A DNA stretch of 36,333 nucleotides, from assembly GCA_017513325.1 (NCBI GenBank), contig JAFXGC010000096.1, positions 1 to 36,333 on the forward strand. The letters run 5' to 3'. A model generated the notes under the pieces. It saw only the letters and a list, made by a program, of their open reading frames with translations. It was not told the origin of the DNA and searched no databases. The DNA comes from Clostridia bacterium (GTDB lineage: Bacteria; Bacillota; Clostridia; Oscillospirales; CAG-272). Position 1 is the first letter of the stretch. Each line of letters begins with the position of its first letter. This document shows positions 1 through 36,333 of the stretch, one piece after another. Both the position numbers and the translations under genes were made by a program.

Positions 1-1
1 A

Positions 2-169
2 GTAACAGCAGTAATTTCAGTTGTTCTTGCGGTTCTTATTGCTTTTTCAAGACTTTATTTATATGTTCATTTTCCATCCGATGTTCTTGGCGGAGCGATT
101 CTCGGAACGTTATTCGGCTTCTGCGGAGTGTGGATAGTAAATGCGGTTGATAAGAGAATAAAGAAGTAA
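2..169 (+). CDS. PAP2-family phosphatase, C-terminal fragment (5' end outside window)
   Basis: Frame 2 reads [35 protein letters not shown]...KRIKK*. SRxxxxxHxxxD is the PAP2 C3 motif. Confidence 0.85.
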
Positions 170-172
170 AAT

Positions 173-200
173 AAAAAGAACCGGATATCCGGTTCTTTTT
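173..200. terminator. Bidirectional intrinsic terminator
   Basis: Perfect 28-bp palindrome AAAAAGAACCGGATATCCGGTTCTTTTT between convergent genes. Confidence 0.85.
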
Positions 201-988
201 TATAGCACAAGATTAAACAGTCTCATTGAGTTTTCTATAGTAGCCTTCGCCAGAGTTTCCTCGTCTTCGCCTCTTGCCGCAGCCATAGCTGCAAGAGTGT
301 GAACCATAAGACCTGAATGATTGATCTTTCCTCGATGAGGTACGGGGGCAAGATAGGGACAGTCTGTTTCGATGAGAATTCTGTCCTGTGGTACAGCTCG
401 GCAGGCGGTTCGTACGTTTTCAGCATTTTTGTAGGAAACAGGTCCGGCAAAAGAAATGTACCAGCCTCGGCGAACATAATCCCTAGCCATTTCAGCACTA
501 CCGCTGTAGCAATGCATAACACCCGTAACATCGGGATGAGCGCGGAGTATATCAAAAATATCACCGTGAGCTTCTCTGTCGTGGATTATAACGGGGATAT
601 TCTTTTCTTCTGCAATGCAAAGTTGCATTTCAAAGACTTCCTTTTGGATGTCACGGGGAGTGTCCCAATGGTAGTCAAGACCGATTTCTCCCAGTGCAAC
701 AACTTTTTCATGCGAGAGGAGAGAAGTGATCTCGTCAACTACGGAAACAAGCTTGTTCCTTTCAAAATTAGCAGCATCCTCGGGGTGAAGACCGACAGCA
801 GCAAAGCCCTTGTCGTATTTTTCGGCGATTTCAATAGCTTTTTTGCAGTTTCCCGGTTCTGTACCAACACAGATGAAGCCACAAACTCCTGCGTTAAAAG
901 CATCTTTTATAGCGCCGTCAGCACCGCCGTCATATTCTTTTTCGTATCTGCTGTCGTTATAGTGTGAATGTGAGTCGAATAATTTCAT
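200..988 (-). CDS. tatD: TatD-family hydrolase/DNase
   Basis: DSHSH N-terminus, GEIGLDY, IHDREAH, HCYSG and ETDCPYLAP motifs; follows metG as is usual in Bacillota. Confidence 0.95.
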   Translation of the reverse strand: MKLFDSHSHYNDSRYEKEYDGGADGAIKDAFNAGVCGFICVGTEPGNCKKAIEIAEKYDKGFAAVGLHPEDAANFERNKLVSVVDEITSLLSHEKVVALGEIGLDYHWDTPRDIQKEVFEMQLCIAEEKNIPVIIHDREAHGDIFDILRAHPDVTGVMHCYSGSAEMARDYVRRGWYISFAGPVSYKNAENVRTACRAVPQDRILIETDCPYLAPVPHRGKINHSGLMVHTLAAMAAARGEDEETLAKATIENSMRLFNLVL

Positions 989-1004
989 AATACACCTAAA
1001 TTTT

Positions 1005-1027
1005 AAGGGGACTTTATAAGTCCCCTT
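1005..1027 (-). terminator. Hairpin/terminator after metG
   Basis: AAGGGGACTT-TAT-AAGTCCCCTT inverted repeat between metG and tatD. Confidence 0.6.
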
Positions 1028-1033
1028 TATAAT

Positions 1034-2989
1034 TTATCTGATTCTTTCTCCAAGACCTGTTTCTGGATCAAGGAATACAACGCGGATTGTTTCCTCACCG
1101 CTTGCAAGGATCATACCGTTGGATTCGATTCCGCAAAGCGTTGCGGGGCGAAGGTTACAAACGAGAATGATTTTCTTTCCAATAAGGGCTTCAGGTTCAT
1201 AGTATTTAGCAATACCTGAAACGACCTGGCGTTTTTCATAGCCGAGGTCAACTTCAAGCTTCAGAAGCTTCTTAGCCTTCTTGATTTTTTCGCATGCAAC
1301 GATCTGAGCGCTTCTGAGTTCAACGCCCATAAAGTCCTCAATACCAATAAGAGCGCATCCTTCGGGCTTTTCAGCAGCCTTAGCAGCAACTTCTGCCGCT
1401 TTCTGCTTTGCTTCCATTTCAGCGTTAAGCTGTTCAAGAAGCTTTGCTTCATCGATTCTTGAGAAGAGCATTGCAGCTTCGCCAAGTTCCATGCCGGATT
1501 CAAGCGCTCCGAATGTTTCGATTGAAGCATAGTCGTTCTTGTCTGTTGCGATCTGAGCAAAAATGGATTCGCATGTAGCAGGGATTGCAGGTGTGAGAAG
1601 AACGGCAGCGATTCTGATTGTTTCAAGCAGATTGTAAATAACGGTACCAAGGCGGGCTTTGTTTGCCTCGTCCTTTGCAAGAACCCAGGGAGTTGTTTCG
1701 TCGATATACTTGTTAGCGCGGCGAAGCATTGTATAAACGGCGTCGATTGCATCTGCAATGTGGTAGTTGTCCATATTTGTCTTAAAGCTGTTTATGACCT
1801 TTGTAATTGCTTCTTTGAGCTCGCAGTCAGTACCTTCGTCGCCTGCAGGAGCAGGAATAACGCCGCCAAAGTATTTCTTTGTCATAGCGTGTGTACGGGA
1901 AACAAGGTTACCGAGGTTGTTTGCCAGGTCGTTGTTATAACGCGTAATAACAGATTCATATGTGATAGAACCGTCTGTGGCGTAGGGCATTTCGGAAAGT
2001 GCGTAGTGACGAACGCCGTCAACTCCGAAGTGCTTAGCCATTTCATCAGCATAAATAACGTTTCCTCTGGACTTGCTCATTTTGTCCTGACCGAAGTTGA
2101 ACCAGGGGTGACCAAACACCTTTTTAGGAAGAGGTTCGCCAAGCGCCATAAGGATGATGGGCCAGTAGATAGTGTGGAAACGAAGAATGTCCTTACCGAT
2201 GATATGAACGTCAGCAGGCCAGTATTTTTTATAGTTTTCGGGCTGCTCAGCGTGGTCGGGGTCAAAACCGAGAGATGTGATGTAGTTTGAAAGCGCATCG
2301 ATCCAAACGTAAATAACATGACCGTCGTCAAAGCTTACAGGCACGCCCCATTTGAAAGAAGAACGGGAAACGCAAAGGTCCTGAAGACCGCCTTCGCACT
2401 TAAGGAAGTTGTTAACCATTTCCTTCTTGCGTGATTCGGGTTCGATAAATTCGGGGTTGTTTTCAATGTGCTCAAGGAGCTTGTCTGCATACTTGCTCAT
2501 CTTGAAGAAATAAGCTTCTTCCTTAGCTCTTTCAACAGGTCTGCCGCAGTCAGGACATTTGCCTTCAGTTGCTTGTGTATCTGTGAAGAAGGATTCACAG
2601 GGAGTGCAGTACCAACCCTCGTATGAGCTCTTATAAATGTCGCCTTTGTCGTAGAGCTTCTTGAATATATTCTTTACTGCAGTTTCGTGATAGTCGTCTG
2701 TTGTGCGGATGAACTTATCGTAGCTTGTATTCATAAGGTCCCAAACGCCTTTGATCTCGCCGGCAATGTTATCAACATATTCCTTGGGAGAAATGCCTGC
2801 GTCTGCGGCCTTGTTTTCAATCTTTTGGCCGTGCTCGTCTGTACCTGTCAAAAAGAACACGTCATAGCCGCGCTGTCTCTTGTAGCGCGCGATGCAGTCT
2901 GTCATAATGACCTCATAGGTATTACCGAAATGAGGCTTCTGAGAAGCATAGGCGATAGCCGTTGTTATATAAAACTTTTCTTTTTCCAT
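1034..2989 (-). CDS. metG: Methionine--tRNA ligase with C-terminal tRNA-binding domain
   Basis: FYITTAIAY, HFGN (HIGH-like), GTDEHGQK, CTPC/CPDC zinc knuckle, YVWIDAL, KMSKS. Start set at the ATG at 2989 behind GAGGTG. Confidence 0.97.
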   Translation of the reverse strand: MEKEKFYITTAIAYASQKPHFGNTYEVIMTDCIARYKRQRGYDVFFLTGTDEHGQKIENKAADAGISPKEYVDNIAGEIKGVWDLMNTSYDKFIRTTDDYHETAVKNIFKKLYDKGDIYKSSYEGWYCTPCESFFTDTQATEGKCPDCGRPVERAKEEAYFFKMSKYADKLLEHIENNPEFIEPESRKKEMVNNFLKCEGGLQDLCVSRSSFKWGVPVSFDDGHVIYVWIDALSNYITSLGFDPDHAEQPENYKKYWPADVHIIGKDILRFHTIYWPIILMALGEPLPKKVFGHPWFNFGQDKMSKSRGNVIYADEMAKHFGVDGVRHYALSEMPYATDGSITYESVITRYNNDLANNLGNLVSRTHAMTKKYFGGVIPAPAGDEGTDCELKEAITKVINSFKTNMDNYHIADAIDAVYTMLRRANKYIDETTPWVLAKDEANKARLGTVIYNLLETIRIAAVLLTPAIPATCESIFAQIATDKNDYASIETFGALESGMELGEAAMLFSRIDEAKLLEQLNAEMEAKQKAAEVAAKAAEKPEGCALIGIEDFMGVELRSAQIVACEKIKKAKKLLKLEVDLGYEKRQVVSGIAKYYEPEALIGKKIILVCNLRPATLCGIESNGMILASGEETIRVVFLDPETGLGERIR

Positions 2990-3022
2990 TGTGAACACCT
3001 CTGTATAGGAACGTTACTAATT

Positions 3023-3051
3023 ATTATATACCAAATGCCGATATTTTTCAA
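3023..3051 (-). promoter_or_regulatory. Sigma-A promoter for metG
   Basis: Minus strand TTGAAA-N17-TATAAT. Confidence 0.65.
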
Positions 3052-3067
3052 TACAAATGGCAAATTT

Positions 3068-3949
3068 TTACTTGATAAGCAGTTTGTAAAAAGCGCCTTT
3101 GGACATACCACGGTCTTTAGCCGCTGCTTTTATGGCGTCCATATGAGCCATGCCGCCTGCTTCATACATTGCAACATGCGCTTCGGGATCTTCAGGAAAC
3201 TCATCCTTGCATTCTTCCTTGATCCCACCTTCAACAACAAGTACGTATTCTCCTCGTGGGTCTTTCTGCTCATAAAGCGCAACAGCCCCCGAAAGGGTAG
3301 TACGTATTATCTCCTCGTTAAGCTTTGTCAGTTCACGGCAAAGAGTAATCTTTCTTTCTCCCATATATTTAAGCATATCTGAGAGCGTTTGCTTGAGCTT
3401 GTGCGGAGCCTCGTAAAAAATCATAGTTCTTTCTTCGCTTGCAAGCTTTTCAAGCAAAGCTTTTCGTTCTCCCTTATTCGTTGTTACAAAGCCCTCAAAA
3501 GCGAATCTTCCTGTAGTAAGGGCTGAAAGTGTAAGAGCTGTAACAGCTGCACAACATCCCGGTATACAGGTTACAGGAACGCCGACTTCTGCACAAAGAC
3601 GAACAATATCTTCTCCGGGATCGCTTATTGCAGGCATACCTGCATCTGTTATAAGCGCGCAGGACTCACCTGCCTGGAGTCTGGAAACGATATATTCTCC
3701 ACGTTCTCTTTTGTTATGCTCAAAGTAGCTTACGAAAGGCTTTTTGATGCCGTAACGTGATAAAAGCAGGCCTGAATTTCTGGTGTCTTCTGCTGCAACA
3801 AAATCAACCTCAGAAAGTACCTTTTTAGCTCTTTCGCTTATGTCAGCAAGGTTTCCGATAGGTGTAGCAACAAGATAGAGCATCCCGCCTAAAACTTTAT
3901 TCTTTTCATCGCTGACATCGGGTGTGTCAAAGTGCTTAATGTTTTCCAT
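3068..3949 (-). CDS. rsmI: 16S rRNA (cytidine1402-2'-O)-methyltransferase
   Basis: LYLVATPIGNLADI, AEDTR, DAGMPAISDPG, FYEAPH, RELTK and RGEYVLV motifs. Confidence 0.96.
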   Translation of the reverse strand: MENIKHFDTPDVSDEKNKVLGGMLYLVATPIGNLADISERAKKVLSEVDFVAAEDTRNSGLLLSRYGIKKPFVSYFEHNKRERGEYIVSRLQAGESCALITDAGMPAISDPGEDIVRLCAEVGVPVTCIPGCCAAVTALTLSALTTGRFAFEGFVTTNKGERKALLEKLASEERTMIFYEAPHKLKQTLSDMLKYMGERKITLCRELTKLNEEIIRTTLSGAVALYEQKDPRGEYVLVVEGGIKEECKDEFPEDPEAHVAMYEAGGMAHMDAIKAAAKDRGMSKGAFYKLLIK

Positions 3950-3958
3950 TATCTTTCC

Positions 3959-4717
3959 TTAAAATAAAAAATCAAGTGATGAGGTATCATAAACCGTATT
4001 CATATCGTCAGTGTAATCTCTAGTTCCGTCTTTGTATGTGAAAAGAGGACGGGATAGCTTAACGGAAGGTGCGGCGCCTTTTTTGTTTTCTACAAGAACA
4101 AGACTAGGTTTTGATTTTGAGTCAGGATAGACTGTCACGATACGTTTCGGTTCAAGGGTGTTTTCTTTTAAAGCATGTATAAGCTCAGCCAGTCTGTCGG
4201 GGCGGTAAACAGTATAAAAAATACCGCCGTGGCGAAGAACTCTGTTGGCAGCATCGCAAAAATCGTATATAGTTCCGTTCATTTCGCGGCGCGCGATATT
4301 CATTTCATCGGTTTTATTTGCAAATCCTTCAGTTGCTTTGAGGTAAGGTGGATTTGAAATAACAGCGTCGATCCATCCTTCGGTATCGTTGGGGCCAACA
4401 TCGCGTATATCTTTGCAAATAACCTTTAATTTATCAGAGAAATTGTTGAGAACGGCATTTCTCTCTGTAAGATAAGCGAATTTTTCCTGAACCTCAAAGT
4501 CATAGAATTTATCCGCTTTGTTTTTAGATAAACAGAGAAGAGAAGCAACACCCGTTCCACTACCAAAATCAGCAGCTGTTTTAACTCTGTTTTTCATAAA
4601 AGCAGCCAAAAGAAAAGCATCGGTGCCGAAGGTGAGCCCGTCTTTCTTTTGAATGAGTGAAAGGTTTTCATTAATTTCATCAAGCCTTTCATCAGGCTGA
4701 AGATTCACATTGATCAT
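3959..4717 (-). CDS. tRNA1(Val) adenine(37)-N6-methyltransferase (YabB/TrmN6-like)
   Basis: FGTDAFLLA, DFGSGTG SAM motif, NPPY motif; YabB position upstream of rsmI. Start at 4717 behind AAGAGGA. Confidence 0.88.
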   Translation of the reverse strand: MINVNLQPDERLDEINENLSLIQKKDGLTFGTDAFLLAAFMKNRVKTAADFGSGTGVASLLCLSKNKADKFYDFEVQEKFAYLTERNAVLNNFSDKLKVICKDIRDVGPNDTEGWIDAVISNPPYLKATEGFANKTDEMNIARREMNGTIYDFCDAANRVLRHGGIFYTVYRPDRLAELIHALKENTLEPKRIVTVYPDSKSKPSLVLVENKKGAAPSVKLSRPLFTYKDGTRDYTDDMNTVYDTSSLDFLF

Positions 4718-4736
4718 ATATTCCTCTTTAAAGTTA

Positions 4737-4765
4737 TTAAGCCGGAGCATAGCGCTCCGGCTTAA
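4737..4765 (-). terminator. Terminator hairpin downstream of ferredoxin
   Basis: TTAAGCCGGAGC-ATAGC-GCTCCGGCTTAA inverted repeat. Confidence 0.7.
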
Positions 4766-4784
4766 TTTAACTTATGTTATTTGA

Positions 4785-4955
4785 TTACTCAGCCTTGGGA
4801 GCTTCAACAGGGCAAGCAGATGCGCAAGCACCGCAGTCCAGACACTCGTCAGCGTTGATCACAAACTTGCCGTCGCCTTCAGTGATAGCACCTACAGGAC
4901 ATTCAGCAGCGCAAGCACCGCAAGCGATGCATTCATCGGAAATTACATATGCCAT
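4785..4955 (-). CDS. fdx: Clostridial-type 2[4Fe-4S] ferredoxin, 56 aa (not in ORF track)
   Basis: Manual translation MAYVISDECIACGACAAECPVGAITEGDGKFVINADECLDCGACASACPVEAPKAE*; two CxxCxxCxxxCP motifs; GGAGG RBS. Confidence 0.97.
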   Translation of the reverse strand: MAYVISDECIACGACAAECPVGAITEGDGKFVINADECLDCGACASACPVEAPKAE

Positions 4956-5061
4956 TGTAAAATACCTCCGTTTATTTTGTTTAAAAGATTATAGCACATT
5001 TAATATATTTTGAAAAGGGTTTTTTCAAAAAAACCGAAAAAATCATAAAAAAACTGAAAAA

Positions 5062-5988
5062 TCAATCTTCGTTTGATGAATCATTTGCCACAGGTTTGTC
5101 ATTTTTAGCTTTTTTTTGCAGAACTGTCAGCTGATCACGGTGAAACTTTTTGATAATTTCACCATTTTTGTCAGGAATAACTACAGTGCATATCCCTGTA
5201 AGGGGAGCTATTTCACGAACAAATCCTATTCCGTCGGGTGTTTTAACCTTGCTGTCAACAGGAGGTGTTCTTTTCAGTTCTTCCTCATAAACATCGCTTT
5301 CGTATCTGAGACAGCACATAAGCCTGCCGCATGTTCCTGAAATTTTAGCTGAGTTAAGGCTGAGATTCTGTTCTTTTGCCATTTTTATGGAAACCTGAAC
5401 AAAATCAGAAAGAAACGTAGCACAGCAGAAAGGACGTCCGCAAACACCGATTCCACCCATCATTTTAGCTTCATCTCGAATTCCTATCTGTCGAAGTTCA
5501 ATTCTTGTGTGGAAAACGGCTGCAAGGTCTTTAACAAGTTCTCTGAAATCAACTCTGCCTTCAGCAGAAAAATAGAAGAGAAGCTTGCTGTTATCAAAAG
5601 TATATTCAGCCTCAATAAGCTTCATTTCCAGATTGTGTTTTGCAATCATCTGGAGACATGTATCAAATGCTTGCTTTTCAAGCTGTTTGTTTGATTCATA
5701 TCGTTGAATGTCGTCGTTGGTAGCTATTCTTTCAACTTCTCTGAGTGGAGGTACGATTTCGGAGGAGGATACTATTTTGTTTTCGCATGCTACAAATCCG
5801 AATTCAATACCTCGCGATGTACGAACAATAACTTTATCATCCAGATGGAGTTTCATTCCTTCAGGAGAAAAATAGTATGTTTTTCCTGCTGATTTGAACT
5901 TGACACCAACAACTTCATATTGAGAGGGGGCAGAATTTTCAATATCATTATCTGATACAGTTGTGTTTATATCGTTTTGATTTTCCAT
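5062..5988 (-). CDS. yaaT: PSP1-domain protein YaaT/RicT
   Basis: RVDFRELVKDLA, TRIELRQIGIRDEA, GVCGRPFCC, KISGTCGRLMCCLRYE; directly downstream of holB. Confidence 0.93.
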   Translation of the reverse strand: MENQNDINTTVSDNDIENSAPSQYEVVGVKFKSAGKTYYFSPEGMKLHLDDKVIVRTSRGIEFGFVACENKIVSSSEIVPPLREVERIATNDDIQRYESNKQLEKQAFDTCLQMIAKHNLEMKLIEAEYTFDNSKLLFYFSAEGRVDFRELVKDLAAVFHTRIELRQIGIRDEAKMMGGIGVCGRPFCCATFLSDFVQVSIKMAKEQNLSLNSAKISGTCGRLMCCLRYESDVYEEELKRTPPVDSKVKTPDGIGFVREIAPLTGICTVVIPDKNGEIIKKFHRDQLTVLQKKAKNDKPVANDSSNED

Positions 5989-6011
5989 TTTGAGTATATC
6001 CTTCTTAAAAA

Positions 6012-7040
6012 TTATCTGTTTTCTTTTCTTGCATTTGCTGCCAAAGTGCAGAATACTGTGCTTATGGATGCATTTTTTCTGCAAATATGATCCTGAGCTT
6101 CTTCAAGCTGATTATATAAACTCAGTAGTCTGGGTGCAGTAACTTTAACTGCCTTGGAGTAAGCAAGGTCAGCGTCTGTGAAAAACAAAGTGTTACGGCT
6201 GCCGTTTTTAACTGCAATATAATCCCTTACAGCTGTCATGGCGTAGAACAAAATCTGCTCACACTCAGCTCTTTTAAAATCGATACCACGACAGAAATTC
6301 ACAGAATCAGCTGTGCTGCTGAATATCAGAGTATCAGTCAGTTTTTCTGCAATGTCTCTGTATTTCAGTACCGGTGAAGTGTCGGTCTTATCACAAAGAT
6401 CTATGGCAACTCCCAAGGATCCTGAAGCCGCTGATGCAGCAACTTTCAGTTTTTCATCATTTCGTTCGTTGATAAGTCCTTTATTTCTTCTTGCCATAAG
6501 ATTTTCAAGGATTAAGGGAGCGGACAATAGTTCCGTTTTGAGAGTGTGCGCACGGCTTCGGATTGTTTCCAGCAAAGATCCTGAGTCAGAGGTCAGCAGG
6601 ATAAAAATAACATGAGCAGGAGGTTCTTCCAGTGTAAGCAAAAGCGAATTCTGCGCCTGCGTTGTCATTTTTTCCGCTTCTTCAATTATGTATACTTTAT
6701 AGTCTCCGTCATCGGGAAGGTAGCTGACGGATGAAAGCATATTTCTGATAGTTTCAACCTGAAAAGTTGCGGTAGCTCCGCGATTGACATATTGAACGTC
6801 AGTGGAATAACCTGAAGAAACTTTTGAGCATGATGGACAAAAACCACAGGGAAGAGGGTTCTCTCCGTTTTTATTCCGGCACAATATAGCCATAGCTATT
6901 TGCTTGGCTGCCGTGTGCTTTCCGCTGCCTTCAGGGCCGTCGATTATATATGCATGAGAATGCTTGCCTGCTTTTATGTCTTTTCCGCAAAGATCTTTAA
7001 TGGCAATGTTTCCAAGGAGTTCCGGAAAAATATTATTCAT
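6012..7040 (-). CDS. holB: DNA polymerase III subunit delta'
   Basis: HAYIIDGPEGSGK, zinc-binding C...PCGFCPSC, AQNSLLLTLEEPP, LLETIRSR; upstream of yaaT. Confidence 0.9.
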   Translation of the reverse strand: MNNIFPELLGNIAIKDLCGKDIKAGKHSHAYIIDGPEGSGKHTAAKQIAMAILCRNKNGENPLPCGFCPSCSKVSSGYSTDVQYVNRGATATFQVETIRNMLSSVSYLPDDGDYKVYIIEEAEKMTTQAQNSLLLTLEEPPAHVIFILLTSDSGSLLETIRSRAHTLKTELLSAPLILENLMARRNKGLINERNDEKLKVAASAASGSLGVAIDLCDKTDTSPVLKYRDIAEKLTDTLIFSSTADSVNFCRGIDFKRAECEQILFYAMTAVRDYIAVKNGSRNTLFFTDADLAYSKAVKVTAPRLLSLYNQLEEAQDHICRKNASISTVFCTLAANARKENR

Positions 7041-7073
7041 AAAAAACTCCTTTCTGAAAATACATTACATTTC

Positions 7074-7102
7074 ATTATATCAAATTAATCTGTGATTGTC
7101 AA
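7074..7102 (-). promoter_or_regulatory. Consensus sigma-A promoter for the holB cluster
   Basis: Minus strand TTGACA-N17-TATAAT with extended -10 TG. Confidence 0.8.
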
Positions 7103-7203
7103 ACAAAACATATATAAGAATATCATCCTCAATATAACTCGTTTGTTTTTGAGTGTGCTGCGGAAAAATAAAAGTGTTTCAGTTAAAAAACAGGAGAAAA
7201 CAT

Positions 7204-7773
7204 ATGAAGAAACGTTTGAAATTTATAAGCTATACATCAGCGTTTGTTCTTATATTGGCTATGCTTATGGGAACTGGAAAGATTTATTCTTTTGCCAAAA
7301 TCATAGAAAACAATGCAAATGTATTTTTGACAAAAGAAAACCAAAGATTGGCAGGTGTAAAACATAATGAAAAAACACAAAATCGGGCAAAAAAAGCATC
7401 GGAACAGATTTTAGGCAATGGTATAAAGTTTAAATCGTCAGAATATTCGGGTAAAGAAAACAGAATCGTGTGTTATACAAGGAATGTGTATATTGAACTG
7501 GATACTTACAGTATGCAACCGGTCTTTATAGTTTATGAGTGCGAAAGGGGAAAAGGAGTAAAATCAAGATATGAGTGTGAAAAGACCTTGGTTGAATTTG
7601 TTTTCAGAAATATGCCTGTGAAAGCGAAAGCAAAGGATGCTGAAGTTTGTTGTGATCATATTGATGATCATATAGTTCAATATCATATAGATTTTGCAAA
7701 AGGAACTGTTTATATTGCGCTCAGACGTGATACAGGCAGTGTTATTTTTTACGATGCCGGTGAACTTTTTTGA
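7204..7773 (+). CDS. Hypothetical exported/membrane-anchored protein
   Basis: AGGAG RBS; basic N-terminus plus hydrophobic segment (SAFVLILAMLMG); no family recognised. Confidence 0.7.
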   Translation: MKKRLKFISYTSAFVLILAMLMGTGKIYSFAKIIENNANVFLTKENQRLAGVKHNEKTQNRAKKASEQILGNGIKFKSSEYSGKENRIVCYTRNVYIELDTYSMQPVFIVYECERGKGVKSRYECEKTLVEFVFRNMPVKAKAKDAEVCCDHIDDHIVQYHIDFAKGTVYIALRRDTGSVIFYDAGELF

Positions 7774-7812
7774 TAAAGATATTAATTATATGTATATTTA
7801 AGTTTATTGTGC

Positions 7813-7841
7813 TTGAAAAAAACATAAAAGTATGGTATATT
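7813..7841 (+). promoter_or_regulatory. Sigma-A promoter
   Basis: TTGAAA-N17-TATATT with TG extension. Confidence 0.55.
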
Positions 7842-7885
7842 TAATAGGATAGCATATTATGCATAGAATAACTTGGGAGGTATGT

Positions 7886-8995
7886 ATGAAAATAGGAATT
7901 CTTGGTTTTGGAAGTATGGGTAAAACTCACGCGTACTCTGTTGAAAATCTTAAATATTTTTATTCACCTCTCAGCTTTTCTGCTGAAGTTAAGGGCATTT
8001 GTACAAGGAATATTTCCAGAGCAGAAGCACTTTGCTCTCAGTATGGTGCAGGTAAAGCTTATGCAAACGAAGACGAGATGATAAATGATCCTGAAATAGA
8101 TGTCATTGATATTTGCACGCCTAATATTGCTCACTATGAAACTTTGAAAAAAGCTATTTCAGCAGGTAAACATATTTATTGTGAAAAGCCGCTTTGCACA
8201 ACTGCTGCTGAAGCATTTGAAATAGCAAAACTTGCAAGGGAAAAGAATATAACATGCGCTGTCGTTTTTAATACAAGATTTCTTTTGCCTGTTATTCGTG
8301 CAAAAGAACTTGTAGAAGCGGGAAAAATCGGTGATGTTCTTTCATTCAGAGGAGCTTTTTTGCATAGTAGCTCTGCTGATCCCAATAAACCTGCAGGCTG
8401 GAAACAGAATAAGGATATATGCGGCGGTGGAGTCCTGTTTGACCTTGGTTCTCATATAATTGATTTGATCTATTATCTCTGCGGAGAGTTTGAAGCAGTT
8501 TCTGGTATGTCACAGATAGCTTATAAAACAAGAGCAGGTATGGATGGTCAATGTTGGGAAACAAATGCAGATGAGGCCTTTTATATGACAGCACGTCTGA
8601 AAAACGGTGCCTGCGGAACTATATCTGTTGGAAAAATAATGCATGGAACCAATGACGATCATTCCTTTGAGATTTATGGAACAAAGGGTAGTCTTAAGTT
8701 TGATCTTATGGATCCAAATTTCCTTTGGTTTTATGATGCAACTGCTCCTGAAAATGTCAGGGGATATACAAAAATTGAGTGTTGCGGAAGGTATGCGGCG
8801 CCCGGAGGTGTTTTCCCGGGAGTTAAAGCTCCTATAGGCTGGCTGAGAGGACATGTAGGAAGTATGTATAACTTTCTTCAGGCTGTAGCAGATGGCAGGA
8901 AAGCTGTTCCTTCCTTTGATGACGCTGCTCATATACAGGCAGTTATGGAGGCGGCATATCGTTCTTCGGAAACGGGGAAACTGGAGCTGGTATGA
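7886..8995 (+). CDS. Gfo/Idh/MocA-family NAD(P)-dependent oxidoreductase
   Basis: GILGFGSMG Rossmann motif, AGKHIYCEKP, GGGVLFDLGSH; GGAGG RBS before the ATG at 7886. Confidence 0.92.
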   Translation: MKIGILGFGSMGKTHAYSVENLKYFYSPLSFSAEVKGICTRNISRAEALCSQYGAGKAYANEDEMINDPEIDVIDICTPNIAHYETLKKAISAGKHIYCEKPLCTTAAEAFEIAKLAREKNITCAVVFNTRFLLPVIRAKELVEAGKIGDVLSFRGAFLHSSSADPNKPAGWKQNKDICGGGVLFDLGSHIIDLIYYLCGEFEAVSGMSQIAYKTRAGMDGQCWETNADEAFYMTARLKNGACGTISVGKIMHGTNDDHSFEIYGTKGSLKFDLMDPNFLWFYDATAPENVRGYTKIECCGRYAAPGGVFPGVKAPIGWLRGHVGSMYNFLQAVADGRKAVPSFDDAAHIQAVMEAAYRSSETGKLELV

Positions 8996-9615
8996 TTATT
9001 GAAGGACTTAAGATTATAGGGATCTGCGGAAGAAGCGGATCAGGAAAAGGTTATGTCAGCCGTATGTTTTCCTTGTTTGGTATTCCCACAGTAGACACTG
9101 ATGCTGTATATAAAGGAATTATATCGGGTGGCGCAAGAACAGAATGTGTGGGAGAACTTGTTTCTGTTTTTGGTTCTTCTATAGTTGATGATGAAGGTAA
9201 TCTTATAAAGCGAAAGCTGGCTAATATTGTTTTTGCCGACGGAGCTGCAGATAAGCTCAGAATGCTTAATCATATAACACATAAATACATACTTGCAGAA
9301 ACCCTGCGTCTTTTGGGCGAGTTTAGAAAAATGGGTAAAAAAGCAGCTATAATAGATGCTCCTGTTCTCTTTGAAAGCGGCTTTGACTATTATTGTGATA
9401 TAAAGATTTGCGTAACTGCTCCTGAAGAAGTGCTTTTGGAGCGGGTGTGTAGCCGTGACGGTATTGCGGAGTTTGAGGCAAAAATGCGCCTTGATAAACA
9501 ATTGTCAGTTGAACGCCTTCGCCAGCTCTGTGATGGAGAGATAGTAAACGATGGAAAAACAGATATAATAGAGCAAATAAAGAAACTAATTGAGCAATTT
9601 GAACTTGATAAATAA
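8992..9615 (+). CDS. coaE: Dephospho-CoA kinase
   Basis: GICGRSGSGK P-loop, DTD, LNHITH, IDAPVLFESG, RDG; ATGA overlap with the previous gene. Confidence 0.92.
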   Translation: MIIEGLKIIGICGRSGSGKGYVSRMFSLFGIPTVDTDAVYKGIISGGARTECVGELVSVFGSSIVDDEGNLIKRKLANIVFADGAADKLRMLNHITHKYILAETLRLLGEFRKMGKKAAIIDAPVLFESGFDYYCDIKICVTAPEEVLLERVCSRDGIAEFEAKMRLDKQLSVERLRQLCDGEIVNDGKTDIIEQIKKLIEQFELDK

Positions 9616-9636
9616 GCTTGCATAAGGAGATTTCTT

Positions 9637-10212
9637 ATGAAATATAAGGAAGCGCTGATGCGCAGTGTGGTCATAGTAACCATATTGGTATTGTCAGTTA
9701 TTTGCGGACTTCTGTTCCAGTTTTTTTATGATAAATACGAGAGAAATGCATATCCCAAAGAATATGAGGAATACGTAGAAAAATACGCTTCCCAGTATGG
9801 CGTGCCGGAAAGTGTAGTATATGCCGTGATCAAAACAGAAAGCGGGTATGATTCCGGAGCTGTTTCCGAAGCAGGAGCAGTAGGTCTGATGCAGATGATG
9901 CCCGACACGTTTAACTGGCTTACAACGTTAACGAAAGAAAACCTTGATAAAGGTTTGCTGTATGATCCTGAAACAAACATAAAGTATGGAACATACTATC
10001 TTTCCTATCTCTACCTTAAATACGGAACTTGGGACACTGTTTATGCTGCTTACAACGCCGGTGAAGGGAATGTTGATGAGTGGCTGGGAGACTCCCTTGA
10101 AGCTGATGGTGCAAAAAAACTGAACGATGTTCCGTTTAAGGAAACAGAGAACTATATAAAAAAAGTAAATAAAGCAGCTGAAATATATGACAGACTGTAT
10201 TATAAAGCATAG
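9637..10212 (+). CDS. SLT-domain lytic transglycosylase with N-terminal membrane anchor
   Basis: AVIKTES (catalytic Glu), GAVGLMQ, AAYNAG, PFKETENY; coaE-slt linkage is typical of clostridia. Confidence 0.93.
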   Translation: MKYKEALMRSVVIVTILVLSVICGLLFQFFYDKYERNAYPKEYEEYVEKYASQYGVPESVVYAVIKTESGYDSGAVSEAGAVGLMQMMPDTFNWLTTLTKENLDKGLLYDPETNIKYGTYYLSYLYLKYGTWDTVYAAYNAGEGNVDEWLGDSLEADGAKKLNDVPFKETENYIKKVNKAAEIYDRLYYKA

Positions 10213-10230
10213 TATATGGAGGTAAATACA

Positions 10231-11646
10231 ATGGAAATGGAAAACAAAACAAAGGGTGAATTACTTCGTGAAGAGCTTTTTTACACAAAAAAGAGTGTTT
10301 TTGAGGTAAGAACTCTCGCAGAGCTTGATGAAGCCAGAGAATATGCAAAGGGATATGCAGAATATCTTGATAACTCAAAAACTGAAAGAGAAGCAGTAAT
10401 CACAACAATAAAGATGCTTAAGGAAAGAGGATACACAGAATATTCTCTTGGCGATAAGGTCGTTCCCGGCGGAAAGTACTATCTCAACAATCGTGGTAAG
10501 GAAATCTTTGCTTTCAGAATGGGCACTGAAAGCCTTAACGAAGGTATGCGTATCAGCGCAGCTCATATTGATAGTCCCCGTCTTGATCTGAAGCAGCATC
10601 CTCTCTTTGAAGATGGTGGCTTCGGCTATCTTAAAACACATTACTATGGTGGTATCAGAAAGTATCAGTGGCCCACAATTCAGCTTGCTCTTCACGGTGT
10701 TGTAACAAAGCGCGGCGGAGAAACAGTTGAAATCAGTATCGGTGAAGATGCAGGTGATCCTGTATTTGTTATTACAGACCTTCTTCCTCACCTTAGTGGT
10801 GATCAGAATAAAAAGCCTCTTGCTTCAGCATTCTCCGGAGAAGGCCTTAACCTTCTTGTTGGTTCCACTCCTTTCTATGAGGATGACGGTACAGTAACAA
10901 AGGTTGACGAAAAGGTTAAGCTTAATATTATGGCGATGCTTAATGAAAAGTATGGTATCGTTGAAAGCGATTTCGTATGTGCTGAGCTTTGCGCAGTTCC
11001 TGCAGGAAAGAGCGTTGATGTAGGTCTTGACAGATGGCTCCTCGGTGGATATGGTCATGACGACAGAGTTTGTGCATATCCTGCACTTACAGCACTCTGG
11101 GCGACAGATGATAGCGTACATACAGTGGTTTGTGTTCTCGCTGATAAGGAAGAAACAGGCAGTGACGGCCCCACAGGTATGCAGTGCTGGATCCTTTCAG
11201 ATCTTATTGACGAGCTTTGCGCAGCGACAGGTGCTAATTCCAACATATGCCGTTCTAAGTCTATGTGCCTTTCTGCAGACGTAAGCGCAGGCTTTGATCC
11301 TCTTTATCCCGAAGTATTTGAAAAACGCAATTCTGCAATCGTAAACTGTGGCGTTGTTGTTAATAAATACACAGGCGCGGGCGGAAAATATTCTACAAAC
11401 GATGCTACAGCAGAGTTTGTTGGTAAAGTAAGAGATCTCTTCGGTGATGACGTGCTCTGGCAGACTGCTGAACTCGGTAAGATCGACGTTGGCGGTGGCG
11501 GAACTGTTGCCAAGTATATATCCAACTGCAATATTGATACAATTGACGTGGGTGTTCCCGTGCTTTCAATGCACGCTCCTTTTGAAGTTATTTCCAAGGG
11601 CGACCTTTACGAGACACACAAGGCATTTGTTGCGTTCTGCAAATAA
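10231..11646 (+). CDS. M18-family aminopeptidase (ApeA-like)
   Basis: AHIDSPRLDLK, THYYGGIRKYQW, GHDDRVC, DKEETGS, GGGGT, SMHAP. Confidence 0.92.
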   Translation: MEMENKTKGELLREELFYTKKSVFEVRTLAELDEAREYAKGYAEYLDNSKTEREAVITTIKMLKERGYTEYSLGDKVVPGGKYYLNNRGKEIFAFRMGTESLNEGMRISAAHIDSPRLDLKQHPLFEDGGFGYLKTHYYGGIRKYQWPTIQLALHGVVTKRGGETVEISIGEDAGDPVFVITDLLPHLSGDQNKKPLASAFSGEGLNLLVGSTPFYEDDGTVTKVDEKVKLNIMAMLNEKYGIVESDFVCAELCAVPAGKSVDVGLDRWLLGGYGHDDRVCAYPALTALWATDDSVHTVVCVLADKEETGSDGPTGMQCWILSDLIDELCAATGANSNICRSKSMCLSADVSAGFDPLYPEVFEKRNSAIVNCGVVVNKYTGAGGKYSTNDATAEFVGKVRDLFGDDVLWQTAELGKIDVGGGGTVAKYISNCNIDTIDVGVPVLSMHAPFEVISKGDLYETHKAFVAFCK

Positions 11647-11648
11647 AA

Positions 11649-11689
11649 GCCTTCCACTGGGGAAAGTGGGACCGTTGGCGGTTGATGAG
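11649..11689 (+). repeat. REP-like GC-rich extragenic repeat, copy 1
   Basis: GCCTTCCACTGGGGAAAGTGGGACCGTTGGCGGTTGATGAG; 34/41 identical to 13918-13958. Confidence 0.75.
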
Positions 11690-11779
11690 AAATCAGGGCT
11701 TATACTTTAAAAGGCTGAGATGATTGATTAATACCAGGAGATGGTTCTAGTTTCAAAATATCCCCCATAGGAGAAATTA

Positions 11780-12853
11780 ATGTTAAATAAACTCAAAGAA
11801 GTTAAAGAAAACTTTTTATCCATAGAAGCGCGTCTTGCGCTTCCGGAAACTGCTTCAGATAATAATCTCTATAAAAAGCTGATGCGTGAATATAAGCATC
11901 TCGCCCCCATAGTTGAGAAATATGCGGAGTATGAGAAAACACAGGCTGATGTTGAAGGTGCGCGCGAAATAATGGAAGAAGAGACAGACAGCGAAATGCG
12001 CGAAATGGCGGCAGATGAATACTATAGCGGTAAAGATGAGCTGGTTCGAATAGAAGAAGAACTTAAGGTTCTGCTGCTCCCGAAAGATCCTAACGATGAT
12101 AAAAACGTTGTCGTTGAGATCAGAGCCGGGGCAGGCGGAGACGAAGCAGCTTTGTTTGCAGGTGTTCTTTATCGTATGTATTCAATGTATGCAGAGAGTA
12201 AGCGTTGGAAAACTGAGCTTATCTCTGCAAACGAAACAGGGCTTGGCGGTTTCAGAGAAATATCTTTTATGATAGACGGAGAAGGCGCATATTCGCGTCT
12301 GAAATATGAATCGGGAGTTCATCGTGTTCAGCGTGTTCCCGAAACAGAATCATCAGGCAGAATCCATACTTCAACAGCAACCGTAGCAGTGCTTCCCGAA
12401 GCTGAAGACGTTGAGGTCGAGATCAATCAGAGCGATCTTGAAATCGAAACCTGTAAGTCAAGCGGCGCAGGTGGTCAGCACATCAATAAAACTGAGTCTG
12501 CAATCAGAATCATTCATAAGCCTACGGGTATAGTAGTTGAGTGTCAGGATGAGCGCAGCCAGTTGAAAAATAAAGATAAAGCAATGAAACTGCTCCGAGC
12601 GAAACTCTTTGATATGAAGCAGAGAGAGCAGGCTGATAAAATTGCGAGCGAGCGTCGTTCTCAGGTTGGAACGGGTGACCGCAGCGAGCGTATCAGAACC
12701 TATAATTTCCGTGAAAACAGAGTATCCGATCACAGAATAGGCTTGACAGTATACACGCTTGATGCCTTTGTAAACGGTGATATAGACGGTGTTATAGATG
12801 CCCTTGCAACAGCTGACACAGCTGAAAAGCTTAAGGGTGAGTCAAATTCATAA
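11780..12853 (+). CDS. prfA: Peptide chain release factor 1
   Basis: GAGGQH (GGQ), VHRVQRVPETE (PxT motif specific to RF1), GDRSERIRTYN. Confidence 0.97.
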   Translation: MLNKLKEVKENFLSIEARLALPETASDNNLYKKLMREYKHLAPIVEKYAEYEKTQADVEGAREIMEEETDSEMREMAADEYYSGKDELVRIEEELKVLLLPKDPNDDKNVVVEIRAGAGGDEAALFAGVLYRMYSMYAESKRWKTELISANETGLGGFREISFMIDGEGAYSRLKYESGVHRVQRVPETESSGRIHTSTATVAVLPEAEDVEVEINQSDLEIETCKSSGAGGQHINKTESAIRIIHKPTGIVVECQDERSQLKNKDKAMKLLRAKLFDMKQREQADKIASERRSQVGTGDRSERIRTYNFRENRVSDHRIGLTVYTLDAFVNGDIDGVIDALATADTAEKLKGESNS

Positions 12854-12865
12854 AAAAGCTTAGTT

Positions 12866-12892
12866 ATGGGGCGGAGTTTCCTCCGCCCACAT
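12866..12892 (+). other. GC-rich stem-loop between prfA and sua5
   Basis: GGGCGGAG-TTTC-CTCCGCCC core with no U-tract. Confidence 0.5.
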
Positions 12893-12899
12893 ATTAAAG

Positions 12900-13973
12900 G
12901 TGAAAAAATTGAAAACAGAATTAGTGATTCCATCTGCTGCGGTATATGAAAGAGCAGGGGAAATACTTCGCCGAGGCGGACTTGTTGCGTTTCCTACAGA
13001 AACTGTTTACGGATTGGGAGGAAATGCACTTGATCCGGATGCCGCAACAAAGATTTTTGCGGCTAAAGGCAGGCCAAGTGACAACCCTCTGATAGTTCAT
13101 ATTTCCTCACCTGAAGATGCGGAGAATATTGCATATACAAATGAAACATATTATAAGCTTGCAAAAGCTTTTATGCCCGGTCCACTTACTGTAGTCCTTC
13201 CTAAAAAGGATATAGTGCCTGATTCGGTGACAGGAGGTATAAAAACGGTGGCAGTTCGCTGTCCATCCCATCCTGTGGCAAGAGAACTTATAAGAGTTGC
13301 AAAGGTGCCTATAGCTGCGCCTTCTGCTAATCTTTCAGGATCTCCCTCTCCTACAACTGCGGATTATGTTATGCGCGATATGGATGGAAGAATTGAAATG
13401 ATAATCGACGGTGGACAGTCGGAAATAGGCGTGGAGAGCACAGTGGTCTCACTCACAGGTGATGTGTGTACAGTTCTTCGCCCCGGTGATATCATTCCTC
13501 GAGAGCTGTATGAAGTTGTTGGTGAGGTTGCTGTTGCAGAGGCGGTGAAGGTTCCTTCTGCGGCAGGTGACAATCCTGAATCTCCCGGAATGAAGTATAA
13601 GCACTATGCCCCTGAAACACAGCTTATTCTTCTCAGTGGCGAAAGAGAAGACGTTATAAGCTATGTAAATAATGAAAAAAGAAAAAAGGCAGTGCTCTCA
13701 TATTCTGAGGACACTGGAAAATATAAAGATGCATATGTAATTGACATAGGCAGCGCAGATGATCCAAAAAGTCAGATGTACAATCTTTTCAAAGCTCTCC
13801 GAGACGTTGAAAAAGCGGATGCGGATATCATCTATGCTAATCTTCCCCCCGAAAATGATGATTTTCTGGCTCTTTATAACAGAATGATCCGAGCTTGCGG
13901 CGGAGAGGTTGTTCCTTGCCTTCCCTTGGGGGAAGGGGGACCGCTTGCGGTGGATGAGGAGTTTACTATTTAG
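12900..13973 (+). CDS. sua5: Threonylcarbamoyl-AMP synthase (Sua5/YwlC, TsaC2)
   Basis: VAFPTETVYGL, KGRPSDNPLIVH, APSANLSG, SPGMKYKHYAP linker; GTG start. Confidence 0.95.
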   Translation: MKKLKTELVIPSAAVYERAGEILRRGGLVAFPTETVYGLGGNALDPDAATKIFAAKGRPSDNPLIVHISSPEDAENIAYTNETYYKLAKAFMPGPLTVVLPKKDIVPDSVTGGIKTVAVRCPSHPVARELIRVAKVPIAAPSANLSGSPSPTTADYVMRDMDGRIEMIIDGGQSEIGVESTVVSLTGDVCTVLRPGDIIPRELYEVVGEVAVAEAVKVPSAAGDNPESPGMKYKHYAPETQLILLSGEREDVISYVNNEKRKKAVLSYSEDTGKYKDAYVIDIGSADDPKSQMYNLFKALRDVEKADADIIYANLPPENDDFLALYNRMIRACGGEVVPCLPLGEGGPLAVDEEFTI

Positions 13974-14053
13974 CTAGCGTTATATTATAAGTTTTGCTAA
14001 GCCAAGATGCCTCATCAGTCTCGTGAACTCGATAGCTTTCCCACGGGGAAGCC
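13918..14053. repeat. Inverted pair of REP-like repeats (copy 2 forward 13918-13958; divergent copy 3 reverse 14010-14053)
   Basis: Both carry a CTTCCC-N3/4-GGGAA palindrome and end in GATGAGG; they are in opposite orientation. Confidence 0.7.
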
Positions 14054-14079
14054 AAATATTTTAAGGAACGGTAAAGTAA

Positions 14080-16314
14080 ATGGCAAGAAAGAAAAAGGTA
14101 GAGAAGGTAGAATTACCTCATGCACCTGCTGTGAATCAGCCTATAACGGAAACGATCGAAAAAAACTATATGCCCTATGCAATGAGTGTTATAGTTTCAA
14201 GAGCAATTCCTGAAATTGACGGTTTCAAACCTTCTCACCGAAAATTGCTTTATACAATGTATAAAATGGGGCTGCTCAACGGTTCCCGCACCAAAAGTGC
14301 TAATATCGTAGGACAGACAATGCGCCTCAACCCCCACGGAGATGCTTCCATATACGAAACAATGGTGCGTCTTACACGTGGTAATGAGAGCCTGCTCCAT
14401 CCTTTTGTAGACTCAAAAGGTTCTTTTGGTAAACAGTACAGCAGAGATATGGCGTACGCCGCATCCCGATATACAGAAGCTCGTCTTGATCCCATATGCG
14501 CTGAGCTTTTTGATGGAATTGATAAGAATGCAGTGGATCTTGTTCCTAATTACGATAACACAACAACAGAACCGACATTGCTTCCCACAACATTTCCCAA
14601 CGTTCTTGTAACACCTAATATGGGTATCGCTGTTGGTATGGCGTCACAGATATGCTCATTTAACTTGGGTGAAGTTTGCGATGGAACTATTGCATTACTT
14701 AAAAACCCCAAGATAACGACAGATAAAATGCTGGATCTCATTAAAGCTCCCGATTTTGCCGGTGGAGCAATGCTTATTTACGACAGGGAACAGCTGAAAA
14801 CTATATATGTAACAGGTCGCGGCAGCGTACGCCTTCGTTCCAGATATAGCTATGATAAAGAAAATAACTGTATAGATATTCTTCAGATTCCTTATTCAAC
14901 TTCTATCGAGGTTATCATTAAAAAGATCGTTGATCTCATAAAGGAAGGAAAGCTTAAGGAAATCACAGATATCCGAGACGAGATAGGACTTGAAGGCTTC
15001 AGATTAACAATTGACCTTCGTCGCGGAGTTGATCCCGATGCTCTTATGGCAAAGCTTTATAAGCTCACAACCCTGCAGGATGATTTTTCCTGTAACTTCA
15101 ATGTGCTTATAGATTCTTCTCCCCGCCAGCTTGGAGTTGTTGATATTCTTAGAGAGTGGATTCGTTTCAGAATGAATTGTCTCTCAAGAGAGTTGACCTT
15201 TGACCTTGGTAAGAAGAAGGATAAGCTGCACCTTCTAAAAGCTCTCAGTAAGATTCTGCTTGATATTGATAAAGCTATCAAGATCATCCGCGAAACTGAA
15301 AAAGAAGCTGACGTTATACCTAACCTTATGTCAGGCTTTGATATAGATAAGGTTCAGGCTGAGTATGTGGCTGAAATCAAGCTTCGTCATCTGAACCACG
15401 AGTATCTTATTAACAGAGTTAAAGAAATAGAAAGCCTTCGTGCTGAAATCAAGGAAATCGAGGCTATTCTTGCTGATGAGATCAAGCTGAAAGGCGTTAT
15501 AGCAGAACAGCTTAAAGCAATCAAGAAAAAATATGCAAAGCCAAGAAAGACTCAGCTTATATTTGCTGATGATATCATTGAGGCTCCTAAAACTGAAGAA
15601 ATTGAAAATTATAATTGTCGTATCGTTCTCACTCGTGACGGATATTTCAAAAAAGTAACTCATCAGTCACTAAGAGGTAACGACGAGCATAGACTAAAGG
15701 ATGGAGACGAGATTATCTGCAGCGAGGACGCGCAGAACATAGATGATCTGTTTGTTGTAACTGACAGATGCCACACATATAAGGTGAAATTGTCAATGTT
15801 TGAACCTGTAAAGGCGTCTCTAATGGGTGACTACCTTCCCGCAAAGCTTGATTTTGAAGACGGTGAAAAACCGATTCTTATCAAAGCAATAAATGATAGC
15901 TTTAAAGCAGAGCACCATATCATTTATATTTTTGAAAACGGTAAGGGCGTCAGAATCCCTGTTTCAGCTTATGAAACAAAATCAAACCGTAAAAAGCTCA
16001 CAAACGCATATAGTGCGGCATCTCCTGTAGTTGCGGCTCTTTATGAAAACGAAACCTGTGAGGTTCTCATTGGCAGTGATGCAGGACGAGGAATTCTTAT
16101 TAAATCCTCTCTTATCCCTGAGAAAACAACGAGAACGGCAGGTGGCGTAACACTGTTCACGTTAAAGAAAAATCAGAAAGTTATTCTTGCGGCAAACGGT
16201 GAAAGACTTGAAAAATATGAGGGCGCATCCAAATGCAGAAAAATCAAAATTCCTGCAACGGGTAACCCCCTCACCATACCTGATCTTGCGGATATGCAGA
16301 TCGGTATTGAATAA
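14080..16314 (+). CDS. Type IIA DNA topoisomerase subunit A (GyrA/ParC family, ParC-like)
   Basis: SRAIPEIDGFKP, NPHGD, catalytic AASRYTE; C-terminal pinwheel-type region without a GyrA-box. Confidence 0.9.
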   Translation: MARKKKVEKVELPHAPAVNQPITETIEKNYMPYAMSVIVSRAIPEIDGFKPSHRKLLYTMYKMGLLNGSRTKSANIVGQTMRLNPHGDASIYETMVRLTRGNESLLHPFVDSKGSFGKQYSRDMAYAASRYTEARLDPICAELFDGIDKNAVDLVPNYDNTTTEPTLLPTTFPNVLVTPNMGIAVGMASQICSFNLGEVCDGTIALLKNPKITTDKMLDLIKAPDFAGGAMLIYDREQLKTIYVTGRGSVRLRSRYSYDKENNCIDILQIPYSTSIEVIIKKIVDLIKEGKLKEITDIRDEIGLEGFRLTIDLRRGVDPDALMAKLYKLTTLQDDFSCNFNVLIDSSPRQLGVVDILREWIRFRMNCLSRELTFDLGKKKDKLHLLKALSKILLDIDKAIKIIRETEKEADVIPNLMSGFDIDKVQAEYVAEIKLRHLNHEYLINRVKEIESLRAEIKEIEAILADEIKLKGVIAEQLKAIKKKYAKPRKTQLIFADDIIEAPKTEEIENYNCRIVLTRDGYFKKVTHQSLRGNDEHRLKDGDEIICSEDAQNIDDLFVVTDRCHTYKVKLSMFEPVKASLMGDYLPAKLDFEDGEKPILIKAINDSFKAEHHIIYIFENGKGVRIPVSAYETKSNRKKLTNAYSAASPVVAALYENETCEVLIGSDAGRGILIKSSLIPEKTTRTAGGVTLFTLKKNQKVILAANGERLEKYEGASKCRKIKIPATGNPLTIPDLADMQIGIE

Positions 16315-16343
16315 TCCTGTATAGAAAGGTAAGTGAAGTTGAA

Positions 16344-16451
16344 ATGCAGAAAAAATCAGTTAAAACTATAGTGCGCATTATCGCTATTGTATTGGTAGGA
16401 TTAATGGTGCTCAGCTGCGCTTCAGTAGTGGTTCCGTTCTTGTTTGGCTGA
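16344..16451 (+). CDS. Small single-pass membrane peptide, 35 aa (DUF4044-like architecture; not in ORF track)
   Basis: MQKKSVKTIVRIIAIVLVGLMVLSCASVVVPFLFG*; purine-rich upstream sequence (GAAAGGTAAG); fills the intergenic gap. Confidence 0.65.
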   Translation: MQKKSVKTIVRIIAIVLVGLMVLSCASVVVPFLFG

Positions 16452-16484
16452 TTTTCAATATCCTCATATGGAGTTTGATTTTCA

Positions 16485-17663
16485 GTGAATTATCAAAAAA
16501 CCAAAACAGCGTGTTATCTTGGTTACGTAACTCACGCTGTAGCAGTAAACCTGGCTCCGCTTTTGTTCGCTTGTTTTCAGCGTACATATGAGGTGAAGCT
16601 GGGTTTTCTTGCTTTTTTAACCTTTATAACTTTTACAGTTCAGATTTTCGTAGACCTTTCAGCTGTGAAGTTTATTGAAAAGGTAAGCTTCAGAGCACTT
16701 GCTGTAACAAGTCAGTATTTGTGTGCTATAGGTCTTGTTTTGCTTGGCATTTTGCCCGATATGATAATGCCGGAGATTGCATTTCTCATAGCTTCAGCAT
16801 TTTATTCCGTTGGCAGCGGAATGGCTGAAGTTGTGCTTTCACCGCTGATTGAAGCTATTCCTGAAGAAGGCAAAGGATCATCTCTTTCTTTGCTGCATTC
16901 TTTTTATTCATGGGGCCACGTGCTTGTTATTTTAGTGACAACGCTTCTGTTGAGACTGACCGGGGATGAATTGTGGTTTGTTATACCTGTTATTTGGTCT
17001 TCAATACCTCTCAGTTGTGCGGTGAAATTCAGTCGTGTGCCAATTCCAGATATGATCTGTCACGAAGAAGGAAAAAGCATCAATGGGCTTTTTAAATGCA
17101 AATTATTCGTTCTCTTTTTCGTAATGATGATATCTGCAGGGGCACTGGAACAGATAATGGCTCAATGGTCCTCTTATTACGCTGAGGTAGCTTTGAGTGT
17201 TCCGAAAACAATGGGAGACCTTATAGGTCCGTTTATATTTGCTGTTGCTATGGCTGTTGGAAGAACGTACTATGGGGTATTTGGCAGCAGAGTTGAACTG
17301 AATAGAGCACTGGTGATTCTATCTGTGCTGACAGCATTGTGTTTTATTTCAGTCTCACTTGCAGAATTGCCTATAGTCAGTCTGTGCTCTATGGGTGTAT
17401 CCGGTATTGGAATAAGTTTGTTGTGGCCGGGAGTGCTGTCTTTGGCTAAAGAAAAATATAAAGGCGGAGGTGCATCAATGTTTGCATTTTTGGCCTTTGG
17501 AGGGGATATCGGATGTTCTCTCGGACCCTTTATGTGCGGCAGTATTTCGGATATGATTGAAAGTAGCAATTCGCTTAGAATAGGTATTTTATCCGGAGTT
17601 TTGTTTTCTTTAATTATGATAACAGGTCTTATATTGATAATAAAAAGAAAAAAAGTCTCGTAA
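16485..17663 (+). CDS. MFS transporter
   Basis: 392 aa, about 12 hydrophobic segments, SLLHSFYSWG and GDIGCSLGP motifs. Confidence 0.88.
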   Translation: MNYQKTKTACYLGYVTHAVAVNLAPLLFACFQRTYEVKLGFLAFLTFITFTVQIFVDLSAVKFIEKVSFRALAVTSQYLCAIGLVLLGILPDMIMPEIAFLIASAFYSVGSGMAEVVLSPLIEAIPEEGKGSSLSLLHSFYSWGHVLVILVTTLLLRLTGDELWFVIPVIWSSIPLSCAVKFSRVPIPDMICHEEGKSINGLFKCKLFVLFFVMMISAGALEQIMAQWSSYYAEVALSVPKTMGDLIGPFIFAVAMAVGRTYYGVFGSRVELNRALVILSVLTALCFISVSLAELPIVSLCSMGVSGIGISLLWPGVLSLAKEKYKGGGASMFAFLAFGGDIGCSLGPFMCGSISDMIESSNSLRIGILSGVLFSLIMITGLILIIKRKKVS

Positions 17664-17681
17664 GAGACTTTTTTTCTTCTT
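17644..17681. terminator. Bidirectional terminator
   Basis: AAGAAAAAAAGTCTC-GTAA-GAGACTTTTTTTCTT overlapping the MFS stop codon. Confidence 0.8.
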
Positions 17682-17720
17682 GGCATATGTATTTGGTATT
17701 CTATGAAAAGAATTTGGAAA

Positions 17721-17873
17721 TCATTTTTTGTGGCAGCTTTCGCTGAATGCACAGCCGTTGCAACCACAGGAGCAGGAGGATTTTCCTTGCTTCTTTTTTA
17801 TTATTTCATTTACAATGATTGCAATAAATATAATTGCAATCACTGATGCGATAATTATTGTAGGAGCGTTCAT
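17721..17873 (-). CDS. FeoB-associated Cys-rich membrane protein, 50 aa (not in ORF track)
   Basis: MNAPTIIIASVIAIIFIAIIVNEIIKKKQGKSSCSCGCNGCAFSESCHKK*; GGAGG RBS; directly after feoB. Confidence 0.92.
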   Translation of the reverse strand: MNAPTIIIASVIAIIFIAIIVNEIIKKKQGKSSCSCGCNGCAFSESCHKK

Positions 17874-17890
17874 AACAACCTCCGAAGGAT

Positions 17891-20038
17891 TTACTTTTTG
17901 TTGAATTTATTGGGGCGAACAAGAAGCCAGATAAGAGCAGCAAGCACAACAAATGCGATTGCTGTAGCAACTGTAAATGCGCCGCCTGAAATAAGTGAAC
18001 CGATCTGGAACACGATAAGGGAAATTGCATATGCAAATACGCACATATAAGCAATTGCGCCAACGGACCACTTCCAGTTGTTCATTTCGCGCTTGATTGC
18101 ACCCATAGCCGCGAAGCAGGGAGCGCAAAGAAGGTTGAATATCATGAAGGAGAAACCAGCAAGCTTATTACCTGCAAATATTTCATAACCAACGAGAGCG
18201 AGCTTTGCGGATTCACCGGATTCAACAAGCTCGAATGCAAGATCAGCGTCGGCCATAGATGTGAGTGAACCGAATACGCCAACAACCTCTTCTTTAGCAA
18301 CCAGACCGAGAATTGTGGCAACTGCAGCCTGCCATGTGCCGAAACCAAGTGGCTTAAAAATAGTTGCAATTGCTGATCCTATGATATTGAGCACCGATGT
18401 TTCATCACCTGTTATAAAGTGGAGACCACCTTCAAAAGAAATACTGTTGAAAATCCAAATCAGTATGCTGGCAGCAAGAATAACAGTGCCGGCGCGCTTT
18501 ATAAAGGACCAACCTCTGTCCCATGTTGTTCTGAACACATTGCTTGCAACGGGAGCGTGGTATGCAGGGAGCTCCATTACGAAGGGAGCAGGGTCACCTG
18601 CAAAAAGTTTTGTTTTCTTGAGAATTATTCCGGAAACAACAACTGCGCCAATGCCTATAAAGTAAGCAGCAGTTGCAACCCAGGCGCTGCCGCCGAAGAG
18701 AGCTCCTGCAATAAGACCAACGATAGGCATTTTTGCACTGCAGGGAATAAAGCCGGTTGTCATAATAGTAATTTTGCGGTCGCGATCCTGTTCAATTGTA
18801 CGGCTCGCCATAATTCCGGGAACGCCACATCCACTTGCAATGAGCATAGGGATAAAGCTTTTTCCTGAAAGACCAAACTTACGGAAAAGTCTGTCCATAA
18901 TGAACGCAACTCTTGACATATATCCACAGTCTTCAAGAAGAGAGAGCATAATAAAGAGGATAAGCATCTGAGGAACGAAACCAAGAACAGCACCAACGCC
19001 GCTGAGAATTCCGTCAGCAATAAGACTTGTGAGCCAATCAGCACATCCTGCATTTACAAGAAAATCTGTAGCTCCGGGAATTATCCATTCTCCGAAAAGA
19101 ATGTCGTTCATAAAACCAACAGTCCAGTCACCGATTGTTCCGATAGAAATTGTATAAACAAACCACATAATTACTGCGAAAATAGGAAGCGCAAGGATTC
19201 TGTTAGTAAGAACCTTGTCTATTTTATCGGAAGTTGAAAGTTTGCCTGCATTTTTCTTAACATAGCACTGGCGAACAATATTTGTCACGTAAACGTATCG
19301 CTCGTTGGTGATGATAGCTTCTGCGTCATCATCAAGCTCTTCTTCAACAGCAACAATATCAGCTTCAATGTGGTCAAGTTTTGATTTTTCAAGGGAAAAG
19401 TCTTCAAGCAACTTGTAGTCACGTTCAAAAATCTTGATCGCATACCATCTTTGTTGTTCTTCGGGAAGGCTGTGAACTGTTGCTTCTTCGATGTGCGCTA
19501 TTGCGTGTTCAACAGTGCCTGAGAAAATATGACGGGGAATAATCTTTCCAATTTTAGCCGCTTCAATTGCTGCTTCTGCCGCTTCAATAATACCGTCACC
19601 TTTCAGCGCAGAAATTTCAACGATTTTGCAACCGATTTTTTTGCTTAGTTTTTCAATATCAATTATGTCACCGTTTCTGCGTACAATATCCATCATATTG
19701 ATTGCAATAACAACGGGAATTCCAAGCTCCATAAGCTGTGTTGTAAGATAAAGGTTTCTCTCAAGGTTAGTGCCGTCAACTATGTTTAAAATTGCATCTG
19801 GACGTTCACCTATGAGATAGTTTCTCGCAACAACCTCCTCAAGAGTGTAAGGAGAAAGGGAATAGATACCCGGAAGGTCTGTAACTGTAACGTTATCGTA
19901 TTTTTTTATTTTTCCTTCTTTTTTTTCAACAGTAACACCGGGCCAGTTGCCGACATACTGGTTAGCACCTGTAAGTGCATTAAACATGGTAGTCTTACCG
20001 CTGTTAGGATTTCCGGCAAGAGCAATGGTAATATTCAT
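17891..20038 (-). CDS. feoB: Ferrous iron transport protein B
   Basis: GNPNSGKT, GNWPGVTVE, DLPGIYSL GTPase motifs followed by a polytopic membrane domain (FIPCSAK, CAPCFA). Confidence 0.98.
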   Translation of the reverse strand: MNITIALAGNPNSGKTTMFNALTGANQYVGNWPGVTVEKKEGKIKKYDNVTVTDLPGIYSLSPYTLEEVVARNYLIGERPDAILNIVDGTNLERNLYLTTQLMELGIPVVIAINMMDIVRRNGDIIDIEKLSKKIGCKIVEISALKGDGIIEAAEAAIEAAKIGKIIPRHIFSGTVEHAIAHIEEATVHSLPEEQQRWYAIKIFERDYKLLEDFSLEKSKLDHIEADIVAVEEELDDDAEAIITNERYVYVTNIVRQCYVKKNAGKLSTSDKIDKVLTNRILALPIFAVIMWFVYTISIGTIGDWTVGFMNDILFGEWIIPGATDFLVNAGCADWLTSLIADGILSGVGAVLGFVPQMLILFIMLSLLEDCGYMSRVAFIMDRLFRKFGLSGKSFIPMLIASGCGVPGIMASRTIEQDRDRKITIMTTGFIPCSAKMPIVGLIAGALFGGSAWVATAAYFIGIGAVVVSGIILKKTKLFAGDPAPFVMELPAYHAPVASNVFRTTWDRGWSFIKRAGTVILAASILIWIFNSISFEGGLHFITGDETSVLNIIGSAIATIFKPLGFGTWQAAVATILGLVAKEEVVGVFGSLTSMADADLAFELVESGESAKLALVGYEIFAGNKLAGFSFMIFNLLCAPCFAAMGAIKREMNNWKWSVGAIAYMCVFAYAISLIVFQIGSLISGGAFTVATAIAFVVLAALIWLLVRPNKFNKK

Positions 20039-20055
20039 CGTAATGTCTCCTTGTC

Positions 20056-20071
20056 GTTAGCATTTGCTAAC
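20056..20071. promoter_or_regulatory. Palindromic operator box 3 (GTTAGC-N4-GCTAAC) between feoA and feoB
   Basis: GTTAGCATTTGCTAAC, same arms as the two boxes upstream of feoA. Confidence 0.7.
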
Positions 20072-20107
20072 CAAATGCTATAAAAACAAAAATAATTTCA
20101 GATTGGA

Positions 20108-20329
20108 TTATTCAACTTCTATCATTTCAGCATCAGCTTTTCTAATAGAAAGCTCATATCCGCGAACAGTTATTTCAAGAGGATCTCCAAGGGGCGCAAC
20201 TTTTCTAATACAGAGGTCCACTCCTTTAGTGATGCCCATATCCATAATTCTACGCTTAACTGCGCCTTCTCCATGGAGTTTAATTACTTTAACCGGCTTG
20301 CCTATTTTGGCATCTTTAAGTGTGTTCAT
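20108..20329 (-). CDS. feoA: Ferrous iron transport protein A
   Basis: KRRIMDMGITKG, APLGDPLE, RGYELSIRK; AAGGAG RBS before the ATG at 20329. Confidence 0.96.
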   Translation of the reverse strand: MNTLKDAKIGKPVKVIKLHGEGAVKRRIMDMGITKGVDLCIRKVAPLGDPLEITVRGYELSIRKADAEMIEVE

Positions 20330-20358
20330 ATGAATCTCCTTTAACATATAAACGTTAA

Positions 20359-20408
20359 GTTAGCGAGGGCTAACCGTACTTAATTTTTTAAGGTTAGCCT
20401 TCGCTAAC
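20359..20408. promoter_or_regulatory. Tandem palindromic operator boxes (20359-20374, 20393-20408), probable metal-dependent repressor sites
   Basis: GTTAGCGAGGGCTAAC and GTTAGCCTTCGCTAAC just downstream of the feoA -10. Confidence 0.8.
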
Positions 20409-20415
20409 CACAACT

Positions 20416-20444
20416 ATAATACTACCATAATTATCCTTTGTCAA
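20416..20444 (-). promoter_or_regulatory. Sigma-A promoter of the feo operon
   Basis: Minus strand TTGACA-N17-TATTAT. Confidence 0.75.
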
Positions 20445-20491
20445 GAACTTTTTTTGATTTTTTAAATTTTGTCAAAATTGAACTATTTTCG

Positions 20492-20520
20492 TTTACAAAT
20501 GTAAAATCCTGTGGTATACT
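20492..20520 (+). promoter_or_regulatory. Sigma-A promoter, probably producing a leaderless mRNA
   Basis: TTTACA-N17-TATACT with TG extension; only 7 nt separate it from the ATG at 20528. Confidence 0.65.
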
Positions 20521-20527
20521 TTTTTCT

Positions 20528-21310
20528 ATGAAAAAGGGTATATTTATATATTTTGGTTTTGAAATGGAAATGCGTGATCGTATTGATCTCGTGAAAAAAG
20601 CTGGCTTTGATTCCATAATGGTCTGGGCTGCTGATGAGGATATTGCCCACACAGTATCATATGCCAGGAAGCAGGGGCTTTATGTTTCAAATGCACATCT
20701 GCCTTTCAAAAATATCAATTGCATATGGGAAGAAGGAGATGCAGGGGATATAATGGCAGATGAGTTTTGCCGTCTTTTAAAAGTTTGCGGTGAGCTCAGT
20801 ATTCCTGCAGCTGTTTATCACGTGTCCAGCTCCTTTACGCCCCCGCCATATAATATGAAGGGAATAGAGCGTATCCGAAAAGTAGTTAAAGCCGCTGAAG
20901 AATACGGTGTTGATATAGCTTTTGAAAATCTTCGTAGGATAGACTATTTGCAATATGTATATGATAACGTAAAGTCAGAGAGAGCAAAGTTTTGTTTTGA
21001 TTGCGGACATCATAACTATTTGTGTCCCGAGCTTGATTTACTTGAAATGTTCGGCGATAAACTTGTAGCAGTCCATCTTCATGATAATTTTGGAGATTAT
21101 GATTGGCATATGTTGCCGTTTGATGCAAAAGTGGACTATGAAATGGTAGCCGGGGGACTTGCTTCAGTTGGGTACGAGGGTCCCGTTTCCCTGGAAGTGC
21201 ATCAGGACGTGCACGAGATGTATAAGGACTATACTCCCGAGCAGTTTGTGTTTGAGGCGTATGACAGAGCAGTTCTGATCGAGAAAATGATCAGCAACAA
21301 AACAGTGTAA
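20528..21310 (+). CDS. Sugar phosphate isomerase/epimerase-family (xylose isomerase-like TIM barrel) protein
   Basis: KAGFD, IAFEN, FCFDCGH, VHLHDN, HMLPF, SLE metal-ligand pattern. Confidence 0.88.
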   Translation: MKKGIFIYFGFEMEMRDRIDLVKKAGFDSIMVWAADEDIAHTVSYARKQGLYVSNAHLPFKNINCIWEEGDAGDIMADEFCRLLKVCGELSIPAAVYHVSSSFTPPPYNMKGIERIRKVVKAAEEYGVDIAFENLRRIDYLQYVYDNVKSERAKFCFDCGHHNYLCPELDLLEMFGDKLVAVHLHDNFGDYDWHMLPFDAKVDYEMVAGGLASVGYEGPVSLEVHQDVHEMYKDYTPEQFVFEAYDRAVLIEKMISNKTV

Positions 21311-21325
21311 ATATAGCGAATCTTG

Positions 21326-21354
21326 TTGACTATACAACAAGATCGGTTTATAAT
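21326..21354 (+). promoter_or_regulatory. Sigma-A promoter for the leader peptide/EamA gene
   Basis: TTGACT-N17-TATAAT; overlapped by the inverted repeat ATCTTGTTG-N6-CAACAAGAT (21320-21343). Confidence 0.75.
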
Positions 21355-21389
21355 AGTTGTAGCAAAAGATTCTATTTTATGAGGACTTT

Positions 21390-21461
21390 ATGAAAAAATT
21401 TATGTTGAACCAAGGAGTCCGTATTCAGAAATATTATCCTTATTTTTATCTCAGCGGCTGA
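21390..21461 (+). CDS. Putative leader peptide, 23 aa
   Basis: GAGGA RBS; MKKFMLNQGVRIQKYYPYFYLSG*; stop codon lies in the 5' arm of a hairpin (21458-21487). Confidence 0.6.
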   Translation: MKKFMLNQGVRIQKYYPYFYLSG

Positions 21462-21517
21462 TATTAAATTTTTATATTCAATATCAGTTATAATTAAAAA
21501 TTAAGGAGTATTAAATA

Positions 21518-22441
21518 ATGAATTGGTTTTGGTTTGCGATTTTAGCACTTATATGTTGGTCTGGTTCAGACCTGTTTTCAAAGATTGGCTGCCGCGACAG
21601 CGACGATAAAACAAGCCATCTTAAAATGGTAACGGCGGTTGGCGTCGTTATGGGTCTTCACGCTGCATACGTAATATTTGTTGGCGGCGTTGAAATTTCC
21701 TGGGACGTTATTATTACGTATCTTCCCGTATCAGCTTTGTATATTCTTTCCATGACCATTGGATATATGGGCCTTCGTTATATCGAGCTTTCAATTTCTT
21801 CACCTATCTGTAATTCATCCGGTGCGCTTGTAGCGGTAATGGCAATAACGATGTCTCTCATCACCCGTGACACAGCAGGCATCAGCGTGCCTCAGATTAT
21901 TGCAACGGCCCTTGTTTGTATCGGTGTTATAAGCCTTGGATTCGTTGAAGCAAGAGAGGACGAGGAGGCAAGACTTGTCCGTCAGTCTGTTTCAAATTAT
22001 AAGTATTCAAAATCTGTTTTAGCAATTCTTCTTCCCGTTATCTACTGTATTCTTGACGCAGCGGGAACCTTTGCAGACAGTCTTGTTCTTGAAAAGCTTA
22101 ACGAGGACAGCGCAAACGTTGCGTACGAGCTCACGTTCCTTGCTTGCGGTATCGTTTGCCTTGTCATTCTTCTTATTAAGCGTTCCAAGTTCACAGTAAA
22201 GAGAGAGGCTCCCAAATATATCGGCGCGCTCTTTGAAACGGTAGGACAGTTTGCATATATCTATGCTCTGGCAGATGAAGAGCACGTTGCGATGTCTGCT
22301 CCCATCATATCTGCTTATTGCCTTGCTTCCGTGCTTTGGAGTCGCCTTTTCCTTAAGGAAAAGCTTTCCTGGAAGCATTACGTTTCAATTGCTGTTGCAG
22401 CAGTTGGTATAGTAGTTCTCGGAGTTCTTGATGAATTATAA
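21518..22441 (+). CDS. EamA/DMT-family transporter
   Basis: About 10 TM helices in two repeats, C-terminal LFLKEKL motif; AAGGAG RBS. Confidence 0.9.
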   Translation: MNWFWFAILALICWSGSDLFSKIGCRDSDDKTSHLKMVTAVGVVMGLHAAYVIFVGGVEISWDVIITYLPVSALYILSMTIGYMGLRYIELSISSPICNSSGALVAVMAITMSLITRDTAGISVPQIIATALVCIGVISLGFVEAREDEEARLVRQSVSNYKYSKSVLAILLPVIYCILDAAGTFADSLVLEKLNEDSANVAYELTFLACGIVCLVILLIKRSKFTVKREAPKYIGALFETVGQFAYIYALADEEHVAMSAPIISAYCLASVLWSRLFLKEKLSWKHYVSIAVAAVGIVVLGVLDEL

Positions 22442-22449
22442 TACGAAAT

Positions 22450-22480
22450 AAAAAAGTCCGCTTTAAGCGGACTTTTTTTT
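22450..22480. terminator. Bidirectional terminator
   Basis: AAAAAAGTCCGCT-TTA-AGCGGACTTTTTT between convergent genes. Confidence 0.85.
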
Positions 22481-22927
22481 CAGTTTGTTAATTACGGCAA
22501 ATATAAATTTAACAAGAGATGAAATTGCGATAATTCCCATTGCAAGTGCAAGAGCAAGTTCTACGGTGTAGAAAGCTCTGGAGAAAAAATCATACCATTG
22601 CTGGTTCAAAGCGAATTTCATAGTATAATATAAAGAACCACCGGGAACGTGGGGAATGATAGCAGGAACGAGGAATGTTGTTGTTGGAGTTTTCATAATT
22701 CTTGCCAGTGCTTCGGCATAAACGGCAACGAAGGCAGCGGAAAGAAAATATCTTATAACCTCGCTTTCAAACCAAATCTGCAGAACAAGGCACAAGCTCC
22801 AGGAAAACAATCCACCGAGACCTGCCAGAATAAGTTTTTTTCCGCGGATGTTGTAAAGAATTGAGAATCCGAAAGACCCAATTGTGCCCATCAGCACCTG
22901 AATTATGCTTTTAACGATGATATTCAT
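22463..22927 (-). CDS. Threonine/serine exporter family, small subunit (ThrE_2/YjjB-like)
   Basis: GFSILYNI, ARIMKTP, PAIIPHVPGG; coupled to the upstream ThrE gene. Confidence 0.88.
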   Translation of the reverse strand: MNIIVKSIIQVLMGTIGSFGFSILYNIRGKKLILAGLGGLFSWSLCLVLQIWFESEVIRYFLSAAFVAVYAEALARIMKTPTTTFLVPAIIPHVPGGSLYYTMKFALNQQWYDFFSRAFYTVELALALAMGIIAISSLVKFIFAVINKLKKKSA

Positions 22928-23685
22928 ATTCCCGCACCTCCGATCACTAATGCGGATAAAATATATCCTGCAGCAATAGAAAGAGCGATGAGTATAACCT
23001 CACAAAGTCTTAAAACGCCTGCCATAATGTCACCACTTATAAGGTCTCGCAGAGAATTGGTCAGTCCAACTCCGGGGATAAGGAGCATAATATTTCCTAT
23101 AACAATATTGTCAATAGATTCCCCAAATCCGTTGTTCACGCACAGAAATGCCAAAAAGCACATTGCAAATGATGATAGAAGGCTGGAAAATACCTGATTT
23201 ACTTTGGATATTCCGTTGAGATATACGATCAATCGTAAAACAACGCCTATAATTGCAGAAACTCCTGCATCAGCGAAACTTCCTCCAAAGAAAACAGTGA
23301 AAGCCCCGGCTATCGCTCCGTATGTAATGCATTCAAACCACAAAGGATACCTTTTGGAGTTTTTGATGGCCTTGATTTTTTCGTGCACTACTTCGAGATC
23401 AGGTTTTTTTGTGCACATTTCTCTTGAAAGCTGGTTAAGCTTGTCAAGCTTGGTGAGATCGGTTTTATATGAAGAAATTCGGCGTGTCTGGGTAATGTTT
23501 CTGTGCTCATTGTCTTCAAGCGTTGCAATAATACTTGAGGTGATCGTAAAAACATCAATTCTCTTCACTCCGTATGAAGAACAGATTCGTTTGATGCAGT
23601 CTTCAACTCTGTATATTTCAGCACCGCTTATAAGCATTTGTTCGCCAATATCAAGAGCACAGGATAAAAGGAAGCTCGAGTCCAT
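22924..23685 (-). CDS. Threonine/serine exporter family protein (ThrE/YjjP-like)
   Basis: MLISGAEIYRVED, LNQLSR, FFGGS, MLLIPGVGLTNSLRDL. Confidence 0.9.
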   Translation of the reverse strand: MDSSFLLSCALDIGEQMLISGAEIYRVEDCIKRICSSYGVKRIDVFTITSSIIATLEDNEHRNITQTRRISSYKTDLTKLDKLNQLSREMCTKKPDLEVVHEKIKAIKNSKRYPLWFECITYGAIAGAFTVFFGGSFADAGVSAIIGVVLRLIVYLNGISKVNQVFSSLLSSFAMCFLAFLCVNNGFGESIDNIVIGNIMLLIPGVGLTNSLRDLISGDIMAGVLRLCEVILIALSIAAGYILSALVIGGAGI

Positions 23686-23750
23686 ATAACCTCCTGGATT
23701 TTTGATAAAAATATTGTATCACGATTTATGTTTTTTCGCAATAGAAATAT

Positions 23751-23780
23751 AAAAAACGAGGTGTTTCCACCTCGTTTTTT
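23751..23780 (-). terminator. Intrinsic terminator
   Basis: AAAAAACGAGGTG-TTTC-CACCTCGTTTTTT. Confidence 0.85.
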
Positions 23781-23782
23781 GC

Positions 23783-24946
23783 TTATTTTTCAAATTTATC
23801 TGTTTTGTCGTCAAATACTAACTTGTCCATGTTTGAATTGTCAATAACGTTGATCATAGTCTTGCCGCGGTTAAACTGAACCTCAGTTCCATCGGGGTAG
23901 TAGTATTTAATAACAGAATCATGAGCTTCTTTTTCCCAGTAAATGTGCACATAAGAACCGTTAGTTATGTAGTAAGCATCGCCTTTACCTGTTGTCTGCA
24001 TCCAGATTCTGTTCTTTTCATCGCCTGAAATACGTCCGGAATCGTTGTACATAAGAATAACGTTTGTAAAGGAAAGCTGAGTGTCAGTAGCGGAGTCCAT
24101 GTGCTTGTCACCGTTGTACTGATAACGGAGATATTCACCTGTTTCAGCATCATAAACGTAGTCAACGTACTGATATGAGGAAACGGGAACACCTATATGA
24201 GTTGCAAGATTGTCAAATTTAGCAGTTTCTTCGAGAGGCATGAATACCATAGGAGTTTCATAACCTTCAGCTTTATCTTTGTTATAACCAAGTGTTTCGA
24301 TCGCATTCTTGATTGCTTCGCCGCCCTGAAGGAAGAGTGTATGTTCGCTTGCAACACCTGCGTTGAGTCTGTCCTGGTCGCGTGCAAATGTTCCTTCGGG
24401 AGAAGGTCCGTTAACGCCATCAATGTGAGCATTTCCTCTGTTAGCCAATGTATCATAAGCAATGGGACTACCGCCTGCGTGGATGAAGATACAGTTAAAG
24501 CTTTCAGCATAGTCGATGTAATAATCTCTTGCACTGCGAACGGAACCAACCTTGGGAAGTTTTTCATATTCTGTAGAGATCATCATAAGTCTTGTGATAC
24601 CACCTTCTGCAAGACACTCAAAAATGATATCTGCAGAGGAGATGCCTGACTGAGGAAGGCTTGCACCGATGTTGTTTATCATAACAGAGATAGGGCGTCT
24701 CTTTGAAAGATCAACACTACTCTCAAGACCTGTAAGGGGATTTATAAACTGAGCATCAACGTCGGGCTCGTCTGTTTCGGGAGCATCTGTTGAGGGATCA
24801 GTTTCGGGATCTTTTTTCTGTGTTTCTTTCTGCTGTGTTTCTTTTGCTGAAGTATCAGCGGGAGTTTCGTCATCTTTCTTGCATGCGCAAATGGAGAAGA
24901 TCATAAGTGCAGCAAGAAGAAGAGCTAATATACGTTTAAAATTCAT
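23783..24946 (-). CDS. DUF3048/YerB-like lipoprotein
   Basis: Lipobox-like ICAC after a signal peptide, acidic linker, NPLTGL, RPISVMINN, PQSGIS, EGGITR, GSVRSAR. Confidence 0.85.
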   Translation of the reverse strand: MNFKRILALLLAALMIFSICACKKDDETPADTSAKETQQKETQKKDPETDPSTDAPETDEPDVDAQFINPLTGLESSVDLSKRRPISVMINNIGASLPQSGISSADIIFECLAEGGITRLMMISTEYEKLPKVGSVRSARDYYIDYAESFNCIFIHAGGSPIAYDTLANRGNAHIDGVNGPSPEGTFARDQDRLNAGVASEHTLFLQGGEAIKNAIETLGYNKDKAEGYETPMVFMPLEETAKFDNLATHIGVPVSSYQYVDYVYDAETGEYLRYQYNGDKHMDSATDTQLSFTNVILMYNDSGRISGDEKNRIWMQTTGKGDAYYITNGSYVHIYWEKEAHDSVIKYYYPDGTEVQFNRGKTMINVIDNSNMDKLVFDDKTDKFEK

Positions 24947-24979
24947 AATACCATGTCCTTTCTTTTCTGAATTTTAAAA

Positions 24980-25300
24980 TTAGTTACCAATGAGACGTTC
25001 AAGCCAGATTATACCCAGTTCAAAAGCCTCGTATAGTCCGTTTTTAAGATCCTGTTTAACGATTTTTTCTCCATCGGAAAGTGCAGGATCAGTTTTCATA
25101 ACCTGAACGATAACTTTGTCGGGAACAGAGTTGCCCATATATTCTTTTTCGTTCATAATGATGAGAGAAAGAATATATTCATCGTCCATATTTCCGTAAA
25201 TTATAGTATTTCCTTCGCGAACCAGGGGGCGTTCCTTATACATCAGGAATTTGCCTTTAACTGTTGCGCCGTCAAGGATGCTTTTTGTTTCTTCATTCAT
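24980..25300 (-). CDS. Hypothetical protein
   Basis: AAAGGA RBS, 106-aa ORF, upstream TTGACA-N17-TATTAT (25335-25363). Confidence 0.8.
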   Translation of the reverse strand: MNEETKSILDGATVKGKFLMYKERPLVREGNTIIYGNMDDEYILSLIIMNEKEYMGNSVPDKVIVQVMKTDPALSDGEKIVKQDLKNGLYEAFELGIIWLERLIGN

Positions 25301-25431
25301 AGTAATAGTTCCTTTCTTGACATATGCTTCTAATATAATACTACAAAAACCAGTCAATGTCAAGATACAGTTTGGTATATATAGCACAAACACAACATAT
25401 ATTGTTATAAAATATTTAAGGAGAATGTACA

Positions 25432-26580
25432 GTGAAAAGAATTTTATCCTTGTTTTTGACTTTTTTGGCTATTTTTTTCATTATTCCTTTTAATTGTTAC
25501 GCTATTGAAGATAATGCACCATTTGAACTTAAAGCCAAAAGTGCAGTACTTATGGATGCAGAAAGTGGTGAAATAATCTATGCAAAAAATGCTGATGAAC
25601 CGCTTCCGCCTGCATCGGTCACAAAGGTGATGACACTATTGCTTGTTATGGAAGCTATCAATGACGGAATTATCAAACTTGAAGATATGGTTTCTGTCAG
25701 TCAGAATGCAGCTTCAATGGGAGGATCTCAAGTATTTCTTGAACCCGGAGAAGAAATGAGTGTTGATGAAATGCTCAAATGCGTTGTTGTCTCAAGCGCA
25801 AACGACGCAGCTGTTGCTCTTGCGGAGAAAGTTGCCGGAAGTGAAGCCACGTTTGTTCAGAGAATGAATGACAGGGCAAAAGAACTGGGAATGAATAACA
25901 CAAATTTTGAAAATGTAACCGGTCTTGACGACAGCGTAACAAATCATACAATAAGTGCTCATGATATTGCAGTTGCGTCAAGAGAGCTTATTACAAAACA
26001 TCCAAAAATATTTGATTATACAACTATATGGATGGATACTATCAGAAACGGCGAATTCGGACTTTCAAACACCAACAGACTTATAAGATATTATAACGGC
26101 GCTACAGGTTTAAAAACAGGTTCAACATCAAAGGCAGGATTTTGTATCAGTGCAACTGCAAAGCGTGATAATATGCATCTCATAGCAGTTATAATGGGCT
26201 CTTCAACAAGAGATGAACGCAATGCTGCCGCTTCTACTTTGCTAGATTGGGGATTTGCTACTTTTTCTGTTTTTAAGGCGGAAGGCGGCGATGCCGGGAG
26301 CGTAAAACTGATGGGTGGAAAAACTGATAAGATAAATATAGAATATGAAGCCTTTTCTAAACTCCTGGGAAAAGGTAAAGAACAAAAAATAACGACTGAA
26401 ATGGAAATACCGGATTGTGTGTATGCACCAATAAAAAAAGGAGATAAGGTTGGAAGCGTTAAGTTTCTGTGTGATGGGAAATCTATAGGAGAAGTTGATG
26501 TTGTCAGCACAGAGGACGCTGAGCGAATTGGCTTCTTTGACATTTTAGTAAGAATTTGGCAAAATTACTTTATGTTTTAG
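25432..26580 (+). CDS. D-alanyl-D-alanine carboxypeptidase (peptidase S11, DacF/DacB-like)
   Basis: SVTK (SxxK), SAN (SxN), KTG motifs, signal peptide, PBP5-type C-terminal domain. Confidence 0.93.
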   Translation: MKRILSLFLTFLAIFFIIPFNCYAIEDNAPFELKAKSAVLMDAESGEIIYAKNADEPLPPASVTKVMTLLLVMEAINDGIIKLEDMVSVSQNAASMGGSQVFLEPGEEMSVDEMLKCVVVSSANDAAVALAEKVAGSEATFVQRMNDRAKELGMNNTNFENVTGLDDSVTNHTISAHDIAVASRELITKHPKIFDYTTIWMDTIRNGEFGLSNTNRLIRYYNGATGLKTGSTSKAGFCISATAKRDNMHLIAVIMGSSTRDERNAAASTLLDWGFATFSVFKAEGGDAGSVKLMGGKTDKINIEYEAFSKLLGKGKEQKITTEMEIPDCVYAPIKKGDKVGSVKFLCDGKSIGEVDVVSTEDAERIGFFDILVRIWQNYFMF

Positions 26581-26673
26581 CAAAATAAATCAATTATAGA
26601 CCTTGAAAAAAATAATAAAATGTTGTAGAATTGTTTCAACGAGATTAATAGTAAGTAATTGGAGGAACCCAAA

Positions 26674-28020
26674 ATGTCTCTTAAACTTAATAATGAATTT
26701 GTGCGTGGATTTGTAGCCGATACTGATGTTGAGGCTATTCGTCCTGAAATTGAAAATGCTCTTGAAACAGTAAAAAACAAGGATGGAGCCGGCAATGATT
26801 TTCTTGGCTGGTATGATCTTCCCGTTAATTACGATCGCGAAGAATATGATAGAATCAAAGCTGCTGCACAGAGAATAAAGAATATGTGCGATGTTCTTAT
26901 CGTTATCGGTATCGGTGGCTCTTATCTTGGCGCTCGCGCAGCAATCGAATATATTCAGGGAAATCTTTATAATAATGTTGCAAAAGATACACCTGATATC
27001 TATTTTGCAGGTAACAGCATTTCCACATCTGCACTCAACGATCTTCTTAAGATCTGTGAGGGCAAGGATGTTTGTGTAAACGTAATTTCTAAGTCCGGCA
27101 CAACAACAGAGCCTGCTGTTGTGTTCAGAGTTTTCCGTGAGCTTCTTGTTAAGAAGTATGGTGAAGAAGAAGCTAAGAAGAGAATTTTTGCAACAACTGA
27201 CAAGGCCAGAGGTAAGCTCAAGGAGCTTTCCGATAAGATCGGTTATGAAACATTTGTTGTTCCTGATGATGTAGGCGGCAGATTCTCTGTTCTCACAGCT
27301 GTTGGTCTTCTTCCTATAGCTGTTGCAGGCGTTGATCTTGACCAGCTTATGAAGGGTGCGCAGGATGCAAGAGCAGAGTATACAACAAAAGCATTTGAAG
27401 ATAACGAGTGCCTCAAGTATGCTGCTTATAGAAACGTTCTTGAAAGAAGCGGTAAAACAACAGAGATCCTCGTTGCATATGAGCCTTCCGCACAGATGCT
27501 TTGCGAATGGTGGAAGCAGCTTTACGGCGAAAGCGAAGGTAAGGATAATAAGGGCCTTTTCCCTGCATCTGTAATCTTCTCAACAGATCTTCACTCTCTC
27601 GGTCAGTATATTCAGGATGGTCAGAGAAATATCTTTGAAACAGTTCTTGATATTCAGGGCTCCAACGACACAATTTGTGTTCCTTTTGACGAAGCTAACT
27701 CTGACGGACTTAACTTCCTGGCAGGTAAGGAGATCCACGAGATCAACCGTACAGCAATGAAGGCAACACTTTACGCTCATATGGACGGCGGTGTTCCCAA
27801 TATCGTTGTTGAAGTACCCGACAGAAGCGCGTATTCATTCGGTTATATGGTATATTTCTTTGAACTTGCATGCGCAGTTTCCGGCTACACTCTCGGTGTA
27901 AATCCCTTTAACCAGCCCGGTGTTGAAGAGTATAAGAAGAATATGTTTGCTCTTCTTGATAAACCCGATCCTTCTCTTGATGCTCTTAAAGCTGAATTGA
28001 AGGCAAGAATGGCTAAATAA
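26674..28020 (+). CDS. pgi: Glucose-6-phosphate isomerase
   Basis: [42 protein letters not shown]; promoter TTGAAA-N17-TAGAAT at 26603-26631. Confidence 0.98.
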
Positions 28021-28030
28021 CAATGATTAT

Positions 28031-28067
28031 AAAAAGAAGCAAGTTGAAAATAACTTGCTTCTTTTTT
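28031..28067 (+). terminator. Intrinsic terminator
   Basis: AAAAAGAAGCAAGTT-GAAAAT-AACTTGCTTCTTTTT. Confidence 0.85.
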
Positions 28068-28238
28068 ATAAAGATACCAAATTACTATTGTTGATTTTTT
28101 ATTACGAAGTATACATAAAAGATTATCTTTTTTATAAATATTCTATAAAAACTATTGCAATTATTGTTTGAATAATGTATAATAATCACATCAGTATAAA
28201 TGCCGCAAGGCAATAATAGATAAACGGAGGACTTACCC

Positions 28239-28640
28239 ATGCTGAAAGTAATAATCGGCGTAAAAGGCACAGGCAAAACAAAACAGCTTATCGAGATGGT
28301 TAATCAGTCACTTGACACAACAAAGGGTGACGTGGTTTGTATAGAAAAAGGCGATAAACTCCGATTTGAGGTTAAGCCCCAGTGCAGACTTATCGATACA
28401 AAAGAATATGCGATCGACGATGCTGAAGATCTTTACGGATTCGTTGCAGGTATTCTTGCAAGCAACAACGACGTAACCGATCTCTATATAGATTCCGCTC
28501 TTAAGATCTGCCGCGATGATGTGGCTGCATTTGACATATTCCTTGATAAAGTTGCAGCGCTTGTAAAGGAAGTAAATTGTGTAATGACAATTTCTCTCCC
28601 TGCAGAAAACGCAACAGATACAATTAAGAAGTATCTCTAA
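28239..28640 (+). CDS. Small P-loop NTPase-like protein of unknown function
   Basis: GVKGTGKT Walker A, LYIDS Walker-B-like; own promoter TTGCAA-N17-TATAAT (28155-28183); GGAGG RBS. Confidence 0.8.
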   Translation: MLKVIIGVKGTGKTKQLIEMVNQSLDTTKGDVVCIEKGDKLRFEVKPQCRLIDTKEYAIDDAEDLYGFVAGILASNNDVTDLYIDSALKICRDDVAAFDIFLDKVAALVKEVNCVMTISLPAENATDTIKKYL

Positions 28641-28653
28641 TACTTAATAAATG

Positions 28654-28682
28654 AAAAGCACTCCTTTCGGAGTGCTTTTTTT
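28654..28682. terminator. Bidirectional terminator
   Basis: AAAAGCACTCC-TTTC-GGAGTGCTTTT. Confidence 0.85.
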
Positions 28683-28720
28683 ATCTATCCGTTTGGTGAT
28701 AATGCAATTTGTTCATTCAT

Positions 28721-29050
28721 TTAAGCATCATATTTACACCCATTCATATCCCACAAAAACTTATCTAAATCAACTATCCCGTCATCGGAAACCTCAACCC
28801 CTTCGTTGCGAAGAAGCTGAATTTGCATATTTTCGCCGCCGAAAGCAAAAGCAGGAGAAACTTTGCCCAACTTGTTTACAACTCTGTGGCAGGGAATAAC
28901 GTAGGGTTCTGGATTAACGTGGAGAGCATAACCTACCACTCTTGAAAGTCTTTTGTTTCCACAGAGAAAGGCTATCTGTCCGTATGTAGCAACTTTGCCT
29001 TTGGGAATTTGTTTGACATATTTGTAAATAAGCTCATATGTGTTCATCAT
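28721..29050 (-). CDS. MGMT-family methylated-DNA--protein-cysteine methyltransferase (single domain)
   Basis: IPKGKVATYGQIA, RVVGYAL, IPCHRVV active-site motif. Confidence 0.9.
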   Translation of the reverse strand: MMNTYELIYKYVKQIPKGKVATYGQIAFLCGNKRLSRVVGYALHVNPEPYVIPCHRVVNKLGKVSPAFAFGGENMQIQLLRNEGVEVSDDGIVDLDKFLWDMNGCKYDA

Positions 29051-30171
29051 TCACTTATATTAATGCTGACCCCGTTGACAGTAACTTCGTCTTCTGCTCT
29101 GATCATTATGTACTTTGTTCCGTCAATGACCTCTGTTTTGATAAGGTCAGGTCTTTCGGGGTTAACCTTAATAACAACATCGGGAGTTTTAACTTCAAAC
29201 TGCTTTGTGTTAATAATGTTTTTTGGAGGAACTTCAGCGCCCTGTCCGAAACTTTTGTCAAACTGCTCGTCAAATGCCGAAATCTTTTCTTCAGCTATAC
29301 CGCAGTCAGTAAGAACATTTTTTACAGTCGCCTTGGAAATAAGAAGAGGTTCGCGCACCTTTGCCGCCTTGTGTTCGTCTACCATAGTGCAGATCTTTTC
29401 GTGAACAGCCTGAACAACCTCCATGTTGCATTCATTTGCAACGGAGTCGCTGAGAACAGTTTCAAATGTTTCCTTTTGAACTGATGCAGGCATAGGCGGC
29501 TCGCTTTTAAAAATCTTTTCTACGAATGCGTCCTGGCTGTCGGAAGTGTTCTTTGTATAGAGAAGGGCGCCGTATATATTAGCAGCTCTGTCATCAAAAG
29601 CAGGGAACATAAATCCCAGCTCAGGGTTTGAAATAACTGAATTAGCAGCAACGGAATGGAATTGATCTCCATAGTAACTGAGTGCCGGCTTTGTCAGTTT
29701 TATGGGGCATATGGAGCAAAGAAAATATGAGAACACTGTCGTTGAGTCTTCATCCTTTGAGCCATCACCACTGTAGCTGAAAACATCGTATTTATCGCTT
29801 GCAAGAAGAATAAGATAACTGCCTTCGATCTGAACCGTTTCTATAATATTTTTATAAAGAGTATCAACCGCCTCATCGTTTTCAAGTGAACTGGAACGAA
29901 GCTCTGAGAGGAGTTTGTGTTCATCTCCGGAAACTACCTGATGTGTTGAAAACTCAATATCTATAAGATTCTTTCCGTGGGTTCCGGAAAGGGTCTTTTT
30001 TATTATTGGAAGAAGTTCTTCAGTTTCTATCTCATTGAGCATAGCCAGAGAAGAATTGAAGGTTGAAAGAATCTCTCTCTGTTCTGTGACATAACAGCCG
30101 CGTATTCTTTGGATACTGGTTTTGTCAGGTGTTATTCTGCGGCGAATTTCGCCTATTTCTTTTTCATTCAT
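29047..30171 (-). CDS. DUF4317-family protein
   Basis: Recognised pattern KKTLSG...NL.D.EF, YLILL...D.YDV, CSICP, GFMFPAFDDR, C-terminal VTVNGV; minus-strand promoter-like TTGTAA...TGATAAAAT upstream. Confidence 0.8.
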   Translation of the reverse strand: MNEKEIGEIRRRITPDKTSIQRIRGCYVTEQREILSTFNSSLAMLNEIETEELLPIIKKTLSGTHGKNLIDIEFSTHQVVSGDEHKLLSELRSSSLENDEAVDTLYKNIIETVQIEGSYLILLASDKYDVFSYSGDGSKDEDSTTVFSYFLCSICPIKLTKPALSYYGDQFHSVAANSVISNPELGFMFPAFDDRAANIYGALLYTKNTSDSQDAFVEKIFKSEPPMPASVQKETFETVLSDSVANECNMEVVQAVHEKICTMVDEHKAAKVREPLLISKATVKNVLTDCGIAEEKISAFDEQFDKSFGQGAEVPPKNIINTKQFEVKTPDVVIKVNPERPDLIKTEVIDGTKYIMIRAEDEVTVNGVSINISE

Positions 30172-30356
30172 AAGTGTGCCTCCGGGTATTTTTGGACCTA
30201 TATTTTATCATTTTTTTATCATATTTACAAGTGATTTTTAAAGAATGGTGCAGATTTGCACCACTGAACTTAATTGGGGAGAAACAGTTTGGACCGGCGG
30301 CTATAATTAGCACAGACTTTGCAAAGTTTAAAAAATAAAGCAGAAAGGCACGGTTT

Positions 30357-30905
30357 ATGAAAGAAAACGAAACATTTGCAAAAGAAACGGTAAATGATGA
30401 AACTCCCATTGAAAATCTTTTGCATGAGCTTTCCGAGGAACTTGACTGTAAGAGCAGTACTCCCGAGGAACTCAGTCGTGCGATGAAGAAAAGAAAGTTA
30501 AAAACAGTTCTGAAAAAGAGAGCGGAAGAAAATTTAATACAGAAAAGATACAGGTCATATCTTTCAGAGATAGATGCTCTCAGAAGTAAGTATTCAGATT
30601 TCGAGATTGAGAATGAACTTGAAAATCCTGTTTTTGCAAAACTTATCAGATGTGGATTCGGAATGGAAGCTGCATATAACTTTGTTCATCACGACGAAAT
30701 CATTGAAAAAGTTAAGCTGGAGGCTGAACAGACAGGTTATGAAAACGCTGTTGCGCTTCTGCGCTCCGGCAATCTCCGTCCCGAAGAAAACGGAACGAGA
30801 GACCAAAGCGGAATATCAGAAAAGAAAAATGTTGCTTCTCTTACGGGAGGCGGCATAAGAGATATTCTTCGCAAAGTTGAAAAAGGAGCAAAAGTAAAAT
30901 TCTGA
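30357..30905 (+). CDS. Putative phage capsid scaffolding protein
   Basis: Charged helical protein directly upstream of the major capsid gene; C-terminal RPEENG...LT...I.R.V.KG.KV.F resembles scaffold tails seen before N4-gp56-type capsids. Confidence 0.65.
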   Translation: MKENETFAKETVNDETPIENLLHELSEELDCKSSTPEELSRAMKKRKLKTVLKKRAEENLIQKRYRSYLSEIDALRSKYSDFEIENELENPVFAKLIRCGFGMEAAYNFVHHDEIIEKVKLEAEQTGYENAVALLRSGNLRPEENGTRDQSGISEKKNVASLTGGGIRDILRKVEKGAKVKF

Positions 30906-30922
30906 AAAGGAAAGGAAAAATT

Positions 30923-32269
30923 ATGGAAAGAAATATTGTAACTGATCTTCAGATCTTTGCAGCAGGAGATGTTGTAAACGGCACAGAGGCATATGTTAAT
31001 GCCAACGAAGCAAACGCTGATGCGTATGCAGAGGGTAACGCAGGTCTCTCTGCTGAGATGAAAACATTCTATGATAAAACACTTATTGAACTGGCAAGCC
31101 CCAATCTTGTTTTTGATCAGTTTGCTCAGAAGCGTCCTATTCCCAGAAACGGCGGCAAGTCTATTGAATTCCGTCGTTTCAACAGCCTTCCTAAGGCGCT
31201 GAAGCCTATCACAGAAGGCGTAACCCCTACCGGAAGCAAGCTTACAGTAACACCTGTAAATGCTACAGTAGACCAGTATGGTGACTATGTTGAGCTTACA
31301 GATATGCTTGAGCTTACAAGCGTAGATCCTGTAGTGGTTGAAGCAACTAGACAGCTTGCTGATCAGGCAGGAAGAACAATTGATACAGTTGTCCGTAATC
31401 AGATCATGGGTGGTACAAACGTAAACTATTGTCCCGCAGTTGATGAAAACGGAAATGAAACTGAGATTACCAGCAGATCGCAGATCAACGGTAATTGTAA
31501 GCTTCGCGTTCGTGACGTATTCAAGGCGGCTGCACAGCTCAGAGCAATGAATGCACCTACAATTGACGGTTCTTACGTTGCTGTAATTCATCCCTACGTG
31601 GCATTTGATCTTATGCAGGATGCAGAAGGTCAGTGGGTTGATATCCAGAAGTATGCAAAGCCTGAAAACGTTCTTAACGGTGAGATAGGAACACTTGGAG
31701 GTGTTCGCTTCGTTCAGTCTTCCGAAGCTAAAATCTTTTATGGCGCGGATCTTTGCGCTGATGCAAGAAATCTCACAGTTTCTGCATACACAGCTGAAGC
31801 GACAGACTCAAATGTCAGCGCAGGCGAAACAACTGCGTACAGAGTAACTGTAAACGAAAATGTAACTATTGATATTCTTGGCAGAAAGGTTTTCTATAAG
31901 GGTAAGAACGGCGACGTAACAGCCACAGTTGCAGGTGTGAACACAGGCTCTAAGTATATCTATCTTGATCATGGTGAAGATATCACATATGCTTCAGGTG
32001 ATACACTTTGTCCCGGAGAAGGCGCGGGAGATGGCAGTGCTGTTTTTGCAACACTTTTCATTGGTGCAAATGCTTACGGAACAACTGATATTGCAGGCGG
32101 TGGTATTGAGCATATTGTTAAGCAGAAGGGTTATGGTAACGATCCCCTTAACCAGCGTTCTTCTGTAGGCTGGAAGGCTGCAAATGTTGCCTGCCGTCTT
32201 GTTGAAGAGTATATGCTGAGAGTGGAAAGCTCTTCTTCTTTTGCTGCTTCTGTTATGGAGGCAAACTGA
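30923..32269 (+). CDS. N4-gp56-family phage major capsid protein
   Basis: LSAEMKTFYDKTLI, FDQFAQKRPIP, GKSIEFRRF, EGVTP, QYGDY, HPYVAFDL, GEIG..GGVRFV, DPLNQRSSVGWK; strong AAAGGAAAGGA RBS. Confidence 0.92.
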   Translation: MERNIVTDLQIFAAGDVVNGTEAYVNANEANADAYAEGNAGLSAEMKTFYDKTLIELASPNLVFDQFAQKRPIPRNGGKSIEFRRFNSLPKALKPITEGVTPTGSKLTVTPVNATVDQYGDYVELTDMLELTSVDPVVVEATRQLADQAGRTIDTVVRNQIMGGTNVNYCPAVDENGNETEITSRSQINGNCKLRVRDVFKAAAQLRAMNAPTIDGSYVAVIHPYVAFDLMQDAEGQWVDIQKYAKPENVLNGEIGTLGGVRFVQSSEAKIFYGADLCADARNLTVSAYTAEATDSNVSAGETTAYRVTVNENVTIDILGRKVFYKGKNGDVTATVAGVNTGSKYIYLDHGEDITYASGDTLCPGEGAGDGSAVFATLFIGANAYGTTDIAGGGIEHIVKQKGYGNDPLNQRSSVGWKAANVACRLVEEYMLRVESSSSFAASVMEAN

Positions 32270-32270
32270 T

Positions 32271-32468
32271 ATGGGGAAGATGAGAGATGTCTTTATTCCC
32301 AGAAAGAATAAGGCGGACACAGAACGCTATGTAGCTGTCAATGGCGAAAATATGCTTGTTCATACCGGAAAAATGATCTCTGTACCCGTAAGATTTGCAG
32401 AGGTAATTGAGGAAAGCCAGCGTTGCGATACTTTGGCTGAAAAGTTTATTGAGGCAAATTCAAACTAA
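32271..32468 (+). CDS. Small phage virion-associated hypothetical protein
   Basis: 65 aa, GGAGG RBS inside the capsid gene end; YVAVNG....I/V..G..V.VP...AEVI pattern typical of the gene following this capsid family. Confidence 0.7.
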   Translation: MGKMRDVFIPRKNKADTERYVAVNGENMLVHTGKMISVPVRFAEVIEESQRCDTLAEKFIEANSN

Positions 32469-32479
32469 AAAGAGGGAAA

Positions 32480-32503
32480 TGCCTGCGGCAAAAGCCGCAG
32501 GCA
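32480..32503 (+). other. Strong GC stem-loop between the head genes and the neck/tail genes
   Basis: TGCCTGCGGC-AAAA-GCCGCAGGCA, no U-tract, immediately before an AAGGAGG RBS. Confidence 0.75.
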
Positions 32504-32524
32504 GAATCCTCAGAAGGAGGAATT

Positions 32525-32887
32525 ATGAAAGTCAGTGAAGCAATCACTCTTGCTGATAAGTATACAGGTTCTACTGTTGAAAGCGAGCTAAAATACAGAT
32601 GGCTTCAGCAGATTGAGGATATTATTTACAATGAGGTCATATTGACACATAAAGAACCATTTTCCAAACCTGATCCAGTGCTTCAAAGAGACAGAGAATT
32701 GATATGTCCTGAACCATACAGTGAACTATATATCCATTACATCAATGCTCAGAATGATCTTTTGCACAGAGACACCCGTAGTTTTGAAAACAGTGCTTCA
32801 GCTTTTGCTAGTGCCTTCGCATCATATACGGATTGGTATAACAGAACTCATATGCCTGATTCTAAGATTGAAAGGATAATTATATGA
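32525..32887 (+). CDS. Putative head-tail adaptor / head-completion protein
   Basis: 120-aa helical protein (K.RWL..IE, L..PEPY.ELY..Y, WYNRTHMP); position after the capsid genes. Function is inferred. Confidence 0.55.
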   Translation: MKVSEAITLADKYTGSTVESELKYRWLQQIEDIIYNEVILTHKEPFSKPDPVLQRDRELICPEPYSELYIHYINAQNDLLHRDTRSFENSASAFASAFASYTDWYNRTHMPDSKIERIII

Positions 32888-34641
32888 GAATACCATATCA
32901 GAAGAGAATTCTACAGAATAAGAAGAGCATCGCCGGTTTCAGAGGCCTTGACAGAAGAGTAGGAATGGGAGCAAACTCTTTTTATAATATGACTAATATG
33001 AGTGGCAAAGAGCCGAACTGTATTTCAACCAGGAATAAAAGAGGAAAACTGGATCTTAATGCTACAAAAATAAATTCCTTTATTTCTACAGACGTTAAAA
33101 TTGACGGTGTTATCAGAGAAAACGTTTTTATCACATTGGGTGGCGACAGACTCAAAGCTTACTATTATGAAAATAATATTCTTAAAACAAAAATTCTTAT
33201 GAGCACGGCGGATTTTACAAGTAATGAAAACTGTATGATAGCTTCCGGTGGTTATTTGTATTTCTTTCCTGATAACAAGTATGTAAACCTTATGAATCTT
33301 GGAGATAAAGGTAATTTGGGAGCAAAAGTTGATCTGCCTTATGGTGCAAACGATGAGTTTTTCTTTGAAACTGAGTTTATTTCTACTGATGAAAAGGGTA
33401 TTGACCAAGTGAATGATTCAGGATATGTAAAGATTGTGTGTAAGAAATATAAAAACGATACCTCACAGAAAGGTGAGTATGTTTCAAATTTCAACTACAC
33501 ATATGAGTTCAATGAAGACGATTTCATAGAGATACATGGAACTGTTTTTGACGGGCTTTATAAAATAGCATATATACCGGAAACGGATGATTATCTGGTG
33601 GTGAAAGGTTATCTCGACTCGGATTTTTCACAAAACGATAGTTTGGTCACAATTTCACGAAACATACCTGAAATGGACTATGTTACGGCAGCAGGAAACC
33701 GTTTGTGGGGATGCAGATATGGAATCAATGAAAAAGGGCAGCCTGTAAATGAAATTTATGCTTGCAGATTGGGCGATGCGAAAAACTGGTATAGCTTTGA
33801 GGGCATCTCAACTGATTCATATTCGGTTTCGGTTGGTGTTGATGGAGTTTTTACAGGAGCAATAACCTATGAAGGAGATCCTTTCTTCTTCAAGGAAGAT
33901 TCAGTGCTGCGGATATATGGTTCTCGCCCATCGGACTTTAAAGTTATCACAAACAACATAAGAGGTATAGAAAACGGAAGCAGCAAAAGTTTGGTGATCG
34001 TTGATGATACTCTTTATTATAAAACCTATAACGGAATCGTTGCATATAATGGCGGAATGCCCTATAACATTGATGAAGCTCTTGGAAGTGAGATATATCG
34101 AAATGCCGCGGCAGGGTGCCGCTGCGGAAACTATTATGTTTCAATGGAGAATGAGTGTGGAGAATACGAGCTTTTTGTATACGATACTTCGGAAAAAGAG
34201 TGGTATCGCGAAGATAATATGAAGGTCACTGAGTTTTGTCGAAGTGGTAATGAACTGTATATGCTTGTAGACAGCGATGATGGTTCAAAGATATATTCAG
34301 TGGGTGGTGAAGGTGAAGTTGATAATGAAAAAACAATATTCTGGAGTCTTGAGAGCCCTGATATTGATTATTACCTTGCCGGTAAAAAAGCAACCACCAA
34401 ACTTGAAATCAAGCTGAAGTTATCTGAAGGTTCATATTTTAATGCGGAAATAAGCTATGACGGTGATAGAAATTGGCATAAGATAGCTGCTGAAAACGGA
34501 CCGCTCAGATGTATTTCGGTTGTGCTAAGGCCACGGCGTTGCGATAGTTTTCGTCTCAGATTCAGCGGTCACGGAGAGGTAAGCTTTGTTTCTATGACAA
34601 GATACACAACTGAAAGCGGCGATAAACCGGGAGGAAGATGA
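32884..34641 (+). CDS. Putative podovirus-type tail nozzle / DNA-stabilisation protein (P22 gp10 / T7 gp12-like)
   Basis: 585 aa, beta-rich; FRGLD, NMTNM, NRLWGC, EIYACRLGD..NW, FFKED, LFVYD....W..ED, PRRCD.FRLR.SG; ATGA-coupled to the adaptor. Confidence 0.65.
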   Translation: MRIPYQKRILQNKKSIAGFRGLDRRVGMGANSFYNMTNMSGKEPNCISTRNKRGKLDLNATKINSFISTDVKIDGVIRENVFITLGGDRLKAYYYENNILKTKILMSTADFTSNENCMIASGGYLYFFPDNKYVNLMNLGDKGNLGAKVDLPYGANDEFFFETEFISTDEKGIDQVNDSGYVKIVCKKYKNDTSQKGEYVSNFNYTYEFNEDDFIEIHGTVFDGLYKIAYIPETDDYLVVKGYLDSDFSQNDSLVTISRNIPEMDYVTAAGNRLWGCRYGINEKGQPVNEIYACRLGDAKNWYSFEGISTDSYSVSVGVDGVFTGAITYEGDPFFFKEDSVLRIYGSRPSDFKVITNNIRGIENGSSKSLVIVDDTLYYKTYNGIVAYNGGMPYNIDEALGSEIYRNAAAGCRCGNYYVSMENECGEYELFVYDTSEKEWYREDNMKVTEFCRSGNELYMLVDSDDGSKIYSVGGEGEVDNEKTIFWSLESPDIDYYLAGKKATTKLEIKLKLSEGSYFNAEISYDGDRNWHKIAAENGPLRCISVVLRPRRCDSFRLRFSGHGEVSFVSMTRYTTESGDKPGGR

Positions 34642-34832
34642 TGAAAATAAAAATAAGCAATCCTCCCGTGCAGAGTGGCGATAAATATGATATGGAAAAG
34701 CTTATGGCGTGGTTATATCAGTTGACTTTGGCTGTGAATATGGGTTTTTCCAATATCAGTTACGACAATCTTAGTGATGATCTTGTGAGGGATCTGGAAA
34801 GGATGATGGAAAATGGCAAAGAAAACGAATAA
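34638..34832 (+). CDS. Small phage-related hypothetical protein
   Basis: GGAGG RBS, ATGA overlap; L.AWLYQL...VN....NI...NL pattern. Confidence 0.6.
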   Translation: MMKIKISNPPVQSGDKYDMEKLMAWLYQLTLAVNMGFSNISYDNLSDDLVRDLERMMENGKENE

Positions 34833-35520
34833 AGATGATAATATGCTTAATTCAGATCCAATTGAATCTGACGTATCATTAAAAGCTCAGGAAGCATTAA
34901 ATGAGCAAAAATACAGGATACTTATGGATGCAGGGCATATTAACGATTCTTTAGTATCTGATGACGGCATAGCAAGTGATAGCAATTTAAAAAAAGATGT
35001 TTCAGATTCTTATGCTGACTGGAAAAGCAAAGAAAAACCTAGCTATGACGATGTATACAGAGACGATATAGAAAAAACGCGCAAAGAACTTGAAACAAGA
35101 GAATTCTCATATGATGTAAACGAGGATGAAGCATACAGGCGATACCGTGACAGTGTAAAGAACAGTGCAGAACTGGCACTTGCCGATGCCATGGGTTTGG
35201 CATCTTCGCTGACAGGAGGGTATTCAAATTCTTATGCACAACTCGCAGGTCAGGCTGCTTTCTCTGATACCATAAAAACCGCTGATGAAAAAGTTTTCGA
35301 TTTTTATAAAGAAGCATACAACAGATATTCAGAAGAAACCGATAATATTGAGGACCGATTGGAGATGCTTCTGGATATGGATGATACGGAGTGGGACAGA
35401 TATATTGATATGCTTGATGAATACAATGATGAAGGCGAAAGACTTTTTGATCAGCTAACTAAAATGTCAGATGAAGAATTTGATCGGTTTTATTCAATGT
35501 ATAAGCTTTCGGTAAAATAA
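34813..35520 (+). CDS. Acidic helical phage-related protein, putative internal virion/ejection protein
   Basis: FSYD.N.D.AY..Y, D.MG.AS.LTGGY.NSYAQ.AGQ.A motif; lies after the nozzle-like gene, where podoviruses encode ejection proteins. Confidence 0.55.
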   Translation: MAKKTNKDDNMLNSDPIESDVSLKAQEALNEQKYRILMDAGHINDSLVSDDGIASDSNLKKDVSDSYADWKSKEKPSYDDVYRDDIEKTRKELETREFSYDVNEDEAYRRYRDSVKNSAELALADAMGLASSLTGGYSNSYAQLAGQAAFSDTIKTADEKVFDFYKEAYNRYSEETDNIEDRLEMLLDMDDTEWDRYIDMLDEYNDEGERLFDQLTKMSDEEFDRFYSMYKLSVK

Positions 35521-35544
35521 AAAACGCCCAATCGGGCGTTTTTT
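35519..35544. terminator. Bidirectional terminator closing the virion module
   Basis: AAAAAACGCCC-AATC-GGGCGTTTTTT. Confidence 0.85.
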
Positions 35545-36328
35545 ATTTGTTTATTGTGATAGAATCAATAACCTTCATAGTAATATCTTCTCTTTCAAGC
35601 TCATCCTCTATGCAAAGGTGAACCACGTAATCAGGAGATATGCGAATCAGCACAGAATAATAGCCTTCGATTCCGCGGGGTTCCCTTTGCAGAAAATAAG
35701 AATAATTATTTCCATTTGAGGTCGTGCCGGTGAAGAACTCACTCATATATAATTCTCCTCCGGCAAGTCCCTTGGAATTTGCTTCATCTAAAGTAACTCC
35801 TGTCTGAACCAACCTCATAATACTCATGGCGCTTGTATATCCTGAATAATCTGTTTTATCAAAATATTTAAAATATCTGCCTTCTTTTCCGCTCCAATGC
35901 TCCGGAATGTCAATGCTTATAGTAATGGGATCAAAATATGTAAGTGCCTCTTGATCACGGTAATCTACATTTTCATCATATGTAAAGCAGAAGTCAAATT
36001 TGTAGCTTTCGGTTGTATAAGAGATGTTATTGAAATCAATAACCTTAACGGGAGTCACGTTTACAATATCTACCTCTCCTGCTTCTTTTCTGAGGTAAAG
36101 CGTATACTCTGTGCCTGTTTTATCCTTAATAGTTGTTCTGTTGTTTTCCAGAAATTTCTCGGTGGCGTCAATGTTTTTGAATTTGATCTTTAAGGAATAG
36201 TCGTATGAATCCTTGGCTAAAGCTTCAAGACTTGCACTTTTCAATAGATTAATAACTTCTTCGCTGTTTTCATAAGAATTCATACTGTTCTGCCATTGTT
36301 CAGTCATAGGGAGTTGCATTTTTTTCAT
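35543..36328 (-). CDS. Hypothetical protein (may extend beyond the window end)
   Basis: 261-aa ORF; the frame is still open at the window edge; no family recognised. Confidence 0.65.
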   Translation of the reverse strand: MKKMQLPMTEQWQNSMNSYENSEEVINLLKSASLEALAKDSYDYSLKIKFKNIDATEKFLENNRTTIKDKTGTEYTLYLRKEAGEVDIVNVTPVKVIDFNNISYTTESYKFDFCFTYDENVDYRDQEALTYFDPITISIDIPEHWSGKEGRYFKYFDKTDYSGYTSAMSIMRLVQTGVTLDEANSKGLAGGELYMSEFFTGTTSNGNNYSYFLQREPRGIEGYYSVLIRISPDYVVHLCIEDELEREDITMKVIDSITINK

Positions 36329-36333
36329 ATCTG

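Follow-up and report, generated by a model that had tools for sequence, protein, structure and literature searches.

A head and tail-axis operon in Candidatus Avispirillum, probably part of a dispersed podovirus-like gene transfer agent

We believe that the seven genes found at 30357-35520 of the window (the whole 36,333-nucleotide stretch of DNA analysed here) probably form an operon for the head and tail axis of a podovirus-like particle that has become domesticated and whose genes are dispersed over at least four operons, and that this particle is a gene transfer agent (GTA) of the type described as FpGTA in Faecalibacterium prausnitzii. This reading is built on the identities of the genes, their dispersal and conservation, the purifying selection that acts on them and a sequence motif common to the operons.

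The seven-gene block and its borders

The window is the complete contig C80 of a 199-contig metagenome-assembled genome (MAG; 78% complete, 3.2% contamination) of the genus Candidatus Avispirillum, and all the evidence presented here comes from MAGs. The ORF list places seven intact ORFs (g1 to g7) on the + strand at the coordinates given previously, and re-reading the sequence confirmed the architecture proposed in a sequence-only reading, that is, co-oriented genes coupled by ATGA overlaps at 32884 and 34638 and by a 1-nt gap at 32270, with a purine-rich Shine-Dalgarno-like stretch 5' of all seven starts. Both borders proposed in that reading were also recovered. Upstream, 185 bp separate g1 from a DUF4317 gene (29047-30171, minus strand; Pfam E 2e-130) and, downstream, the operon is closed by an intrinsic-terminator-like hairpin (35515-35548, + strand), whose 15-pair stem encloses a 4-nt loop and precedes a T-run. 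Since the contig ends 813 nt past the block, inside a minus-strand gene, the claim that the block stands alone could not be judged from the window itself. It was settled, and upheld, by four sister species in which the order is DUF4317, g1-g7, a lipoprotein gene and then the host genes mrnC and that of a transglutaminase-domain protein. Moreover, in two public runs belonging to a single study, one of which may be the source sample, short contigs span the DUF4317/g1 junction with 0 differences.

A search of all seven proteins assigned PHROG families to five of them (g1-g5) and none to g6 or g7, for which Pfam likewise gave no match. The product of g1 (30357-30905, + strand; 182 aa) is a probable scaffolding protein, as it matches phrog_13908 (4e-23) and is encoded immediately 5' of the capsid gene, an arrangement also seen in phage Page; in every related cluster, a homologue of g1 precedes the capsid gene. 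The next gene, g2 (30923-32269, + strand; 448 aa), encodes a major capsid protein of the N4-gp56 / Phage_capsid_4 type that matches the profiles phrog_1357 (2e-82) and PF25209 (Phage_capsid_4; 3e-10, above the cut-off) and atlas clusters bearing the name N4-gp56 family, and it displays a conserved N-terminal motif, DLQ(I/L)FAAG, and has roughly 90 aa inserted at residues ~276-365. It is followed by g3 (32271-32468, + strand; 65 aa), coding for a small conserved virion-module protein (phrog_15239 at 1.6e-7; 63-86% identity across the genus), and by g4 (32525-32887, + strand; 120 aa), a probable head-to-tail adaptor gene according to phrog_12105 (1e-25) and to the predicted fold of its product (AF2 model, pLDDT 91). 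When this model was compared with the PDB by Foldseek, the ten best matches were all to the Sf6 gp7 tail adaptor, with P22 gp4 ranking below them, and these matches are suggestive but weak and non-significant (E 0.3-0.9 and TM 0.44-0.48 for Sf6 gp7). For g5 (32884-34641, + strand; 585 aa; AF2 model with pLDDT 89 and pTM 0.83), the matches listed to rank 32 were all chains of podovirus tail or portal-tail complexes, including P22 gp10, T7 gp12, SU10 and GP4 (E 3e-16 to 3e-9; TM up to 0.59, normalised by query). As judged by its predicted structure, g5 is a podovirus tail nozzle (hub) with the beta-propeller-based P22 gp10 / T7 gp12 fold. Thus, the structural comparison suggested in the sequence-only reading gave a clear result for the nozzle and fell short of significance for the adaptor. 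Finally, g6 (34638-34832, + strand; 64 aa) encodes a small module protein with homologues in most, yet not all, loci of the genus, and g7 (34813-35520, + strand; 235 aa) a virion-associated protein whose homologues are proteins of 240-500 aa at the same position in related clusters, with an N-terminal LysM in other species (1e-15 in that of genome G046).

Partner loci and a shared promoter-like motif

The terminase and portal absent from the block had been predicted to be encoded elsewhere, and we located them on contig C142, where TerS, TerL (PF04466/PF03237), a P22-like portal (PF16510) and a Prp protease of the cysteine type (PF04327) are set between host genes. A DNA-free capsid, offered earlier as an alternative, is disfavoured because terminase and portal are conserved alongside the capsid. 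The alignment between this TerS, of 83 aa, and its 145-aa counterpart in G046 is confined to residues 69-144 of the longer protein, which in turn aligns along its length with a phage-type TerS; judged from these alignments, TerS appears to be N-terminally truncated in this clade, with loss of its DNA-recognition end. A different TerL/portal pair is present on contig C84. A third operon, on contig C140, carries a BppU-type baseplate/fibre protein (BppU_N), a BspA-type LRR protein that is a candidate receptor-binding protein, an XhlA-like protein, an r1t-type holin and an Amidase_2 endolysin. This tail-fibre/lysis operon adjoins a divergent host MatE gene and was also found in G013, G017, G019, G004 and G021. 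The fourth, on contig C61, encodes an HTH protein, a double zinc-ribbon protein and a small Cys-rich protein with the signature CPFY..ITCEG. No integrase or replication genes were seen beside any of the four loci.

Upstream of g1, at a distance of 50 nt, lies a promoter-like motif, GGGGAGA-N19-TATAAT (30276-30307, + strand). It is flanked, ~14 nt on its 5' side, by the palindrome GGTGCAGATTTGCACC (30247-30262, + strand), of the TGCA-N6-TGCA type, which may represent an operator, and TGCA..TGCA palindromes, as read by eye, occupy the same place upstream of the capsid loci of other species. Directly 3' of the -10-like box there is a second palindrome or hairpin, GACTTTGCAAAGTT (30315-30328, + strand), at whose position other species carry palindromes of differing sequence, such as GACTCCGCGAAGTC, GACTTCATGAGGTC and GGTTTTCCGGAAACC. 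With the pattern [AG]GGGAG[AC]-N~19-TAnnnT, the motif was found 5' of the scaffold gene in 13/13 of the capsid loci of the genus and 5' of TerS in 12/12 of its portal loci. It also precedes the regulator operon in 10/10 loci and the BppU tail gene in six of seven (that of the window genome, G000, and five of six further loci), the upstream region of the G046 BppU gene giving no match. Variants included TAAACT as the -10-like part at the tail locus and, within the G000 clade, AGGGAGA at the regulator locus. A scan of the complete G000 genome gave nine strict matches, three of them at these operons, compared with three for the reversed control and an average of 4.6 for shuffled sequences, an approximately 2-fold enrichment for a motif that is short. 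The presence of one promoter-like motif before all four operons suggests that they are probably switched on jointly. The earlier proposal of a host-retained, GTA-like system split over several loci is supported, and the two further loci, on C140 and C61, that share the motif extend it.

Conservation, selection and descent across the genus

The capsid was matched in 23 of the 24 other genomes (species) of the genus, and outside it in 2/16 single genomes of other families and in 36/300 genomes across the order. The portal was matched in 30/31 genus genomes, and both the BppU N-terminus and the C61-type Cys-rich protein in 27/31. Some genus genomes also contain contiguous phage-like copies of the capsid family (for example, G009:C23 and G016:C10). 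Beyond its N-terminus BppU is very variable, distant species being 25-37% identical over the first ~140 aa only. With regard to the surroundings, the capsid locus adjoins DUF4317 in the four closest species, as the sequence-only reading had proposed to check; its downstream mrnC/transglutaminase flank extends to more distant species and its upstream flank varies between clades. The portal locus is accompanied downstream by a gene for a Cys-rich protein of 285 aa (Cys285) in 11/11 loci and by a NifS-like neighbour in 10/11. Overall, each short operon is enclosed by host genes in 11-13 species, an arrangement on which we rejected a functional temperate prophage.

Two further predictions of that reading were borne out. 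The trees of TerL, portal, MCP, nozzle, NifS-like protein and Cys285 recovered an identical set of four clades, and those of the particle genes agreed with those of the flanking host genes at supported nodes. In addition, dN/dS was well below 1 (mostly 0.02-0.13), with values of 0.04-0.08 for MCP, 0.02-0.05 for TerL, 0.03-0.04 for the portal, 0.04-0.23 for g3-g7 and 0.31-0.43 for the scaffold gene g1, ratios that are rough because dS was saturated (>1 or not computable) in many pairs. Purifying selection thus acts on both loci, an observation that, taken alone, would fit an active phage as well as a domesticated element. Presence without stops, flanks, dN/dS and clades together describe phage-derived genes that are chromosomal, vertically inherited and under purifying selection, and the four unlinked, host-flanked loci, with no integrase or replication gene seen nearby, lack a self-propagation module; both features are those of a GTA.

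These data bear on the view that an old defective prophage left these genes behind as scattered remains, functionless and slowly decaying. Such a view would fit the dispersal of the genes, the lack of integrase, replication and lysogeny genes seen beside the loci, the small and rearranged genomes with their clade-dependent flank upstream of the capsid locus, and the absence of g7 from the G021 capsid locus, where it was not found. However, no internal stops were present in the 23 capsid or 30 portal matches of the genus, which come from different species, and the low dN/dS of most genes was obtained with dS near or beyond saturation. Furthermore, TerL is better conserved (68-89% identity) than the neighbouring host NifS (47-77%), the promoter-like motif has been kept at four operons across the genus, and the whole particle set (packaging, head, tail axis, fibre and lysis) is retained. 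We therefore regard decay of a defective prophage as improbable.

The separation of the loci could also be only apparent. The window ends soon after the block and belongs to an assembly of 199 contigs, and the contiguous phage-like copies in G009 and G016 and the other TerL/portal pair on C84 could be taken to indicate a capsid-forming satellite of the PICI type, or a mobile phage seemingly split by errors of MAG assembly or binning. Given the 78% completeness and 3.2% contamination of the genome, mis-binning of C142, C140 and C61 is conceivable, but the loci recur in relatives that are 95-97% complete (G021 and G046 among them), where they are separated inside long host-flanked contigs (157 kb for C2 and 227 kb for C1 in G021; 111 kb for C6 and 216 kb for C3 in G046). 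In G046, an assembly of 10 contigs, the capsid is on C6 and the portal on C3, and in G047 the two are ~15 kb apart and divergent. Many species share these flanks, the loci have no integrase or replication gene next to them, and the DUF4317/g1 junction is spanned by independent contigs. Accordingly, we consider a satellite or an artefact of this kind very improbable. The PICI-type satellite was also rejected as a class: no integrase, replication module or single mobile island was seen, and the loci are fixed and unlinked.

Contiguous relatives, described systems and proposed mechanism

We compared the surroundings of related capsid genes. TerL and/or portal lay directly 5' of scaffold-capsid in 54 of 59 less similar loci, whereas they were lacking at that position in the 21 most similar ones. 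A sister group carries a contiguous 14.2-kb cluster, from TerS to endolysin, with identical host flanks in four species, and in this cluster the motif precedes TerS and a second copy precedes the scaffold gene, which indicates that the split fell at an operon boundary. Homologous content (TerS-TerL-portal-(Prp)-scaffold-capsid-adaptor-nozzle-g7-like-...-holin-endolysin) and the GGGGAGA motif before both TerS and the scaffold gene, as here, were found in the Oscillospirales MAG clusters L058, L088, L100, L105 and L083, each of which is, in contrast to the dispersed system of the window, a single host-flanked locus of ~12-14 kb. We found no published description of these contiguous clusters in the literature searched and, going by their genes, they are candidate GTAs only, like the window system. 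Among phages, the closest relatives of capsid and nozzle appear to be the Bacillus megaterium podophage Page (Pagevirus), with a capsid 37% identical to g2, and the uncultured human-faecal phage scaffolds MT835662 and MT835607 (46-48%), all with related nozzles. They share with the window the order scaffold-capsid-small genes-tail protein but, unlike it, are phage genomes of 22-40 kb with terminase and portal directly upstream, Page additionally carrying replication, recombination, sigma factor and lysis genes.

RcGTA and the other alphaproteobacterial GTAs combine phage-derived structural genes, vertical inheritance, several loci in one regulon and a separate lysis site. They belong to another phylum, and their particles are siphovirus-like, built with an HK97-type head module whose sequence is unrelated to that found here; no counterparts of the regulators GafA and CtrA were identified among the genes of the window system. 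PBSX is a particle that packages host DNA without delivering it. Traits of alphaproteobacterial GTAs are also touched on in the Introduction of the FpGTA paper (Borodovich et al., Nat Commun 2026, PMC12946183), and its Discussion names PBSX as a non-transferring DNA-packaging particle.

The statement in the sequence-only reading that no such system was described in Clostridia is outdated by FpGTA, a podovirus-like, host-encoded, two-operon GTA-like element of gut Clostridia that is near-ubiquitous in Faecalibacterium and for which particles with ~8.5 kb of host DNA were demonstrated experimentally (PMC12946183). According to that description, operon I contains TerS without a DNA-binding domain, TerL, portal, scaffold, capsid (e.g. 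accessions RCH50849.1 for the capsid and RCH50851.1 for the portal) and conserved hypothetical proteins, and the separate operon II baseplate, fibre, RBP, holin and endolysin. On the basis of this described gene content, FpGTA appears to be the closest known system, and the system of the window a putative multi-locus variant of it: TerS truncated in its clade, TerL, portal, scaffold and capsid are all present, and the C140 operon corresponds to operon II. In contrast to FpGTA, the content of operon I is split here into packaging and head/tail-axis operons at unlinked sites, an extra small regulator operon brings the total to at least four loci, and the host is of another genus, found in animal guts. 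Neither "promoter" nor "nozzle" appears as a word in PMC12946183, and a shared promoter-like motif is described here for the window system. No Faecalibacterium records appeared among the best 80 of at least 487 capsid-encoding stretches.

A domesticated particle with a role other than transfer, be it PBSX-like killing or another host use linked to stationary phase or sporulation, would share all the evidence of domestication and has a precedent in PBSX, and the high variability of the fibre and receptor-binding genes past the BppU N-terminus would suit any receptor-directed function. Nevertheless, known killing particles have contractile or flexible tails, and killing needs no head, whereas here the terminase, the portal and a nozzle whose fold forms a channel are all conserved, which suits the packaging and ejection of DNA; besides, the nearest described system, FpGTA, was read as GTA-like (PMC12946183). 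We thus consider such a role rather unlikely, but less so than a decaying prophage. Under the preferred reading of a GTA, a subpopulation would induce the four-operon regulon, scaffold and portal would direct procapsid assembly, the Prp-like protease would cut the N-termini of capsid and scaffold, and the terminase, with a TerS devoid of its DNA-recognition end, would fill the heads with random host DNA by a headful mechanism. Adaptor, nozzle and fibres would then join the heads, holin and endolysin would release the particles, and these would deliver DNA to related cells. Since the genes are far apart, no single small headful would hold the system and its inheritance would be vertical only. 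No RNA runs carrying the stretch were found among the public runs searched.

More tentatively, these operons might be the first case of a GTA regulon in which packaging, head/tail-axis, fibre/lysis and regulator cassettes are all unlinked, with a dedicated GGGGAGA-N19-TATAAT promoter whose origin would lie in an extensive and so far undescribed family of ~14-kb contiguous GTA clusters, fixed at conserved sites of the chromosome in several Oscillospirales lineages. Podovirus-like GTAs of gut Clostridia were recognised only in 2026 and in a single genus, and GTA-like packaging of host DNA was reported in several other Oscillospirales and in Christensenellaceae, the genes for which were not found (PMC12946183). 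The window locus, its three partners and the contiguous relatives offer candidate genes for such packaging in further lineages, and the series from one locus to four depicts a domesticated virus dismantled at operon boundaries. With the conserved promoter-like motif, additional genes of the regulon could be sought, together with its regulator. If the four-operon regulon is real, it would give a first regulatory handle on the GTAs of Firmicutes and name genes for the GTA-like packaging of the gut virome in taxa that lack identified ones; and, if the particles transfer DNA, they would represent a route of gene flow in animal guts that is invisible to ordinary prophage and plasmid screens.

Particle genes at four sites of one genome

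The block at 30357-35520 had been described from the sequence alone as seven co-oriented genes, and the ORF listing of the window returned these seven plus-strand ORFs (g1 to g7) with the overlaps and the gap described, a Shine-Dalgarno-like stretch before every start, and 185 bp between the block and a divergent DUF4317 gene (Pfam match E 2e-130). The clean terminator proposed at its end corresponds to a 15-pair hairpin at 35515-35548. Searches with Pfam and PHROG profiles gave phage-family matches for five of the seven proteins and none for g6 and g7, and Pfam had no usable match for g1, g3, g4, g5, g6 or g7. Judged by its sequence, g2 (phrog_1357, 2e-82) is an N4-gp56/Phage_capsid_4 major capsid protein; a protein atlas agrees with this naming and gave no connection to Faecalibacterium. 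The closest cultured phage for the capsid was Bacillus phage Page (37% identical), and the closest uncultured ones were human-faecal phage scaffolds (46-48%). The g1 gene occupies the position typical of scaffold genes; g3, g4 and g5 matched PHROGs of unknown or mislabelled function. Among the PDB matches listed to rank 32, the AlphaFold model of g5 (pLDDT 89) matched podovirus tail complexes only (best E 3e-16), including the nozzle proteins P22 gp10 and T7 gp12; on these fold matches we identify g5 as the tail nozzle and reject its PHROG label of "internal virion protein". For the g4 model (pLDDT 91), the Sf6 gp7 and P22 gp4 adaptors ranked first in Foldseek without significance, and a tail adaptor is a lead only. 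The capsid also carries an insertion of about 90 aa (31748-32017, residues ~276-365) that is present in the clade of the genome studied (G000) and in the related genomes G021, G003 and G046, and absent from G004, G005, G007, G011, G015, G020 and G024 as well as from the phage-like copies. The domesticated lineage may have acquired it as a surface or decoration domain.

The window is the entire contig C80 of a 199-contig, 1.93-Mb MAG of 78% completeness. Since this contig ends 813 nt past the block, within a minus-strand gene, the window by itself leaves room for further phage genes downstream. The truncated gene (35543-36328) encodes the C-terminal 261 codons of a transglutaminase-core lipoprotein of ~590 aa, of which a full-length homologue lies at L019:14107-15882 in an extracted related locus. 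This lipoprotein is extremely variable among sister species (31-78% identity), with conserved neighbours. It was rejected as a receptor-binding gene, since it lies on the opposite strand and related clusters lack it. The module stands at the same place as in the window in four sister species, in the order DUF4317, g1 to g7 and lipoprotein gene, followed by mrnC and a gene for a 1081-aa transglutaminase-domain protein. Short contigs from two public runs spanned the DUF4317/g1 junction with 0 differences.

The sequence-only reading had suggested that portal and terminase may be encoded elsewhere, and a search of G000 with translated ORFs of related phages located them on the 6.6-kb contig C142. 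On one strand, this contig encodes an 83-aa TerS remnant, TerL (PF04466/PF03237), a P22-like portal (PF16510) and a Prp-type cysteine protease (PF04327), with NifS-like and MarR genes on one side and a gene for a Cys-rich 285-aa protein on the other. Through a weak XhlA-like match (E 0.001), a 4.6-kb operon was found on contig C140, adjoining a divergent host MatE gene and encoding a BppU_N baseplate/fibre protein, a BspA-LRR protein, an XhlA-like protein, an r1t-type holin and an Amidase_2 endolysin. A search for a promoter-like motif led to contig C61, which encodes an HTH_3 protein, a double zinc-ribbon protein and a 71-aa Cys-rich protein, a homologue of which is encoded directly upstream of TerS in a Yeguia hominis cluster. 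A complete set of particle genes is present in dispersed form, the four sites comprising 19 genes and about 14 kb in total. When all ORFs of 71 related loci were compared with G000 by tblastn, the matches were mostly to host paralogues (ABC transporters, repeat proteins); a 168-aa match on C70 had the appearance of a host gene. G000 also carries a second, unrelated TerL/portal pair with other virion-like genes (C84:7288-11490 and C179:2086-7756), 28-36% identical to the query phages; it is probably another prophage or a phage contig in the bin.

Links between the loci

Upstream of g1, at 30276-30307, there is a promoter-like motif, GGGGAGA-N19-TATAAT, that recurs with the same spacing upstream of TerS on C142. 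It is common to the particle operons of the genus (Candidatus Avispirillum): we found it in 13/13 capsid and 12/12 portal loci, a few times as AGGGAGA or GGGGAGC, at all 10 regulator loci, upstream of the BppU gene in G000 (with TAAACT) and in five of six further tail loci. In genome G047 the tail and lysis genes are split further, with the motif ahead of a BppU-like gene and, on a different contig, ahead of an XhlA-holin pair beside rimP-nusA, a place where G000 has no holin. The strict motif had nine matches in the G000 genome, as compared with three for the reversed motif and a mean of 4.6 for shuffles, and three of the nine were the particle operons; in five relatives it was commoner than the reversed control in every genome. 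From their downstream genes, the remaining strict matches (C30, C59, C137, C175, C176 and C185) were judged to be chance or unrelated. In G009 and G046, motif matches also precede grpE-like genes. We infer from the shared motif that the operons bearing it are co-regulated, and the small regulator operon on C61 would be the obvious candidate source of a factor that reads it.

Two further features were noted. The motif of the capsid operon is flanked by two palindromes (30247-30262 and 30315-30328), the second of which differs in sequence between species while keeping its palindromy; this second one could act as an operator or form a hairpin in the 5'-UTR. At C59 ~1100-1231 (minus strand) and G013:C15:41200-42305 (L134, L139), repeated short cassettes encoding a CxxC...HxxCxC-pattern protein and small downstream ORFs come after a conserved GGGGAGAAA...TATAAT and a second promoter-like stretch, an arrangement that may represent a polymorphic-toxin or immunity-like array.

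Two proteins of the packaging operon bear on its relation to the capsid operon and to known elements. The capsid N-terminus has a conserved DLQ(I/L)FAAG motif, and in related clusters the scaffold proteins have LSLQFFAS, DLQFFGEG or DLQLFSDG at their start, the G000 scaffold having only a weak version (ETFAKE). We take these motifs to resemble the Prp cleavage site in ribosomal protein L27 and in the capsid and scaffold of staphylococcal phage 80alpha; if this likeness is right, the Prp protease encoded on C142 would process products of the window operon. As to TerS, the 145-aa protein of G046 aligns along its length with a TerS of phage type, and in the latter the first 74 residues match TerS families. 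In the G000 clade, where TerS has 83 aa and its alignment covers only residues 69-144 of the G046 protein, the DNA-recognition end seems to have been lost, as reported for the gene transfer agent (GTA) RcGTA and for FpGTA, the GTA-like element of Faecalibacterium.

Conservation, position and selection in the genus

The particle genes are present genus-wide at fixed chromosomal positions. Matches to the capsid were found in 23/24 other genomes of the genus, to the portal in 30/31, and to the BppU N-terminus and the 71-aa Cys-rich protein in 27/31 each; the genomes lacking matches were 61-86% complete, and no capsid or portal match in the genus had internal stops. Outside the genus, the capsid was matched in 2/16 single genomes of other families and, across the order, in 36/300 genomes, including 3/17 from other genera of the same family. 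Where genomes were near-complete, the two operons for capsid and portal lay on separate long contigs; in G047 they were divergent and ~15 kb apart. A NifS-like neighbour accompanied the portal operon in 10 of the 11 loci examined, where TerL was 68-89% identical as against 47-77% for NifS. The Cys-rich 285-aa gene (C142:305-1162, minus strand, L030) followed Prp in all 11; its product has no family match, is 67-96% identical within the genus and shows dN/dS values of 0.03-0.06. We treat it as a host gene because it was absent from all of the best 80 of at least 487 related capsid loci, although the operon could also have gained it specifically in this genus.

Pairwise dN/dS values (NG86), which are rough because dS was often saturated, were well below 1, as anticipated for a retained module: 0.02-0.08 for TerL, portal and capsid, 0.04-0.23 for g3 to g7, 0.31-0.43 for the scaffold and 0.02-0.10 for host neighbours. 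The particle genes are thus under purifying selection. Congruence of capsid and species trees had also been proposed as a check, and the same four clades appeared in the trees of TerL, portal, capsid, nozzle, NifS-like protein and the Cys-rich neighbour, built from 11 genomes and not resolved at deeper nodes.

Origin of the split and comparison with FpGTA

At least 487 stretches in species-representative genomes encode a relative of the capsid, and the best 80 were examined. Among these, the 21 most similar (67-94% identity) had no TerL or portal nearby and 54 of the other 59 had one or both directly upstream of scaffold-capsid; in three of the five exceptions the sequence available upstream is shorter than 900 nt. 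A compact, host-flanked cluster of ~12 kb, seen at one Acutalibacteraceae locus, closes with genes for two amidase-like proteins (of which the second alone scores above the Pfam Amidase_3 cut-off), a holin and an XhlA-like protein. In a sister group, TerS and a GH25-like endolysin (so named on its own sequence and the G021 homologue) form the two ends of a contiguous 14.2-kb cluster, which has identical host flanks in four species, the motif before TerS and a second copy before the scaffold gene. On the strength of these contiguous clusters and their motifs, the arrangement in Avispirillum is best explained by a contiguous cluster, already fixed in the host, that would have been split at operon boundaries. 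In G046 and G009 the capsid operon is bordered by a MecA-like gene (L043:13327-13881, L025:10859-11413), as is the sister-group cluster (L088:3288-3917; 33-34% identity to the G046 and G009 copies), this one gene hinting that the capsid operon may have kept the ancestral site and the packaging operon moved. Contiguous phage-like copies (capsid 42-60%, portal 46-51% identical) were seen in addition to the split system in G009:C23 (L028), G016:C10, G020:C9, G014:C20, G041:C89 and G044:C83; these are taken as live relatives of the domesticated element that still infect the same hosts or reside in them.

The nearest described system is FpGTA (Borodovich et al., Nat Commun 2026; PMC12946183). According to that paper, its operon I encodes a TerS without DNA-binding domain, TerL, portal, scaffold, capsid and hypothetical proteins, and operon II, 125 kb distant, encodes baseplate, fibre, RBP, holin and endolysin; its capsids of ~40 nm contain ~8.5-9 kb of host DNA, and GTA-like packaging was reported in other Oscillospirales and in Christensenellaceae, where the genes were not found. 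Compared by these descriptions, the Avispirillum system has the same gene content but occupies at least four loci instead of two operons, and belongs to another genus. The words promoter and nozzle are absent from PMC12946183, the only paper in which our literature search found the word FpGTA, and the search found none connecting Avispirillum with a GTA.

The dispersed, conserved loci support the sequence-only reading of a host-retained particle module with portal and terminase encoded elsewhere, and we consider it very probable that Avispirillum maintains a multi-locus particle system. Its operons would be induced together and their products would form particles, package host DNA by a headful mechanism, lyse the cell and transfer that DNA; that the system is a GTA in this full sense is the reading to which, with some reserve, we incline.
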